64,000 nt of DNA from Candidatus Campbellbacteria bacterium GW2011_OD1_34_28 (GCA_001029775.1 CP011215.1:554303-618302), one strand, 5' to 3'; counted from the first letter of the stretch, positions 1 through 64,000 are shown. Program-made: numbers and translations. Notes: generated by a model from the sequence alone, not told the origin.

Positions 1-32
1 TTCTTTTGAACGAGATGATGTGTTGTAAATGT

Positions 33-947
33 TTATAGCCATTTTTTGTATTTAAAGAAAATAAAGAACGAGGTCGCTAATGCAAGCATTATTCCAATTA
101 CTATCCAAAAATCATTTTCTGTTCCGATTATTGGCATACTAGTAGCATTCATTCCAAAAATTGCCGCTACCAAAGAAAGCGGAAAAGTAACAAACGCCAT
201 AATGGTTAGTGTTTTTATTGTTTCGTTTTCTTTCGTTGAAAGCAAAGAATTATTTGTTTCTCTTAATTCGTTTAGAGATTCTTTGTTTACTTCAATATTG
301 TGTCTGATTCTTTTATATTCGCCCAATATTGTATCAATTTGTTTATAAAAATCTTTTCCAAACATTCCAGATCCAACCTCTTTCAAAGATTCCAGTGTTT
401 CTTTGTGAGGGTTAGTAGCTTGTTTAGCATTCAAAAGGTCTCTTCCTAAAAAAGAAAGTTCTTTGACCATATTTTTTTCGTCACCTTGAAAAATTCTTTC
501 CTCCACATTTTCTAAAGCGTCTTGAATATACTCCAATTCGTGATTGATAGACTTGTAAAGTTTTTTAACAAGCAGAAAGAAAACATGTTCTGCATTGTTG
601 TTTTTTTCTTTTTTTTCTAGTATCGAATTTACTTCAAATTCTTTTGAAAATTTATGAATTGGATCTATTGTGTCGTATCTTGATGTAATCAAAAAATCTT
701 TTCCAATAACAAAATCTACTTCTTGATTTTCTTCGTATGAATGAGTGTGTCTAAAAGCAGGGAAGTGAAGAATGAGATAAACAAAGTTTTTGTGCAACTC
801 CACCATTGGTTTGAATGTTGGTGTAATAAGGTCGTTTGCAACGCTGGGGTGAATATCAAATTCTTCCATTACCGTGCGAATTTCTTCGGGAGTAGGTTGG
901 AATAGATCAATCCATGTTGTTTCGTTAGAAGTATATCTTTTTAACAT
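33..947 (-). CDS. corA: Magnesium/cobalt transporter CorA
   Basis: 304 aa. C-terminal two TM segments with the GMN motif (GMNATSMP), typical of the CorA family. Confidence 0.8.
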   Translation of the reverse strand: MLKRYTSNETTWIDLFQPTPEEIRTVMEEFDIHPSVANDLITPTFKPMVELHKNFVYLILHFPAFRHTHSYEENQEVDFVIGKDFLITSRYDTIDPIHKFSKEFEVNSILEKKEKNNNAEHVFFLLVKKLYKSINHELEYIQDALENVEERIFQGDEKNMVKELSFLGRDLLNAKQATNPHKETLESLKEVGSGMFGKDFYKQIDTILGEYKRIRHNIEVNKESLNELRETNNSLLSTKENETIKTLTIMAFVTFPLSLVAAIFGMNATSMPIIGTENDFWIVIGIMLALATSFFIFFKYKKWL

Positions 948-1023
948 TTTGAGATTCTGCTTTGGGCAGTTTTATTATAAATAATACTTAAATTTTAACC
1001 TATATTTCATTTTTTTAAACCTA

Positions 1024-1053
1024 TTGACAAAGATATCGTTTTGTGAGATATTA
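1024..1053 (+). promoter_or_regulatory. sigma70-like promoter (TTGACA, about 17-18 nt spacer, ATATTA) for GC-rich cassette at 1098; near-identical to promoter at 4212-4240
   Basis: ttgacaaagatatcgttttgtgagatatta is shared with ttgacaaagatttgttttgtggtaatatt upstream of 4287. RBS ggagg precedes the ATG at 1098. Confidence 0.4.
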
Positions 1054-1097
1054 TTAGACAGGATTTTTCACATTAATTCATTTTTACGGAGGTTCCC

Positions 1098-1322
1098 ATG
1101 AATACTTTTGAAAAGATGGTTTCGGTTGCGTGTATTTTTTTGTTCATCTTGACGATTGTCATGGTGAACAATGGTGTTCACAAGAACAACGAGGCCGTGG
1201 CGGACGAGTTGACTGGCTGTGCCTACTACGATTCGTCGGCGAAGGGCACGGGGTTTACCCAGTGCTCCAACAACAACCCCAGCCCGTCGCTGGTGGCGGG
1301 TGTGACAGGAGGTGTACGATGA
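1098..1322 (+). CDS. small secreted Cys-containing protein (GC-rich cargo gene)
   Basis: 74 aa. RBS ggagg plus ATG. N-terminal hydrophobic signal/TM segment. G+C-rich relative to flanks. Its stop overlaps the next start (ATGA). Confidence 0.5.
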   Translation: MNTFEKMVSVACIFLFILTIVMVNNGVHKNNEAVADELTGCAYYDSSAKGTGFTQCSNNNPSPSLVAGVTGGVR

Positions 1323-1483
1323 ACCGGAAACAGCGCAGGGCGATCGCCAAGACTGTCAACGTCTCCAACTCTATTCCCCGCGCCCCGTGGTATGTTCGCG
1401 GACCGGCACGACTGATGGTTGCTGTCGGAGCACTTAGCGGGCTGATCATGTTCTTTTATATTGCAGCAGAATTGCTCCCGTAG
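1319..1483 (+). CDS. small membrane protein (GC-rich cargo, translationally coupled)
   Basis: 54 aa. ATG at 1319 overlaps the TGA of the upstream ORF, with aggagg 7 nt upstream. C-terminal TM helix. Same frame as track ORF 1130..1483. Confidence 0.45.
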   Translation: MNRKQRRAIAKTVNVSNSIPRAPWYVRGPARLMVAVGALSGLIMFFYIAAELLP

Positions 1484-1500
1484 TGGGGCGAGAGCGAAGA

Positions 1501-1542
1501 GGGTGAGAAGTTTCTTTCAGAAACTTCTCACCCTCTTTTTTA
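1501..1542 (+). terminator. rho-independent terminator
   Basis: gggtgagaagtttc/gaaacttctcaccc hairpin followed by a T-run. Confidence 0.6.
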
Positions 1543-1696
1543 TTTTTCACTATTTAATTTCTTATTTAACAATTAAGATATAAAAAAATTTTTGACTACA
1601 AATCATACGACCGGAAGTTTAAGATTGTTTGTTTGTTATTCTTTTGAATATATTGTTTATAAAAATATTATCTCTATGATATAATTCTTTGCATAT

Positions 1697-2914
1697 ATGA
1701 GTAAAAATTTATCATTGAAAAAAATTGTTCCAGTTATTGTTATCGTTTTTTTGATTACCTCAACTTTTGGTATTGGTTTTTATTTTGGGAAAAATCAAAA
1801 AAAAGGTGTCGAAGCCATAGATAATGTTATTAACAAAGAAGATACTTTGAATACAACAAAAGCCGACTTTAGTGATTTTTGGAGAGCGTGGAATATTTTG
1901 AATGAAAAATATGTTTCTCCTGACGAAATAACAGATCAAGACAAAGTATGGAGTGCTATTCAAGGGCTTGCTTCTTCATACAAAGACCCCTATACAGTTT
2001 TTATGCCACCTGCTGAAAGCGAGATGTTTAACGACGATATACAAGGTTCATTTAGTGGTGTTGGTATGGAAATCGGAATAAGAGACGGAATCATTACTGT
2101 TGTCTCTCCCTTAAAAAATACTCCCGCAGAAAAAGCTGGGATAAAACCAGGAGACAAAATTATAAAAATTGACGAAGAAATAACCTCAAATTTTAATACA
2201 GACCAAGCGGTAAAACTTATTAGAGGAGAAAAGGGAACTGCCGTTAAACTGACAATTTCAAGAGAGGGAGTTGCTGATCTGATAGAGATTTCAGTTATTA
2301 GAGACAATATAAATATTCCAACTATTGATACAGAAAAAAGAGGAGATGTTTTTATAATCAGTTTATACAATTTTTCTGCCACATCACCAAATTTGTTTAA
2401 AGATGCTTTGAGAGAATTCGTAGAATCAAAAACAAATAAATTGGTTTTGGATCTGAGAGGAAACCCAGGAGGATATCTAGAGGCTTCGGTAGATATGGCA
2501 AGTTGGTTTTTACCAGCAGGTAAAGTAATCGTGACAGAAGATTACGGTGCCAATGAAGAAGACAAGGTCCATAGAAGCAAAGGATATAATATCTTTAATA
2601 ATAATCTTAAATTTGTTATACTGGTCAACGGCGGTTCGGCCTCTGCATCTGAAATATTAGCGGGTGCATTAAAAGAACATGGAATTGCTAAAATTGTAGG
2701 AACGAAGACTTTTGGGAAAGGTTCTGTTCAAGAATTGATCAATTTGACACCTGATACATCTTTAAAGATAACAGTGGCAAAATGGCTTACTCCAAATGGA
2801 AACTCAATCTCAAATAATGGTTTAGAGCCAGATGTAAATGTCGAGATTACTCAAGAACAGTTTGAAGATGGTTTGGATCCTCAGTTGGATAAGGCAATAG
2901 AATTACTAAGATAA
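1697..2914 (+). CDS. ctpA: C-terminal processing peptidase (S41 family, PDZ domain)
   Basis: 405 aa. N-terminal TM anchor, PDZ region (GMEIGIRDGIITVVSPLKNTPAEKAGIKPGDKI) and S41 core (GGSASASEILAGALKE...GTKTFGKGSVQ). Confidence 0.8.
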   Translation: MSKNLSLKKIVPVIVIVFLITSTFGIGFYFGKNQKKGVEAIDNVINKEDTLNTTKADFSDFWRAWNILNEKYVSPDEITDQDKVWSAIQGLASSYKDPYTVFMPPAESEMFNDDIQGSFSGVGMEIGIRDGIITVVSPLKNTPAEKAGIKPGDKIIKIDEEITSNFNTDQAVKLIRGEKGTAVKLTISREGVADLIEISVIRDNINIPTIDTEKRGDVFIISLYNFSATSPNLFKDALREFVESKTNKLVLDLRGNPGGYLEASVDMASWFLPAGKVIVTEDYGANEEDKVHRSKGYNIFNNNLKFVILVNGGSASASEILAGALKEHGIAKIVGTKTFGKGSVQELINLTPDTSLKITVAKWLTPNGNSISNNGLEPDVNVEITQEQFEDGLDPQLDKAIELLR

Positions 2915-2928
2915 ATTACTAAAACACT

Positions 2929-3375
2929 ATGAAAGTTATATTATTGCAAAATGTTGCAAAGACAGGTAGAAAATATGAAGTAAAAGATGTTTCCGATGGG
3001 TATGCTTTGAATTTTTTAATTCCAAACAAATTGGCAAAAGTCGCAACGGTTAATGCTTTGAGAGAATTGGAATCAGAAAGATTGCAACATGAACAAAATC
3101 AAAAAACCAAAGAGGTAGACTTGATTGAAAGTATTGAAAAATTGAAAGACTCAAGAGTGAGTATTTCAGCAAAGATTAATGATGAGGGAAAATTGTTTGC
3201 TGGAATTGATAAAGGCGATATTATAGATGCAATCAAAGATCAAAAAGCGCTCGAGATAAATCCTGACAATCTTGTTTTGGATAAACCTATAAAAGAAGCA
3301 TCGGAACACAAGATAACCATAAAGGTTGGGAAAAAATCAGCCGAATTTATTTTGGATATTGTGCCCAGAGATTAA
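2929..3375 (+). CDS. rplI: 50S ribosomal protein L9
   Basis: 148 aa. MKVILLQNVAKTGRKYEVKDVSDGYALNFLIP matches the L9 N-terminal domain. Confidence 0.85.
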   Translation: MKVILLQNVAKTGRKYEVKDVSDGYALNFLIPNKLAKVATVNALRELESERLQHEQNQKTKEVDLIESIEKLKDSRVSISAKINDEGKLFAGIDKGDIIDAIKDQKALEINPDNLVLDKPIKEASEHKITIKVGKKSAEFILDIVPRD

Positions 3376-3384
3376 ATATATAAA

Positions 3385-3420
3385 AATAAAAGTCCTCGCA
3401 ATTGCGAGGACTTTTATTTT
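3385..3420. terminator. bidirectional hairpin terminator between rplI and rpmA
   Basis: agtcctcgcaattgcgaggact is a perfect hairpin flanked by A/T runs. Confidence 0.6.
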
Positions 3421-3692
3421 TAGATGATGTTTACAACTTTTCTTTGTTTTTTTGTTCCGTCAAAATTTTCTTTTCTCTTTGATGTAAATTTTACTTTTCC
3501 TTCTTTAAGAGCAAACAGTGTGTGATCTTTTCCTACTCCTACATTTTTTCCTGCCAATATTTTTGTTCCTCTTTGGCGAACCAAAATAGAACCTGTTTTT
3601 GCAGCTTCTCCGTCGTAAAGTTTTGTTCCTAGATATTTAGGATTTGAATCTGTTAGATTTTTTGCCGATCCTCCGGCTTTCTTATGTGCCAT
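3420..3692 (-). CDS. rpmA: 50S ribosomal protein L27
   Basis: 90 aa. [29 protein letters not shown]...[11 protein letters not shown] is the L27 signature. Confidence 0.85.
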
Positions 3693-3748
3693 AGTGTTAG
3701 TTTATAGTTATTAGTTTTTAGTTGTTAGTACTGTATAATAAATACAAT

Positions 3749-4108
3749 ATGAGAGAAAGTATAAGACATTTGGTTAATAAAATCAAGTTAATAAGGGACT
3801 TTATTAACAAGGATGATGTTTTTGTGGTTTTGATAATAATTTTTGCTACATCGGCCTCCTTTGGATTAGGCAGAATATCTTCATTTGAAGAAAATAAAGA
3901 TCCTTTGCAGATTGCATCTGCTAATTTGGTACCTGAAAATTATGAGATAAAAGGGAACTATGTGGCGTCAAAAAATGGTACAAAATATCACCTCCCGTGG
4001 TGTTCTGGAGCTCAAACAATAAATGATGCTAATAAAATTTGGTTTGATACAAAAGATGAGGCAGAAAGTAGGGGATATACACCAGCTAAAAATTGTAAGG
4101 GACTATAG
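3749..4108 (+). CDS. membrane-anchored protein with C-terminal Ada-like metal-binding-type motif
   Basis: Likely start at MRESIRH (ATG 3749), with a TM helix. The C-terminal YHLPWC...FDTKDEAESRGYTPAKNC resembles the FY..EA..AGFRPCKRC pattern of the Ada N-terminal domain. Recalled from memory, not searched. Confidence 0.45.
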   Translation: MRESIRHLVNKIKLIRDFINKDDVFVVLIIIFATSASFGLGRISSFEENKDPLQIASANLVPENYEIKGNYVASKNGTKYHLPWCSGAQTINDANKIWFDTKDEAESRGYTPAKNCKGL

Positions 4109-4204
4109 TCCCTTACAATTTTTAGCTAAAATTATAAATTATAATTTTAGCTGAAATTATAAATTATAAATTTTTAAACAAACAAATTTCTTGAAATAAA
4201 CATC

Positions 4205-4240
4205 TTGACAGTTGACAAAGATTTGTTTTGTGGTAATATT
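4205..4240 (+). promoter_or_regulatory. sigma70-like promoter (tandem TTGACA boxes, TAATAT -10) for GC-rich gene 4287
   Basis: ttgacagttgacaaagatttgttttgtggtaatatt. RBS aggagg precedes the ATG at 4287. Related to the promoter at 1024. Confidence 0.4.
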
Positions 4241-4286
4241 TTATCTAGAAACTTTCTCTTTTTAATCTTTTTGAACAGGAGGTGTT

Positions 4287-4853
4287 ATGGCACAGCGTCT
4301 GGTTGCACTTACTGAACTCGGTCAGATTCTCAATCCGCTTTACGATAGCGTCACCCCGAGGATGATGGCATCGGATGATGGGGAGCTCGGTTTTACCGAG
4401 GAGGATTTCCCTGGGCGTCGGGCGGATATGTACATCGTTTGCCACCCCGACAATTCACCGTCAGGATGTTCCGGAGATTTTTTCTCGGCAGATATCCAGC
4501 ATGATATTTTCCCAGACGGGTTCGAGGACGATGGCGAGCTTATTTTTGCCAACGACGAGCACATCTTTCCCGACGAGCAGGCAATGTGTGATCCGGCTTA
4601 CGCCGAGGCGTGGACGCAGTTTGTTGCCGAAAAAGGTGTCAGCTTCACCAATCGGTGGATGAGGACGGAGGACAATGAGACTACCGCCAAATCCCCGACG
4701 AGCCAGCGTCAGCAGGAAAAGATTCTGATTCCGCCGGATTCCGAAAGGTCCTGTCGGAGTCACGGTCGTCGCGGTCGTCGGCACGTCCCGACGATTCCCG
4801 AAAGGATTCGTCACCACAACAAGACGCTTAGCGTCTTGGCACCAGCGGAGTAG
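4287..4853 (+). CDS. acidic Asp/Glu/Phe-rich hypothetical protein (GC-rich cargo)
   Basis: 188 aa. RBS caggaggtgttATG. Strongly G+C-rich, and several overlapping ORFs in other frames are artefacts of that. Hairpin terminator follows. Confidence 0.5.
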   Translation: MAQRLVALTELGQILNPLYDSVTPRMMASDDGELGFTEEDFPGRRADMYIVCHPDNSPSGCSGDFFSADIQHDIFPDGFEDDGELIFANDEHIFPDEQAMCDPAYAEAWTQFVAEKGVSFTNRWMRTEDNETTAKSPTSQRQQEKILIPPDSERSCRSHGRRGRRHVPTIPERIRHHNKTLSVLAPAE

Positions 4854-4861
4854 CAAACTCC

Positions 4862-4895
4862 GCAAAAGAGGCCCCGTAAGGCCTCTTTTTTATTT
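4862..4895 (+). terminator. rho-independent terminator
   Basis: aaagaggccccgtaaggcctctttttt. Confidence 0.6.
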
Positions 4896-4960
4896 TCTCT
4901 CTTGCTACGAAAGCTATTTTTGTGGTAGAGTAAAAATGTTAGAAAATAACTTTAAATACT

Positions 4961-5158
4961 ATGAACAAGATTAAAAAAATGCATCTGTCAAAAACAGACA
5001 AGAAAATAGGCGGAGTTTGTGGTGGAATAGGGGAGACTTTTGAAATTGATTCAACAATAATAAGATTAATTTTTATTTTCCTCGCTTTGGTAACAGAAAT
5101 TATTCCTGCTATCATCATCTACATATTGGCTTGGCTTATTATTCCTAGCAAAATATAA
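4961..5158 (+). CDS. PspC-domain membrane protein
   Basis: 65 aa. KIGGVCGGIGETFEIDSTIIRLIFIFLAL followed by a TM helix is the phage-shock-protein-C domain pattern. Confidence 0.65.
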   Translation: MNKIKKMHLSKTDKKIGGVCGGIGETFEIDSTIIRLIFIFLALVTEIIPAIIIYILAWLIIPSKI

Positions 5159-5261
5159 ATTAAAAAAATAAGAGCAAAAATTTGCTCTTATTTTTTTTAT
5201 CCTTATAATTGTTTGTAGAGAAGTAATTCACTAAATAAAAATCAGAAAAGGGACATTTATT

Positions 5262-5537
5262 ATGAGCATGGGAAATATTTTCTTTTTGTTTGTTGCAATC
5301 CAAGATAAAAATCTACTTCCCAAAGTAATGGAAGAAGTAAGCGATTGGGGAGGAGTTAGGGTTGTTGAAACTCACAGACTCGCGGATACAATTATCACTG
5401 ATAACATTAAAAATGACTGGTTTGTGACTCAGGGGGTTAAACAAGTTGTTTTAGTAAATATTCCAGAAGAAGAATATAAAAAGACGGTTAATAAGTGGTC
5501 CCAATGGACTAATATTCATTCTTTAAATTTTATTTAA
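5262..5537 (+). CDS. hypothetical protein
   Basis: 91-aa ORF with backbone AT-rich composition. No recognisable motif. Confidence 0.3.
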   Translation: MSMGNIFFLFVAIQDKNLLPKVMEEVSDWGGVRVVETHRLADTIITDNIKNDWFVTQGVKQVVLVNIPEEEYKKTVNKWSQWTNIHSLNFI

Positions 5538-5602
5538 GAAGTGCCTGAAAAGGCACTTCTTTTTATATTTTTTTAAATGGAAATGATATAATAGTTTTTA
5601 AT

Positions 5603-6190
5603 ATGAAAGATTTGCAAAATATTTTAAAATTTACAAAATTACTTAATGAATTTCGTAAAATTGAAAGAATGAACCTTTCAAGCAGGGGAGATAGAAAAGA
5701 AAATGATGCTGAACATAGTTATCAACTAGCTATGCTTGGTTGGTATATTTCAACAACACAAAAAATGGATTTAGATTTTAACTTGGTTATTAAATATTCT
5801 TTGATTCATGATTTGGTCGAAATTTATGCAGGGGATACCTATGTTTACACCAAAAATATTGATCTTAAAAACAGTCAAAAAGAAAGAGAATTTTCATCTT
5901 TAGAAAGATTAAAATCTGAATTTGGAGAAATCTCGGATATTTTTGACCTTATAGAGGAATATGAGAAAAGAGAAAATAAGGAATCGAAATTTGTGTATGC
6001 GTTAGATAAGGTTGAACCAATGATAAGTAATTATCTTCACAGAGGTAAGGTTTGGAAAGAAAATAATATTAAACTGGAAAATATAATAAATCATAAAATA
6101 AATAAAGTAAGTGAGGATAAAGAAGTAGAAAGGATCTTTAAAAAATTGATTGAGCTTATGAGGAAAGAGGAAAAAGATTTGTTTAATTAA
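5603..6190 (+). CDS. HD-domain phosphohydrolase (YfbR/5'-deoxynucleotidase-like)
   Basis: 195 aa. DAEHSYQLAMLGWYI...IHDLVEIYAGD shows the H..HD..D metal ligand pattern. Confidence 0.65.
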   Translation: MKDLQNILKFTKLLNEFRKIERMNLSSRGDRKENDAEHSYQLAMLGWYISTTQKMDLDFNLVIKYSLIHDLVEIYAGDTYVYTKNIDLKNSQKEREFSSLERLKSEFGEISDIFDLIEEYEKRENKESKFVYALDKVEPMISNYLHRGKVWKENNIKLENIINHKINKVSEDKEVERIFKKLIELMRKEEKDLFN

Positions 6191-6352
6191 ATAGAGGTAT
6201 GCTGGTACCTCTATTTGTAGGGAGAAGGCCTAAAAGGCCCTGTTTATTTATTATTGCAGTGTCGCACAATATACCTTTTGCGACATTGAATAATCAAAAT
6301 AAAGCCCCCTCTTTATATATTTATAGTGTTCGAGAGGAGGCTTTTTATTGTA

Positions 6353-6697
6353 TTAGTTAACTAAATCAAAAAATATTTCTGCTTCTTCCTTTTGTGAAAT
6401 ACTTGAGAAAAGATAAGCTTGTTTATTTTTCATTGCTGTATCTATTTTATTGTATTTTTCTGTTCCTTCACAATATTTTAATACTTCAACAAAACTAAAA
6501 TCTTTTTCCAAGTACTGAATATACAAATTGGTCGAGTTTCTACTTTTTGCTTCAAAAACGTCCACAGTTGAGTCAATTTTGACCACAAGGATATAACAGC
6601 CGTTCTTTGAGTAGTTTGCTAACGCTTTTTCCTGATTGATAGTTAGAAATGTAATAAATACTAAACCTAAAAAGATTGCTACATTTTTCATCTGCAT
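6353..6697 (-). CDS. secreted hypothetical protein
   Basis: 114 aa with an N-terminal signal peptide (MKNVAIFLGLVFITFLTINQEKALA). Confidence 0.4.
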   Translation of the reverse strand: MQMKNVAIFLGLVFITFLTINQEKALANYSKNGCYILVVKIDSTVDVFEAKSRNSTNLYIQYLEKDFSFVEVLKYCEGTEKYNKIDTAMKNKQAYLFSSISQKEEAEIFFDLVN

Positions 6698-6869
6698 TTC
6701 CCTCTTTCAAAATTTTAAAATAGATATAAGGCAAATTTCTAAAGTTTACATTAGCATCTTTTGTTTAAAAAAGAAACAGTTTTAATTTTTTAAGAACCAA
6801 CAGTCAAAAACCACAAAATTATGACAAAGATAGATAATATTATAACTAGTAGATGATCCCACATATTAT

Positions 6870-7178
6870 TTATTGAATATTTACACTAGGAGCCATTTCT
6901 TGAATTGTTGTTGGATCCCCTGCTTTTATTCTTTCCATATTTTCAACAAAGCTACTCCAAAGCAAATCTATAAAAATATCATTCCAAAAATATAATACAG
7001 GGCCGGCTAGATATGTATTCCAGAAATTGGTGACCAACCCCCAAGCATAACCCAGGTTTTCTTGTGTCTGCGGTGCCTCTACAATACCTCTCAAATTGAA
7101 TCCAAAGTAACTTAATATAATAATACCGATTATAATAACCAAGACTAATTGCAAAAATCCAGAATTTTTATTTATCAT
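6870..7178 (-). CDS. small membrane hypothetical protein
   Basis: 102 aa. One TM helix after the N-terminus. Confidence 0.4.
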   Translation of the reverse strand: MINKNSGFLQLVLVIIIGIIILSYFGFNLRGIVEAPQTQENLGYAWGLVTNFWNTYLAGPVLYFWNDIFIDLLWSSFVENMERIKAGDPTTIQEMAPSVNIQ

Positions 7179-7240
7179 AAATTAAATTATACTATTAAAA
7201 ATAAACTTTAAAAACAAGATTATTAACAGCAATCTTTGGT

Positions 7241-8536
7241 TTAGTATTTTGGTAGATAAGACATTGGATTTAAGTAAGCATCGCGAGAAGCCAAAGGAAT
7301 ATATTTGTCTTTGCAATTTATACTATTTTCAAATTTTGTAATCTGAACTCCTTTGCTAGCATAAACACCAAAGTGAAGATGCGGTCCTGTTGAATATCCT
7401 GTGTTACCGCTGTAACCGATTATGTCGCCGGCGTTAACACTTTGACCAGGATTTACTTTTATTAAAGAAAGGTGGGCATACAAAGTAGATAATCCATTTG
7501 GGTGCTCTACAAGAACCCATTTTCCATAGGAATAACACTTTGGAGGTACAGAATCTGTATTTCCTGTTCCTTTGACGACACCCTCCATGGCAGAGAGTAC
7601 TTTTGTACCAGAAGATGCTCTAAAATCGATTCCAGGGTGTCCGTTTCCGTTATAAACCTGAGGATTGCTAGTAGAAAAAGGAGTATTCCCAAAAAATTGA
7701 GTTATATAAATACTCTCTAACGGCCAACCCAAAATACCATAATTTGCATCTGGAAGACTGGTCGGGTCAATTTCTATTTTTAGTTGTGATTCCAATCTTT
7801 GGATTTCTTGAAGCACCTCTTCCATCAATTTCTTTTTTTCTTCCAATTGTTTTTTATAAAGAGATTCTTTATTTGCTGTAACCGAAAGAAGCTGGTCTTT
7901 TTCTTTTTTATTATAATCAATGATTTGTTTTTGATCGGCCAGCTGAGATTTATAATTTAATAATTCCCTTTCTTTCATTTCAGATTCTGTTTTAACTGTC
8001 TCCAGACTGCTTTTCAGCGTTACTAATTCATTAGTCTTTCTCCTTATGTCCATTTGTAATCTTTGGAGGCTGTCAAAGTCATCCCAAAATTCAGAAAGGT
8101 CTCTTTGAGAAAGCAAAATCTCAATAAGAGAGTTTGAGTCTTGTTCGTTTATTATTTTTACTATTTCGCCAAGCGCAGTATTGTTTTGATTAATTAATCT
8201 TTCTTTATCTCCAATATCAACTGACAATTTTTGAACAGTTAATCCTGTTGATTGAATTTTGTTGTCTGTTAGATTTATATCGGTAGATAGTTTTTTCCTA
8301 TCCAAGTTTAAGCGGTATATTTCGTTGTTTAGAGATTTTTTTTCTTCACTAACTTTATTTAATTCCTCTTGGTATTTTTTTATTTCTTTTTCCAAGTCTC
8401 CTATGCTAGATGATTTGGATTGAATTTGGTTTTTTATGTCGTCAATTATGGAAGCATTTATAAAGGACGGCTTTAACAAGCCTAACGAAAGTATTATAAA
8501 AAATAATATTAATAGTCTAAATTTGTCTTGAAACAT
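7241..8536 (-). CDS. M23-family peptidoglycan endopeptidase with N-terminal coiled coil (EnvC-like)
   Basis: 431 aa. Signal/TM, long coiled-coil region, and a C-terminal M23 domain (GHPGIDFRA...YAHLS...GYSGNTGYSTGPHLHFGVY). Confidence 0.75.
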   Translation of the reverse strand: MFQDKFRLLILFFIILSLGLLKPSFINASIIDDIKNQIQSKSSSIGDLEKEIKKYQEELNKVSEEKKSLNNEIYRLNLDRKKLSTDINLTDNKIQSTGLTVQKLSVDIGDKERLINQNNTALGEIVKIINEQDSNSLIEILLSQRDLSEFWDDFDSLQRLQMDIRRKTNELVTLKSSLETVKTESEMKERELLNYKSQLADQKQIIDYNKKEKDQLLSVTANKESLYKKQLEEKKKLMEEVLQEIQRLESQLKIEIDPTSLPDANYGILGWPLESIYITQFFGNTPFSTSNPQVYNGNGHPGIDFRASSGTKVLSAMEGVVKGTGNTDSVPPKCYSYGKWVLVEHPNGLSTLYAHLSLIKVNPGQSVNAGDIIGYSGNTGYSTGPHLHFGVYASKGVQITKFENSINCKDKYIPLASRDAYLNPMSYLPKY

Positions 8537-8537
8537 T

Positions 8538-9908
8538 TTATTTTAATTTATCTAAAGCTATTTTTAATCTTTCAATTGTTTTTTGTTTTCCCAAAATCTC
8601 CGACAATGTAAAAGGATCTGGCGACTTATCTTTTCCTGACAATGCAAATCTCATTGGCCAAAGGACATTTCCCCTACCCTTTTCTGTTGCATAATCCCAA
8701 AGAGATGTTTTTATCTCATCAGACTGAAAATTATCAATATTGTCAATAATTGAGATAATCTTGTTTAAATGTCCAATAGTTTCTTGTTTTTGGGCATCTT
8801 TCCAGAGTAAATTTTCTCCGTTATATTCTGGATTTTTAAAATAATATTCCAATTCCCCACCCTCAAACATTTCTTTCAAATCTGAAAATTTATTTATTCT
8901 TTCTTTTATAACGGGTAACATTTTTGTCAGAATTTCATCAGAATATTCTCTCATATCTTTTAATTTTTCAGGTAAAAATTCTAAAACTTTTTCTCTAAAA
9001 GATTGTTCCGACATTTTTTTGATATATTCTTTGTTAAACCAGTCCAATTTAACAAGGTCAAAAATTGCACCTCCTTTTTGTATTTTTGTTAAATCAAATT
9101 CCTCGATTAGTTCTCCAAGAGAAAAAATTTCTTTGTCTGTTCCAGGGTTCCACCCTAAAAGCATCAAATAGTTTATCATTGCTTCTGGCAAGTATCCCAT
9201 CTTTCTGTATTCACGAATAGAAACAGCTCCGTGTCTTTTTGAAAGTTTTGACCGATCTGGTGCCAAGCTAAAAGGCATGTGAGTATAAAATGGTCTTGGC
9301 GCATTGATTGCTTCTTGTATAAGAATTTGTCTTGGGGTATTTGATATTCCGTCTTCTCCTCGGATTATATGCGTCACACCCATTTCATAGTCATCAACAA
9401 CAACCGCTAGATGGTAAAGCGGTTCGGTTAAACTTTTTGCAATTACAAAGTCTCCTAGTTCGGTTGTATCAAATTCTATATCTCCTCTAACTGTATCTTT
9501 GAAGATAACTTTTTTATTTGGATTTTTAAATCTTATAACTTCTGTTCTATCACCTTCTTTTTCGGCAATTTCTTTTGATACATAGGCTGTACCATCGGCA
9601 ATCATTTTTTCCAAATATTTTCTATAAGTTTCTCCCCTCTCGGACTGTCTTACAATTTTTGTTTTGTCTATTTCTATTCCCAACCATTCCAAACTTTCCA
9701 ATATTTCATCTTCAAATTCTTTTTTAGATCTTTCTCTGTCTGTATCTTCTGATCTAAAGAGCATTTCACCTCCATTTTGTTTTGCGTAAATATAATTAAA
9801 CAAAGCTGTTCTGGCGCTTCCTACATGGAGATATCCTGTTGGCGACGGTGGAAAACGGGTTATTATTTTTTTGGTTTGTTCTGTCATGTTTCGTATATAT
9901 AATAACAA
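8538..9908 (-). CDS. gltX: glutamyl-tRNA synthetase
   Basis: 456 aa. Class I HIGH region (RFPPSPTGYLHVGSARTALFNY) and KMSKS-like LSKRHG. Confidence 0.85.
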   Translation of the reverse strand: MLLYIRNMTEQTKKIITRFPPSPTGYLHVGSARTALFNYIYAKQNGGEMLFRSEDTDRERSKKEFEDEILESLEWLGIEIDKTKIVRQSERGETYRKYLEKMIADGTAYVSKEIAEKEGDRTEVIRFKNPNKKVIFKDTVRGDIEFDTTELGDFVIAKSLTEPLYHLAVVVDDYEMGVTHIIRGEDGISNTPRQILIQEAINAPRPFYTHMPFSLAPDRSKLSKRHGAVSIREYRKMGYLPEAMINYLMLLGWNPGTDKEIFSLGELIEEFDLTKIQKGGAIFDLVKLDWFNKEYIKKMSEQSFREKVLEFLPEKLKDMREYSDEILTKMLPVIKERINKFSDLKEMFEGGELEYYFKNPEYNGENLLWKDAQKQETIGHLNKIISIIDNIDNFQSDEIKTSLWDYATEKGRGNVLWPMRFALSGKDKSPDPFTLSEILGKQKTIERLKIALDKLK

Positions 9909-9942
9909 TTTTATAGCTTAATTTAAAGCCTGAGATTTTTTG

Positions 9943-10236
9943 CTATTTATTGAATAATTTTATTGCTTCGTCAAAAGAGTCTCCTTTTATCAGTTTGTTT
10001 CTTCTTTCGTGCCCACACTTTTCACATTTTTGAACAACATAAAATAAGTCGGATTTTTTATCTAATCCTGTTGGTTTCATCATTCCTCCACAGTCGGCCA
10101 ATCTATCTCCTGGATTTATATCAACATGTTTGGACCAAAGGCATTTTGGACAGTGGTTTGTGTATCCATCTCCGATTACTTCTGTTCCGCAATTTTCACA
10201 AACAAAATCTTCTATTGTTCTTGTAAATTTTTTCAT
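9943..10236 (-). CDS. RNHCP-domain zinc-ribbon protein
   Basis: 97 aa. CENCGTE...GYTNHCPKCLWSKHVD...CEKCGH, with the TNHCP motif of the RNHCP family. Confidence 0.55.
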   Translation of the reverse strand: MKKFTRTIEDFVCENCGTEVIGDGYTNHCPKCLWSKHVDINPGDRLADCGGMMKPTGLDKKSDLFYVVQKCEKCGHERRNKLIKGDSFDEAIKLFNK

Positions 10237-10244
10237 CGGTATAT

Positions 10245-11372
10245 TTATTTCTCATGGCCTAAAGCAATTTCTAAAATACCGTTAGCAATTTTTTCTCCTG
10301 CATCTAATTTTGCAAATTTTTTTGTTGCTTCTGCCATTTGATTTCTTTTTTCCTCATTATTCATCAGATTTACTATTTCTGCTTCTAGAAGGTGCGGTGT
10401 TAAATTGTTTTCTTCAACAACTATTGTTGCTCCTGTTCTAGCATAAGAATAGGCATTTTTTCTTTGATGATCTCCTGCCGAACTATTTATAGGGATTACA
10501 ATACTTGGAATTCCCCAAGCAGCGATTTCAGAAATTGAACCACCTGCTCGTGATATGATCAAATCACTTGCTCCAACCGCCATTTTCAAAGCAAGAAAAT
10601 CAAGATATTTGAAAGGTTTGTATCTTTTTTTGTAAGAGCTATCTTGGATTAACATATTTGCTCGCGATACTACTTCTTCAAAATTGTTTTTTCCTGTTTG
10701 ATGTATTATTTGATATTTATCCAAAATGTTTGGCAAAATATCGACAATAATATCATTAATTATTTGTGAACCTTGTGATCCACCTAGAATCAAAATTGTC
10801 GGTGTCTCTTTTTCTAGTTTTAAAAATTCGTGTGCTCCTTGTTCAAGAGGTGTTGTCAATCCTCTTCTGATTGGATTACCTGTATAGGCGGTTTTGCTTT
10901 TATCCAAGTAATCAGCAGTTTCTGGAAAACCAATTGAAACTTTTTTTGCAAATTTTGAAGCCCACAGAGCTACTTTCCCAGGAACAGTATCGGTTACGTG
11001 AACTACTACAGGAATTCTGAAAAATTTTGCAGCAAAAAGCATCGGGAAAGCACCGTATCCCCCGTTGGTAAATACTACATCGGGATAAATTGACCACATC
11101 ATAAAAAGAGCTTTTATTACAGCGTTGATTGTTTTGAAAATATCAAAAAAATTTTGAATAGAAAAATATAATCTCAATTTTCCCGTAGATAATTTTTTGA
11201 AAGTAATGTCGTTTCTGAACAAAAGATCTTCGTCGTATGGTTGGTCTGAAACAAAGAACATTTCTGGTTGTAGTAATTTGTGTTCCTCAGAGATTTTTCT
11301 GATGTGTTGAGCAACAGCAACCATTGGGTAAAAATGTCCGCCTGTTCCTCCTCCTGTTAATAAAATTTTCAT
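10245..11372 (-). CDS. murG: UDP-N-acetylglucosamine--N-acetylmuramyl-(pentapeptide) pyrophosphoryl-undecaprenol GlcNAc transferase
   Basis: 375 aa. MKILLTGGGTGGHFYPMVAVA is the MurG N-terminus. GT28 C-terminal domain. Adjacent to ftsW. Confidence 0.85.
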   Translation of the reverse strand: MKILLTGGGTGGHFYPMVAVAQHIRKISEEHKLLQPEMFFVSDQPYDEDLLFRNDITFKKLSTGKLRLYFSIQNFFDIFKTINAVIKALFMMWSIYPDVVFTNGGYGAFPMLFAAKFFRIPVVVHVTDTVPGKVALWASKFAKKVSIGFPETADYLDKSKTAYTGNPIRRGLTTPLEQGAHEFLKLEKETPTILILGGSQGSQIINDIIVDILPNILDKYQIIHQTGKNNFEEVVSRANMLIQDSSYKKRYKPFKYLDFLALKMAVGASDLIISRAGGSISEIAAWGIPSIVIPINSSAGDHQRKNAYSYARTGATIVVEENNLTPHLLEAEIVNLMNNEEKRNQMAEATKKFAKLDAGEKIANGILEIALGHEK

Positions 11373-11388
11373 AAATAAAAATGATCAA

Positions 11389-12486
11389 TTATCTTTTTTG
11401 ATATCTGGAAATATTTAGAATAATTCCGACTTCTAATAATGTAATAAATAGTGCTGTTCCTCCGTGACTGACAAACAACAAAGGTATTCCTGTTAATGGA
11501 AATATTCCCAACATTGAAGCCATATTAATAAATGATTGGGACACTATCAGTATAACAATTCCAACCGCCAATAGTCTACCAAAAGTACTGTCTGATTTTG
11601 ATGCGATTTGGAATCCTCGAAAGGCAAACGCCAAGAATAGTGATATGAGCAAGACTGATCCAACAAATCCCCACTCTTCTGCTGTAACCGCAAAAATAGA
11701 GTCGCCTATTGGTTCAGGAAGATAGTTAAATTTTTGAATACTTTTTCCAAATCCTCTACCAAACCATTCTCCTGATCCAACAGCAATAAGAGATTGTTTT
11801 ATTTGGTATCCTGCTCCCAGACTATCTGCGGATGGGTTTAAAAAAGTGACTATTCTTTGTAGCACATATGGTTTCATCATTATCCACCCGCCAGCTCCCG
11901 CCAGTGCCACCCCTACCAAACCAAACAAATGACTCCACTTTGCTTCAGCTGCAAAAAATATACAAAATCCTGCAATTGCCAAAACTAAAAATGTTCCAGT
12001 ATCCGGTTGTTTCAATATCACCGCACCACTTATGACTATCATTCCAAGTAATGGGAAAAAACCATATTTTAAATTTTTTATCATTCCTTTAACACTGGCA
12101 AGCCACGCTGATAAATAAATAACAAAAGCTAGTTTCAAAAGTTCTGATGGTTGAAATGTTTGTCCTGCAATTTTAATCCATCTTTTTGCTCCGCCGTGCT
12201 CCATGCCCAAAAAAGGGACAAAGACCATCGCAGTTAGAAAAAGCGCAAAAAGAAAAATATAAAAAGCATATTTTCTATAATGAGTATAATGAACTCTGGA
12301 TGTTATAAACATAGCTGTTAAACCCAAAACAAGACCTAGAGCTATTTGATTAAACATAATAGAAGACATCCTTGCTCCCTCTCGTGTTAATAGCCCTAGA
12401 GACGCAGATGAAAATATAAAAAAACCAGACAAGACTAGTAGTCCTACAATAATCAAAAATATTTTATCCACATTTTTTCTGTGCAT
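11389..12486 (-). CDS. ftsW: SEDS-family cell division protein FtsW/RodA
   Basis: Multi-TM protein of the FtsW/RodA family, immediately upstream of murG (dcw cluster). Likely start at MHRKNV (12486) rather than the track start. Confidence 0.7.
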   Translation of the reverse strand: MHRKNVDKIFLIIVGLLVLSGFFIFSSASLGLLTREGARMSSIMFNQIALGLVLGLTAMFITSRVHYTHYRKYAFYIFLFALFLTAMVFVPFLGMEHGGAKRWIKIAGQTFQPSELLKLAFVIYLSAWLASVKGMIKNLKYGFFPLLGMIVISGAVILKQPDTGTFLVLAIAGFCIFFAAEAKWSHLFGLVGVALAGAGGWIMMKPYVLQRIVTFLNPSADSLGAGYQIKQSLIAVGSGEWFGRGFGKSIQKFNYLPEPIGDSIFAVTAEEWGFVGSVLLISLFLAFAFRGFQIASKSDSTFGRLLAVGIVILIVSQSFINMASMLGIFPLTGIPLLFVSHGGTALFITLLEVGIILNISRYQKR

Positions 12487-12561
12487 TGAGCTTATTATAC
12501 AATGCAAAATTTGAAATATGAAAAAAATATGTGAATACCAGCGCTGACGCGCAAGTATCAA

Positions 12562-13518
12562 GGTGTAAGTAGAAAGGTATAAGTAGAAAGGTGTAAGTAG
12601 AAAGGTGTAAGGGTTAAGTCATAAGAAACAAAAAAGTTTTTGACTATAAATATAAAAAATCAAAAATCCGCGGTTTAGCGCGGATTTTTGATTTAATTGT
12701 TTTTGATATCTATAAGCCGAATTCTGTATCCGTCGATTGACGGACGATAATTATTTATCTGGGATCGTTGTTGTCAACAACCTCTAGCGACTCCCCCAGT
12801 CGCTCCTCGCCAAGCTCGTCGCGAATTTTCAATTTTCAAGGTTCAATTTTCATTTGTTAAATGTAAATTGAAAATTGTTAAATGAAAATTCGTTCCGAAC
12901 GCAGTGAGGAACGGCTGGATACGGTCTTGCACTCAGGTAAGGATTTAGCCGTTTCACTTTCTATGTTTCCATAAAAACTAACCCCGAGGGGTTCTTAAAA
13001 TTTTTCAATTTTAAGCGTCTCTGCTCGCACCTCTAAAATCACTTTTGACGGGTGTTACCCGCTACCCTTGTCGCTCCTCGCTTCGCTCGGAGCAAGTAAT
13101 AAGGAGAAAGGCATAAGGAGTAAGTAAAAAATTTGCTCCGCAAATTTTTTCGTTTCTTATTACTTACACCTTACTACTTAATACTTGCGCGCCAGCGCAA
13201 CGAGGAACGACCGAGTGTTCGGACTTTCCTCTTGGTCATTCCTCACTGTGTTCGGAACGAAGAATTAGAATTTAGTATGAGAATTAGGAATTAAATTTGC
13301 AAGGCAAATTTAATTCTAATACTTTTCCCTAATACTTTGTGACGAATAAAGTGAGGAACAACCAAGCAATTATCCAATATCAAAGAACAAAGATATTATA
13401 TAGTACTGCTATTGACAAATCAAGCATTTTTGTTATTTACTCTTGACTAAACAGGGTTTTATATAGTATAGTTATGGGTAGAAATAGTGTCATTTTTTGA
13501 CAAAACAATATAACTTTT
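12562..13518. repeat. about 950-bp ORF-free, repeat-rich region with nested inverted repeats and multiple perfect hairpins (candidate structured ncRNA or MITE-like element)
   Basis: No ORF of 60 aa or more in any frame. Outer inverted repeat cgcgcaagtatcaaggtgtaagtag (12550) pairs with cttacacc...acttgcgcg (13165). Inner inverted repeat gttccgaacgcagtgaggaa (12886) pairs with ttcctcactgtgttcggaac (13237). GAGGAAC motif occurs 3 times. At least 8 short perfect hairpins. Confidence 0.35.
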
Positions 13519-13545
13519 GTGTCCGTTTGGACAAGGAGGAGTGGT

Positions 13546-14682
13546 ATGAAAAATTTTTTCAAGAATGTGTGGAGAAGAAAACCTTCGTCTACACCACCAA
13601 CAACACCTACACCACCTACACCACCTACACCACCTACACCACCATCACTAACACCTACACAGGAACCGGAAAAGGGAAAAAAGTCAATAAAAAGGTTGTA
13701 TACCTTTTTGATCGGGATGGCTTTCAACGCGGGGTTGATTTTTGTGGCGACTATTATCGTCACCAATTTCACCGGCGGTTTCAGTATCCGTGGCATCATT
13801 GCCTCGGTGCTCGTTGACTTGGCAATTCTACTTGTCTTTGGGTGGAATGGAATTCGTGAAATCAAACCAGTGCACATTGGTGTGCCGATGATCTTCGGAG
13901 ATTTGTCGGACTTATTTTTGCTCCCTGGCGGTTATTTCTGGTTACCTCCCAAACCTTTTATGGATTTTGTGGAGGTGTCTTTGAAAGAGAGGACGATGAA
14001 TCCTGACATTAAAGGGATTTTGTCGTCTGACAACAAAACGGCGAGCATCGACGCTCAAATTCAGTTTTTTGTAAGTAACCCGTACATTTACTTGAAAGTG
14101 GATGAACCCGACAAGGCTCTTGAGGGTCTGGTTGGGAGAAATGTCCGATGGCTGGCAAATATGGTGGAGGTCGTAAAACTTCCTGGGGTGAAGGGTCTAT
14201 TTTCCGATCTCTTGGAAGGAACAACTTTGGACAAGATAGTTGGGCATGATTCAACCGACACTGACAGAGTCGTCGCAGAGGCGTTGGCCTTAGGTCTAAT
14301 AAAAGACTCAGCAGAAGATTTTTCAAAAATAAACGTCGGCGGTATCAAAGAAACCGCGGAAGAATGGGGATTGACTATTAAGAAAGCCATGGTGACTGAG
14401 GTGGGAATTCCACAAGAAATCACCAAGGCCAATGCTGAAAAAGATGTTGAGATGGCCCAGGCCAGATCGGAAACTATTCAGCAGGAATTGTTTTGGACAC
14501 TTCTCGGCGGTGGAAATCTGGAGGAAGGAAAAGAGGTTTGGAAGAAGATGGATGGTCCTGAAAGGGCTAAAATAATTCAAGCCGAGAGAAATAAAAGAAC
14601 CGTCATCACGGTTGATGGCAACGCGGGAGATTTCACAAAGGGTGCTGTCGCGGGTGCTCAAATAACCGGAGGTAACCCATGA
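13546..14682 (+). CDS. SPFH/band-7 (stomatin/HflK-like) membrane protein with Pro/Thr-rich linker
   Basis: RBS aggagg plus ATG at 13546. TPPTPPTPP linker encoded by acaccacctac direct repeats. TM segment, then SPFH-like domain. G+C-rich island. Confidence 0.6.
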   Translation: MKNFFKNVWRRKPSSTPPTTPTPPTPPTPPTPPSLTPTQEPEKGKKSIKRLYTFLIGMAFNAGLIFVATIIVTNFTGGFSIRGIIASVLVDLAILLVFGWNGIREIKPVHIGVPMIFGDLSDLFLLPGGYFWLPPKPFMDFVEVSLKERTMNPDIKGILSSDNKTASIDAQIQFFVSNPYIYLKVDEPDKALEGLVGRNVRWLANMVEVVKLPGVKGLFSDLLEGTTLDKIVGHDSTDTDRVVAEALALGLIKDSAEDFSKINVGGIKETAEEWGLTIKKAMVTEVGIPQEITKANAEKDVEMAQARSETIQQELFWTLLGGGNLEEGKEVWKKMDGPERAKIIQAERNKRTVITVDGNAGDFTKGAVAGAQITGGNP

Positions 14683-15158
14683 AAAGAATCAGCTGGGGAT
14701 GGCCCACGACACTTGTCGTTATAGCGGTCATCGTAATTTTGACGGCATCGCTTCCGATGCCGAGTTGCACTAAAAAAGTAAAAGTGGGAGACTCTCCTTC
14801 TGTGACGTCAGGTTCAGAGATTGAGTGGCCTAGAGCGTACAAGGAAACAGTAAATCCGGATCGCGAGGAGTTCGTGTATCCGGGGAAAGACATGTGGCTG
14901 GAGGAGCCGGTATATGTCTCTGGGCTTCACTGGGCGTGGTTCGATTTCGTTGACAAGAACATTAGTGATGATCGAATGTATGTCCGGTGTGCTAATGTTC
15001 CGGAGAATCTGGATAATGCAAAAGTCCGGATGATAAATGCAAATTCAAACCAGGATCCTTTTCCAGGGATTACTGGGTGCAGGTACTTCGACATGAAGTT
15101 ACCTCCAGACACAAGAGTTGGGAATCCTGTAGTATCATTTCGCATCAGCAAGATGTGA
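14679..15158 (+). CDS. lipoprotein-like secreted protein, translationally coupled to the SPFH gene
   Basis: 159 aa. Its ATG overlaps the upstream TGA (ATGA). Signal peptide with Cys (LPMPSC). G+C-rich. Hairpin terminator at about 15165-15210. Confidence 0.5.
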   Translation: MKRISWGWPTTLVVIAVIVILTASLPMPSCTKKVKVGDSPSVTSGSEIEWPRAYKETVNPDREEFVYPGKDMWLEEPVYVSGLHWAWFDFVDKNISDDRMYVRCANVPENLDNAKVRMINANSNQDPFPGITGCRYFDMKLPPDTRVGNPVVSFRISKM

Positions 15159-15275
15159 TGAAACACAGGAAAAAGCGGTTGCAGGGATTCGTCCCCACAA
15201 CCGCTTTTTTTATTTTGAATGAAATAATGACGTGGATTGCTTCGTCGCAGGCTCCTCGCAAAGACGGGCCACTTT

Positions 15276-15620
15276 TTACAGCACCCCTACTCCCAACTGA
15301 TTAATCGTTCCTGCAATAACTTTTGCTAAAATAGATGAGCCTAACAAAACAGCAATGCCTACAAGCGTCCAAAGAAGTGCTTGATGTGCTTTTGCAACTT
15401 TTCCGGGGTTTCCTCTTGCTTCTACATATAAAAATCCGGCAAAAATAAGGAACAAAACTGCAATCGGCGTACCTATTTGAATCATTACTTTTATTATAAG
15501 ATCAATAAGACCTTGAATTGTGCCAACATTTAATGGATTGTCTACACCTGTACCTATCGCCCCAACAAAACTAAAAGGAATGATCAGAAAAACGCTTATT
15601 AATAAAATATATTTTTTCAT
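15276..15620 (-). CDS. TrbC/VirB2-like pilin-type membrane protein
   Basis: 114 aa. Signal peptide plus two hydrophobic segments (IQIGTPIAVLFLIFAGFLYVEARG), the architecture of type IV secretion pilins. Confidence 0.5.
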   Translation of the reverse strand: MKKYILLISVFLIIPFSFVGAIGTGVDNPLNVGTIQGLIDLIIKVMIQIGTPIAVLFLIFAGFLYVEARGNPGKVAKAHQALLWTLVGIAVLLGSSILAKVIAGTINQLGVGVL

Positions 15621-15645
15621 AATTAAAACAAATTATTTTTTTAAA

Positions 15646-16053
15646 CTAATTTAAAAAGTCTTGATAATATTCTGGCTTTGCTAAAACACTGACGATCAAT
15701 TTTACAATAAGCCAAGAAGCAAGAATCCAAAACATTCCTGTTATCAAAGACACTATTCTTCCTCTTGCTGCTGAAACGGCACTTGATTTGTTTCCTTCTA
15801 CTATCAATGTCCAACCGATCCACGCAAACAAAATTGTCGCAATTGGAATAGATAACCAAATAAAAACGTCTAAAATAGTATCCATCAATATTATTAAATC
15901 AGACCAATGGCATCCATCTGGAGAGGCACTTTGTGTTCTAGCACAATTTGGCACAATTGACGGGTTGAGAGGACTCCACGCTTTTGCTAAAACAGGAATA
16001 GATAATATCCCCCACAAACCCAAAGAATAAATTTTTGAAAGTGATATTCGCAT
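15646..16053 (-). CDS. pilin-like membrane protein (paralogous architecture to 15276..15620)
   Basis: 135 aa. Signal peptide, Cys pair, two TM segments. Confidence 0.4.
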   Translation of the reverse strand: MRISLSKIYSLGLWGILSIPVLAKAWSPLNPSIVPNCARTQSASPDGCHWSDLIILMDTILDVFIWLSIPIATILFAWIGWTLIVEGNKSSAVSAARGRIVSLITGMFWILASWLIVKLIVSVLAKPEYYQDFLN

Positions 16054-16070
16054 TATATTGGTTTATTTTT

Positions 16071-17360
16071 TTATCTTGTAATTAAAGCAATCATTTCGTC
16101 TTCTGCTTGCTGTATTGCCTCGGAAATCTTTTTTCTTCCAGATATAATTGAATTTATCATAGCATTAAAGATTTCACTCGTCTCGTCTTTGTTTAGGTCT
16201 AGCCATCCTTTTGAAATAAGAGCGGATTTATAAAATATGTCTAAATAAGGATCTGCAACTTCCTTGGATGAAAGAGCACGCGACACAGGAGGAAGATTTG
16301 TTAATTCTGATAGGTGTATTAAAACATCGTCATTTGTAAGAGCTTGGATTGTACTATATGAATGACCTATGTTTTTTGATGCTTTGACAACTGCCAATCC
16401 GTACATCTTTCCAAAAGTAACAACATTTCCACTTTCTGTTTGTGGCATCATTGCAACATCAAAATTTAAGTTTGGATTTTTTGTTCGGAGTTGTGATAGT
16501 TCACTTGCAAAACCAAAGTAAAGAGCCAAATCACCCGCTAAAAATGATTTAGTTGAATCTGGCAGGGCTCTGTTCCATGTGTAAACTGGTTTTACAGGAT
16601 TTGAGAATTGAGTATAAAAACTTAGTGCTTCTTCTGTTGGAGAAATTTCGTTTCCAGCAGTTTGTGAAAGTGTTACATCAAAAGAATCATCGGTTCTTTT
16701 TGTAATCGGATTGCCAGTTTGCATAAGCAAGGTAGAAATAATTTCTTTTGCATGAGAAATATTTTGATAATCGCCAAGTGCAACCAAGCTGGTAAAAATA
16801 TTAAAATCTTTGTCTTTGTCGGTTACTTTTTGGCTAAGAGCAAAAAATTCGTCCCAATATTTTGGTGCTATCGCAATACCATTTTTTGAAAAAATATCCC
16901 TATTCCAGTACATTACCATTGGGTCAATTGTAAAAGGAAAAGCTAATATCCCTGAATTTGTTAAATATAATTCACCTTCTTCGATGAATTTATCTTTAAA
17001 ATTTCTTACGGAATAAGTGTCGTATGGTACTGCAAATATTTTATCTTCGTGTTTTACAATACTGTCTTGGGGCAACATAAAGACATCTGGGCCTTTTCCA
17101 GAAGAGATTGCCTCGGCTAATTCTTGATTAAAATTTTCTTCGTCTATTTGGCGATATGTCACTCCATCATAAATATTATCGCTCTCACTTTTTAATTTAT
17201 CCAAAACTTGATTCATCAAATCTTTATCTAGTGTTCCCCAGATAGCGACAGACCCAACCGAATCTGAACTGCCACCTTTTCCAAATGTGGCAAATAAAAC
17301 AACTCCTACCATAATAAAGAAAACGAATATTCCTGTAAGTACGATTTGAAAATTTGTCAT
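16071..17360 (-). CDS. ABC transporter substrate-binding protein (family 1, sugar-type), membrane-anchored
   Basis: 429 aa. N-terminal TM anchor, then a periplasmic-binding-protein-like fold typical of CPR solute-binding proteins. Confidence 0.65.
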   Translation of the reverse strand: MTNFQIVLTGIFVFFIMVGVVLFATFGKGGSSDSVGSVAIWGTLDKDLMNQVLDKLKSESDNIYDGVTYRQIDEENFNQELAEAISSGKGPDVFMLPQDSIVKHEDKIFAVPYDTYSVRNFKDKFIEEGELYLTNSGILAFPFTIDPMVMYWNRDIFSKNGIAIAPKYWDEFFALSQKVTDKDKDFNIFTSLVALGDYQNISHAKEIISTLLMQTGNPITKRTDDSFDVTLSQTAGNEISPTEEALSFYTQFSNPVKPVYTWNRALPDSTKSFLAGDLALYFGFASELSQLRTKNPNLNFDVAMMPQTESGNVVTFGKMYGLAVVKASKNIGHSYSTIQALTNDDVLIHLSELTNLPPVSRALSSKEVADPYLDIFYKSALISKGWLDLNKDETSEIFNAMINSIISGRKKISEAIQQAEDEMIALITR

Positions 17361-17890
17361 TATTTTTTTCTAAAAATTATCCCGTAATGATTTTCTCCTG
17401 CTTCTATTTTTTTAACGATAACAAATCCTTTATTGATAAAAAAATCTTCGGCTTGTTGCTCATTAAATACCATTTCTTTCGCAGGACCTATGTTATTGAA
17501 AGAATCAGACCAATCAACTACCAAAACTCTGCCATTTGGACGTAAAATTCTTTTTGTTTCAGACGCGAGGGCTTCTTTATTTTCTATTTGAAATAAGATG
17601 TTGGATAGTATAATTGCGTCAACAGAAGAATCTGCAAGTCTTGTTCCTCCCAATTTTTCTACATCCCCCCAAATATATTCTATATTAAATATTCTTTCAG
17701 TTTCTGCTTGTTTTTGAAGTTTTTCCAAAAGATTTTTTTGTACATCTATAGCGTAAACTCTACCCTCTTCCCCTACTTTTTTTGAAGCGGAAATAGTATA
17801 AAAACCAGAGCCAACACCCAAATCGGCGATCATCATTCCCTTCTCCAATCCAAATTGTTCGATATTTTTTTGCGGGTCTATAAAAGCCAT
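17360..17890 (-). CDS. class I SAM-dependent methyltransferase
   Basis: 176 aa. Motif I DLGVGSGFYT and a Rossmann-fold pattern. Confidence 0.7.
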   Translation of the reverse strand: MAFIDPQKNIEQFGLEKGMMIADLGVGSGFYTISASKKVGEEGRVYAIDVQKNLLEKLQKQAETERIFNIEYIWGDVEKLGGTRLADSSVDAIILSNILFQIENKEALASETKRILRPNGRVLVVDWSDSFNNIGPAKEMVFNEQQAEDFFINKGFVIVKKIEAGENHYGIIFRKK

Positions 17891-18032
17891 TAGGTATATT
17901 TTACTTGAAATTGCTCTTTTTTAAAACAGATTAAGGGGGATAACGGAACGAAGCATCAAGGGGTAAGGGGTAAGGTGTAAGTATTAAGTAGTGAGTATTA
18001 AGTAGTAAGGGGTAAGTAGACGAGAAATTTGC

Positions 18033-18075
18033 CCTGCCTCTTTTCTGAAAGAAAAGCAACGACACGGCAGGCAGG
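18033..18075. repeat. 43-nt CCTGCC hairpin repeat (other copies 26120-26162, 29280-29318, 56741-56784)
   Basis: cctgcctcttttctgaaagaaaagcaacgacacggcaggcagg. Outer stem cctgcc/ggcagg encloses inner hairpin cttttct/agaaaag. Four near-identical copies in both orientations. Confidence 0.7.
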
Positions 18076-18152
18076 TTTACAAATTTCATTCTTGTCCGTC
18101 TTTGCGAGTGAAACGAAGCAATCCAGGACATTAATATTTTTTAAACAAAAAA

Positions 18153-18177
18153 CTCCCAGCACACAATGTGCCGGGAG
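18153..18177 (-). terminator. conserved cassette terminator T2 (ctcccagcac-N5-gtgctgggag); copies at 25565-25589 and 29397-29421
   Basis: Perfect or near-perfect 10-bp stem followed by a T-run on the minus strand. Three copies, each downstream of a minus-strand cargo gene. Confidence 0.65.
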
Positions 18178-18185
18178 TTTACAAA

Positions 18186-18920
18186 TTATCTTCGCAGGAT
18201 AGCTGTTTTTGCGAGAGAGAAAGATATTCCAGAAAAAACAGGAGCTTTTTGATAAAGAGATACCCCAAAACCCAGCACCGAACTTGTTTCTGCTTTTGTG
18301 AATAAATTCATTCCAATAAGACACACAACATTTCTACGTGCCTCTGAAAAAATGTTAGCCCCTACACAAACACACTGGATATCTTCATATGATTTTAAAA
18401 ACAAGTTAAAACCGCATACAATATAAATATCTTCAAACGCAAACGAAAAAGCATTTAAACCTGTAAAACAAAAAATATCGTTGTTTGAACTTGAAAATAA
18501 ATTAACACCGACAAGGCAAAAAATGTTAGATGCTTTTGAAAACAGATTTAAACCAAAGAAACAAGCAATATTTCCGCCTGCTTCTGAAAAAACATTAAAC
18601 CCCCACAATGTAAAAATATTTTTATGGGCACTCGAAAAAAAATTTAACCCGAAAACGGATTCACAGGAACCATCTTCGGCAACCTGGAAAAAAGATATCA
18701 AAGAATATATGTTTCCCTGTTCGCTCGCTCCCCCAAAAAGAGAAAAGGTTGCTCCAAAAATTTTCCACGGGTATGCCATCAAGAAAAATAACAGTGAAAT
18801 CCACAAACTGACAGTGTGCCCACTCAACCAATAAACAGAATTTGTTAAAATAGCAGAAATGGATCCTGCAAACAACAAATTAATTTCATCTACTTTTAAT
18901 GTAATTTTGGAAGTCCTCAT
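18186..18920 (-). CDS. membrane protein with about nine tandem 16-aa repeats (GxNxFSxAxxNIxCxx; beta-solenoid-like)
   Basis: Likely start MRTSK at 18920. N-terminal TM helices, then repeats encoded by a 48-nt DNA periodicity. Strand chosen by TM segments and the downstream T2 terminator. Reading on the plus strand cannot be fully excluded. Confidence 0.4.
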   Translation of the reverse strand: MRTSKITLKVDEINLLFAGSISAILTNSVYWLSGHTVSLWISLLFFLMAYPWKIFGATFSLFGGASEQGNIYSLISFFQVAEDGSCESVFGLNFFSSAHKNIFTLWGFNVFSEAGGNIACFFGLNLFSKASNIFCLVGVNLFSSSNNDIFCFTGLNAFSFAFEDIYIVCGFNLFLKSYEDIQCVCVGANIFSEARRNVVCLIGMNLFTKAETSSVLGFGVSLYQKAPVFSGISFSLAKTAILRR

Positions 18921-19077
18921 TTGTTTTCCCCTTATTCTGATGTTATTAGTTTCAAAACTACAATTTCTTTGCAAACTATAAACCACAAAAGATATCGAGT
19001 CAATGGCTTGGAAATAAAAGTAAAAAATAAAAAACAGCCTGCTCTAATGCAGGCTGTTTGGGGCGGTTGCTCGCCCG

Positions 19078-19338
19078 TCACCTTCTTCCGCCTCCTCGGT
19101 AACTCTCTCTACCACCGACAAATAATTTTTCGGTGAACTTACAAACAGGGTACATCACCAAACAAAAAATCCAGAGAGGGGTTAAACTTACCATGAAAAT
19201 TAAAAAAAGTACCAATTTTCCGAGAGTGAACATGTCGGCACATATCGCCAACATCACCACAGGTATTGAGTCTCCAGCCCTTACTGAGGCTGATGTGTCT
19301 TCAAAGCACACGTCCTTTATGTATTCTTTTATCTTCAT
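19078..19338 (-). CDS. small membrane protein (GC-rich cargo of family-1 cassette A)
   Basis: 86 aa. RBS ggaga plus ATG at 19338. Two TM helices. Hairpin terminator cagcctgc..gcaggctg at 19030-19062. Confidence 0.5.
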   Translation of the reverse strand: MKIKEYIKDVCFEDTSASVRAGDSIPVVMLAICADMFTLGKLVLFLIFMVSLTPLWIFCLVMYPVCKFTEKLFVGGRESYRGGGRR

Positions 19339-19473
19339 GTTGTCTCCTCATTTGTTTTGCGGACATTTAAGTTTTTCAAAAATTTTTAGGCGTTTTTTTC
19401 AAAACACCCTTATTTCCTATTTGTAATATTAACATAATTAAGCAACATTGTCAATTTATATAATAAAAACAAC
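19339..19473 (-). promoter_or_regulatory. family-1 conserved promoter (TTGACA-17-TAATAT) plus about 85-nt conserved leader; copies at 25949-26078 and 29962-30093
   Basis: Three diverged copies (roughly 85-90 percent identical by eye) of ttgaca..tagtat/taatat..aggaaataagggtgttttgaaa..gcctaaaaa, each ending in RBS plus the ATG of a different ORF. Confidence 0.6.
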
Positions 19474-19502
19474 AAAAAACCGCTTTAAAATAGCGGTTTT
19501 TT
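19474..19502 (-). terminator. conserved cassette terminator T1 (aaaaaaccgc-loop-gcggtttttt); copies at 26079-26107 and 30094-30122
   Basis: Bidirectional hairpin with A/T runs. It lies between the stop of an unrelated housekeeping gene (gyrA, pth, sigma-r4 gene) and the family-1 promoter. Confidence 0.65.
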
Positions 19503-19545
19503 GTATGTTGGGGTCTATTTTCTTACTCCTTAAACCTTACACCTA

Positions 19546-22032
19546 TTATAGGCAGGTAAGCGATGCAATCTTGTCACCTTCTCTCATTTTCATTATTCTT
19601 ACCCCCTGTGTCTGTCTGCCCAATGATGGGATTTCTGAAACATCTACTCTGATCACTTGTGCATTTTTTGAGATAGCAACAATTTCTTGTTGTTTTTCCG
19701 TCAGTACTTTTGATGTAATCAAATTTCCTGTTTTGTCGGTGATTTTCATTGTCTTGATTCCCGATCCTCCCCTCTTTTGAATTTTGTATTCTTTGAGAGA
19801 AGTTTTCTTTCCGTATCCATTTCCGCTCATAACAAAGAAATCTGGATTCACATAATCTTTTTTGATGATATTTCCTCCAACAACAAAATCTCCTTTTCCA
19901 AGTTTCATTCCGGTCACTCCTCCCGCCCCTCTTCCCATTTCTCTAACATCGCTTTCTTTAAAGCGAATAGATTGTCCTTTACTGCTGGTCAAAATAATAG
20001 TATCTCCTTTATCAACAAAACGAGCGGTTATCAATTCGTCTTTGTCTTGCAATTTTATAGCAATCAAACCGTTTCTTCTTACATCATGAAAGTTTTTAGC
20101 GGCTACCTTTTTTGTAACTCCAGCCTTTGTAACCATCAACAGAGAAATATTGTTCTGTTTTTCATCTTTTGGCATTGGTAAAATAGAAGTAACTCTTTCT
20201 TCTGCTTCCAATTGCAAAAAATTCATAATAGATTTTCCTCTTGTTGCTCTTTTTCCTTCTGGAATATCGTACATCTTTATTTGGTAAGCTTTTCCTTTGT
20301 CGCTAAAGAACAACAAATCACTGTGTGTGCTTGTTGTCAAAAATGTAGTAACAAAGTCTTCTTCTTTGGCTTTTAGGTCTACTACGCCCACCCCGCCTCT
20401 TTTTTGTCTCTTGTATTCGTCAGGGTTGGTTCTCTTTATATATCCTCCAGATGTATAAACCAAAACACTCTCTTCTTCGGGGATTAAATCTTCAACAGAA
20501 ATAGATTTAACACCTGTATTAACAACTTTGGTTCTTCTGTCGTCTCCATATTTTTCAGAAATTTCAACAAGTTCTTTTTTGATAACTTCCAATATTTTTT
20601 TAGGACTCTTCAAAAGTTCGCGCAATTCTTTTATCAAAGATTGTACCTCTTTCAATTCGTCTTCAATTTTCTTTCTCTCCAGTCCTGCCAATTTTTGCAA
20701 CTTCATTTCCAAAATAGCATGAGCTTGTCTATCGCTAAATTTGAATTCTTTCATCAAATTTAAATGAGCAGTTGCAGTGTCTTTGGATGCTTTAATCGTT
20801 TTGATTATCTGATCAATATGATCTAGGGCTTTCTTTAATCCTAGCAAAATATGCTCTCTGTCTTCTGCTTTTCTTAGATCAAATTGAGTTCTTCTAACAA
20901 CAACATCTTGTCTGTGTTTGATAAATTCTTCCAAGACGCTTTTCAGCGCCATTGTTTGAGGAACACCATCAACCAATACAACAAGGTTCATATGGAAGGT
21001 ATCTTCCAATTGAGTGTGTTTATAAATATAATTTAATATTTTTTGAGGATGGGTACCCGATTTTAGATCAATAACAACTCGGATATCTCTTGTTGATTCG
21101 TCTCTCAATCCCTTTATGCCCTCTATTTTTTTATCTCTGTGAAGCTCGGCTATTTTAACAATCAAATCTGCCTTGTTTACTCTGAAAGGAAGTGAAGTAA
21201 TGATAATCTGAAAATTGTCGGCTTTGTTTTCTACTATCTCTGCATTTCCACGACAAATAATACCGCCTCTTCCAGTGGCATAAGCGTGAGCAATTGCTTT
21301 TTCATCAAAAATCATTCCACCCAAAGGAAAATCTGGTCCTTTCACGAAACCAAGAAGGTCTTCGGTTGTAGCATCGGTATTGTCTATTAAGTGAACTGTT
21401 GCATCAACTACCTCTCTCAAGTTATGAGGGGGAATATTGGTTGCCATACCAACAGCAATACCAAGTGTTCCATTTAAAAGGATATTTGGAACAGCAGACG
21501 GCAAGACAGTTGGTTCTTTGGTTGTCCCATCATAGTTTGGTCTAAAATCAACGGTGTTTTTTTCAATGTCTCTCAACAACTCGTTTGAAAGTTTTGACAT
21601 CTTTGCTTCGGTGTACCTCATCGCTGCTGGAGAGTCTCCGTCTATTGAACCAAAGTTTCCTTGTCCTAATACCAAAGGATATCTCATTGTAAAGTCTTGA
21701 GTCATCTTTACCATAGAGTCGTAAACAGCCACATCACCGTGAGGGTGGTATTTTCCCAATACGTCTCCGACTACGGCAGCAGATTTTCTAAATTTTGCAG
21801 ATGATGTCAAACCCATGCCACTCATTGTGTAAAGGATTCTCCTGTGAACTGGTTTCAATCCGTCTCTTACATCAGGCAAAGCACGATCGGTAATAACAGA
21901 CATGGCATAATCCAAAAAACTACTCTCCATTTGAGAGCTGATATTTTCTGTGATGATACCTTTTTCTGTCACGATATCTTTTGGAATTTCTTTTTCGTTA
22001 TTTGAATTGTCCTTTTCTTCTTTTTTTGCCAT
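19546..22032 (-). CDS. gyrA: DNA gyrase subunit A
   Basis: 828 aa. [26 protein letters not shown] active-site region. C-terminal beta-pinwheel with a GyrA-box-like QKRGGSG. Confidence 0.85.
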
Positions 22033-22179
22033 GTTTTAAATTAGTTTTTAGTCGTTAGTTATTAGTTTTTAATTATCAAAACCAGTTTATTGTTTATAGA
22101 TTCTAAAGACTATAAACTATCACCTAATAACTACGAAATTATATCACAAAACAAAATTAATTTCCTTATCAAAAAGTCG

Positions 22180-22425
22180 TTATTTTAAGTCTATCTGTTG
22201 ATAAATTCCACCAAAATCATCCCATATTTTTAACACAAAAACCTTCATTTCTTGAATTGAATTGTTACCATATTCTTTCTTTCTTTTATTATCTTCAAAA
22301 AAATAATTTAAAATTATGGCAATCAAAATTATCCCTATCATTGTAAAGACTGTATAGGTAAAAAGAAGAGATCTTTTTTCTTCTTCTGGCTTGTTTCTTA
22401 TTTTTGTTAAGAAATCACCGGACAT
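22180..22425 (-). CDS. small membrane hypothetical protein
   Basis: 81-aa ORF with one TM helix. Confidence 0.35.
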   Translation of the reverse strand: MSGDFLTKIRNKPEEEKRSLLFTYTVFTMIGIILIAIILNYFFEDNKRKKEYGNNSIQEMKVFVLKIWDDFGGIYQQIDLK

Positions 22426-22436
22426 ATTAAAAAATA

Positions 22437-23078
22437 TTATACTTCTGAATTTAAAACAATTATTTCACCGTCTCTGCCTTCCAGATCTTTCTTCTTGATA
22501 GTCAATTTGTCTACAGGCTTAACATTTTCTTCTCCCCCCTCTTTCAAAAACTTTTTCAGAGCATCCTTTTCTCCAACATCACCATAATGCATTGGAATAA
22601 TTATTTTTGCTCCCAATTTGGTTGCTAGTTTGTGGGCATCACTTGCGTTTAATACCCCATCACCTCCGATAGGAGTAAATAATACCTCTACATCGCCTAA
22701 AACAGATTTCGCATTTTCTCCTAATTCTATTGAATCCAAAGCACCAAGAAAACCAATTTTTATTCCGTCCAATGTCAAAGAATAGACAGTATTGATTCTG
22801 CTCTTGCCTTTGTATTGAGTATTATAAAAAACTCCTCTTATAAAAATTCCTTTGATTTCATATTCTCCTGGACCAGAAATAACAAAAGGTTCTTTGTTTT
22901 TTGAAGAAACACTTTCTACCCCGTTCAAGTCAACACTGTTTGCTGTGATAATGGCAATATCAGCACCGAATCGAGGGCCTTTAAATTTTGAATCTTTGGA
23001 AATTGGATTAAAAGCGATGACTATGTCGCCAAATTGAACTTTAAAAAATTCTATATTGTGGTATGTGATTATCATAGG
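22437..23078 (-). CDS. MBL-fold metallo-hydrolase-like protein
   Basis: Start moved to MIITYHN because the track N-terminus runs through the palindromic repeat 23112-23211. Beta-lactamase-fold-like motifs (HYGDV). Confidence 0.5.
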   Translation of the reverse strand, partial: PMIITYHNIEFFKVQFGDIVIAFNPISKDSKFKGPRFGADIAIITANSVDLNGVESVSSKNKEPFVISGPGEYEIKGIFIRGVFYNTQYKGKSRINTVYSLTLDGIKIGFLGALDSIELGENAKSVLGDVEVLFTPIGGDGVLNASDAHKLATKLGAKIIIPMHYGDVGEKDALKKFLKEGGEENVKPVDKLTIKKKDLEGRDGEIIVLNSEV

Positions 23079-23111
23079 TTGGATTATATCATACTTTAGA
23101 ATTACGAAATT

Positions 23112-23211
23112 GTGGATTGCTTCACTTCGTTCGCAAATTTCCCGCCTTTGTCGTCTTTGCGAAATTTCGTCTTCCCCGTCGTCTTTGCGAGCCGAAGGCG
23201 AAGCAATCCAC
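23112..23211. repeat. palindromic dimer of the GGATTGCTTCG...CTCGCAAAGACG element
   Basis: gtggattgcttc...ttcgcaaa...cgtctttgcgaa...cgtctttgcgagccgaaggcgaagcaatccac. Half-copies at 15232-15267, 18091-18129, 52985-53013, 58388-58416. Confidence 0.6.
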
Positions 23212-23447
23212 GTCGTCCGTGCTATCAGCTGTAAGCTATCGGCTATCAGCTTCTTCAATGCTATCAGCTTTTTGAACTTTTGACTTTTGTCTTATTATAT
23301 ATATACTTAACTACAGCCAGAAACGGCTTTATTTTTTATTAATCGAATTATAAGTTAACCCTATTTAAAAAAGCGGTAAGGCGCGAAAAGATTATAGATT
23401 AAGCCTTATTTTGCTGGTAAATAGTACTTTTAATTCAAAAAATCAAA

Positions 23448-24563
23448 ATGACAAAAAAGGATGTTAATCCAGAAGTAGAGGTATCTACTAATGAAGAAGT
23501 GAAAAAAGACGGTATAATGACCGCTTTGATCGAAAAAACCCCTACTCTTCCTGCTATAGGAGAGCTAATCGAGGGAAAAGTTATAGGTATTGAAAAGAAT
23601 GGTGTTTTTATAGATTTGCCACCATTTGGTACAGGTATAATTTATGGAAAAGAACTTATAAGTGTTCGTGATGTAATCAAAAATTTGAACATCGGGGATA
23701 CTGTTGATGCAAAGATTGTTGATGTTGAAAACGAAGACGGTTATGTTGAATTGTCTTTGAAAGAAGCTAGACAAGCTCTTGTTTGGACAGAAGCTGAAAA
23801 AGCAATGAAAGAAAAACAAGTTCTTGAATTGTCTATCAAAGAAGCAAACAAAGGAGGTCTTCTTATCAACTGGCAAGGAATCTCAGGATTTCTTCCTGCT
23901 TCACAACTAAGCAGTGAAAATTATCCAAGAGTAGCAGACGGAGATAAAGACAAGATCTTGGAAGAATTGAAAAAAATGGTTGGTTCAAAAATCGCTGTTC
24001 AAATTATCGGCGTTGAACCAAAAGAAGGAAAATTAATCTTCTCAGAGAAAAATATAAATCAAGGAGAGAGAGAAGAAGTTATTCAAAAATACAATGTTGG
24101 AGATGAAATGGAAGGAGAAGTTACTGGTATTGTTGATTTCGGAATCTTTATCAAATTGGATGGAAACATTGAAGGTTTGGTACACATTTCAGAAATAAGC
24201 TGGTCACTTGTTGAAAATCCAAGAGAATTGTTCAAGATTGGAGAAAAAGTAAAGGTGAAAATTATAGAAATAGTAGATGGAAAGATTTCACTATCTATCA
24301 AAGCTTTGAAAGAAAATCCTTGGAAAAGTGCAGAAAGAAAATTCAAGAAGGGCGATGAGGTTGAAGCTGTGGTTATCAAATTCAACAAACACGGCGCTTT
24401 GGCAAGTATAGAAGAGGGTGTAGCTGGACTTGTTCACATTTCAGAATTTGAAAGTAGTGAAGAAAAATTGAAAGAGGCTTTGCAACTAGGCAAAAACTAT
24501 AAATTCAAAATCAATGTCTTTGAACCAAAAGATCAAAAAATGACATTGTCTTTAGTTAAATAA
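23448..24563 (+). CDS. rpsA: 30S ribosomal protein S1
   Basis: 371 aa with four S1 RNA-binding repeats. Hairpin terminator acagggac..gtccctgt follows. Confidence 0.8.
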   Translation: MTKKDVNPEVEVSTNEEVKKDGIMTALIEKTPTLPAIGELIEGKVIGIEKNGVFIDLPPFGTGIIYGKELISVRDVIKNLNIGDTVDAKIVDVENEDGYVELSLKEARQALVWTEAEKAMKEKQVLELSIKEANKGGLLINWQGISGFLPASQLSSENYPRVADGDKDKILEELKKMVGSKIAVQIIGVEPKEGKLIFSEKNINQGEREEVIQKYNVGDEMEGEVTGIVDFGIFIKLDGNIEGLVHISEISWSLVENPRELFKIGEKVKVKIIEIVDGKISLSIKALKENPWKSAERKFKKGDEVEAVVIKFNKHGALASIEEGVAGLVHISEFESSEEKLKEALQLGKNYKFKINVFEPKDQKMTLSLVK

Positions 24564-24701
24564 ATTTAACTAAAGAAAAAAACAAAAAACAGGGACTCAC
24601 CGTCCCTGTTTTTTGTTTTTAATTGACTTATTTTATTTAAATAAATATACTCAGGACAGATTTTAGGATGTTCTCGCTATACAAAATAGAAGGAGGAAAA
24701 A

Positions 24702-25493
24702 ATGAATAGTGAAGGTCGTTTTATTAGTATTACGGATTTTACTTGCCCTGAGCAGGTAAATTCTATGTTGGAATTAAGAAAAAAACTCAACAGCAAAATC
24801 CTTTTGGGCGTTGGAGTTATGATGAGTTATAAAACACTTCACGGATTCCCAACAAAATGGTCAAAATCTTTTCCAGAAAACAAAGATATTCCGTCTATTT
24901 TTATGGACAAAGAGGGTGTTTTTAATGTTTTACATTATGCGGATCAAAACAATGATTCATGTTGGGAAGATTTTTGGGCAGGGCTTGGTTATGCGGGTCC
25001 AAATGTTCATGCGATCCAGTTTGATATGACATGGCCACACCCTAACGATGTCCATTATGTAATTAGTAGCATGAAAGAAGAGGGGGCTCTTGTCGAAGTA
25101 ATTATACAAGTTGGACGAAAATCTTTTTTACAGGCAGGAAATACACCCAAAGGAATTATAAAAAGATTATCAGAATATTATTACAGAAACTGTTTGGGCT
25201 ATGTTCTTTTGGATAAAAGTATGGGCGAAGGGAAAATACTCAACCCTCACGAACTAATTCCTTTTATAGATGCGATTTACCAAAAGTGGCCAAATATTAA
25301 AATTGTTGTAGCGGGTGGTCTCGGTCCAGAAACAATTTCCACTGTGGAACCAATTTTGGACCTTTATCCCGTAAGTCTTTGTGCTCAATCCAGATTACGC
25401 CCCAGTTTTAATGCTTTAGACCCCATTGATTGGGATATGGCACAGGAATATTGGAAAAAAGCCGATGCTCTTTTTAAAAAATACGAAAAGTAA
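24702..25493 (+). CDS. TIM-barrel-like protein (weak PRAI/TrpF-like pattern)
   Basis: 263 aa. C-terminal IVVAGGLGPETI resembles the phosphate-binding loop of PRAI-type barrels. Weak. Confidence 0.3.
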   Translation: MNSEGRFISITDFTCPEQVNSMLELRKKLNSKILLGVGVMMSYKTLHGFPTKWSKSFPENKDIPSIFMDKEGVFNVLHYADQNNDSCWEDFWAGLGYAGPNVHAIQFDMTWPHPNDVHYVISSMKEEGALVEVIIQVGRKSFLQAGNTPKGIIKRLSEYYYRNCLGYVLLDKSMGEGKILNPHELIPFIDAIYQKWPNIKIVVAGGLGPETISTVEPILDLYPVSLCAQSRLRPSFNALDPIDWDMAQEYWKKADALFKKYEK

Positions 25494-25589
25494 TTTTTTC
25501 ACTTTAAAACCCCAGTAGCAGCAAGGCTATTGGGGTTTTGTTTAAAATTGAAAAAATAAAAAACTCCCAGCACGTGGTGTGCTGGGAGC

Positions 25590-25681
25590 AAAGTGTCAAT
25601 TTTGTCTCGGTTTTTAACTAACCGGAGGAATCTGCTTTCCTTGGGCTCTCCATTTTTTAAAAACGGGGACAAAATTTGTTG
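25590..25681 (-). promoter_or_regulatory. conserved 3' element of family-1 cassettes (copy 2 at 29422-29514)
   Basis: About 85 nt (gagtgtcaattttgtctcggttttt.actaaccggaggaatctgctttcctt.ggctctccatttttt) between the cargo stop codon and T2. Near-identical in two cassettes with unrelated ORFs. Confidence 0.55.
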
Positions 25682-25948
25682 TTACGGCAACTTCACCGTA
25701 ATCAACAGATTGCTAGGTATCGCTTCACACGGCACAGTCGACAGTGAAGCTATCTTCGCAAAACCCACCCACGTCTGATAGATAGCAAAGCACAAGCCTG
25801 TTCGTGGATCTTTCGTATACTGAATTCGTGCGACAGTATTGGTGACTTCTTTTATTATTGTATCTTCTTCCGTCGTCGCCGATGACGTTCCGAAGCCGAG
25901 AACCATAGCTACCAACGTAACGCAAATCATCATGGAAATCTTTTTCAT
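25682..25948 (-). CDS. small secreted protein (GC-rich cargo of family-1 cassette B)
   Basis: 88 aa. RBS aggagaagg plus ATG at 25948. Signal peptide MKKISMMICVTLVAMVLGFGTSSA. G+C-rich. Confidence 0.5.
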   Translation of the reverse strand: MKKISMMICVTLVAMVLGFGTSSATTEEDTIIKEVTNTVARIQYTKDPRTGLCFAIYQTWVGFAKIASLSTVPCEAIPSNLLITVKLP

Positions 25949-26185
25949 ACCTTCTCCTTCAATTGAATGACTTTTTTGTATTTCAATTTTTAGGCGTCTC
26001 TTTCAAAACACCCTTATTTCCTATTCATAATACTAACATAATTAAACAATACTGTCAATCTTTCTAACCAAAACAACCAAAAAACCGCTTAAAAATAGCG
26101 GTTTTTTGTGTTTCTAAAACCTGCCTCTTTTCTGAAAGAAAAGCAACGACACGGCAGGCAGGACTAAAAACTGACAACTAAAAAC

Positions 26186-26770
26186 TCAATTAAACTCGTT
26201 CATTGCTTTGTCTCTTCCCTCTTTTACAATCATTTCCAAAGCAATATTTATTTTTTTGCTTATCTTTTTTAAGACATCCATCTCAGGTTTTTTAAAGTCT
26301 TTCATTATCAAATTTAAAACCTTTTCTTCTCCTTTTGGTTTTTTCAGTTTACCCGTAGGGGTAGTAGGACAAATACCAATTCTAATTCTTGCAAATTCTT
26401 TTGTCTTGATTGTTTTCACGATTGATTCCAATCCATTGTGTCCACCTGTTCCCCTATTAAAAGATATTTTAAAATCACCTAGTCCAAGATCCAAATCGTC
26501 GTACATCACAATCAAATTTTCCGCATTATCTTTGTTAATTAAATCTTTCACACTCAAACCAGATTTATTCATAAATGTTTCCGGTTTTAAAAGAATCACA
26601 TTTTCTTTATCAATCTTTCCTTCTGATATCAAGGATTTATATTTTTTATTTTCATTCCAATCAGAAAAATCGTTACTTTTTGCAAAATAATCCAACATAA
26701 TTCTGCCTGTATTATGTCTCGTCATCTCATATTCTTTTCCCGGATTTCCTAGTCCAACGATTATGTACAT
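26186..26770 (-). CDS. pth: peptidyl-tRNA hydrolase
   Basis: Start at MYIIVGLGNPGKEYEMTRHNTGRIMLDYFAK, the Pth signature. Confidence 0.8.
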   Translation of the reverse strand: MYIIVGLGNPGKEYEMTRHNTGRIMLDYFAKSNDFSDWNENKKYKSLISEGKIDKENVILLKPETFMNKSGLSVKDLINKDNAENLIVMYDDLDLGLGDFKISFNRGTGGHNGLESIVKTIKTKEFARIRIGICPTTPTGKLKKPKGEEKVLNLIMKDFKKPEMDVLKKISKKINIALEMIVKEGRDKAMNEFN

Positions 26771-26872
26771 AAATATTAGTATAAAGTAGTAAGGATTAAG
26801 TAACAAGTAGAACGGGTCGACTTCGTCAACGCTGTTAGCTATCAGCTGTCCACTGTGAGCTTCGTCCGTGAA

Positions 26873-27913
26873 TCAGTCCATATACAATTTCTTATTCAAC
26901 AAATGATCTTTGTAATTTGTTGCATAATAAAGATTTCCTCTTCTGTCTGAAAGATAGTACAAATAATCATTTTCAATTGGTTCAATCGCAGCTAAAATAG
27001 AGTTGAGACCCGGATTAGTTATTGGTCCTGGAGGCAAACCTTTGTATTTATAAGTATTATAAGGAGAATCGTGCTTTAAATCAGTCAAATTTACTTCGTA
27101 TGTGTTTTTACCGATTATATAGGGAAAAACAGCATCAACCTGTAAAGGCATATCTATTTCAATTCTATTCCATAAAATACCAGAGACCATTTTTCTTGTT
27201 TTAACAGTTCTCGCTTCTTCTTCTATGAGAGATGCCATAATTATTATGTCCGAAAGGCTTTTATCTGATTTTGATATTTTTTCTTGAATTTCTGTCATTT
27301 TTGAATAAAAATTTATCTCCATTGCTCTCAAAACATCAATCGCGGTTATGTTTGGTAAAAATTGATATGTATCAGGAAACAAATATCCTTCCAAATTATT
27401 TTCTTCGGCCAGTCTTACAAATTCATCTGGATTAAATTTGCTAAATTTTTTAGCAATGACAACAGACATCTCTTTTACAGTTAGTCCTTCGTAGAGGGTT
27501 ACTTTCATAGGATCCATACCGAAATCGCCGTTTACCAATGCAATTGCCGTCCCGAAAGCGTCTTTTTTTTCTTCAAAAAAATAATCTCCGGCGATTATAC
27601 TTTTTTCACCACCTAGTGCTCTAACAGTTATTTCAAAAAAAGATTTTGATTTTATAACCCTTTTATCTTTTAGTTCTTTTGAAATATCTCTCAAAGTATC
27701 TCCACTTTCAATATGAATAATAGAAGCAAGTGGAAAAGACTGTGGAGCATTGATAAACAAAAAATATACTGAATAAAGAAAAATTAAACACAAAAAAAAC
27801 AACTCCCATATAAGAGAACTATTTTCGCTTAAAAATTCCCGAGTTATTTTAGGCTTGGGAATTTTTTTGTCAGCGAAAAAATTTCTTGGATTGTAATTTT
27901 GAAAATTAAGCAT
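26873..27913 (-). CDS. mltG: endolytic murein transglycosylase MltG (YceG family)
   Basis: 346 aa. N-terminal TM, then a YceG-like domain. Confidence 0.65.
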   Translation of the reverse strand: MLNFQNYNPRNFFADKKIPKPKITREFLSENSSLIWELFFLCLIFLYSVYFLFINAPQSFPLASIIHIESGDTLRDISKELKDKRVIKSKSFFEITVRALGGEKSIIAGDYFFEEKKDAFGTAIALVNGDFGMDPMKVTLYEGLTVKEMSVVIAKKFSKFNPDEFVRLAEENNLEGYLFPDTYQFLPNITAIDVLRAMEINFYSKMTEIQEKISKSDKSLSDIIIMASLIEEEARTVKTRKMVSGILWNRIEIDMPLQVDAVFPYIIGKNTYEVNLTDLKHDSPYNTYKYKGLPPGPITNPGLNSILAAIEPIENDYLYYLSDRRGNLYYATNYKDHLLNKKLYMD

Positions 27914-27940
27914 AAGCTAGATAGCAAATTTAACTTTTTA

Positions 27941-29239
27941 TTAAAAAGGTAAATTTGCAGGTGGTTCTGACTTTTTAGATTCAATTCTTGAGAAAGTTGG
28001 TGTTTCAACAGACTTGCTTGGTAGATGGAATATTGTTGCTAATTCCTCCGAACTTAAAACAAATTGTTTGTCACTGGTGTGAGGATAGTAAAAATAAGCT
28101 CTTTTTTTGTAATCATTGAATATCTCGTTTTTCATTTTGTTTAAGCGAGTATTCTTGTAATCTTGCCAAGGATAATCAAAGCCAGTTACCCTATTTGGTC
28201 TGAAACCGTTCATATTCCCTGAGTTATATTGTTTAAAAGACCCTGTCATCCCTGTAATATTTATTGGGTTAAATTTGTCTTTTTCGGCAATATAAATCCC
28301 CCTGATACCACAGTCAAAACCGGGTTTAGTAATGTTTCTTTCAACGGCTTCAATTATTTGTGACTCTACTTTTGTTGGTGGACGATTTTTTGTTTTATCT
28401 TTTTCATCAGTCACAAGATTTGCCAACAATTTTTTCTTTTCATCTTTTCCTTTTTCTGTCCAATCATAGCTATCAGACCACTGCATCTTTTCAAAGCGAT
28501 CTTTCCACGCCAATTCTTTTCTAAAATTTTTCTTGTGAGCGCGAACCATTATCTGAATCCATATCTGTTCGCCTTTTCCAATTGCGCCAAGAAATTCAAG
28601 AACTGGTGACATTGGATCAATTTTTTCTTCATCCTCTATACCAGGTCTATCCAAGCCGTAGTCAATATAAGTTTTTATTGGGTATGGATCGTCTTTTGTT
28701 AGAATAAATTCGTTTCCCCACAAACTCATATTGCTTAAATCAAGGGCAGTAAATTTTGTATAATCTGGTACTTCAAAGATCTCTACTCCTGGATATTGTG
28801 CATACAACTGAGATTCTAATAATTTTTTAAACTTTGCTTCTGTCCAGATAAAAAATCTTACATTTCCTTCCAAGGAAACCATTTCCAAAGAAAACCATGT
28901 TCTGCTTTTTCCCAGAATACTTCTGTCATACCAAGTTCCTTCTCCTCCGGGTTGATGCAAAGCACCCAAAAACAATTCCATTGCCAACGGACTCTTTTTT
29001 ATCTCTTTAGGAACTCTTATTTCCATTAAGATTCTATTTTGCATAGCTCTAAATAAAAATCTTTTATAATTTCTTCTAAATTTTAATGCGAGAGACAATA
29101 AAATAAAAGGTATGACAAAAGGTGATATTGTATATAAAACAAACAACACATCAATAACGAGTGGTTGAAGGAAGTGAGGAAATTTGGCAACAAAATTTTC
29201 TAACATTTGCTTATATTTTACAACAAAAAAAGTAACCAA
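27941..29239 (-). CDS. membrane-anchored hypothetical protein
   Basis: 432 aa. N-terminal TM helices. No recognisable catalytic motif. Confidence 0.4.
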   Translation of the reverse strand: MVTFFVVKYKQMLENFVAKFPHFLQPLVIDVLFVLYTISPFVIPFILLSLALKFRRNYKRFLFRAMQNRILMEIRVPKEIKKSPLAMELFLGALHQPGGEGTWYDRSILGKSRTWFSLEMVSLEGNVRFFIWTEAKFKKLLESQLYAQYPGVEIFEVPDYTKFTALDLSNMSLWGNEFILTKDDPYPIKTYIDYGLDRPGIEDEEKIDPMSPVLEFLGAIGKGEQIWIQIMVRAHKKNFRKELAWKDRFEKMQWSDSYDWTEKGKDEKKKLLANLVTDEKDKTKNRPPTKVESQIIEAVERNITKPGFDCGIRGIYIAEKDKFNPINITGMTGSFKQYNSGNMNGFRPNRVTGFDYPWQDYKNTRLNKMKNEIFNDYKKRAYFYYPHTSDKQFVLSSEELATIFHLPSKSVETPTFSRIESKKSEPPANLPF

Positions 29240-29514
29240 ACAATAAAATTAGTGGACAAAAAACATACCAATATACGAACCTGCCTGCCGTGTCGTTGCT
29301 TTTCTTTCAGAAAAGAGGTAGATGATGCGAATAATACGAATGCAATACAAATACAAACTTTACAAACACTGATGTTATTTTTTTAGTAATAAAAAACTCC
29401 CAGCACGCAATGTGCTGGGAGCGGAGTGTCAATTTTGTCTCGGTTTTTGACTAACCGGAGGAATCTGCTTTCCTTAGGCTCTCCATTTTTTAAAAATGGG
29501 GAAAAAAATTTTAT

Positions 29515-29961
29515 TTAATATTCTACTCCGAGGAAATAATCATCCTCGTTCCAGCTCCCATAAGCCCACTCGAGAAAAACCCCTTTCCCTTGGCTGTTGC
29601 TTTCAAACAACGTCGGCACATGCTTGGTTTTTTCTATTGAACACATCGAACCGAGTGCTGTTACTGAGAAAGGCTTTTGTAAAATTCTTTGGTTTATCCC
29701 GAAAGATAAAATCTCGTGGATAGTCGCTGGTCGACAACCCTCCCTGCTCATCCCAGAAAGAGTTTCGGTAATCCTCATACTCTTCCCGAAACAAAAAACC
29801 ACCAATTTCCTTTCTTCCACCTTCCCGTTCTTGGGACGAGGAAATTTTTCGAAGTGCCCCCTCCCTTGGGGGTATTTCTTGATGAGGTCATAGATAAGGC
29901 CGGGCACTTCCTGCGTTTCGTCAACAGGAACAACAAGCCGGTACTTTATATTAGTATTCAT
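29515..29961 (-). CDS. hypothetical cytoplasmic protein (GC-rich cargo of family-1 cassette C)
   Basis: 148 aa. RBS aaggagaagg plus ATG at 29961. G+C-rich. Bounded by the conserved leader and the conserved 3' element plus T2. Confidence 0.5.
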   Translation of the reverse strand: MNTNIKYRLVVPVDETQEVPGLIYDLIKKYPQGRGHFEKFPRPKNGKVEERKLVVFCFGKSMRITETLSGMSREGCRPATIHEILSFGINQRILQKPFSVTALGSMCSIEKTKHVPTLFESNSQGKGVFLEWAYGSWNEDDYFLGVEY

Positions 29962-30157
29962 AACCTTCTCCTTGTCCGCTTTGCGAACTTTTGTATTTCA
30001 ATTTTTAGGCGTTTCTTTCAAAACACCCTTATTTCCTACCTATGATATTAACATAATTAAACAGCACTGTCAATCTCTGTAACTAAAACAAGCAAAAAAC
30101 CGCTTATTTTAAGCGGTTTTTTGTTGTACTTTATAACTTTACAAACTTTAAGAACTT

Positions 30158-31189
30158 TTATACTATAGAGTATTTTCCCTTATTATCTCTCTTAAAATAT
30201 TTAGGATTCTGCAAATTTACGACAACTGTATTTTCTTTGATATATCTTTCTCTCAAAACTTTATCAATGATGTCTTCTTTTGTAAGAGGACCTTCTTTTT
30301 TCAAAAGATTAATTATTACATCTCTCACAATACCACTTGCATATCCCCATTCAGAAAGTGCATACAATCCCCTACCTACCAATACAAATCTTGGGTCTTT
30401 GATCAATTCATTGTGACAAGTAGCCACATGAGCTTTTCTGTCAAAATTGTTTTCAATTGATTTTGCAACTTCTCTAAAGTGCATTGGAGATCCGTGTTGT
30501 CTGATTGATAGATAAGCATAATCTCGGATTCCTTTTGCGTTTATATTGCTTGAATTTGCCAATCCCCATTCGTTAAAGTGGTTTTTATCAACTATTTTTG
30601 AAATAGCAAGCCATCTTTTAACCATTTCAGGATTATTTTTGTATTTTGCGTGCAAATTTCCTGCTTTATCAACAAACAAAGATATTATTTCTTCCTCTGG
30701 ATACAAATTGTCATCTGAAATTTCATCGGTTAATTTTTCCAAAACATCATGAACAATATCTGCTACATCTGAATCAACATACCATCTCGATTTGAATTTG
30801 CGATCTTCTTTTTCTTTATTAAATTGGTCTCCCAAAACTAACAAAAAGTGAATGTGATTTTTAATATGATCGTCTTTTCCAATATGATTCAAGATATCTT
30901 CTTCTGTTGCGATTCCTCCCAAATCGTCAATCAAACATTTCAATTCTTCAAAGATAGCTGTTTCGGCGTTGAAAACATTGGATTTTTTGATGTTTTTTAT
31001 AGCGTTATTTTCGATTTGACGAACTCTTTCTCTTGTTATTCCATAGTCTTTTCCGATAGATTCAAGAGTAACCCTAGCAGGTTTTTCTCCAAGTCCGTAT
31101 CTTCTAACTATCACATCATAAGATCTCTCAGGTAAAACTGAGAGAAATTTTTTAGTCACTTTTTCGGGTTTTATTTTTATTTTAGCCAT
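30158..31189 (-). CDS. sigma-70 region-4-like HTH protein with C-terminal HARE-HTH-like domain
   Basis: Start MAKIKIK. N-terminal ESIGKDYGITRERVRQIENNAIKNIK resembles sigma region 4.2. The C-terminus resembles the RpoE/delta HARE-HTH. CPR-typical. Confidence 0.45.
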   Translation of the reverse strand: MAKIKIKPEKVTKKFLSVLPERSYDVIVRRYGLGEKPARVTLESIGKDYGITRERVRQIENNAIKNIKKSNVFNAETAIFEELKCLIDDLGGIATEEDILNHIGKDDHIKNHIHFLLVLGDQFNKEKEDRKFKSRWYVDSDVADIVHDVLEKLTDEISDDNLYPEEEIISLFVDKAGNLHAKYKNNPEMVKRWLAISKIVDKNHFNEWGLANSSNINAKGIRDYAYLSIRQHGSPMHFREVAKSIENNFDRKAHVATCHNELIKDPRFVLVGRGLYALSEWGYASGIVRDVIINLLKKEGPLTKEDIIDKVLRERYIKENTVVVNLQNPKYFKRDNKGKYSIV

Positions 31190-31261
31190 ATTTTTATTAT
31201 ATTGTTGAAAATACTTTATCATTATATAAAAAATAAGTCAAGCTTTTCAAACTGTGGATTT

Positions 31262-33064
31262 CTACTTATTCTTCATCATTTTTAAAAAGACGTCCTGAGA
31301 TATGTTTACCTTGCCTCTTTCCTTCATTTTCTTCTTTCCTTTCTTCTGTTTTTCTCTTAACTTCATTTTTCGGGTTATATCACCTCCATAAAGGTATCCT
31401 GTTACGTCTTTTCTCATTGCAGAAATCGTTTTTGAGGACAAAATTCTACCCATTGCTTTGCCTTGTATTTTCATAACGAACATTTGACGAGGTAAATATG
31501 TAGCCAATTTTTCTACCACTTTGTCTGCTTCTTCCTGAGCTCTCCTTTTAGAGACAACCCGTGAAAAAGCAATTACTACTTCGTCTGCAACCAAAATATC
31601 CAACCTTGTCACATCAGCATCTCTGTATTCATCAATTTTGTAAGACATAGAAGCAAATCCAGATGTCGCGCTTTTTATTTCATCAAAAAATCCACGCATC
31701 AATTCTCTCAATGGTAATTTTGCATCTATCTCTATCCTATCTTCTCCAAAATCTTTTGAATTGCCTATCTCGGCTTCATGATCAAAAAGTATTTTCATCA
31801 AACCACTGAGATAATCAGGAGGAGTAATTATTTTTATTTTTATCCAAGGTTCTAGTACAGAAGTAACCTCGTGATCATCTGGAAACAAAGATGGTGAGTA
31901 AATTGTTTTCTTTGTTCCATTTTTGTAAACAATTTCATAAGTAATACTTGGATGTGTAATAACCAATTCCAAATCAAATTCTCTTTTCAATCTTTCTGTG
32001 ATGATTTCTAGATGCAACATTCCTAAAAATCCACAGCGAAAACCTCTGCCTAGTGAACCAGATGTTTCTTCTTCGTATGAAAAAGAAGAGTCTGACAATT
32101 TTAATCGATCCAATGATTGCTTTAACAAATCAAAATCATCTGCGTCTTCTGGATAAACCGAGGCCCAAACAACCGGTTCGGGTGTCATATATCCACTCAA
32201 AGAATCCATTGGTTTTCTTGCCAGTGTTAAAGTGTCTCCAACCGAAGCTATTCCTGGTTTTTTTATTCCTGTTACTATATATCCGATTTCTCCTGCACCA
32301 ATATATTCGCGTGGTTTTTCATCGGGAGAGAAAATTCCCACTTCCAATGAATTAAATTTTTCACTTACTGCTTTAAAAACAAGGTTTTCATTCTTTCCTA
32401 CTTTTCCATCAAAAACTCGCACATAAACTATTATTCCTCGATGAGTATCGTATTTAAAATCAAAAACTAGTGCACGAAAACTATCGCTGTCTTGGGTTTT
32501 TTCTTTTGGAGCGGGAATTTTTTCAATTATTTCTTTCAAAACTTCTGCTACTCCTTGCCCTGTCTTTCCAGACGCTTCTATTATGTCATCTTTGTCACAA
32601 CCGATTAGATTGATTACTTGTTCTTTTACTTCTGCCGTTCTCGCCAAGGGAGAGTCAACTTTGCTTAAAACAGGAATAATAACAAGGCCAGCTTCTTGTG
32701 CCATATTCAAAGTAGTTAATGTCTGAGCTTGTACTCCCTGTGTTGCGTCTACCAGCAAAATAGAGCCTTCTACAGCCCTTAGAGCTCTGGAAACCTCATA
32801 ATAGAAGTCTATATGCCCTGGTGTGTCGATAAGGTTGAGAATATATTTTTCTCCATTGTATTCATACTCCATTCTAGCGGGTTGCATCTTGATTGTGATG
32901 CCACGCTCTCTTTCAAGCTCCATAACATCCAGAACTTGTGCTTTCATCTTTCTTTTTTCAATAGTATTTGTTATTTCAAGCATTCTGTCCGCAAGAGTAC
33001 TTTTGCCGTGATCAATGTGAGCAATGATTGAAAAATTTCTAATTTTAGATAAATCCATGAGCAT
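31262..33064 (-). CDS. lepA: elongation factor 4
   Basis: 600 aa. IRNFSIIAHIDHGKSTLADRMLE G-domain plus the LepA C-terminal domain. Confidence 0.9.
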   Translation of the reverse strand: MLMDLSKIRNFSIIAHIDHGKSTLADRMLEITNTIEKRKMKAQVLDVMELERERGITIKMQPARMEYEYNGEKYILNLIDTPGHIDFYYEVSRALRAVEGSILLVDATQGVQAQTLTTLNMAQEAGLVIIPVLSKVDSPLARTAEVKEQVINLIGCDKDDIIEASGKTGQGVAEVLKEIIEKIPAPKEKTQDSDSFRALVFDFKYDTHRGIIVYVRVFDGKVGKNENLVFKAVSEKFNSLEVGIFSPDEKPREYIGAGEIGYIVTGIKKPGIASVGDTLTLARKPMDSLSGYMTPEPVVWASVYPEDADDFDLLKQSLDRLKLSDSSFSYEEETSGSLGRGFRCGFLGMLHLEIITERLKREFDLELVITHPSITYEIVYKNGTKKTIYSPSLFPDDHEVTSVLEPWIKIKIITPPDYLSGLMKILFDHEAEIGNSKDFGEDRIEIDAKLPLRELMRGFFDEIKSATSGFASMSYKIDEYRDADVTRLDILVADEVVIAFSRVVSKRRAQEEADKVVEKLATYLPRQMFVMKIQGKAMGRILSSKTISAMRKDVTGYLYGGDITRKMKLREKQKKGKKKMKERGKVNISQDVFLKMMKNK

Positions 33065-33158
33065 TAGTATAGAGTTAAAAGCCCATAAAGTCCATAAAGT
33101 CGGAAGTATGAGTGAATGTATTCATCAACAAATAGATGTGTTCATCTCTACTTTAGTT

Positions 33159-33560
33159 TTAAAAATGCACGAAATAAACAATTAGTGCAATTATAAAATA
33201 GAAAAAGGCATTCTTGAAAGAAAACGCTGAGCTTAATAAGGCTTTTTTAGAAATCTTTTTAACTTTTAATGAGAAATCTGTTCCGGACTTTTTTCTAACA
33301 TAATTATAAAGGTCGATAAATCTTTCTTCTTGATATAAAAAATATGTATCTAAAAAATAGAACGAAATAACTACGGCATAAAAAAGTCGTTTTGAAACTT
33401 CCGGTTCACTTGTAGACAAAGTCATTAAGGCGAACAAAACAGTAAGACACCAACCTTTAAGTAAAAAAGAATTTTTAACAGTTCTTTCTATAACCCCCTG
33501 AATAAATTCCAAATGTTTTATTTTGTGTTCGGTTATTTCAATTTTTTCTCCATTCTTCAT
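33159..33560 (-). CDS. membrane hypothetical protein
   Basis: 133 aa with three TM helices. Preceded by one copy of the 31-bp inverted-repeat operator. Confidence 0.4.
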   Translation of the reverse strand: MKNGEKIEITEHKIKHLEFIQGVIERTVKNSFLLKGWCLTVLFALMTLSTSEPEVSKRLFYAVVISFYFLDTYFLYQEERFIDLYNYVRKKSGTDFSLKVKKISKKALLSSAFSFKNAFFYFIIALIVYFVHF

Positions 33561-33623
33561 AATTTTTTATTTAAATAATTTAATAATTATATTATTTCAA
33601 AATAACACACATCAGTTACATAA

Positions 33624-33929
33624 CTATACCAGTGTTTTGCAAAATACCAGTATAGACTTTCCTTTTTTTGTTAGTGCATGTCTGACAGAATTCTTATCCA
33701 GCCTCTTCATAATAATACCGGATTGAGCGAGTTTTCTTATATGATCAGAGCCTGTGTTAAAATTAATTTTTAATTCCTCACAAATTTCTTCAACGGATAA
33801 TTCCGGTTTTTTATCCAGCAAAAAAATAATTTCTATTCTCCTGTGATTAGAAAATCCTTTAAATAATCGTTCCATTTGAAAAAAAATTGAACGACCAGAA
33901 TCATTGCCTTTACCATTCATATTTTTCAT
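33624..33929 (-). CDS. ArsR/SmtB-family HTH transcriptional regulator
   Basis: 101 aa. HRRIEIIFLLDKKPELSVEEICEELKINFNTGSDHIRKLAQSGI is the winged-HTH pattern of the ArsR family. Confidence 0.55.
   Translation of the reverse strand: MKNMNGKGNDSGRSIFFQMERLFKGFSNHRRIEIIFLLDKKPELSVEEICEELKINFNTGSDHIRKLAQSGIIMKRLDKNSVRHALTKKGKSILVFCKTLV
33632..33662. promoter_or_regulatory. 31-bp element, perfect inverted copy at 33940-33972, flanking the ArsR-like gene (candidate operator pair)
   Basis: accagtgttttgcaaaataccagtataga versus tctatactggtattttgcaaaacactggt. Perfect reverse complements about 280 bp apart. Confidence 0.55.
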
Positions 33930-34028
33930 AATTATAATTATATATCTATACTGGTATTTTGCAAAACACTGGTATAGATATTATTGGGTTAAATAATAAA
34001 AAAATAATTATGTGTAATAATATAAATA

Positions 34029-34282
34029 TGAAAAAATATATTTATTCAACATTATCGGTTATATTAGGGGCTCTAATTTTTGGAGTTATTGGATTATTAA
34101 AATTTATGAATTATGGAGGAAATAGTTGTGATTTTCCTGGTAAAAATTGCGGTTGTTTTTGTTGTAATTTATTTGGCTTGCGTGGTTATGAGGCTTGCGG
34201 TAATTTTGGATTACTAGCCGGTATTATATTGGGAGCGATAATAGGTTTTGTTACCTATAAACTGATAAAAAGTAAATTTTAG
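34029..34282 (+). CDS. small Cys-rich membrane protein
   Basis: MKKYIYSTLSVILGALIFGVIGLL...NSCDFPGKNCGCFCCNLFG...C. Divergent from the ArsR-like gene, with an operator copy between them. Confidence 0.4.
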
Positions 34283-34370
34283 ATCAAAATTATTTACTTT
34301 TTCAAACAAAAGATATATTCTTTGAAAAGATAAGTATCACTATATCAACCATTTCATGAAGGAGAAAATA

Positions 34371-34553
34371 ATGAGATTTCGAAAAGAAATGTTAGAGAAA
34401 CATCCGTGGCTTAAAGGTTCAGCGACTCTTTCAGAGGCAGAAATCGCCCACACAAAAAAAATTGCTCGAACAATTTTTGGGATTGCTTACAAAGAACAAA
34501 GACCGAACCCGATTGATGATCCAGGCAAATGTTTAAAAGGGTCGCTGTCCTAG
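34371..34553 (+). CDS. small hypothetical protein
   Basis: RBS aaggag plus ATG at 34371 (MRFRKEMLEKHPWLKG...). Confidence 0.3.
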   Translation: MRFRKEMLEKHPWLKGSATLSEAEIAHTKKIARTIFGIAYKEQRPNPIDDPGKCLKGSLS

Positions 34554-34729
34554 GAGAAAAAATATGACAGATGAACAAAAAAACGGTCTTCGGATAGGCA
34601 TCCGAATCGGGCTAATCCTTGTAATCGGACTAGGTCCTAAATAGAAAAAATCCCTGAGACATCTCAGGGATTTTATTTTTCTTCTCACGCCTTACCACTT
34701 ACACCTTAATCCTTACCCCTTACTACTAA

Positions 34730-36406
34730 CTAAAGTTCTCTTTTCTCAGGAATAACAATTCCCGATTTCCACACTCGCTTGTTAAACGCCTTTCTTGCTT
34801 CTTTTAATTCTCTATTATCCATTATCCAAAGTATAAAAATACCTGATAAAATTCCTGCTAATCCTGAAAATAATCCTTGCATAAAAATACCTTGCAAAGT
34901 ATTCAAATTTAGGAAATCGCCAAATATTGTCAAAAATCTATACGCAACAAAACCCATAATAATAGAAGTAAACAAGCTGTGCCAAAATGTTTTTGAAATG
35001 TTGTAAATAAATTTATCAAAATCTTTTTCAAACATTACCATCAACAAAATCGCATTTAACATTGTTCCCAATGAATAGCTAAATGCCAACATCAAAACCG
35101 TAGTGCCGAACAAATCCTCCACTCTGAACATATGCTCAACAAAATATCTAAACACATCATATTGTTCAAATAACCAGCTAAACAAAAAAGCAAAAACGAT
35201 TATAGAAAGAGACGATGATATATTTATCAATAATGGTCGTTTGGTGTTTCCCATCGCATAATAACCTCGTATAAAGAGCAGGATGAGGCTTTGAGCAGTC
35301 ACAGAAAAAGCAAACATCGCCAGACAAGCAGCCGTCAAACGAGTATCAGACCAATCAAACTGTCCCGATCCTAAAATAGTTCTAACTATCTGGGCTCGTA
35401 AAACTATAAACAAAGAAAGAGCGGGCAAAGACCAAAAGATGATGTGTCTTGATGCCGAAATCATTTGATTTAAAAATTTTTGTTTTTCACCAGCAGAAAA
35501 CAATCTCGCCAAAGTTGGAAAAGCAGCGACAGAATAACTTACTCCAATAATTCCCATCGGAACAGATTGAATATTAAAAGACAGATTAAACACAGCGATA
35601 GAACCAACTCCGACAGAAGAAGCAAGTGCTACAAGAAAAAAGAAAGCGATTTGATTTGCAGACATTGTCAATGTTCGAGGAAGTGAAAGCAGAGTAACTT
35701 TTTTAATATCTTTGTAATTAATTTTGGAAGTAAATTTTGGAAGAAGTCCGACACTTGAAGCAACAGGTATCTGGATTATTAAATGTAAAAATGCACCTAA
35801 AACAACTCCTGCTCCAAGACCATTTAGACCAAAACTTGGATACAAAAAATAGATTCCAAAAATTATTCCCAGATTATACAAAACAGGACTAATGGCATAA
35901 ATTAAAAACTTTCTGTTTAATTGAATGATGCTTGCAAACAAATTTGAAAGTCCCAACAAAATCGGGCTGAGCAGGAGAATTCTTGTCAAAGATATAGCCT
36001 CTGTCAAAGCAGTTTTTCCAAAACCAGGAAACATTTTTTCCACAATAAAAGGTGCTAAAAAGAAAACTACAAGACTGACCAATGAGATAAATCCAAAAAA
36101 TACAGTAAAAACACCGTCAATAAAATTTTGCATCCCTCCGTTTTCTTCTCGAGATTTGTCCGCAAGGAAAGGAATCAGGACAGATATAGAAACAATAGAA
36201 GCTACTGTTATAAAGATAAAATCTGGAATTCTAAAAGCCGCATAATAGATATCCAATGTCTCCCCTGCTCCAAAAAAAGAAGCGAGGGCTCTATCTCTAA
36301 CAAGTGCTAAAAGTTGAGAAGCAAAAGTAAAAGCACCTAAAAGATAAGCGGCCTCATGGAGTCCGCTTATCTCTCTGTTTAATAATTTAATGATTCTTTT
36401 AACCAT
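34730..36406 (-). CDS. murJ: lipid II flippase MurJ (MviN)
   Basis: 558 aa polytopic membrane protein. The N-terminal pattern LLGAFTFASQLLALVRDRALASFFGAG is the MurJ signature. Confidence 0.8.
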   Translation of the reverse strand: MVKRIIKLLNREISGLHEAAYLLGAFTFASQLLALVRDRALASFFGAGETLDIYYAAFRIPDFIFITVASIVSISVLIPFLADKSREENGGMQNFIDGVFTVFFGFISLVSLVVFFLAPFIVEKMFPGFGKTALTEAISLTRILLLSPILLGLSNLFASIIQLNRKFLIYAISPVLYNLGIIFGIYFLYPSFGLNGLGAGVVLGAFLHLIIQIPVASSVGLLPKFTSKINYKDIKKVTLLSLPRTLTMSANQIAFFFLVALASSVGVGSIAVFNLSFNIQSVPMGIIGVSYSVAAFPTLARLFSAGEKQKFLNQMISASRHIIFWSLPALSLFIVLRAQIVRTILGSGQFDWSDTRLTAACLAMFAFSVTAQSLILLFIRGYYAMGNTKRPLLINISSSLSIIVFAFLFSWLFEQYDVFRYFVEHMFRVEDLFGTTVLMLAFSYSLGTMLNAILLMVMFEKDFDKFIYNISKTFWHSLFTSIIMGFVAYRFLTIFGDFLNLNTLQGIFMQGLFSGLAGILSGIFILWIMDNRELKEARKAFNKRVWKSGIVIPEKREL

Positions 36407-36421
36407 TGTTTTTTAAATAAT

Positions 36422-38662
36422 TTATTCAGAATCTTCTTCAACAACAGGTTCTTCTGTATTTGTATCTGTATTTGTATTTGTATCTTCTTGAAGAGTTGCT
36501 GAATTTTTGAAACCCGCAAAAGGAGTTGCTCCTGACTCAAGATTTTCCAAAACTGCTTTTATTTCTGCACTGTCTGGGTTCAACATTTCCAAATCTTTAA
36601 ATTGAAGTATTGCATCATCTACCCTGTCCAAATTGTAATAAGTTAATCCCAAGAAATATTTTGCATCTGAGTAATATGGTTGCAAGATAACTGCCCTTTC
36701 CAAAGCAATAACCGCATTGCTGTAATTCTTTGTATTGTATTCAAGAACACCCAATGTAAATACCAAAGCTGGATTTTGTGGGTTTAAATTGATCGCTGTT
36801 AGATAAGAATTGACTGCCTGCTCGTATGCTCCCTGAACATCAAACATGATAATTGTTTCATAAACTCTTCCCAAAGAAACCCAGTTTTGATAATTTGTTG
36901 CATCAATCTGAGTAGATTTGACCGCATTTTCTACCGCCTGTCCCAAAATTGTTTGGAATTGAGCTTGCATTTCTTCTTCTGACAGATCTGTTTTCGACAT
37001 CAAATTTTGTAATTTAACCAAAGCCAATTCTGACAGAAATCTGTAATAAGCATCACCATTTGAAAGATTTACAGCTTTAATAATTTTTGCCTCAACATCA
37101 TCCAACACAACATCTTCTTTATTTAATTCAAGCAATCCTTTTTGAGAATAAGCTGACGCAGAGAATTTTTGAATTACAGTATATCCTGTTACTAAAGAAA
37201 CGAGGATTAAGAAAATTAAAACCAAAACTAAAACAAAATTGTGTTTTTGATTTTTAGCAAAAGAAATCTTTTTTGTTTCAAAAATACCGTTTTGAATTAA
37301 TAAAGCAACCAGCACTCCTGTAAACACAAAAGTTAGTGTTAATATTGTGTGAGACGGTATATAAATGATAGAAAACAACCAAAGATAAACAGTTGTTAAA
37401 AATGATAACGGTAACAAATAACCTTCTGCTTTATCTGCCTTTGGCAAAAATACGGCTTTAAATCCTGAGGTAAATAACATTCCTAAGAATATAATCCATA
37501 ATACAAAACCTAACAATCCAACTGTTACAATAGATGACAGAATAAAGCTATACCCGCTGTTAAAATCAACATTCCAAAATTGAGTGTTGTTTAAAGAAGC
37601 TGGTTTGTATTGCAACCATTGATTAACAAATCTGTTTGGACCTGCTCCCAGTAATGCAGATTTTGTCTTTAGTGTTTCTTTTGCGATACTCCATGTTCCC
37701 AAAGGTGTCAATTTTAGTTCGGAACTAGATATTTCAAAATAAGTACCCAATGTTTCGCCTAAGCTAACATTGTCAGTAGTATTCCTGTCGCCATAATTTC
37801 CTAAAACTATTGCGACAGCTATTACCATCACAAGAAATGATATTGCGGGAATTCTTTTCATTTTCAACCCTGCAGGAGCTTCAATTGAGAATTTGTTTGC
37901 CGAAATGATATAAGCCACCAGAACGAACGAAAAGGCCCCCAAAACTATCCAAACGGTATTAAAGTTTACCAATGCTACAAAGAAAAGAGAGATCAAAAGA
38001 ACAATGTAACTTAAAAACTTTACCAATTTACTTTGATTTACAAATTCTATTGTTACTAAAGAAAGAACTGCTGTTAAACCAAAGAAGACAGACAATTCAT
38101 TCCATTTTCCGATTAAATTTGAAGATGAAGATGTAAGAACACCAAAACTCAAAAATTCAGGACCAATTAAAAGTCTCAAACCTTGATAAATAGCTACCAA
38201 GAAAAACGAAATGAAAAACAGGAAGAATAAATAATATGCTCTTTCTTTTGTTTTTACGATTGAAGATGCTAAAAACATTAACAAAAAGAAAGTTACAACA
38301 TAAAAAGAGGTTCCTATTTCAAACCCTTGTCCGATAAATGATGTTGTTGCTGCTCCGGAAAGTAGCGACGAAACCAAATAAACAACAGGTAAAGCAACTG
38401 CTGTAAGTAATACAGGATTTTTTGAATAAATAAATTCCGAATCTTTTAACCTGTCCATCAACCAAATGATTGCCAAGATCATGACTGCCAGAGAAATCAT
38501 TATTCCTTTGCTAAAATAAAAAGAAAAAGATGGAAAAGGAATGAAAAATATTGGAATTAATAAAACTAATCCGGACAAAAGAAAGGCTGAGATTTTTGTA
38601 TGATCAGCTTTCACCGAAACTTCTGAACCTTTATCAGTTTTCGATTTTCTAAAATTAAACAT
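36422..38662 (-). CDS. O-antigen ligase-like polytopic membrane protein with C-terminal TPR repeats
   Basis: 746 aa. Many TM helices (Wzy_C-like), then TPR repeats. C-terminal TNTNTDTNT low-complexity tail. Confidence 0.6.
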   Translation of the reverse strand: MFNFRKSKTDKGSEVSVKADHTKISAFLLSGLVLLIPIFFIPFPSFSFYFSKGIMISLAVMILAIIWLMDRLKDSEFIYSKNPVLLTAVALPVVYLVSSLLSGAATTSFIGQGFEIGTSFYVVTFFLLMFLASSIVKTKERAYYLFFLFFISFFLVAIYQGLRLLIGPEFLSFGVLTSSSSNLIGKWNELSVFFGLTAVLSLVTIEFVNQSKLVKFLSYIVLLISLFFVALVNFNTVWIVLGAFSFVLVAYIISANKFSIEAPAGLKMKRIPAISFLVMVIAVAIVLGNYGDRNTTDNVSLGETLGTYFEISSSELKLTPLGTWSIAKETLKTKSALLGAGPNRFVNQWLQYKPASLNNTQFWNVDFNSGYSFILSSIVTVGLLGFVLWIIFLGMLFTSGFKAVFLPKADKAEGYLLPLSFLTTVYLWLFSIIYIPSHTILTLTFVFTGVLVALLIQNGIFETKKISFAKNQKHNFVLVLVLIFLILVSLVTGYTVIQKFSASAYSQKGLLELNKEDVVLDDVEAKIIKAVNLSNGDAYYRFLSELALVKLQNLMSKTDLSEEEMQAQFQTILGQAVENAVKSTQIDATNYQNWVSLGRVYETIIMFDVQGAYEQAVNSYLTAINLNPQNPALVFTLGVLEYNTKNYSNAVIALERAVILQPYYSDAKYFLGLTYYNLDRVDDAILQFKDLEMLNPDSAEIKAVLENLESGATPFAGFKNSATLQEDTNTNTDTNTEEPVVEEDSE

Positions 38663-38803
38663 GATTTAAATAATTTATTTTATTAATAATAAAAAACACC
38701 ATTTTATGTGCGTATTTTGTTTTATTATAGTAGAAAAAAAGAAACAAGCCAACTGGCAAACACTGGATAATTAACAAGCCCCAATAAACAAAATCAAAAC
38801 AGA

Positions 38804-39991
38804 TTATTTAATTTTTAGTTTCCCTATTTTTCTTCCCAATCTAACGATTCTTTCACCTTTATCCAAAATATAGTTTATATCCGTTACTTTTTCATCGTCC
38901 AGCTTTACAGCACCCTCTTGAATTTTCCTTCGTGCTTCGCTGTTTGAAGAAGCAAAACCTATTTGATGCAAAACAACCAGAATTCCCTCCCCTGCTTTTA
39001 TTTTAAATTCTTGAACATTTTCGGGTACGGCGCCTTTTTGAAATTGGGTTTCAAAATTGTCTTTTGCTTTTTGTGCGTCTTTTTCCGAATGATAAAATCT
39101 GACAATTTCATATGCTAATTTCATTTTATAGTCTTTTGGATTTGCGCCATTATTCATTTCTACTTCATATTTTCTGATTTCTTTCATATCTACCCTAGTA
39201 AGCAAAGTAAAATATCGAATAATAAATTCATCTTTCAAAGACATCAATTTTCCAAACATCTCATCTGGTGAATCAAACAAGTTTACCGTATTTCCCCAAC
39301 TAGAGCTCATTTTTCTACCGTCCAAACCCTCTATCAAAGGGTTGGTAATGATATTTTGAGGTTCTTGTTTGTAGGCTTTTTGCAAAGTCCTACCAGCCAA
39401 CACATTAAATTTTTGATCTGTTCCGCCCAATTCAACATCGGCTTTTACTTTTACAGAGTCATAAGCCTGCATCAAAGGATACAAAAGTTCACGCAAAACT
39501 ATTCTTTTTCCACCATCTAGTCGTTTGCTAATATTTTCTCTGGAAATAAATTCGTTTAAGGAAAATTGGTCTGCCTGAAAACCGATCTCACCATAACCCA
39601 ATTTACCCAACCACTTGCTGTTGTAATAGATTTCTGCTTTTTTCATATCAACTATTTTCCCAGCTTGAGCAATATAATTTTTCAAATTTTTTTTGATTGT
39701 TTCTTGCTCCAACATTGGTCTTTCGCTTTCTTTGTCAGAAGTGTCCCCTATTGTTCCTGTAAAATCACCGATGATAAAGACGGCCTGATGACCTAGTTCT
39801 TGAAAATCTCTCAATTTTAAAAGAGGAATAGAGCGACCCAAGTGAATATTTGGACTGGTCGGATCAATCCCCAATTTAATTCTTAATTTTTTTCCACTCT
39901 CAAGTTTTTTCTTTAAATCATCAAAACTGATTATTTCTTCTGTACCACGACTTAAAAGTTCTTTTATTTTTTCATTGTCTATTTTTTTCAT
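38804..39991 (-). CDS. tyrS: tyrosyl-tRNA synthetase
   Basis: 395 aa. GIDPTSPNIHLG HIGH-type motif, KMSSS KMSKS-type motif, C-terminal S4-like domain. Confidence 0.75.
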   Translation of the reverse strand: MKKIDNEKIKELLSRGTEEIISFDDLKKKLESGKKLRIKLGIDPTSPNIHLGRSIPLLKLRDFQELGHQAVFIIGDFTGTIGDTSDKESERPMLEQETIKKNLKNYIAQAGKIVDMKKAEIYYNSKWLGKLGYGEIGFQADQFSLNEFISRENISKRLDGGKRIVLRELLYPLMQAYDSVKVKADVELGGTDQKFNVLAGRTLQKAYKQEPQNIITNPLIEGLDGRKMSSSWGNTVNLFDSPDEMFGKLMSLKDEFIIRYFTLLTRVDMKEIRKYEVEMNNGANPKDYKMKLAYEIVRFYHSEKDAQKAKDNFETQFQKGAVPENVQEFKIKAGEGILVVLHQIGFASSNSEARRKIQEGAVKLDDEKVTDINYILDKGERIVRLGRKIGKLKIK

Positions 39992-40209
39992 TTTTTTATA
40001 TATTCAGAACTTAGGAAATAGTGTTTAAGAGTATAAAATACAGCTTAAACCCTCCACCCTAAATCCTATGTCCTATTAAGTTTATCTTTATATGCTACCA
40101 CCCTATTAAAGAGTGTCAATTTAAGAAAATAATATCTTTTCAACATCTTTAAATATCAAATTTTAAAATATTGCGATATAATCTTAAAAATTAAGCTAAA
40201 TATTTAATT

Positions 40210-41010
40210 ATGAATTTTGAAGGGCAATTTAATGTAAGAAAAAAAATAGTAACAAAAGGTGGGATTTTTGAAATTATTGACATAACACCAGAAAATGAAA
40301 CTGGCATTCCGGTGTTTCTTTCATCTGGCTGGGCATCAACACCAGAACTTCTTAAACCTCTTTTAAAAACAATCAGTGATAATAATCGCAGAATTATAAC
40401 TGTCGACTTCAAAAAGTTTGATAAAATAAATACAAAAAACCAAAGAGGTATCGCCAGAGAAAAACTAAAGTCTCAGGCAATATTGGAAGTAGCAAAAATA
40501 TTAGAAATAGAAAAACTAGACATAATAGGCCATTCAGAGGGTGCTGTCTATACTACATTTGCCGTAGAAGACAATCCATCAATATTCAAAAACTTTCTTT
40601 TAATAGCTCCCGCAGGAATGACATACGATCAGTCATTTTTAGAAACAGCCTCAAAATTTATCCTTGATACATTATTATGGCCGATCAAAAAAATAAAAAA
40701 GAAAAATAGGCCTTTTTATCATATTCTTCAAAACACCAAATTCTTTATCTTAAATCCCATCCAATCTCTTCAAGAAGGTTATGGATTATCAAAAATTTTT
40801 ATTGCAAAAAAAATTGGTTTTATTATTAAAAATGGAGTCAATGTTAATTTAATATATTTTAACGAAGATTTGATTTTTCCATGTGAAGAAATGCGACAAA
40901 ATGCCGAAATTCATAATATCCCTATTTGTTTAATTGAAGGGTCTCACAATTTTATCTACTCAAAACCAGATATATTTTGGGATAAAATTAAGAGTTATAT
41001 AGAGGAGTAG
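40210..41010 (+). CDS. alpha/beta hydrolase
   Basis: 266 aa. GHSEGA nucleophile elbow (GxSxG). Confidence 0.6.
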   Translation: MNFEGQFNVRKKIVTKGGIFEIIDITPENETGIPVFLSSGWASTPELLKPLLKTISDNNRRIITVDFKKFDKINTKNQRGIAREKLKSQAILEVAKILEIEKLDIIGHSEGAVYTTFAVEDNPSIFKNFLLIAPAGMTYDQSFLETASKFILDTLLWPIKKIKKKNRPFYHILQNTKFFILNPIQSLQEGYGLSKIFIAKKIGFIIKNGVNVNLIYFNEDLIFPCEEMRQNAEIHNIPICLIEGSHNFIYSKPDIFWDKIKSYIEE

Positions 41011-41063
41011 AGTATATTTTTTAAAATATTGGCATGGTTTTTTAAATTGATTTTTTATTACAA

Positions 41064-42293
41064 TTAAAACTTGATTTTATCTGAGCCTTTTCCAAATACA
41101 ACAATATTTGATTTCTTGATATCAAAAATTTGTTTTGAAAAATTTTTAATATAATCAGAATCAATTTCTTTTAGCTCTACTAGATCGTCTTTTAATAAAG
41201 TAACATTATTATGAAAAAGAAGATCGTTTGAAATCCAATTTAACCGTTTCATATTGTCGACAAAAGATTTTTCCAATCTATCTTTTTGCATTTTTCTCAA
41301 TTTCAAAATATCACTTTTTGAAATACCATCTTTTTCAAGATTATTTAAAAAATTTAAAATACCTTTTTTTAAAACAGGGATCTTTTCTCTGTCTATTTCT
41401 GCGGACAAGACAATAATACCGGCGTTTTTCCATATCATTCGGTCCAAAGAAACCGAATATACACCAATTTCTCTCATTTCTTTCGCAAAATAAAATTTTT
41501 GATCCTCTAGATAATCTCTTATCATAGTTAAGGTCTTTAAATCTTTATGAGATCTGCAAATTTTAATTGGCAGATTAAAGCATAAATTAAAAACTAACTC
41601 ATTATTCCAATGATATTTTGAATTTTTTACCAACTTATTTTTTTGAAATTCTGAAATTTTAACTTTTGCCGATCCTTTGCCATGTTTTGAAAGTTTGTGA
41701 CCTTTAACAAGATCAGATATTTTTTTCTCTATATTTTTATCCAATTCGTAACCAGATAATACGAAAAATATATTCTTTTCATTAAATACTTTTTCGTAAT
41801 GATTTTTAAGGTCGAATAGTTTAACATTTTTTGTATTTACAATTTGATTTTTTTTATCTCTTGCATACAAAAAATTATCACCAAAATTTTGTTTTAATAA
41901 AAAATTAAAAGCATCAATTTTTATATCTTTTTTTGAACGAATTTCGTTTTCTATAACACTCTTCTCCCTTTTCAAAAGATTCTCATTATCAAATTTTGGC
42001 AACAAGATACCTTTTAAAAGGATTTCAATATCTCTAACAGCATTTTTGGTATCGGACTTTACATAGTAATTCATAAAATCACTATTTATTGAACCGTTTA
42101 CAAATTCCAGTTTTTCTTTATTTGGAACAGATTCAACCAAATAATGCTCTAATAAATGGCCAATTCCAAACTCTTTTTCAGATTCATTGAAATAACCTAA
42201 TTTTGAATAAATATCAAAATAAACCTCCTTTGTTTTATTCGGAAAATTTACTATATAAAAATTATTTGATATTTTTTTGAATGGTTTTTTCAT
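41064..42293 (-). CDS. M16-family (pitrilysin-like) peptidase
   Basis: 409 aa. HLLEHYL inverted zinc-binding HxxEH motif. Confidence 0.6.
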   Translation of the reverse strand: MKKPFKKISNNFYIVNFPNKTKEVYFDIYSKLGYFNESEKEFGIGHLLEHYLVESVPNKEKLEFVNGSINSDFMNYYVKSDTKNAVRDIEILLKGILLPKFDNENLLKREKSVIENEIRSKKDIKIDAFNFLLKQNFGDNFLYARDKKNQIVNTKNVKLFDLKNHYEKVFNEKNIFFVLSGYELDKNIEKKISDLVKGHKLSKHGKGSAKVKISEFQKNKLVKNSKYHWNNELVFNLCFNLPIKICRSHKDLKTLTMIRDYLEDQKFYFAKEMREIGVYSVSLDRMIWKNAGIIVLSAEIDREKIPVLKKGILNFLNNLEKDGISKSDILKLRKMQKDRLEKSFVDNMKRLNWISNDLLFHNNVTLLKDDLVELKEIDSDYIKNFSKQIFDIKKSNIVVFGKGSDKIKF

Positions 42294-42371
42294 ATTTATT
42301 TATATTCGTTAATTTAAATTAATTATATGACAAATATAAACAAAAACACAGCCAACGGCTGTGTTTGAATA

Positions 42372-42573
42372 TTATTTTCCTTTTCTGCCGGCATTTGGTC
42401 CGATATGAATTTCCTTTACCGAACCAGAAGGTTTGTCGATTTTGACAATGTCGTGAGAATGAGGACGGTCTTCCGAAGAAATTCTTTCGGTTTTATGATT
42501 GTCCCCAGAATCAGTAACCTTCATTTTTGACCCATCATCACTGTTTCCACTGAACCACCCCATCTTTCTATCT
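42372..42573 (-). CDS. small hydrophilic Gly/Ser/Asp-rich protein (GC-rich cargo, family-2 leader)
   Basis: Start MGWFSG at 42573 with RBS ggaga. 66 aa. G+C-rich. Confidence 0.45.
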
Positions 42574-42720
42574 CCAAATAGCCAATGGATTTTCGGGCAA
42601 CATTGCCCAAGAACTAATTTGTTAAAATAGTAACATAAAAACAAAATAAATCAACGATTTTGTGTAGTCTTTTCAACATCCATTTTTGAAGATTTTGGGG
42701 TATTAGTTTTTGTATTTTGA
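42574..42720 (-). promoter_or_regulatory. family-2 conserved promoter plus leader (copy 2 at 45194-45345)
   Basis: About 110 nt near-identical in both copies: cccaagaactaattt.ttaaaatagtaaca.aaa.acaaa.taaatcaacgattttgtgtagtcttttcaacatccatttttgaagattttggggtat. Each ends with RBS plus the ATG of an unrelated G+C-rich ORF. Confidence 0.55.
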
Positions 42721-43050
42721 TTGTAAATATTCCAAAATCCCTTGTTTTATAAACCAAGTAAAATATTCAGAAAAAATAAAAATTTTTCCTTCACCTCTTT
42801 CCATTATCTCAATTTTTTCCATATATTTTTTTATGGCAAAATCTAAATGTATCCACCCACTCTTTAAAACTATTTCCCTATCTTCAATTACAATACCGTT
42901 TTCTATTTCAAACTCATCAATAAATTTATTCCCAACAGAAAAAACCAAAGGTTTAAGATAATCTATAATTTTTATTTCTCCATTCTCAGATTCCGAAGTG
43001 TCTCGAATCAAAGCGAGCTCTTTTTGCAATTTTTTATCATAAAAATCCAT
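42703..43050 (-). CDS. hypothetical protein
   Basis: 115-aa ORF with AT-rich backbone composition. Confidence 0.35.
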   Translation of the reverse strand: MDFYDKKLQKELALIRDTSESENGEIKIIDYLKPLVFSVGNKFIDEFEIENGIVIEDREIVLKSGWIHLDFAIKKYMEKIEIMERGEGKIFIFSEYFTWFIKQGILEYLQSKYKN

Positions 43051-43109
43051 TAATTAAATATTATCATAAAAATAACTGGACTAACACGCTCGTCCAGTTA
43101 TCTAAAAAA

Positions 43110-43280
43110 TCATCCCCCCTCTTTGGGATCGGGCAAATTTTCTGCCCAACTTGGGGGTTCGCTGGGAATGGGATTATTTCCGGTTTCCACAGCATCAGCG
43201 ATATAATCAATCAGTGCTTCTTTTTCTGCCTCATTCTTCGGGGTAGAACATCCACCACCAAAAAAATCAAAAAGTCCCAC
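43110..43280 (-). CDS. small protein (56 aa, below the ORF-track cutoff; GC-rich cargo)
   Basis: RBS aaaggaggtg plus GTG at 43280. Terminator hairpin taactggac..gtccagtta at about 43060-43100. Upstream TTGAAA-17-TATTAT promoter. The leader shares tagttcttgg and ttgaaatacaaaa motifs with family-1/2 leaders. Confidence 0.35.
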   Translation of the reverse strand: MGLFDFFGGGCSTPKNEAEKEALIDYIADAVETGNNPIPSEPPSWAENLPDPKEGG

Positions 43281-43393
43281 AAAATCACCTCCTTTTTGGA
43301 AATATCCAGTTTAGATTTTGTATTTCAACCAAGAACTATTTGAATAAATAATACCAAGAACATATGTCATTTTCAATATTCTTAAATATCAAA

Positions 43394-43894
43394 TTATTGA
43401 AGAATATTACGATGATTTTTATTTTTTAAAACTACAACAGGACAGCCGATTTGTTTTCCCAACATATCAGATGTTTGTTTCATTATCTCCAACTCTTCCG
43501 AACCTATGTAAATAGTGGTTTTACAATATTTTTTAAAATCTTTTATACTCAAATTTTTAATCTCAGCAATTCTTTTCTTTCCTGTTATATTTAATATCGT
43601 CTTTCTATATAATTTTAAAACCTCGTTAAAAAAGGGAGACGGTGAAATTATTTCTAATTTCTTTGGCTTAACATCTTTTGCAACAAGCAAAGCTATTATT
43701 CCACCAACAGAAAATCCGACTAATAAATCAACACTGTCATTTCCTATACATTTTTTAGTTTCAGCAATCCAATCTTTTATTAAATTAAATTTCCACTTTA
43801 AAGAAACATATTTAATATCAAAATCGGGATATTTTTTTACAATATGCTTTTTGTATTCTTTTGCATCTAACGCAACAAAAACTAATTTTTTCAT
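43394..43894 (-). CDS. small alpha/beta-hydrolase-like protein
   Basis: 166 aa. GFSVGG nucleophile-elbow-like motif. Confidence 0.4.
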   Translation of the reverse strand: MKKLVFVALDAKEYKKHIVKKYPDFDIKYVSLKWKFNLIKDWIAETKKCIGNDSVDLLVGFSVGGIIALLVAKDVKPKKLEIISPSPFFNEVLKLYRKTILNITGKKRIAEIKNLSIKDFKKYCKTTIYIGSEELEIMKQTSDMLGKQIGCPVVVLKNKNHRNILQ

Positions 43895-43920
43895 AATTTT
43901 AATTATATAAAAAAATGAAT

Positions 43921-44388
43921 TTATTTATCGAAATTTTTTAAATATTCATCGACTGATTCTAGCCCCATTTCATTTCTTCTTTTATCCAAATTGTTCATGT
44001 CTTCCACCTCAAATAATTCTACTTTTCCGCATTCATTTTTCTTTATTTGGGTACCATACAACTGAGGACTTCCTTCCCCTATCCTTATTTTATCAATGAA
44101 ATAAGCTTTGTATTTTAAATCAATTTCATCAGATGGTGCCTTTTCTATTTCTAAAAAAATCTTTTTCAAATGTTCTAATGGCAGATGAAGACTTAGGGAT
44201 ATTCCGGCTCTGTATTCTTCATCAGAAACAGAATTTTTAAATGGGAAACCGTTTACTAAAATGTAATTAAAAAATTCTTCTGAAATTTTTTTAGAAACAT
44301 TTTTAAAAACATCGAAATTAATTCTCCCCTCTTTAAAATCTTTAATATTTCTTTGATCTTTTTCGGATAATTCTAAAAAGGTCACCAT
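43921..44388 (-). CDS. hypothetical protein
   Basis: 155-aa ORF between two paralogous small hydrolase genes. Confidence 0.4.
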   Translation of the reverse strand: MVTFLELSEKDQRNIKDFKEGRINFDVFKNVSKKISEEFFNYILVNGFPFKNSVSDEEYRAGISLSLHLPLEHLKKIFLEIEKAPSDEIDLKYKAYFIDKIRIGEGSPQLYGTQIKKNECGKVELFEVEDMNNLDKRRNEMGLESVDEYLKNFDK

Positions 44389-44392
44389 ATAA

Positions 44393-44875
44393 TTAAATTA
44401 TTTTTTTAATTTCTTTCAGATAATTAGCAGTGAGTTCATGTTGAGTGTCTTTAACCAAAATATCACCATCTTCTTCTTCAAGATCTCCGTATATTATTGT
44501 TTGTTTTTTTGCTTTATGTTTGGGATCAAGTTTTTTTACAACATCATTCACAAATTTTGCTCCCAATAAATCAACTAATGCTTTCTTAATTTTTTTATCT
44601 TTCCAAGAATAGTGGGGTGTCATAGATGCCAATATTATATGTTCACATTTATATTCTTGAGCAACCAGCCACGCCAAAACCGCACCCAGTGAAAAACCAA
44701 AAATAATATCATTGTCTGAAACAGAAAAGATCTGTTGTGATAATTTTTTATTCCAATCAATATTTTTAAATACAACTTCATACCCCTTATCTTTTGCAAT
44801 CTTTCTCAGCAATTGATATGGTCTTCTTTTGGTTGTTTCTTCAAAACCTGGGATTATATATATTTTTTTCTCCAT
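44393..44875 (-). CDS. small alpha/beta-hydrolase-like protein (paralog of 43394..43894)
   Basis: 160 aa. GFSLGA motif. Confidence 0.4.
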   Translation of the reverse strand: MEKKIYIIPGFEETTKRRPYQLLRKIAKDKGYEVVFKNIDWNKKLSQQIFSVSDNDIIFGFSLGAVLAWLVAQEYKCEHIILASMTPHYSWKDKKIKKALVDLLGAKFVNDVVKKLDPKHKAKKQTIIYGDLEEEDGDILVKDTQHELTANYLKEIKKII

Positions 44876-44983
44876 AAAATTTTAATTCGATAAATCTATT
44901 ATAAATCAACAGAGGGCGAGTAAACTTGCGGTCTACTCGCCCTCAATGTTTGTGTACTACATTCCCAGCAATTCCTCCGACCG

Positions 44984-45193
44984 TCAGAATTCGTTGCCTT
45001 TGACCCCTTGGACAAACGCGTTCCATTCATCATGAGAGAAGAAAAGAGTTTGCTTGCTCTGGTCCTTGCTGTCCCGGACAGCGACACCTTCAGGCTTGAT
45101 GGCCACCATAACGCAGGTCTTCGGGTTGTTTCTTGACCATGACGATTTTTTGAAATCGCTGTCATGAACCACAAAATCTTTTTTACTGTCCAT
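44984..45193 (-). CDS. DUF397-like protein (Actinobacteria-type; GC-rich cargo, family-2 leader)
   Basis: 69 aa. RBS aaggaggtag plus ATG. WSRNNPKTCVMVA...VAVRDSKDQSKQTLFFSHDEWNAFVQGVKGNEF matches the DUF397 pattern as recalled, a family typical of Streptomyces. Strongly G+C-rich. Confidence 0.5.
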   Translation of the reverse strand: MDSKKDFVVHDSDFKKSSWSRNNPKTCVMVAIKPEGVAVRDSKDQSKQTLFFSHDEWNAFVQGVKGNEF

Positions 45194-45345
45194 TTTCTAC
45201 CTCCTTAGGCAATTATGGATTTCGCGGGCAATATCGCCCAAGAACTAATTTATTAAAATAGTAACACAAATACAAATTAAATCAACGATTTTGTGTAGTC
45301 TTTTCAACATCCATTTTTGAAGATTTTGGGGTATAATTTTAGGAT

Positions 45346-46089
45346 ATGAAAGAGACTATCTCTAAAATACCGGTTAACGACAAAAGAAACACCCACATTG
45401 ACTGTAAAAGCGACACCATTCCAATTAAATTCTCGTATTTTTTAATCAGAAAAATATTTGGACCAATTGTTAAATTAATCTGGGTTAAAAAAGTAACAGG
45501 ATTACATAATATTCCTTTGAAAGGACCTGTATTAGTTGCCTTTAATCATCAAAGTTACTTTGACTTTATTTGTTTTATTGCTATATCGCCCAGAAATGTT
45601 CACTATCTCTCGGCGGAAAAATTTTTTACCAATGCTCTTTGGTTGCCACTAATGAGAATAACTGGACAAATTGAGGTAAAAAGGACAAGTAAAGACAAAA
45701 GAGAAGTTCATAATCTGGTTAATGAACATTTACGCAGAGGCTTTATGATTGGAATATTTCCGGAAGGAACGCGAAATCCAGATGAAACACAAATGTTAAA
45801 GGCTTTTACCGGTGTAGCAAAATATGCATCATTAAATTGTATTCCGGTAATACCTGTTGGAATAAAACATGCTGAAAAAGTGATGAATCGTTACGATAAA
45901 AAACCAAAATTCAAAAAAATAATAGAGTTTCATATTGGGGATCCTATTCATTTTCACCCATACACTGACAGGGCAAAACTCAACAAAAAATCAATAAGAA
46001 CATTAACAACAAAAATAATGCTTCGAATAGAAAAATTATCAGGTAAACCTTATCCTCACAGAGAAAAATGGGAAACAATAACGGCATAG
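45346..46089 (+). CDS. plsC: 1-acyl-sn-glycerol-3-phosphate acyltransferase
   Basis: 247 aa. NHQSYFD (HX4D) and FPEGTR motifs. Confidence 0.75.
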   Translation: MKETISKIPVNDKRNTHIDCKSDTIPIKFSYFLIRKIFGPIVKLIWVKKVTGLHNIPLKGPVLVAFNHQSYFDFICFIAISPRNVHYLSAEKFFTNALWLPLMRITGQIEVKRTSKDKREVHNLVNEHLRRGFMIGIFPEGTRNPDETQMLKAFTGVAKYASLNCIPVIPVGIKHAEKVMNRYDKKPKFKKIIEFHIGDPIHFHPYTDRAKLNKKSIRTLTTKIMLRIEKLSGKPYPHREKWETITA

Positions 46090-46742
46090 TAATATTTGAT
46101 GTCGACGACACTTTAATAAAAGGTCAAAGTCAAAAAATTTTCATAGATTATCTATTCAGAAAAAAGATGATCTCTCTTTTCGTTTATTTAAAAATAATTA
46201 TCTGGTTTTTATTATATAAAATTGGCTTGGTAAGCAATCCGAAATCAATTGCAAAGTACTCTTTCAAATTATTCAAAGGTAAAACGGAACAAGAAATAAA
46301 AAATATTTCAAAATCTTTTTTTGAAGAGTCTCTAAAAAATTATTTTTATCAGGATGCTTTAAGAATATTAGATGATCATAAAAAAAATAACAGAAAAATA
46401 ATTTTATTATCAAATGCAATAGAAATCATAATTAAAGAAATCGCTGAATATGTTGAAGTAGAAAATTACATTTGCACAAAATTAGAAATTAAAGACGGTC
46501 TTTACACGGGTAAAATTGACGGAGATACAACCTTTGGAAAAAACAAGGTAAAAAAACTAGAAGATTTTTTGAAGGGAAAAAACCTATCCCTCCAAAATCA
46601 AGAAAACTGGGGATACGGCGACCATCCATCAGATATTTTTGTGTTAAAATTAGTTAAATATCCATTTATTATCAACCCCGATAAAAAAATGCAAAATATA
46701 GCAAACAAAAATAAATGGAGTATATTAATTTTTAATAAATAA
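46068..46742 (+). CDS. HAD-superfamily hydrolase (subfamily IB-like)
   Basis: 224 aa. IVIFDVDDTLIKG motif I. Confidence 0.65.
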   Translation: MGNNNGIVIFDVDDTLIKGQSQKIFIDYLFRKKMISLFVYLKIIIWFLLYKIGLVSNPKSIAKYSFKLFKGKTEQEIKNISKSFFEESLKNYFYQDALRILDDHKKNNRKIILLSNAIEIIIKEIAEYVEVENYICTKLEIKDGLYTGKIDGDTTFGKNKVKKLEDFLKGKNLSLQNQENWGYGDHPSDIFVLKLVKYPFIINPDKKMQNIANKNKWSILIFNK

Positions 46743-46743
46743 A

Positions 46744-48378
46744 ATGACTTTATTCGGTATTACAAGTATCATAACCTTTTTTGCCAGCGTTGGTTTTGGT
46801 CTGGTTGTATATTCTAGCAACAGAGAATCAAAACTAAACAAATCTTGGCTCATTCTATCTATTTTCATCGCTTTTTGGAGCATTTTTCTTTATGGAGTAG
46901 TGTCTTCTCAGTCAGAAAATTCTGCATTATTGTGGCAATATTGTTTAGACTTCATTGCAATTTTTATACCTGTTTTATATTTAAACTTTATTCTTGAATT
47001 TTTAAATATAAAAAATAATGCTCTAAAATTTGGTTCTTTTTTATTTACGATGTTTTTAGCAGTCTTTAGTTTTTCTAGTTATTTTAAGATAGGAGTAATA
47101 AAATCTTTCGATTTTTATTGGGTAAACCCGGGAAAATATTATTTTATATTCCCTGCATTTTTTATTGCCATAATAATAATTTCTTTAATATACTTAATCA
47201 AAGCATACTTAAAAAACAAAAATGATTATACTTTAAGAGGACAAATAAGAAACCAATTAATCGCTGGAATAATTGGTTTTAGCGGAGGAATTACAAATTT
47301 TTTTCCACAACTTTTTGATATCTATCCTTTCGGAAATTATTTCATAATTTTATATGTATTTTTCGTCAGCTATGCAGTTCTTAAATACAAATTCTTGGAT
47401 ACGAAAGTAATCTCTACTCAGTTATTTTCAGGAGCCATTACACTTGTATTTCTTTTCAATCTTCTAAAACACATCGAATCGATCAGTGAGTGGTTAATAA
47501 ATTTTGTTATTTTTATAATGATAGTGACTTTCGTTACTCTCTTAAACAGAAGCATGTATAAAGAATTAGAAGCGAAAAGACAAATTGAAGAACTCGCAGA
47601 AAATCTAAAAGACGCAAACGTACAACTTAAAAAAATGGATAAACAAAAATCGGAGTTTATCAATTTGGCTTCTCATCAATTGCGTGGACCTGTCGCTTCT
47701 CTAAAAGGATATTCTTCTATGATTTTGGAAGGGTCATACGGTCCAATTTCAAAAAAGATAGAAGATGTTGTCACTCGCCTATCCCAATCCAGCAACGCTC
47801 TTGCACTTATCATTGATGACTTTTTAAACCTTTCCAGAATTGAACGAGGAAAAATAGAATTCAACTTTACCGAAGGAAATTTGAAGGAAGTGGTAGACAG
47901 TGCGGTAGAAGAATTGAAACAAAAAGCATTAGATAAAAAATTAAAGATGACTTTCACTGCCAAAAAAGGAAATTATACTTTAAATATGGATTCGGAAAAA
48001 GTAAGACAAATCGTTTCAAATCTAATAGACAACTCTATAAAATATACTCCTAAAGGATCTATCAAAGTAAAACTCTCTCAAGAAAATGAAGAGATGTTAT
48101 TGGAAGTAACCGATACAGGTATTGGTGTTCCCCCTCAAGATATGGACAAATTGTTCAAAAAATTTAGCCGTCTTGCAAATGCTAATGAAGAAAATATTCA
48201 AGGAACAGGTCTTGGCCTATATCTTGCAAAAGAAGTTATGAATGCACACAACGGAAAAATTTGGATAGAATCGGAAGGACAAGACAAAGGATCTTCTTTC
48301 TTTGTTGAGTTTAAAGCAAAAGAGAGAAGAAAAACACCGCGAATCAACTCAGAAAAAGAATTATCTGAGGCAAAATAA
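46744..48378 (+). CDS. membrane sensor histidine kinase
   Basis: 544 aa. Six or more TM helices, H-box ASHQLRGP, HATPase_c with NLIDNSIKYT and GTGLGL. Confidence 0.75.
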   Translation: MTLFGITSIITFFASVGFGLVVYSSNRESKLNKSWLILSIFIAFWSIFLYGVVSSQSENSALLWQYCLDFIAIFIPVLYLNFILEFLNIKNNALKFGSFLFTMFLAVFSFSSYFKIGVIKSFDFYWVNPGKYYFIFPAFFIAIIIISLIYLIKAYLKNKNDYTLRGQIRNQLIAGIIGFSGGITNFFPQLFDIYPFGNYFIILYVFFVSYAVLKYKFLDTKVISTQLFSGAITLVFLFNLLKHIESISEWLINFVIFIMIVTFVTLLNRSMYKELEAKRQIEELAENLKDANVQLKKMDKQKSEFINLASHQLRGPVASLKGYSSMILEGSYGPISKKIEDVVTRLSQSSNALALIIDDFLNLSRIERGKIEFNFTEGNLKEVVDSAVEELKQKALDKKLKMTFTAKKGNYTLNMDSEKVRQIVSNLIDNSIKYTPKGSIKVKLSQENEEMLLEVTDTGIGVPPQDMDKLFKKFSRLANANEENIQGTGLGLYLAKEVMNAHNGKIWIESEGQDKGSSFFVEFKAKERRKTPRINSEKELSEAK

Positions 48379-48418
48379 AAAATGCCCAGTAGCAAGGCTA
48401 CTGGGAATTTTTTTTATT

Positions 48419-49828
48419 TTATTTCTTTAATTGTATTCCCAACTCATCCAATTGTTTTTTGTCTACTTCTGCCGGCGAATCCATCATCGGGTCCCTTGCT
48501 TCTCTTGTTTTTGGGAATGCGATTACTTCTCGGATACTTTCTTCTCCTCGTAAAATCATAATCAATCTGTCCAATCCCCAAGCAATTCCTCCATGAGGAG
48601 GTGTCCCCATATCAAATGCAGAAAACATATGTGCTAAATCTTTTTTCTGAGCTTCTTCGTCATATCCAATTATCTCCAAAGTAGATTTTAAAATCTCTGA
48701 TTTGTGCGCTCTGATACTTCCCCCTCCAATCTCTGATCCATTCAAAGCAATATCGTATTGTCCTGCGATGATACTTCCGATGTCTTGCTTGTTCATCAAC
48801 TTTTCCAAATCTTTTTCTTTTGGTGCAGAAAACGGATTGTGAGTAAATGTCCATTCGCCTTTTGCTTGTGGGTTGTCTGACTTTGCTACTTTTTCAAAAA
48901 ATGGAAAATCTACCACCCAACAAAAAGCAAGTAAATCTTTGTCCTCTTTGTTCTCTCTCATATCTGGTCTATCTGTTCCATATTTTTCCATCGCTTCCGC
49001 ATAAGTGATTCTTGGGAAAGGAACTTGTTGTATCTTTTTCTCTGGATAAAGTTTTTCTACAATTTCTATAAGCAATTTTTCATTCAAAGTGATGATGTCT
49101 TCTTCCTCAACAAAGCTCATCTCTAGGTCTAGCTGAGTAAATTCTGGCTGTCTATCACCTCTCAAGTCTTCGTCTCTCATACAACGAGCAATTTGAAAGT
49201 ATTTTTCAAAACCAGATGTCATCAATAATTGTTTGTATTGTTGTGGTGCTTGTGGCAAAGCAAAAAACTTTCCTTGATATATTCTGGACGGAACCAAATA
49301 GTCTCGCGCTCCTTCGGGAGTAGATTTTGTAAGTAGAGGAGTTTCTATTTCTGTAAAGCCTTCTTTATCCAAATAATCTCTGATAAATTTAATTATTTCG
49401 TATCTCGCTTTTATATTTTTTTGCATTCTATCTGTTCTTAAATCCAAATAACGATATTTAAGACGAGTTTCTTCATTTATTACAGAAGTATCTTGATTAA
49501 TTTCAAAAACAGGCGTTTCTGATTTGTTTAAAACTTTTATATCCAAAACTTCCAATTCAATATCTCCATTGAAAGCATCTTTCTTGATCATTTTTTCTGG
49601 TCTAGCATTTACTTTTCCTTTTACTTCCACCACCCATTCAGGACGAGTTTCTTTGGCCATTTCCAATGCAGGACTATTTGGCAAAACCACACCTTGAATT
49701 TTTCCTGTGGTATCACGAAAATCAAAGAAAGTCATTTTTCCTTGATCTCGGCGTACATCAATCCAGCCAGCAATCGTCACATCCTTTTCTGTGAAATTTT
49801 TTAAATCTTTTATATATGTTTTTTTCAT
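48419..49828 (-). CDS. aspS: aspartyl-tRNA synthetase (archaeal/eukaryotic-type class IIb; AsnRS not excluded)
   Basis: 469 aa. N-terminal OB fold. FALPQAPQQYKQ resembles the AspRS QSPQ motif. Class II motifs 2 and 3. Confidence 0.55.
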   Translation of the reverse strand: MKKTYIKDLKNFTEKDVTIAGWIDVRRDQGKMTFFDFRDTTGKIQGVVLPNSPALEMAKETRPEWVVEVKGKVNARPEKMIKKDAFNGDIELEVLDIKVLNKSETPVFEINQDTSVINEETRLKYRYLDLRTDRMQKNIKARYEIIKFIRDYLDKEGFTEIETPLLTKSTPEGARDYLVPSRIYQGKFFALPQAPQQYKQLLMTSGFEKYFQIARCMRDEDLRGDRQPEFTQLDLEMSFVEEEDIITLNEKLLIEIVEKLYPEKKIQQVPFPRITYAEAMEKYGTDRPDMRENKEDKDLLAFCWVVDFPFFEKVAKSDNPQAKGEWTFTHNPFSAPKEKDLEKLMNKQDIGSIIAGQYDIALNGSEIGGGSIRAHKSEILKSTLEIIGYDEEAQKKDLAHMFSAFDMGTPPHGGIAWGLDRLIMILRGEESIREVIAFPKTREARDPMMDSPAEVDKKQLDELGIQLKK

Positions 49829-49859
49829 AAAACTTATTTTATCATAAAATAAAAATAAT

Positions 49860-50912
49860 CTAGCTCAAAAGGGCAATTATCATTCCGAGAATTGCAAAAA
49901 TGACACTGATAATCCAATATCTCATTACCACTTTATAGCTTGGCCAGCCGATAGCTTCAAAATGATGATGTATCGGTGCAACACGAAATACTTTTTTGCC
50001 TCTGATTTTTTTTGAAGATACTTGAATAATATTTCCCAAAACAGTTGCAAAAAGAGGAAAAGCAATAATAGGTAAAACTAAAACGTGTCCTGTTAAAAAT
50101 GCGACGACAGTCAATGTTGTAGTTAATCCCAATATACCAGTTTCCGACATATAAAATCTTGCAGGGGGAATATTAAACCAAAGGAAAGCCAAAATACCGC
50201 CGACAATCATTGCACAAAAAGCAGCCAAATCTATTTGCCCTTGGAAAAAAGCAATTCCAGCATAGGCGGAGAAAATTGTTGCCATCACTCCTCCCGACAA
50301 TCCATCTATTCCATCAATCACACCTGACGCAAAAAGAGAAAGCATTACCATCATGAAGAAAGGAATAAATAAAATTCCCAATTCTAACACTCCGTCCAAG
50401 GGAATGTTTATAGAAGAAACACCAAGTTTTGAATAAAACCACCAACCACCAATTGCACCAATCAAAAGAACCAAAATAATTCTAAGCTTTAAGGGCAAAC
50501 CACCAGCAATATATTTCCCTTTATTCAAGACGAGGGCAAGATCGTCTACCAAACCAAGCAAAGAAGCAGTAACCAGTGTAAATAAAGGCAACCATGTCTG
50601 GCTCCTACTCATAAAATCTAATTTTGTAGTTAATTCATTTGGAAACAAAAAAGAAGCCAGCCAAAAAAGGAAAATAGTGATCAAAGAGCTTGCCCAAATA
50701 ATTACTCCGCCCATTCTAGGAGTACCAGTGTCTTTTTCTTTGTGTAATTCATTAAAAATAGGAGTCCCACTCTTATCACCCAAACCAGCTTCTTTTCCAG
50801 CTTTTTTCTTCCACATCTTATTTTTATATAAAAAGTGCGTCAAAAAAGGCGTCAAAGCGATGCCTGTAAAAAATGCCACTGTCCAAGGAATTAATATTTT
50901 TAATGCGTCCAT
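49860..50912 (-). CDS. mraY: phospho-N-acetylmuramoyl-pentapeptide transferase
   Basis: 350 aa. GTPRMGG, DGIDGL and HHHFE motifs in a polytopic membrane protein. Confidence 0.75.
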   Translation of the reverse strand: MDALKILIPWTVAFFTGIALTPFLTHFLYKNKMWKKKAGKEAGLGDKSGTPIFNELHKEKDTGTPRMGGVIIWASSLITIFLFWLASFLFPNELTTKLDFMSRSQTWLPLFTLVTASLLGLVDDLALVLNKGKYIAGGLPLKLRIILVLLIGAIGGWWFYSKLGVSSINIPLDGVLELGILFIPFFMMVMLSLFASGVIDGIDGLSGGVMATIFSAYAGIAFFQGQIDLAAFCAMIVGGILAFLWFNIPPARFYMSETGILGLTTTLTVVAFLTGHVLVLPIIAFPLFATVLGNIIQVSSKKIRGKKVFRVAPIHHHFEAIGWPSYKVVMRYWIISVIFAILGMIIALLS

Positions 50913-51084
50913 AAATCAGTCTATAGTTTTTAGCTGTTAGTTTTTAGAAAGTTATTTAATAAATCAATTTAAAGTATAAGATATAAAGCGCTAAGTACAA
51001 AGTGTTGACAAGTAACATTTTTTAATTTAAATTAAAAATAGACAGGTAGAGAAATCAACATCCAATCAATATTGAGGAGAAAAA

Positions 51085-51339
51085 ATGCCTTTCAAAAAGA
51101 AATATTTTTTAATTTTCTTTGTTGCACTTTTTATCTTATTTATCTCAATTTTTTTGGATATCAAGACATCATTAGAATTGGGTTTAATAGAGGTAATCTG
51201 CGTTTGTATATTAATTTCTCAAATTATATTTATACCAGTATTTGAAGATATAAAATGCCCATTATGTAGATCGTGGGATACCCACAGAAGTATATTTGGT
51301 ATCATTTGGTGTCCCCGTTGTCATCATAAATTTTGGTAA
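51085..51339 (+). CDS. small membrane protein with C-terminal CxxC..CxxC zinc ribbon
   Basis: 84 aa. Hairpin terminator aaaggcgggctttcgcaagaaagcccgccctttt follows. Confidence 0.4.
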   Translation: MPFKKKYFLIFFVALFILFISIFLDIKTSLELGLIEVICVCILISQIIFIPVFEDIKCPLCRSWDTHRSIFGIIWCPRCHHKFW

Positions 51340-51417
51340 TATCAAAAGGCGGGCTTTCGCAAGAAAGCCCGCCCTTTTTATTTTCAAAATTTCTTACACC
51401 TTACCCCTTACACCTTA

Positions 51418-52380
51418 CTACTCGACTTGTCCTATCTGATTAATACTTGAATTCACCAATTTTATTACATCATCAAATCTCCCCTCTTTGCTAGATCCCA
51501 AAACAGAAACAATTATCGGATGACCAATTCCGACATCAAACACGACCACCAAATTTCCCCCCGCCAAATCTGTAAATCCTGTTTTTGATCCAATAATCCC
51601 TGGGATATTTTCAACAAATTGATTTGTGTTTTCAAACAAATGATTTTTGTTATCCGAACTTATTCTTAACACAGGATATTTTGTCGCTTCAATCAATTTA
51701 TAATTGTTTTTTATAATATGATTCATTAGAAAAGCTATGTCTTTTGCCGAGCCATAAGCTCCACTCACAAGATCACTCTCATCAAGACCAGACTCGTTCA
51801 AGAAAAAAGTTTGCGCCAAACCGATTTCTTTTGCTTTTTTATTCATCTCATCTATAAACATTTCTCTTTCTGTTTTTTCACCATCTTTCAGTCTGATATA
51901 TCCGATAACAGAAGCGAGAGCATGTGCTCCATCATTTGAAGAAGCAGTTAATGTCATATCTGAAACATTTTTAAATTTTAAATTTTCTCCAACAAGCAAC
52001 CCATTGTCCCCTTCTATATTCAGATCTTCTTGTCTTATTGTAATGACAGTGTCTTTTGAAACCAATTCAGAAGATACAAGCACAGTCATAAGTTTTGTTA
52101 AAGAAGCAAGAGGCAGTTGTGTTTCGGCGTTTTTTTGAAAAAGAATTTCTCCTGTTTTTGCATCAAAAACAAATGCCGATTTTGCTTCCAATTCACCAGA
52201 AATATCTTTGAAATAATTCTTCTCTATCTTTGTTACCACACCCGCGTTTTCTTCCAATTTTTTATTTTCATTGTTCTTCCAAAAAATCCAAAACAAAACA
52301 ATCACCATTATAAAAATAATGACTGAAACAGCGATCAAAATTATTCTTTTTTTGTCATCAAAAAAATTCATATTATTCAT
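51418..52380 (-). CDS. D-alanyl-D-alanine carboxypeptidase (S11, PBP5-like)
   Basis: SxxK (ASLTKLMT) serine active site after an N-terminal TM. Start trimmed to avoid overlap with scpB. Confidence 0.65.
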   Translation of the reverse strand: MNNMNFFDDKKRIILIAVSVIIFIMVIVLFWIFWKNNENKKLEENAGVVTKIEKNYFKDISGELEAKSAFVFDAKTGEILFQKNAETQLPLASLTKLMTVLVSSELVSKDTVITIRQEDLNIEGDNGLLVGENLKFKNVSDMTLTASSNDGAHALASVIGYIRLKDGEKTEREMFIDEMNKKAKEIGLAQTFFLNESGLDESDLVSGAYGSAKDIAFLMNHIIKNNYKLIEATKYPVLRISSDNKNHLFENTNQFVENIPGIIGSKTGFTDLAGGNLVVVFDVGIGHPIIVSVLGSSKEGRFDDVIKLVNSSINQIGQVE

Positions 52381-52945
52381 CGTCCAATAAGGCTTGAGAA
52401 TCTTCCTCAAACATTTCACTCTCTATTTCAACTGCTTTTTTTAACTCGCTTATCACTTTATCATATTCGGGCAATTCTTCTAAACTAGAAACCCCCAAGA
52501 AAGAAAGCAATTCAAATGTCGGAATATATAAATACGAACGCTGGTCATTTTCATCTGACTTTCTTTCCACTAATCCTCTAATCATCAAATTTCTCAAAAT
52601 AGATCCCGAATTTACCCCTCTAATATAATCTATCTCCGATTTTCTGACAGGACCCTTATATAAAACAATTGAAAGAGTTTCTATTCCTGCTTTCCCTATA
52701 TCTCTGGACAATTCTTCTTTTTTCAAATTTTCAATTACTTCGTGCATTTCAGGAGAAGTTCCCAACATCACCTTGTTATCATTTTTAATTAAACAAATTC
52801 CCCTGTCTTTGAAACTTTCTTTTAACAAATTCAATGCATCAGATATTTCGCCCTCTTTCACATTTAAAATTTCAGCAAGTTGTTTTGTTGAAACTGGCTC
52901 GCCTTTGAAAAATAATATTGATTCTATTTTTGAACTTAAATTCAT
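52373..52945 (-). CDS. scpB: segregation and condensation protein B
   Basis: 190 aa. Winged-helix ScpB pattern. Adjacent to scpA. Confidence 0.75.
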   Translation of the reverse strand: MNLSSKIESILFFKGEPVSTKQLAEILNVKEGEISDALNLLKESFKDRGICLIKNDNKVMLGTSPEMHEVIENLKKEELSRDIGKAGIETLSIVLYKGPVRKSEIDYIRGVNSGSILRNLMIRGLVERKSDENDQRSYLYIPTFELLSFLGVSSLEELPEYDKVISELKKAVEIESEMFEEDSQALLDDE

Positions 52946-53056
52946 AAAAATTTTTATATTAATCCAAATTAGGATGTGTTTTTATGGATTGCTTCGCTTC
53001 GCTCGCAAAGACGATGAGAGTGACGAAACAATTCACAATTTAATAATTTAAAGATA

Positions 53057-53782
53057 TTAATAAACCGGAGTACTGATATCGGTATTCTCAATATCAATCT
53101 CTCCAAAAGTAGCAGTTTGTTTTACCGCCACAATACCTTGTTTTACCAATTCCAACACCGCCAAAAAACTGACAACAACATTTATTTTTTCTGTTTTGTT
53201 TCCAGAAAATTCACTAAAACTCATTTTGACTTGTCTCTTAATTCTTTCTGTTAGATTGTCTATCATTTCTTCTAGACTGATTACTTTTCTTACGGCTCCT
53301 TTTGAAATAATTTCTTTTTTAGGCAATTTTGTAATAACCGAAACAATAGAAGAAAATAAATTATCTACACTAGTGTGTTTGTCGGGAGAAAAAATAATTT
53401 CAATATTTTTTGTTTTATTACCTGCAAAAATAATATTTTTTCCAAATCTCTGGTTAACATGAACAGAAAGCTCACGAAATCTTTTATAAAGTTTTAATCT
53501 GTTTTCAAGATCCTCAATACTTTGTTCTTCTTCTGTAGACAAATTTAAATTTGGCAAAAGCGATTTTGATTTTATAAGCATTAAAGCCGAGGCAATTAAA
53601 ACAAACTCGGAGGATTCTCTTATAGACATTGATCCCCTATTCCTTATATATTCAATATAATCATCAGCAATAACAGACAAGGAAATATCGTTTATAAAAA
53701 GTCTTCTCTTTTCTATTAAATCTAGAAGCAACCCCAAAGGGCCTTCAAAAGATTGTGTTTTTATTGTATATTCTGAATCCAT
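53057..53782 (-). CDS. scpA: segregation and condensation protein A
   Basis: 241 aa. FEGPLGLLLDLIEKRRLFINDISL is the ScpA N-terminus. Confidence 0.75.
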   Translation of the reverse strand: MDSEYTIKTQSFEGPLGLLLDLIEKRRLFINDISLSVIADDYIEYIRNRGSMSIRESSEFVLIASALMLIKSKSLLPNLNLSTEEEQSIEDLENRLKLYKRFRELSVHVNQRFGKNIIFAGNKTKNIEIIFSPDKHTSVDNLFSSIVSVITKLPKKEIISKGAVRKVISLEEMIDNLTERIKRQVKMSFSEFSGNKTEKINVVVSFLAVLELVKQGIVAVKQTATFGEIDIENTDISTPVY

Positions 53783-53886
53783 GTTTCTATCATTATAACA
53801 ATAAATTCAAGATAAAAAAGAGAATTTTGATTTAAAAAAGACCAACGCTGAAAGCGCTGGTCTTTTGACAAGTTCACCGGGCGGAG

Positions 53887-54141
53887 TTAGTTTTCCCAGT
53901 GAACCGGTCCGTGGAAGAGGCCGGCTTTGAGGGAATAGTCTTTCCCTCTGAAGTTGAACTGAACAGCTCTCAGATCGTCATTTCGTCCAGTAACCTGGAC
54001 GACGACTTCTCCGGTGCTACCATTCAGTGCCCTGACCAAATCGAGTCCTTCGGGACTTTGATGCCCCAAGAGGATCCTTTTGACATGGTCAACCTCAAAA
54101 GCAGCCTTTCCTTTTGCCGGTACAAAACCTTCTTTGCTCAT
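53887..54141 (-). CDS. small hypothetical protein (GC-rich cargo)
   Basis: 84 aa. RBS gggag plus ATG at 54141. Promoter TTGACA-17-TATATT at about 54215-54245 (minus). Bidirectional terminator at 53838-53868. Confidence 0.4.
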   Translation of the reverse strand: MSKEGFVPAKGKAAFEVDHVKRILLGHQSPEGLDLVRALNGSTGEVVVQVTGRNDDLRAVQFNFRGKDYSLKAGLFHGPVHWEN

Positions 54142-54344
54142 ACCAAACTCCCTATAAAAAAGAAAAAAGAAACCGTGACAGCACCCATACCGTCACAGAC
54201 CTGATTTCAAATATAGCTACTTTAAACCCTTATGTCAAATGTTTTTCCACAACAAGTTGTTCGTTGATTTTAATTGACATACAATTTTGGCAAGCATAGA
54301 ATAAAATCAGAAGTGTTCTCTCAAACCTTTGGAAAGGAGTGGTT

Positions 54345-54767
54345 ATGAACGAGATTGATAAATTGGCATTGATGGCGTCGTTGTCCGAAGAGCACTGCGA
54401 ACTTAACCATGGACCCGAAACATCTCATTTATTTACCCCTGCAATTGATTATCTTATTCAGCCATTTGGATATACCGTGAGCGATGTAGAAGAAGTTTCT
54501 GTGAGGGATATGATTGTCCCCATCTGCGCCGAGTGTGCAAAAGCATTGCAAGGTAACGAATGGACACTCTTTTATTGTTTTGAGTGCAACAGTAGTCATT
54601 GGATTTATCGCAAACATGCCCGTCTGCGTTACCGATACAATGTCCTCTGGCTTCGGGGCTGTCCTGAATGTACCAAAGAATTCGGTGGTCTCTACTTTTC
54701 CGATTTCAAGGGATTGCCCGAAGAAACCTATTTCTTGAGCCAACAGGCTGTAAAAAAAATCGTTTGA
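54345..54767 (+). CDS. Cys-rich hypothetical protein (GC-rich cargo, divergent from 53887..54141)
   Basis: RBS aaaggag plus ATG at 54345. Promoter ttgacat..tagaat at about 54264-54293. Multiple CxxC pairs. Hairpin terminator 54776-54810. Confidence 0.45.
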   Translation: MNEIDKLALMASLSEEHCELNHGPETSHLFTPAIDYLIQPFGYTVSDVEEVSVRDMIVPICAECAKALQGNEWTLFYCFECNSSHWIYRKHARLRYRYNVLWLRGCPECTKEFGGLYFSDFKGLPEETYFLSQQAVKKIV

Positions 54768-55401
54768 TTTTCACAAAAACAAAAACTCATGTCATCTTCA
54801 CGACATGAGCTTTTTTAATTTATTATTTTATTTTTATTATCTCAAAATTGCGTTTAGAAGAGTAATAACAAAACTGAACCCTCCTGAAATGAGTGCTAAA
54901 ACAGTTGGTCTATCTCTATACCACTTATAATATCTTGGGTCAGGGTTGCTGTCCATAAACAAATAAAATAATAACTAGACGGTTAGTATTACAACTGAAA
55001 CAACATAACTAATTGTTCCTGTGAATAATGCCAATGCTAGTAATCCTTCGTATTTTGTATTCATACCTTAAATAATACAACACTAAAACAAAAATTGGAA
55101 AGCCAATTTATCAACAGCTATTTTTAATAGTGTGTTGACATTATAGATTATATATAATATAAAAAGAGTATGGAAACAAATTGGAAAAATATTAATAGAG
55201 GCCCAAAAACAGACGCGCAAGATTCTTGTGTAATGTTTTTGAATTACCAAACAAAGGCTGGGCAGAATATTTTTTCAACTTCTAATAAAATCCCTATCAA
55301 TTAAGGATTATAAACTATTTAGAAATACAGAGGTTCAAAAAATATCCTGCTCAAAAACGAGCAGGATATTTTGTTCTTTAGTGTTCTTCGAAAACAAAAC
55401 A

Positions 55402-55989
55402 ATGGAGAAAAAAATGGAAAAAGAAAAAAACAAGGCGGTATTTTTGGAAGGAAAAAAAGTAAATCTTCGACCTGTAAAAGAAGAGGATGCCGAAAAATTT
55501 ATTCAGTGGGTAAATGATCAGGAAGTGACACAATACCTCATTATGTTTATGCCTATTACTCTTATGCAAGAAAAAGAGTGGGTAAAAAATGTCAGCTGTA
55601 AAGATAATGAGTTGTTTCTTGTCATTGAGACAAAAGATGGAGAGGCTATCGGCACAACCGGATTTCACCAAATAAATTGGAAAGACAGAAATGCTTCACA
55701 CGGCATTATGATCGGAAATAAAAAATATTGGGGAGGCGGATTTGGAACTGAGGCGGGAATGCTTTTGTTCAACTATGCTTTTCAGGAATTGGGTTTAAAC
55801 AAAATAAATTCCAACCTCATCGGCTATAACAAAAGAAGCCTTCGCTACCACCTTGGTTGTGGTTTTAAAATTGTCGGAAGAATGCGCAAGCAGGTCTTTC
55901 GCAAGGGATCTTTTCACGATCAGATCTTTGTAGATCTTTTCCCGAAAGATTTTAAAAAGGTGTGGAAAAAGTATATTTCTTCAAAATAA
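55402..55989 (+). CDS. GNAT-family N-acetyltransferase (RimJ/RimL-like)
   Basis: Start MEKKMEK. Acetyl-CoA-binding core pattern (IGNKKYWGGGFGTEA). Confidence 0.6.
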   Translation: MEKKMEKEKNKAVFLEGKKVNLRPVKEEDAEKFIQWVNDQEVTQYLIMFMPITLMQEKEWVKNVSCKDNELFLVIETKDGEAIGTTGFHQINWKDRNASHGIMIGNKKYWGGGFGTEAGMLLFNYAFQELGLNKINSNLIGYNKRSLRYHLGCGFKIVGRMRKQVFRKGSFHDQIFVDLFPKDFKKVWKKYISSK

Positions 55990-56043
55990 AAACCTTCACA
56001 CAGAGCAACGACACTCCCGTATTGCAATATATGGGAGTGTTTT

Positions 56044-56592
56044 TTATTTCATAAAAACCAACTCTACCCTACTTACTTCATAAGGTTCTTTTGAGTGAGA
56101 AATACTTAGATTAGATTTTTTGAAAGTTTTGTGTAAATGTTTTGCTATTCTTACCGCCAACTGATTTTCTGTTGTAGTCACATTGAAAGACTCTCTGTCT
56201 TTCCTTATTCTGATGATGCGACTTTGAGGATCTTTTTTTAATTCCCTTTCTGCAAAAGCTTTTATCGTATTTAAAACATCGTCTTTATAATTTACAGAAA
56301 CATTTTTTATAGTAATTTCACCTTCATACAAACCTTCTTTTATCATCTTACAAGCAGGACACTGTCTAAAGTGATGCTCTTTTTTATCAAATTCTTTTTT
56401 TGAGAAAAAATCTTTCCCCAATGCTTTGCTGTCTGAATGATGCCACTCTTTTTTAAACAAAACATTTTTACAGTCAGGACAAACAGCAACACCTTCTGCT
56501 GATTTCCAATGTTGATCATTTTTTTGTTCTCCTTTTCTCAAAAGAACTTTTTTAGATCTTGTATTTTTTGATGCCTTATAAAATTTTGACAT
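56044..56592 (-). CDS. zinc-ribbon-containing hypothetical protein
   Basis: 182 aa. CPDC and CPAC pairs in a basic protein. Confidence 0.4.
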   Translation of the reverse strand: MSKFYKASKNTRSKKVLLRKGEQKNDQHWKSAEGVAVCPDCKNVLFKKEWHHSDSKALGKDFFSKKEFDKKEHHFRQCPACKMIKEGLYEGEITIKNVSVNYKDDVLNTIKAFAERELKKDPQSRIIRIRKDRESFNVTTTENQLAVRIAKHLHKTFKKSNLSISHSKEPYEVSRVELVFMK

Positions 56593-56929
56593 AAGTCTGA
56601 TTTAAATTATTCACTAATAAAATCGACCTATATAGAAAATTGTTTGTCAGATGTAGAGTAAGTTTCGCTTTTTCAAGCGGAAGACTATATATAGATATTA
56701 TATCACAGACAAGGCTGATAGCCGATAGCTTATAGCCAATACCTGCCTGCCGTGTCGTTGCTTTTCTTTTAGAAAAGAAGCAGGGATGATAGTAACGATG
56801 AGCGAGTTTTTAATTTGACACACTGTTTCGTAATTCAAAAAAGAGAGAAATTTGTTTCACAAATTTCTCTCTTTTTTTTCTTACTGACTATCAGCTATAA
56901 GCTATCGGCTATTGGCTTTTTATTTGATT

Positions 56930-57799
56930 TTACATTTTCCAAAGTTTTTTGACAGCAATCCATCCATATTTAGCTACGAGCAATGCAATCAAAAGATAAA
57001 TTGCTATTTTAATTAACATCAATAAGTAACTAGCAAGGTTCACCGAAATGTCTTGAAGCATTCTATTGAATTCATTTATAAATTGTCTTACTTCATAAAT
57101 CCATGAATCTTTTAGTGCCTTACCGTCAAAAATAATTATTTCTGAAACATTTAATCTGAAATATGTGTAATCTATTTTGTCCAACTGATCTGCTTTAGCT
57201 CTGTTTAATCTGTCTATTTGTTCTTTAATATTGATTCTCTCCGTTGTAAGTCTTTCAATCAACTGAATTTTTGAATCAATAATTTTCGCCAAACTTGCAA
57301 CATCCTGAGTTCTGGTCGCCAACACAGTTATGTCATCATATGCACTTTGTGCATCTGTTAAAGTTTTTTCTAATGAGGTTAGTTTCTTTTCCAAAATTTC
57401 AACCTCACTTGTGTAATCATCAACAACATTTTTTATAGTAGTAGTATTAGCATTTAGGTTTTCAGGTTTCAAATCTTTTACGGTTGCTAAAACTTCTTCT
57501 GCATTTTCATTTTTCACTTTAAAAGTGTAAGAACAATTTCTATCATCGCGATTACTGTTTTCAAAAATTACATAATCAAAACCTTTCAATTCTTCAATTC
57601 TTCCACAAGTTTTATCCAAATTTCCGGTCTTGATATTTCCATAATACTCTGTGACTTCAAATTCTTCGGCATCAGATCCAATCGTTCCTTGATTGATAAT
57701 CACATTTCTCATGGATAATTCCTTCATCGCTACTCCATCTTCTTCATACATCATGTCATAACCCATATCATAAGAAGGGGCAGAACTAGGAGATATCAT
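56930..57799 (-). CDS. coiled-coil protein with C-terminal TM (DUF4349-like)
   Basis: Start MISPSS with RBS ggagga. Central coiled coil. C-terminal hydrophobic helix. Confidence 0.4.
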   Translation of the reverse strand: MISPSSAPSYDMGYDMMYEEDGVAMKELSMRNVIINQGTIGSDAEEFEVTEYYGNIKTGNLDKTCGRIEELKGFDYVIFENSNRDDRNCSYTFKVKNENAEEVLATVKDLKPENLNANTTTIKNVVDDYTSEVEILEKKLTSLEKTLTDAQSAYDDITVLATRTQDVASLAKIIDSKIQLIERLTTERINIKEQIDRLNRAKADQLDKIDYTYFRLNVSEIIIFDGKALKDSWIYEVRQFINEFNRMLQDISVNLASYLLMLIKIAIYLLIALLVAKYGWIAVKKLWKM

Positions 57800-57966
57800 A
57801 TTATTTCCTCCATAAAAAGCAGTTCTAAAAGCGAAGCTAAAAAACCAAACAGCAACTGACAAAAAAAATCAGTCCCAAGATTCCAATTCCTAAAATCTTC
57901 ACAATGGGAAGATTTTTTATTTTTTCTAATATTTCCATAAATAAGTACTTAAAAAAATTAATAATT

Positions 57967-58155
57967 TTATTCTTCAGTAAAATAATTTTCATCGTCAGAA
58001 TATATCACCCCTTCTTTTCTTGTATTTTTTTCTATTCTTCTTAAAATTTTTTCTATCTCGTCTATTTTCCAATACCATGTCATTACTTTTCTAATCAAAA
58101 AGAAAAAACCAATCAAAACAACAACGCTTGGAATTATTATTATACCGATATCCAT
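57967..58155 (-). CDS. small membrane protein
   Basis: 62 aa. N-terminal TM helix. Confidence 0.35.
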   Translation of the reverse strand: MDIGIIIIPSVVVLIGFFFLIRKVMTWYWKIDEIEKILRRIEKNTRKEGVIYSDDENYFTEE

Positions 58156-58731
58156 TATCTTTAAAATAAGATTGATAATTTATTTAGAAGCCTTTTTGTC
58201 TTTTTTAGGCTTTTTTACATTTTTCTTTTGTTTGTCTCTACCTTTTGCCATATATCAAATTAGTAGTAAGGTGTAAGGATTAAGTAGTAAGTAAAATTTT
58301 GCTTTGCAAAATTTTTTTATACTTCAAACTTTTCTTTTCTACTTTTTAAATTAATTAATAAACTTTTATAAGTAAATTATAGCACCGTTCGTCTTTGCGA
58401 GTAACAAAGTAATCCACAACATTCACATTTCATAATTCAAAACCCTTTACTCAATCCATACGACCGTATAAATTGAGTAAAATGTTCCAAATAGATCATA
58501 GTTTTAATAGTTAATTATTATAAAATATTTCGTAGTCTATTTTCTTTTAAAATCTGCCCACAAAGACAAAATACCGAGAGCAAGAAACAAAGATGCTTCC
58601 AACCAATTTTCTTCTTGAATTGCCGTAATCAAAGCAATCCCAAAGAAAAGAATAAAAACTGTTATGTTTACAAATCCTATGTTTTTCATTTTCATAATTT
58701 GATTATTTTTAATTTAGTATTTTGATGCTTC

Positions 58732-59205
58732 TCACTTTAACTTATTTTCAAATTCATTCAATAATTTTAAATATTCTAACTGTCTTTCTTTTTTTACCCA
58801 ACTCTCAGATAATTTACTCATATCGCCATTTTTCATAACTGAACTACACGGTGCACAATAAAAATTATCTTGAGTCGCAATAAAAATCCAGGGAGACTCC
58901 CAGCGCTTAAGAAGTTTTTCAGAATAATTTTTTATTTCTTCTAGATTGAAATTTTTTTGATATTTAACCTCCACAAGATATATTTTTGTTTTATCTTCAG
59001 ATACTAAAGCAAAATCAGGTGCTTCAGATATATTATCTATAACTTTTGGGACTTCTGAAATATGCCTATATTGAGCAAGTGTTGGCATTGTGTGTTCGTA
59101 ACCGAAAGGAATTACAGTATATTGCTCCTCCTCTCGAATCATTTGTTCAAAAATAACTTCCGCAATACGTCCTTTAATTAAATTTCTCGAAAAATCTATA
59201 TTCAT
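58732..59205 (-). CDS. hypothetical protein with PD-(D/E)xK-nuclease-like motif
   Basis: 157 aa. PDFALVSEDKTKIYLVEVKYQK is a D...EVK arrangement. Located just upstream of tRNA-Gln. Weak. Confidence 0.3.
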   Translation of the reverse strand: MNIDFSRNLIKGRIAEVIFEQMIREEEQYTVIPFGYEHTMPTLAQYRHISEVPKVIDNISEAPDFALVSEDKTKIYLVEVKYQKNFNLEEIKNYSEKLLKRWESPWIFIATQDNFYCAPCSSVMKNGDMSKLSESWVKKERQLEYLKLLNEFENKLK

Positions 59206-59269
59206 GAATTTATAATAACATTTTTTAAAGATTGAAAAAATAAGATTAATCTTGTATTATAGTGTCTAT

Positions 59270-59340
59270 TGCGAGATCGTCTAATGGTAGGACTGCGGTT
59301 TTTGGTACCGCCTATCTAGGTTCGAATCCTAGTCTCGCAG
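59270..59340 (+). tRNA. tRNA-Gln (anticodon TTG)
   Basis: Acceptor tgcgaga/tctcgca. Anticodon stem gcggt/accgc with loop ttttggt (TTG). T-arm ctagg-ttcgaat-cctag. Discriminator g. CCA not encoded. Confidence 0.8.
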
Positions 59341-59543
59341 CAAAATGAACGAAGTGAAATTTTACTGCGGGACTAGAAACAGTACCTAAGTACTGTTTCG
59401 TAGGACTCGAACGGCGGAGCGGTTTACGATTTTTATTTTTTTCTGACACAAACAGAAAAAAATAAAAATTGTCGCGAGCCGCGTCCAGCGGTACTTAGTA
59501 AAATTTGAGCAAAGCGAAAAAGTTTACTTAGTAACCGCGGGAA

Positions 59544-59563
59544 GAATCCTAGTCTCGCAGCAA
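59544..59563 (+). repeat. 20-bp direct repeat of the tRNA-Gln 3' end (att-like)
   Basis: gaatcctagtctcgcagcaa at 59324-59343 and again at 59544-59563. Confidence 0.65.
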
Positions 59564-59780
59564 CGATAAACAAAAATACCGATTGAGGTATTTTAATTAA
59601 ACAAATAAAAACGACCACATTGTGGTCGTTTTCTCTCTGGTTTGCTCAATCCTGAAAAGCGGTTGAGCGAGTTGGATTGTCACCAGAGAAGGACATTCCC
59701 TCTCGCTTGACTATACATATAGTAACATATCAGATAGAAAAGTCAATAGTAACATCAATTATAAAATATCCTATATTTCA

Positions 59781-59855
59781 TTTACTTTTTAACTCAAATA
59801 TTGTAGTGTTTCAAATAGATTAAGAACTTTTAGAAAGCTTTACAAGGAGAAAAAG
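59781..59855 (+). promoter_or_regulatory. family-4 conserved leader (copy 2 at 62380-62454)
   Basis: tttactttttaactcaaatattgtagtgtttcaaatagatt.agaactttt.gaa..ctt...aaggagaaaa.ATG. Near-identical in both copies. Confidence 0.5.
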
Positions 59856-60227
59856 ATGAAAAAAATTGAAATTCCCTACTTTATTCAAATGCGAGGTTGC
59901 ATCAATTGTGAAATCTCAAAGAAACACAAAGAAAAAACTGGGAAAAAATATGGTTTTGACCATGAATTAATGTCTGTGTGTGTCATTAGAGGCTGTACTT
60001 CCAAAGGCTATAGCCTAGGACGACCATTTTTTGATATGGAACAACTTTTGGAAACTGTCCCTAAAAAAATTGAAAATCCAAAAAAAGCATTATCTCTTGT
60101 TGAACAACATCGTAATGATACAAAAAATAATTATGGTGTTTATTACAAAGAACTTGGTGTTGATATAGATGAAGCCTTTGATAATATTCGACGGAAAATT
60201 CAACAGCAATTAGACCTTAAACCGTAG
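59856..60227 (+). CDS. Cys-rich small protein
   Basis: 123 aa. CINCE and CVIRGC motifs. RBS aaggag. Confidence 0.45.
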   Translation: MKKIEIPYFIQMRGCINCEISKKHKEKTGKKYGFDHELMSVCVIRGCTSKGYSLGRPFFDMEQLLETVPKKIENPKKALSLVEQHRNDTKNNYGVYYKELGVDIDEAFDNIRRKIQQQLDLKP

Positions 60228-60238
60228 AGGAGAAATAA

Positions 60239-60616
60239 ATGACAACACACACATTTTCAAAAGAGTGGCCCGAGAGATGGGCAAGGTCAGATAAAGCATG
60301 GTCCAAGTGGAAAAAAGACGCAGAAAAAGGGAAATTTCCCAAACCAAGAGATCTCCAAAAGACTTGTGGTTATTGTGAAGAACATGGGGGAGTTTTTAGA
60401 GAAAAAGATCCTGACTGTGATAAATGTACTTTATATAAAAAATATATTTGTCACAACATCCTTCTTGTCCAAATGTCAGACATCCCCATATTTTGGTTAC
60501 TTGTTAGGGAACTTAAAAGAAACGAGATAGATAAACCTCGTGTGATCAGATTAATAAGCAGAATAGCCGATGCTATCAAAGAAGATGACCCTTCAAAAAC
60601 GACTGTTTCTGCATAA
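60239..60616 (+). CDS. Cys-rich small protein (paralog of 62455..62850)
   Basis: 125 aa. WPERW, CGYCEE, CDKC, and a conserved C-terminus IKEDDPSKTTVSA. Followed by twin hairpin terminators at 60625-60697. Confidence 0.5.
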   Translation: MTTHTFSKEWPERWARSDKAWSKWKKDAEKGKFPKPRDLQKTCGYCEEHGGVFREKDPDCDKCTLYKKYICHNILLVQMSDIPIFWLLVRELKRNEIDKPRVIRLISRIADAIKEDDPSKTTVSA

Positions 60617-60624
60617 AGAAAACA

Positions 60625-60697
60625 AAGGCTGACTTTCGCCAAAAGCGAAAGTCAGCCTTTTAAAATTGTAAGACGTCCGACTTCTTACATTTTTTTA
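60625..60697 (+). terminator. twin hairpin terminators (duplicated at 62856-62921)
   Basis: aaggctgactttcgccaaaagcgaaagtcagcctt, then tgtaagacgtccgacttcttaca plus a T-run. Near-identical second copy after 62455..62850. Confidence 0.65.
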
Positions 60698-60716
60698 TCG
60701 ACTATAGCACCAAAGA

Positions 60717-61754
60717 CTATAGATTTGTCAGCTTCATCAGACAAAGCTCCAAAGGAAGTTGTTTTATAAAAGACTTCCCAACCTTCTCCCCCACTTCCAA
60801 CATTTCTTTTATTGTTTCAGAGGAAATATTAGCTTCTTTGTTGTCCGCCAATTCTTGAACAAATTTAAAATCTTCTTCCGACAATTCTCCCTCTATTTGT
60901 TTTACCATATCCTTTGAAAATCTAATCAACAAAATGGCTCGCAATTTGTTCAAAATCAATCTCACAAAAACTTTCATATCTACATTATTTTCTACCGCTC
61001 TATCAATCGCTTTCAAACCAGTTTCCATATCTTTGTTTGCAATCCCAAAAATAAAATCGTTTACGAGTCTTGCCTTTGGAGCGCCTGTCACTATTTCTAC
61101 TTCTTCAATACTGATTGTTTTGTCCACAGACGAGCTAATTACTTTTTGCAAAATACCATGTGTATCACGAAAAGACCCATCTCCCAATAGAGCAATCAAA
61201 TCTGCAGAAGCCGGTTCAAGCTTGAAACCTTCTTTCTTTGCAACATCCAAAACCAAATCTTTTAAAATCTTTTGTGATGGTTTTTTAAATTGAAAAGTTT
61301 GGCACCTAGAAACTATAGTATCTGGCAATTTTTCTATTTCGGTTGTCGCCAAAATAAATATCACATGCTTTGGTGGTTCTTCCAAAGTTTTTAGAAGAGC
61401 GTTGAAAGCCTCTTTGGTAAGCATATGAACTTCATCTATTATGTAAACTTTGTATTGAGATTCAAAAGGTAAAATATTTACCGATTCACGCAATTCACGA
61501 ATGTCATCAATTCCTCTGTTTGAGGCGGCATCAATTTCGTAAATATCATTTTCAGTTGTTTTTATTTCATTGGCAAAAATCCTTGCGATAGATGTCTTGC
61601 CTGTTCCTCTGGTTCCGGCAAAAAGATAAGCGTGAGATATATTGCCCAAATTTATTGCACCACCCAAAGTCTTTACAATATGATCTTGTCCCAATACTTC
61701 TTTAAAATTGGAAGGGCGATATTTTCTATATAAAACTGTGTGCTCTTTTGTCAT
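60717..61754 (-). CDS. dnaX: DNA polymerase III subunit gamma/tau (short form)
   Basis: 345 aa. AAA+ Walker A GTRGTGKTSIARIFA and the clamp-loader N-terminus YRPSNFKEVLGQDHIV. Confidence 0.7.
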   Translation of the reverse strand: MTKEHTVLYRKYRPSNFKEVLGQDHIVKTLGGAINLGNISHAYLFAGTRGTGKTSIARIFANEIKTTENDIYEIDAASNRGIDDIRELRESVNILPFESQYKVYIIDEVHMLTKEAFNALLKTLEEPPKHVIFILATTEIEKLPDTIVSRCQTFQFKKPSQKILKDLVLDVAKKEGFKLEPASADLIALLGDGSFRDTHGILQKVISSSVDKTISIEEVEIVTGAPKARLVNDFIFGIANKDMETGLKAIDRAVENNVDMKVFVRLILNKLRAILLIRFSKDMVKQIEGELSEEDFKFVQELADNKEANISSETIKEMLEVGEKVGKSFIKQLPLELCLMKLTNL

Positions 61755-62064
61755 ATTGAGAATATTTTACCATAAAAATAATATTTAATTTATACCAAGG
61801 TTTAACTTTGATATAAAAAGGGCGGTGCTTGCGCACCGCCCTCAAACCTCAAAACCCAAGAGGTTTGTCAGCCCTTATTGGTCAGATCTGCTTCTCAAAA
61901 GCCTCCAATAAAATCACCTCCTTTTAGGTTGTCAGGTTATCCCATCAGATCGCCGTAACAATCGGACAGATCTTCAAGGGAAGTTCCCATCTTCTTCGTG
62001 GTCCTGAGAATCTTCAACCCGCGATTAATTTTTTCTCATTTCCGAATCCTCTAAGGGTGTTTCG

Positions 62065-62277
62065 TCATCCACAGGCTATGACACCGGCAACGATCCCATG
62101 AACAGGAACATGCGCAAATGTCTCTACGCCGAGGGTTTGCGCCTTCTGGTCATCATCGTGCAAATCGGGACGATCGTGAACTTCAGGCCGACGGTGATCC
62201 GCCAAATGGAATTCGTCATCGTCTTCCAGCAATAGCGATAGGTCTACTTCATCTTTTCTTCCTTTTGGGTCGGCCAT
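62065..62277 (-). CDS. small acidic hypothetical protein (GC-rich cargo)
   Basis: 70 aa. RBS aggagga plus ATG at 62277. Upstream TTGATT-18-TATTAT promoter. An about 200-nt G+C-rich ORF-free tail precedes the hairpin terminator at 61822-61846. Confidence 0.4.
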   Translation of the reverse strand: MADPKGRKDEVDLSLLLEDDDEFHLADHRRPEVHDRPDLHDDDQKAQTLGVETFAHVPVHGIVAGVIACG

Positions 62278-62454
62278 GTTCTTTCCTCCTGAAACTGGGT
62301 TAGTTAAAAATACATCTGATTAATATAATATTGTTTTTTAAATAAAAATCAACAGCAAGCAAAAGTTTAAACTTTTTTATTTACTTTTTAACTCAAATAT
62401 TGTAGTGTTTCAAATAGATTGAGAACTTTTTGAATCTTTGAAAAAGGAGAAAAT

Positions 62455-62850
62455 ATGCAAGAACAAGAAGAAAAACATGTCTATTCTGACAAATGGCCTA
62501 AGAGATGGAAAGAATCTTTGGACAAGTGGCAAAAAGTTAAAGAACTGCATCAAAACAATATTTCGAATATAAAAATTAAGATAAAAATAGGAGGAAGTTG
62601 CGGTTATTGTAAAGAATTTGGTGCAATTTCTCTTTCGAGTATACCATGCCTGAAATGTAGCCTTTTTCAGAAAAAAATTTGTATATGTTTAAGAGGAGAC
62701 GCTATAACATCTGGGCGTTTTGCATATTGGGAATTATTTAATGAACTCACTAAAAAAGATCACAGCAAAGAAATCATCAGCTCATGTATTGATAAAATAA
62801 TTACCGCCATAGAAGAAGACGATCCTTCAAAAGTGACGGCTTCTGCATAA
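62455..62850 (+). CDS. Cys-rich small protein (paralog of 60239..60616)
   Basis: 131 aa. WPKRW, CGYCKE, CLKC, and C-terminus IEEDDPSKVTASA. Confidence 0.5.
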   Translation: MQEQEEKHVYSDKWPKRWKESLDKWQKVKELHQNNISNIKIKIKIGGSCGYCKEFGAISLSSIPCLKCSLFQKKICICLRGDAITSGRFAYWELFNELTKKDHSKEIISSCIDKIITAIEEDDPSKVTASA

Positions 62851-62923
62851 AAACAAAGGCTGACTTTCGCCAAAAGCGAAAGTCAGCCTTTTAAAATTGT
62901 AAAACGTCCGACATCTTACAATT

Positions 62924-63298
62924 TTAAAACTTGAATAAGTTTTTTAGTTTGTTCAAAAAACCTTTGTCTGTTTCTGTAGGAACATAATTTTGTTTTTCGT
63001 CCACAATCATAATTATATTTTCACCTTCTTTTGCTACCTGAAACTTGCTTCTGATCTCTTCTTCTTTACCTTCTGATGTATTTAAACTGGAAATCTCTGT
63101 TTTAACAAAATCTTTTCTTGTTTTTAATTCTATTAATTCATTCTCTGCAACATTTCTATTATCACCTGTCAGCTTTGCTTCTCTATAAGCATTCCATGTT
63201 CCCTTGGCGATTAAAAGAAAAAGTATAAAAACAATCCCGACACTTATGCGAGAATAAATAATTCTTTTTACATATCGTTTTTCCTCATAATCCAACAT
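62924..63298 (-). CDS. septum formation initiator-like protein (FtsB/DivIC-type)
   Basis: 124 aa. Single TM, then a coiled coil. Confidence 0.4.
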   Translation of the reverse strand: MLDYEEKRYVKRIIYSRISVGIVFILFLLIAKGTWNAYREAKLTGDNRNVAENELIELKTRKDFVKTEISSLNTSEGKEEEIRSKFQVAKEGENIIMIVDEKQNYVPTETDKGFLNKLKNLFKF

Positions 63299-63555
63299 TG
63301 CTTTTATTTTAACAAAATAAAAGCGATTTATAAAATTAACAACTTTCTTGCTACTTAATACTTATTACTTTATACTTATTTTTATGATATTTGATAAGAA
63401 AAATAAAAAAATAATAAAGATTTTTTGGATGGTTTTGGGAGCACTTTTAATCGTTAGTATGATATTGCTCTATACTCCATTATTTTTTTAAGAGATTGTC
63501 TAAGAATTAAAAAAGGCCTCGTGCAAGCACGAGGCCTTTTTGGTTCTCTTCAGGT

Positions 63556-63990
63556 TTACTTAAAAACTTTCCTGAAGAAGAACCAAATGAGAGCAATGAT
63601 CACCCCAAGGGTGATAATGCTCTCAGCGAGCTGGGGCTGTGTCCGGACGAGGACGCTCAATCCTACGACCGTCACAACGATCGGAGCGATCCGACCGATC
63701 TGAGCACCTGCCCAGCGACTGAAGCGGGCCAACGAGTGACCCATGCCGGTCAGGATGTCGCCAGAGATAGCGCCGATCCCCAGATGCATTGCAGGAACGG
63801 TCAACGACGCAATGACATCGTTGGTCACCAGATAACCAACCCAACCGGTGATCCCAAGGGTCGTCGGAACGACCACCAAAGAACCCAGCACACTACCGAT
63901 GCGCCACATCCGGAAAGCCCGGTTGTAACGCCAGAGGCCACCGACGATGGCGGTGATCAGTAGAAAACCCCAGAAAACCAACTGACTCAA
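63556..63990 (-). CDS. polytopic membrane protein (GC-rich cargo)
   Basis: 144 aa. ATG at 63990 near the window edge. Four TM helices. Strongly G+C-rich. Terminator aggcctcgtgc..gcacgaggcct at 63513-63545. Confidence 0.45.
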   Translation of the reverse strand: MSQLVFWGFLLITAIVGGLWRYNRAFRMWRIGSVLGSLVVVPTTLGITGWVGYLVTNDVIASLTVPAMHLGIGAISGDILTGMGHSLARFSRWAGAQIGRIAPIVVTVVGLSVLVRTQPQLAESIITLGVIIALIWFFFRKVFK

Positions 63991-64000
63991 CTCATATCCG

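Follow-up and report, generated by a model that had tools for sequence, protein, structure and literature searches.

Near-identical flanks around diverged genes at a five-cysteine protein locus beside dnaX in a Campbellbacteria genome: a candidate site of gene-variant exchange

On either side of dnaX in Candidatus Campbellbacteria bacterium GW2011_OD1_34_28 lies a small unit of leader, cysteine-rich gene and paired hairpins, and the two units raise the question as to how their leaders and hairpins come to be almost the same when the proteins are not. An earlier note on the 64,000-nucleotide stretch analysed here (the window) read the units as a recent segmental duplication or a mobile module. 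The elements of the locus are as follows, with positions counted from the first letter of the window.

59270..59341, plus strand: tRNA-Gln (UUG), left landmark of the variable region (ARAGORN; Rfam RF00005, 58.7 bits)
59324..59563, plus strand: 20-nt direct repeat of the tRNA-Gln 3' end (59324-59343 and 59544-59563)
59605..59712, plus strand: structured non-coding element, with a bidirectional terminator hairpin (59607-59633) and two further hairpins
59776..59855, plus strand: L1, leader copy 1, ahead of ORF1; core 45/46 identical to L2
59781-59786, 59804-59809 and 59844-59849, plus strand: putative signals of L1 (-35 TTTACT, -10 TAGTGT, Shine-Dalgarno AAGGAG)
59856..60227, plus strand: ORF1, 123 aa, four Cys, in an operon with A* (11-nt gap)
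60239..60616, plus strand: paralog A*, 125 aa, five conserved Cys
60624..60660, unstranded: hp1 copy 1, a 16-bp perfect stem with A-tract and T-tract (inverted repeat, folding)
60664..60692, unstranded: hp2a, predicted resident terminator at the dnaX 3' end, present after dnaX in L001-L004, L007 and L014
60717..61754, minus strand: dnaX, clamp-loader gamma/tau, 345 aa, between the modules (Pfam DNA_pol3_delta2 1.3e-35; AAA, DNA_pol3_gamma3)
62065..62277, minus strand: small GC-rich ORF, 70 aa, upstream of dnaX, between the modules
62366..62371, unstranded: left TTTAAA at the junction of the relocated L-B-hp1 (partner 62890-62895), placed by alignment with the uninterrupted L001 and L013
62375..62454, plus strand: L2, leader copy 2, native leader of paralog B
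62380-62385, 62403-62408 and 62444-62449, plus strand: putative -35, -10 and Shine-Dalgarno signals of L2
62455..62850, plus strand: paralog B, 131 aa, five conserved Cys and two more
62855..62891, unstranded: hp1 copy 2, identical to copy 1
62895..62923, unstranded: hp2b, predicted resident terminator at the divIC 3' end, standing alone at the same position in L013
62924..63298, minus strand: divIC/ftsB-like septum-formation gene, right landmark (Pfam DivIC 8.2e-09)

The leaders align without gaps at 83% identity (59776-59864 with 62375-62463) and share an exact 41-nt match (59781-59821 with 62380-62420; 0 matches in 100 shuffles). The near-identity described in the earlier note holds for their first part (45/46 nt) and not for the 3' ~34 nt, which have diverged between the copies, the Shine-Dalgarno region included. 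The twin-hairpin block (T) is 73/76 identical (96%) between 60619-60694 and 62850-62925, each block folding strongly as two hairpins on both strands (z -7 to -10), in agreement with the claim that the terminators are near-identical. A* and B are paralogs as proposed (35% identity, 34-38% across comparisons; E 9e-20) and contain all of the motifs listed for them (WPxRW, CGYCxE, CxKC and the C-terminal EDDPSKxTxSA), and the extra Cys-rich gene placed between the first leader and the paralog is real, namely ORF1.

The flanks are far more alike than by chance, as the earlier note held, and also far more alike than the genes that they enclose. Identity within the aligned codons is 189/366 (52%) as against 45/46 in the leader core (Fisher p 3.5e-11) and 73/76 in T (Fisher p 3e-15), and it changes sharply at the stop codon, with 36/45 in the last 15 codons against 73/76 in T (p 0.009). 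Synonymous divergence between A* and B stands at dS 1.68; the B orthologs of other lineages are ~60% identical to B, and A* has an allele lineage of its own (P0006/L014, 50%). Judged by their divergence, the coding paralogs are old and the copies of L and hp1 young. Had the entire module been duplicated recently and its coding sequences then diverged very rapidly under positive selection, near-identical flanks around clearly paralogous proteins would result, and dN/dS in the family is indeed elevated, but similarity is not uniform (52% in the codons, 98% and 96% in the flanks), identity drops at the stop codon, B lies nearer to the B of other lineages than to A* (34-38%), the alleles of A* form a lineage of their own, and selection on the protein cannot account for the divergence because synonymous sites are saturated. 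We therefore regard the segmental duplication suggested earlier as highly improbable. Since the paralogs are ancient and the leader and hp1 are near-identical, with substitutions found only in this lineage, only the flanks appear to have been copied or homogenised.

The reading that we favour, and consider probable, is that the two modules are transcription units of a small, fast-evolving family situated at a recombination hot spot that extends from tRNA-Gln to divIC, where strains swap gene variants with one another.

The shared leader may be the promoter and 5' UTR of the family. B orthologs in L001-L005, L008 and L013 are each preceded by an orthologous leader, and the putative promoter (TTTACT-17-TAGTGT) matches the consensus at 7/12 positions, too weakly to be reported by a consensus scan. 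The 'twin terminator' of the earlier note dissolves on comparison into two separate bidirectional hairpins, which by their positions belong to different genes: hp1, a predicted bidirectional terminator because its stem bears an A-tract and a T-tract, goes with the family gene, and hp2 would be the resident terminator of the convergent housekeeping gene, dnaX or divIC. In L013 hp2 stands alone after divIC, with L-B-hp1 absent. The three differences between the T copies all fall within hp2, and hp2b folds better on the minus strand.

Could strong purifying selection on a shared operator or promoter and terminator have kept both units unchanged, with no recent copying? A 27-nt leader core (CAAATATTGTAGTGTTTYAAATAGATT) is invariant in L001-L005, L008, L013 and the window while dnaX differs by ~15% (nt), so that part of the flank identity is attributable to purifying selection and not to recombination. 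The hp1 stem is likewise maintained through compensatory change, one pair being A-T in the window, G-C in L004, L008 and L013 and A.C in L001 and L002. Against this, the two copies in the window have lineage-specific states in common at sites that are otherwise free to vary between lineages, in the promoter spacer (TTTTAACTC in both leaders; TTTTTATCC, TTTTCACCC or TTTTCACTC in other lineages) and in the hp1-hp2 linker, and both hp1 copies read GAAAGTCAGCC and CTTTTAAAATTG where other lineages have GAAAGCCAGCC and CTTTTTAAATTG. In L001 and L002 the region upstream of ORF1 is different from the leader and unrelated to it, so the leader is not ancestral to ORF1 in every lineage; a leader ahead of ORF1 could nevertheless be the ancestral state, as the lineages are few and the order and direction of the rearrangements unrooted. 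The ORF1 leader is moreover mosaic in structure, and three close strains each have it in a different form: L014 has the B leader over its full length (98.7% over 77 nt), the window has the most diverged form and L007 stands between them. Selection as the whole explanation is thus unlikely, and exchange at a hot spot remains our preferred account.

The arrangement itself is the same on all 24 of the 24 contigs read with protein B and on an independent metagenome contig (L015), which rules out an assembly artefact. The window holds two copies each of leader, hp1 and T within its 64 kb. In related genomes the paralogs are all found to the same side of dnaX, and only B is preceded by the leader; the order in L001 is ORF1-A-hairpin-L-B-hp1-hp2-dnaX, L002 has an additional paralog A', and L008 and L013 run A'-A-L-B, with B a pseudogene in both and followed by hp1 only. 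A single continuous blastn alignment joins the A* 3' end, T and dnaX of the window to the B 3' end, T and dnaX of L001. The locus has been rearranged around dnaX, as the earlier note implied.

Exchange of alleles is seen in L014, which is 99.2% identical to the window in dnaX and 96.5% in ORF1. Its A* matches that of the window completely (100%) in the ~10 codons at either end, while identity in the stretch between is 20-73%, giving 50% amino acid identity overall and dS ~1; at the sequence level, strains that hardly differ elsewhere have alleles that are deeply diverged but share identical ends. Because the divergent allele sits between identical ends, the flanks and the conserved gene ends would act as homology arms, and both the relocated L-B-hp1 and the replaced allele of L014 are bounded by the leader with first codons and by last codons with hp1. 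Between strains A* is conserved in its first 10 and last ~10 codons and hypervariable in its centre; the L007 copy shows 97% identity and has 4 non-synonymous changes but no synonymous ones. The N-termini are mosaic, in that MTTHTFSKEWPER always opens the gene next after ORF1, regardless of subfamily, and the 3' ends fall into types, KVTASA in B and KTTVSA in A*, the latter resembling B of L008 and L001. B has a dN/dS of 0.41-0.57 against 0.09-0.11 for dnaX (0.05-0.13 for dnaX, divIC and ORF1 together) and by this measure is fast-evolving, its whole-gene ratio being below 1 and so short of a demonstration of positive selection. ORF1, with a dN/dS of 0.12-0.13 and homologs in one cluster among 5.8 billion proteins, is by these comparisons a lineage-restricted orphan under purifying selection; by hhalign it is unrelated to the paralog family (probability 2.5%).

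The sequence of events that would account for these observations begins with an L-B-hp1 copy being placed beside the hp2 of divIC in this lineage, its right junction formed by homology in hp2 and its left by microhomology at TTTAAA. A tract of ~80 nt of L would have overwritten the promoter of ORF1 itself, and A* would have retained or gained a B-type 3' end together with hp1. Since both units end under the same promoter, they are presumably co-regulated. One homology arm would be made up of the promoter and the first 10-17 codons and the other of the last 10-15 codons and hp1, and through both of them the variable gene centre could be exchanged, duplicated or deleted.

The donor need not have been the same chromosome. 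The B unit may have come by natural transformation from a different Campbellbacteria strain, through homology-facilitated illegitimate recombination anchored in hp2, with the resident flanks homogenised later, and the pairing of a homologous with a microhomologous junction, the different allele types of the B (KVTASA) and A* (KTTVSA) 3' ends and the allele replacement documented between close strains are all consistent with this; the same evidence equally fits a copy made within the genome, and we consider import improbable. Homology-facilitated illegitimate recombination has been described for naturally transformable bacteria, and the locus resembles it in that one end lies in ~35-50 nt of homology (hp1 linker/hp2) and the other at a 6-nt microhomology, the mechanism here being drawn from one event.

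An autonomous or trans-mobilised cassette of leader, gene and hairpin, MITE- or integron-like and inserting at TTTAAA, would also explain why L-B-hp1 occupies a site different from that in related genomes, with a TTTAAA at each end where L013 has the hexamer once, in a tRNA-linked region whose tRNA 3' end is duplicated in an att-like manner and in a family whose distant members are phage-borne. Yet there are only two copies in 64 kb, no transposase or integrase lies within or beside the unit (its neighbours are dnaX, the small ORF and divIC), its one ORF has no Pfam, NCBIfam or PHROG match, no terminal inverted repeats pair its ends and its right junction falls inside a resident homologous hairpin. 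The first 'copy' carries a different cargo (ORF1 and A*), which is unexpected for a transposed unit, and one relocation was found among all loci recovered. The mobile module of the earlier note is decidedly unlikely on these grounds, its junctions lying in a resident hairpin and at a TTTAAA microhomology.

The closest analogue of such a hot spot is the promoter-early stem-loop (PeSL) cassette of T4-type phages (PMC2839356, PMC4122927), in which a short conserved promoter and a stem-loop terminator flank small, non-essential ORFs of fast turnover, bounding insertions, deletions and replacements between close relatives and supplying homology for modular shuffling (PMC2839356; PMC4122927). The cassette combines a sigma-70-like promoter with a transcription-terminating stem-loop, occurs in many copies clustered in hyperplastic regions of the phage genome and is found on excised mini-circles carrying one cassette and an ORF (PMC2839356). 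The layout recurs in L001, L002 and L008, where a stem-loop (CCCCAGTAGCCTTGCTACTGGGG) directly adjoins the leader promoter, and the relocated L-B-hp1 and the L014 allele are bounded by cassette-like flanks. The locus differs in lying in a cellular CPR (candidate phyla radiation) genome and not a phage, in having two leader and two hp1 copies per 64 kb instead of dozens, in homology arms that reach into conserved first and last codons and in a putative promoter that is a weak consensus match (7/12).

Concerted evolution or gene conversion can homogenise parts of paralogs, and mosaic cassettes of the antigenic-variation or immunity type have conserved ends and variable centres. The locus shares with these its young homogenised segments beside old diverged ones, its conserved ends around a hypervariable centre, its variable copy number and its pseudogenes among strains; unlike mosaic cassettes it has neither silent donor cassettes nor a dedicated recombinase, and its variable product is a predicted cytoplasmic metal-type protein rather than a surface antigen or known immunity protein.

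As to what is being exchanged, the family comprises 119 representative clusters (E<1e-3) with five conserved Cys in the invariant pattern CGYC-x12-13-CxxC-x7-C. Members occur in CPR chromosomes and in phage DNA-metabolism modules (L009-L011), phage-like contexts making up 2 of about 8 independent contexts examined; no relatives were found in GenBank phages or IMG/VR. No entry in Pfam, NCBIfam, PHROG, PADLOC or PDB matched the family. A known anti-phage defence or phage protein family was rejected, as no PADLOC model matched at E<=1 and PHROG gave only two single-member matches (E about 0.006) among 56 members. AlphaFold2 models of both proteins (pLDDT 81 and 89) are all-helical with no strands; the proteins are cytoplasmic. 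The models do not support the zinc-ribbon fold raised in the earlier note, which requires CxxC on beta-hairpin knuckles, or a DsbC-like thioredoxin-fold oxidoreductase with a CGYC active site, for which Foldseek found no match in the PDB and the Pfam Thioredoxin model hit 1 of 56 members at the noise level (E 0.039).

Some small Cys4 regulators, such as the zinc-binding anti-sigma (ZAS) and WhiB-like Fe-S proteins, are phage-encoded, as are some family members, and resemble the family as functional analogues only in being small, helical and cytoplasmic with an invariant Cys cluster. The Cys spacing of the family (CxxC-x12-13-CxxC-x7-C) differs from both, neither sequence nor Foldseek comparison found similarity to any solved structure, and we do not claim membership. 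With low confidence, we infer that the Cys are ligands of Zn or of an Fe-S cluster and, again tentatively, that the protein functions as a binding module in genetic conflict, whether between phage and host or of another kind; our best guess is a binding protein that is stabilised by metal and takes part in phage-host conflict. Such a role, if true, would explain the diversifying turnover and could be one of defence, counter-defence or exclusion. The wider proposal, of an undescribed metal-binding conflict family of CPR bacteria and their phages diversified by a PeSL-like cellular exchange system with promoter and terminator as its homology arms, is speculative, with some chance of being right; if true, this would be the first regulatory-cassette shuffling system described outside phages.

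The locus lies in a tRNA-linked variable region, although not immediately downstream of tRNA-Gln as previously stated, the first leader beginning ~435 nt downstream. The repeats of the tRNA 3' end bracket a 200-nt insert holding a long palindrome (59426-59472); strains L007, L014 and L016 have the tRNA in inverted orientation, with a DUF6122 gene standing at that place instead. The structured element at 59605..59712 precedes the array in all lineages and is 87-98% identical in L001, L002, L007, L008 and L014, even with both neighbours different; it has no Rfam match and an alifold energy of -44.7 kcal/mol, with too little sequence variation for covariation testing. TTTAAA flanks the donor site in L001 and L002 as well; it is a common hexamer in a genome of 33% GC and may carry no meaning. 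The 70-aa small ORF, which matches nothing in Pfam, NCBIfam or PADLOC and falls outside the five-Cys family, has a conserved acidic N-terminal part and a variable Gly/Ala/Val/Cys-rich C-terminus, and its allele is replaced in the close strain L015.

The window, which is 100% identical to contig DNLU01000003.1 (GCA_003489565.1, Candidatus Campbellbacteria, CPR), carries a leader (putative promoter and 5' UTR), a cysteine-rich gene and a twin-hairpin block on both sides of dnaX, and the repeats and paralogs described here in the earlier note were borne out on comparison. The two leaders share an exact 41-nt match (59781-59821 vs 62380-62420) that was found in 0 of 100 shuffles, with 45/46 identical positions in the leader core and 83% identity over 89 nt, while the hairpin blocks (60619-60694 vs 62850-62925) are identical at 73/76 positions. 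The genes, A* (60239..60616) and B (62455..62850), are paralogs with 35% identity (E 9e-20) and every motif quoted previously is found in both. ORF1 (59856..60227) is a genuine 123-aa gene that proved unrelated on comparison, and was rejected as a distant member of the same five-cysteine family. The tRNA-Gln lies at 59270-59341 and the first leader starts approximately 435 nt further downstream.

The earlier note read this arrangement as a recent segmental duplication or a mobile module, of which the paralogy of A* and B stands but neither the recent duplication nor a demonstrable mobile element does. Only 189/366 positions are identical across the aligned codons of A* and B, in contrast with the near-identical leader core (Fisher test, p 3.5e-11) and terminator (p 3e-15), and identity is already down to 36/45 in the last 15 codons (p 0.009 vs terminator). 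Synonymous divergence between the two genes is saturated (dS 1.68), B has orthologs in other lineages with ~60% identity, A* has an allele lineage of its own at 50% identity and the family comprises two more subfamilies, A and A'. These data rule out that the module as a whole was duplicated recently. The locus is instead a hypervariable array of an unnamed five-Cys family, driven by recombination, in which the promoter and terminator flanks have been freshly homogenised. A practical lesson is that diverged genes inside near-identical flanks need not signal recent duplication.

Related loci are arranged as follows.

Order of genes and elements in related loci (hp1 and hp2, the two hairpins of the terminator block)
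L001: ORF1, A, hairpin, leader, B, hp1 and hp2, converging on dnaX; then a small ORF; then divIC
L002: the L001 order plus an additional paralog A'
L008 and L013: DUF6122, A', A, hairpin, leader, B (pseudogene) and hp1; then two unrelated genes; then dnaX

In all four the leader stands in front of B only, and in the related loci the region upstream of ORF1 differs from the window's leader. A single continuous blastn alignment equates the A* 3' end, terminator and dnaX of the window with the B 3' end, terminator and dnaX of L001, and window positions 62374-62924 match the L001 leader, B and terminator block at 78%. The window lineage (the window and its close strains L007, L014, L015 and L016) thus differs in that its B unit sits between the small ORF and divIC, with a copy of the leader also placed before ORF1. 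The B genes of L008 (1541-1924) and L013 (5995-6378) have an in-frame TAG after codon 20, the gene caller reporting only the 87-aa C-terminal part, and the family is decaying in some genomes.

The two hairpins can be separated, as hp2 is found alone directly after divIC in L013, without the leader-B-hp1 unit, and B of L008 and L013 is followed by hp1 only, so that they are independent elements. All three differences between the window blocks fall within hp2, and no difference separates the two copies from the leader side up to and including hp1 and the linker TTTTAAAATTGTAA. Strong folding is predicted for hp1 and hp2 on both strands, with better predicted folding on the divIC strand for hp2b, the copy at the divIC 3' end. 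The twin terminator is thus two elements: hp1 travels with the family gene, and hp2 belongs to the housekeeping gene converging on it, presumably as its resident terminator. With L013 as reference, the window carries the leader-B-hp1 unit as an insertion. Its right junction is inside the hp2 homology and its left junction at TTTAAA; L013 has a single copy of this motif, and in the window it flanks the unit on either side, as it does the donor position in L001 and L002. The insertion, a single event, would have occurred by homology-anchored recombination resolved at microhomology. No transposon or integron features were found at the locus. A stem-loop (CCCAGTAGC...GCTACTGGG) located between paralog A and the leader in related genomes (L001 4265-4287) is found again in two intergenic stretches of the window that are unrelated to the array (48384-48406 and 25513-25535), and the terminator hairpins of this genome seem to make up families of dispersed repeats.

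Both window leaders contain the spacer TTTTAACTC, where other lineages have TTTTTATCC, TTTTCACCC or TTTTCACTC, and both hp1 copies contain GAAAGTCAGCC and CTTTTAAAATTG, where other lineages have GAAAGCCAGCC and CTTTTTAAATTG, such that the copies within the window genome are each other's closest relatives. The ORF1 leader is in addition a mosaic among close strains, being a complete B leader in L014 (98.7% over 77 nt), intermediate in L007, and most diverged in the window itself, in its 3' part. Together the lineage-specific states and the mosaic leader point to repeated copying or conversion of leader and hp1 within the lineage, a pattern of sharing that purifying selection alone does not explain. 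A 27-nt leader core is invariant across every lineage compared and must also be under selection. At one hp1 stem position an A-T pair in the window corresponds to G-C in L004, L008 and L013 and to A.C in L001 and L002, a compensatory series in support of a functional stem. The leader was also examined for a regulatory structure in its 5' UTR, but this idea was dropped, the consensus fold being only -3.6 kcal/mol with no covariation term.

Exchange is also apparent within the genes. L014 and the window are 99.2% identical in dnaX and 96.5% in ORF1, yet their A* genes share 50% amino-acid identity overall with a dS of about 1, the first and last ~10 codons being 100% identical with 20-73% identity between them. 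The constant start MTTHTFSKEWPER opens the first gene after ORF1 in whichever subfamily, and the 3' end of A* is of the B type. In L015 the arrangement seen in the window is preserved, leader and B being ~98% identical, but the allele of the small ORF next to them has been replaced. Whole-gene dN/dS was 0.41-0.57 for B and 0.14-0.30 for A and A', in comparison with 0.05-0.13 for dnaX, divIC and ORF1, and A* of the window and L007 differ by 4 non-synonymous and 0 synonymous changes. The locus behaves as an array of hypervariable cassettes whose ends are conserved. A tandem family pair in another CPR genome (L012 6001-6975) is 87% identical over its 3' 119 nt vs 71-86% elsewhere in the genes and is a second case of preferential 3'-end homogenisation; a general rule that tandem family copies keep conserved flanks fails in this genome, where the paralogs are similar throughout and most so at the 3' end.

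A word-indexed search recovered only six close clusters of the protein family, whereas an exhaustive profile search recovered 119 representative clusters at E<1e-3. Members are 105-140 aa (~120 aa) with the spacing CGYC-x12-13-CxxC-x7-C and have in common W..S..KW, CGYCxE[FY], CxxC[PS]L, a fifth Cys, FW and AI..D.P. AlphaFold2 with 56 sequences gave a confident model (pLDDT 89, pTM 0.83) with eight helices and zero strands, and on this predicted all-helical fold both the zinc ribbon suggested in the earlier note and a thioredoxin fold were rejected. When the window proteins and 56 family members were scanned against Pfam, NCBIfam, PHROGs and PADLOC, no match rose above noise. Searching PDB sequences with the two profiles gave no hit below E 0.07, and Foldseek of both models against PDB and BFVD returned generic helical bundles only (best E 0.12). 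No informative domain fusions were found among the longer members (160-236 aa), tblastn of B and a second family query (P0030) against GenBank phages gave no match and IMG/VR scans no confirmed relative. The contexts of distant members include two phage-like DNA-metabolism modules, one with a PD-(D/E)XK nuclease, Gp3-like, YopX, methyltransferase and RusA genes and the other with SbcCD-like genes, YopX, ThyX, RecA and RNase HII. Others lie in CPR chromosomes, one as a tandem pair near a TraG/TrwB-like gene, and at further sites adjoin RecA/EF-P/S18 or ParB/Cas2. No signal peptide or membrane segment is visible in the protein sequences, and the five invariant cysteines of what is predicted to be a helical protein of the cytoplasm point to a site for Zn or Fe-S. 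Because of this cysteine site, the turnover pattern and the phage links we propose, with low confidence, that the family are metal-stabilised binding proteins in genetic conflict. As an unnamed family of CPR bacteria and phage DNA-metabolism modules, with a confidently predicted fold and no solved or annotated relative, it would reasonably merit biochemical study.

CPR (Patescibacteria) genomes are small and rich in unnamed genes, and to our knowledge little is known of how these bacteria generate variation or handle phages. The behaviour of the flanks is closest to that of the PeSL promoter/stem-loop cassettes of T4-type phages, which bound insertions, deletions and replacements distinguishing close relatives and mediate modular shuffling (PMC2839356, PMC4122927). 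The layout of stem-loop and putative promoter in L001, L002 and L008 and the variable ORFs bounded by the units are shared features; however, this locus is in a cellular genome, has only two copies and its homology arms extend into coding ends, and therefore it is not classed as PeSL. A better description is a new form of recombination in which regulatory cassettes and gene conversion are the mediators, not a new kind of mobile element. It offers a clean sequence-level case in which promoter/terminator units and conserved gene ends are the points by which members of a hypervariable gene family are exchanged, moved and placed under other promoters, a behaviour documented so far mainly in T4-type phages.

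A number of further observations were made around the array. The last 20 nt of tRNA-Gln (GAATCCTAGTCTCGCAGCAA) are repeated 200 nt downstream (59324-59563), the two copies enclosing an insert with a palindrome of 20-nt arms (59426-59472). The arrangement resembles the att-type duplication that an integrated element leaves behind; in L007, L014 and L016 the tRNA-Gln is inverted and a DUF6122 gene is at that place instead. The adjoining segment 58690-59227, which on its minus strand holds a gene of 157 aa (58732..59205) whose TnsA-like endonuclease N-terminal match is weak (E 0.076), is absent from L014 and L016, the flanking sequence of which is otherwise 99.7% identical, and is another strain-specific insertion adjoining the tRNA. 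A non-coding element of ~110 nt (59605-59712), consisting of a terminator hairpin and two more hairpins (alifold -44.7 kcal/mol, sequence variation in the alignment being too small to show covariation), lies upstream of the array in all lineages with 87-98% conservation, even with both neighbours different, and may be a small RNA or cis-regulator of the array. SRP RNA or another known RNA was rejected for this element and for the GC-rich stretch upstream of dnaX, as neither matched Rfam even at E<=1.

On the minus strand a 70-aa ORF (62065-62277) has a GC content of ~50% vs a background of 33%, a strong Shine-Dalgarno site, a conserved acidic N-part (DDDEFHLADHRRPE..RPDL) and a hypervariable Gly/Ala/Val/Cys-rich C-terminus, the allele being replaced in L015. 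No family match was found for it and its layout resembles that of a ribosomal-peptide (RiPP) precursor. Also on the minus strand, 61818-61923 includes a 40-nt stretch, 97.5% conserved with L001 and absent from L015, that bears a perfect Shine-Dalgarno sequence of 12 nt (AAAGGAGGTGAT) and a mini-ORF of 8 codons (MEAFEKQI, if TTG start). A GC-rich terminator comes next, close upstream of dnaX, and the stretch may be a leader peptide or attenuator. GC islands of 46-62% vs ~33% for the genome occur at 63556-63990 (minus strand), 13519-14682 (plus strand) and 61800-62200, and include a 144-aa membrane protein without a family match and an SPFH/Band 7 protein.
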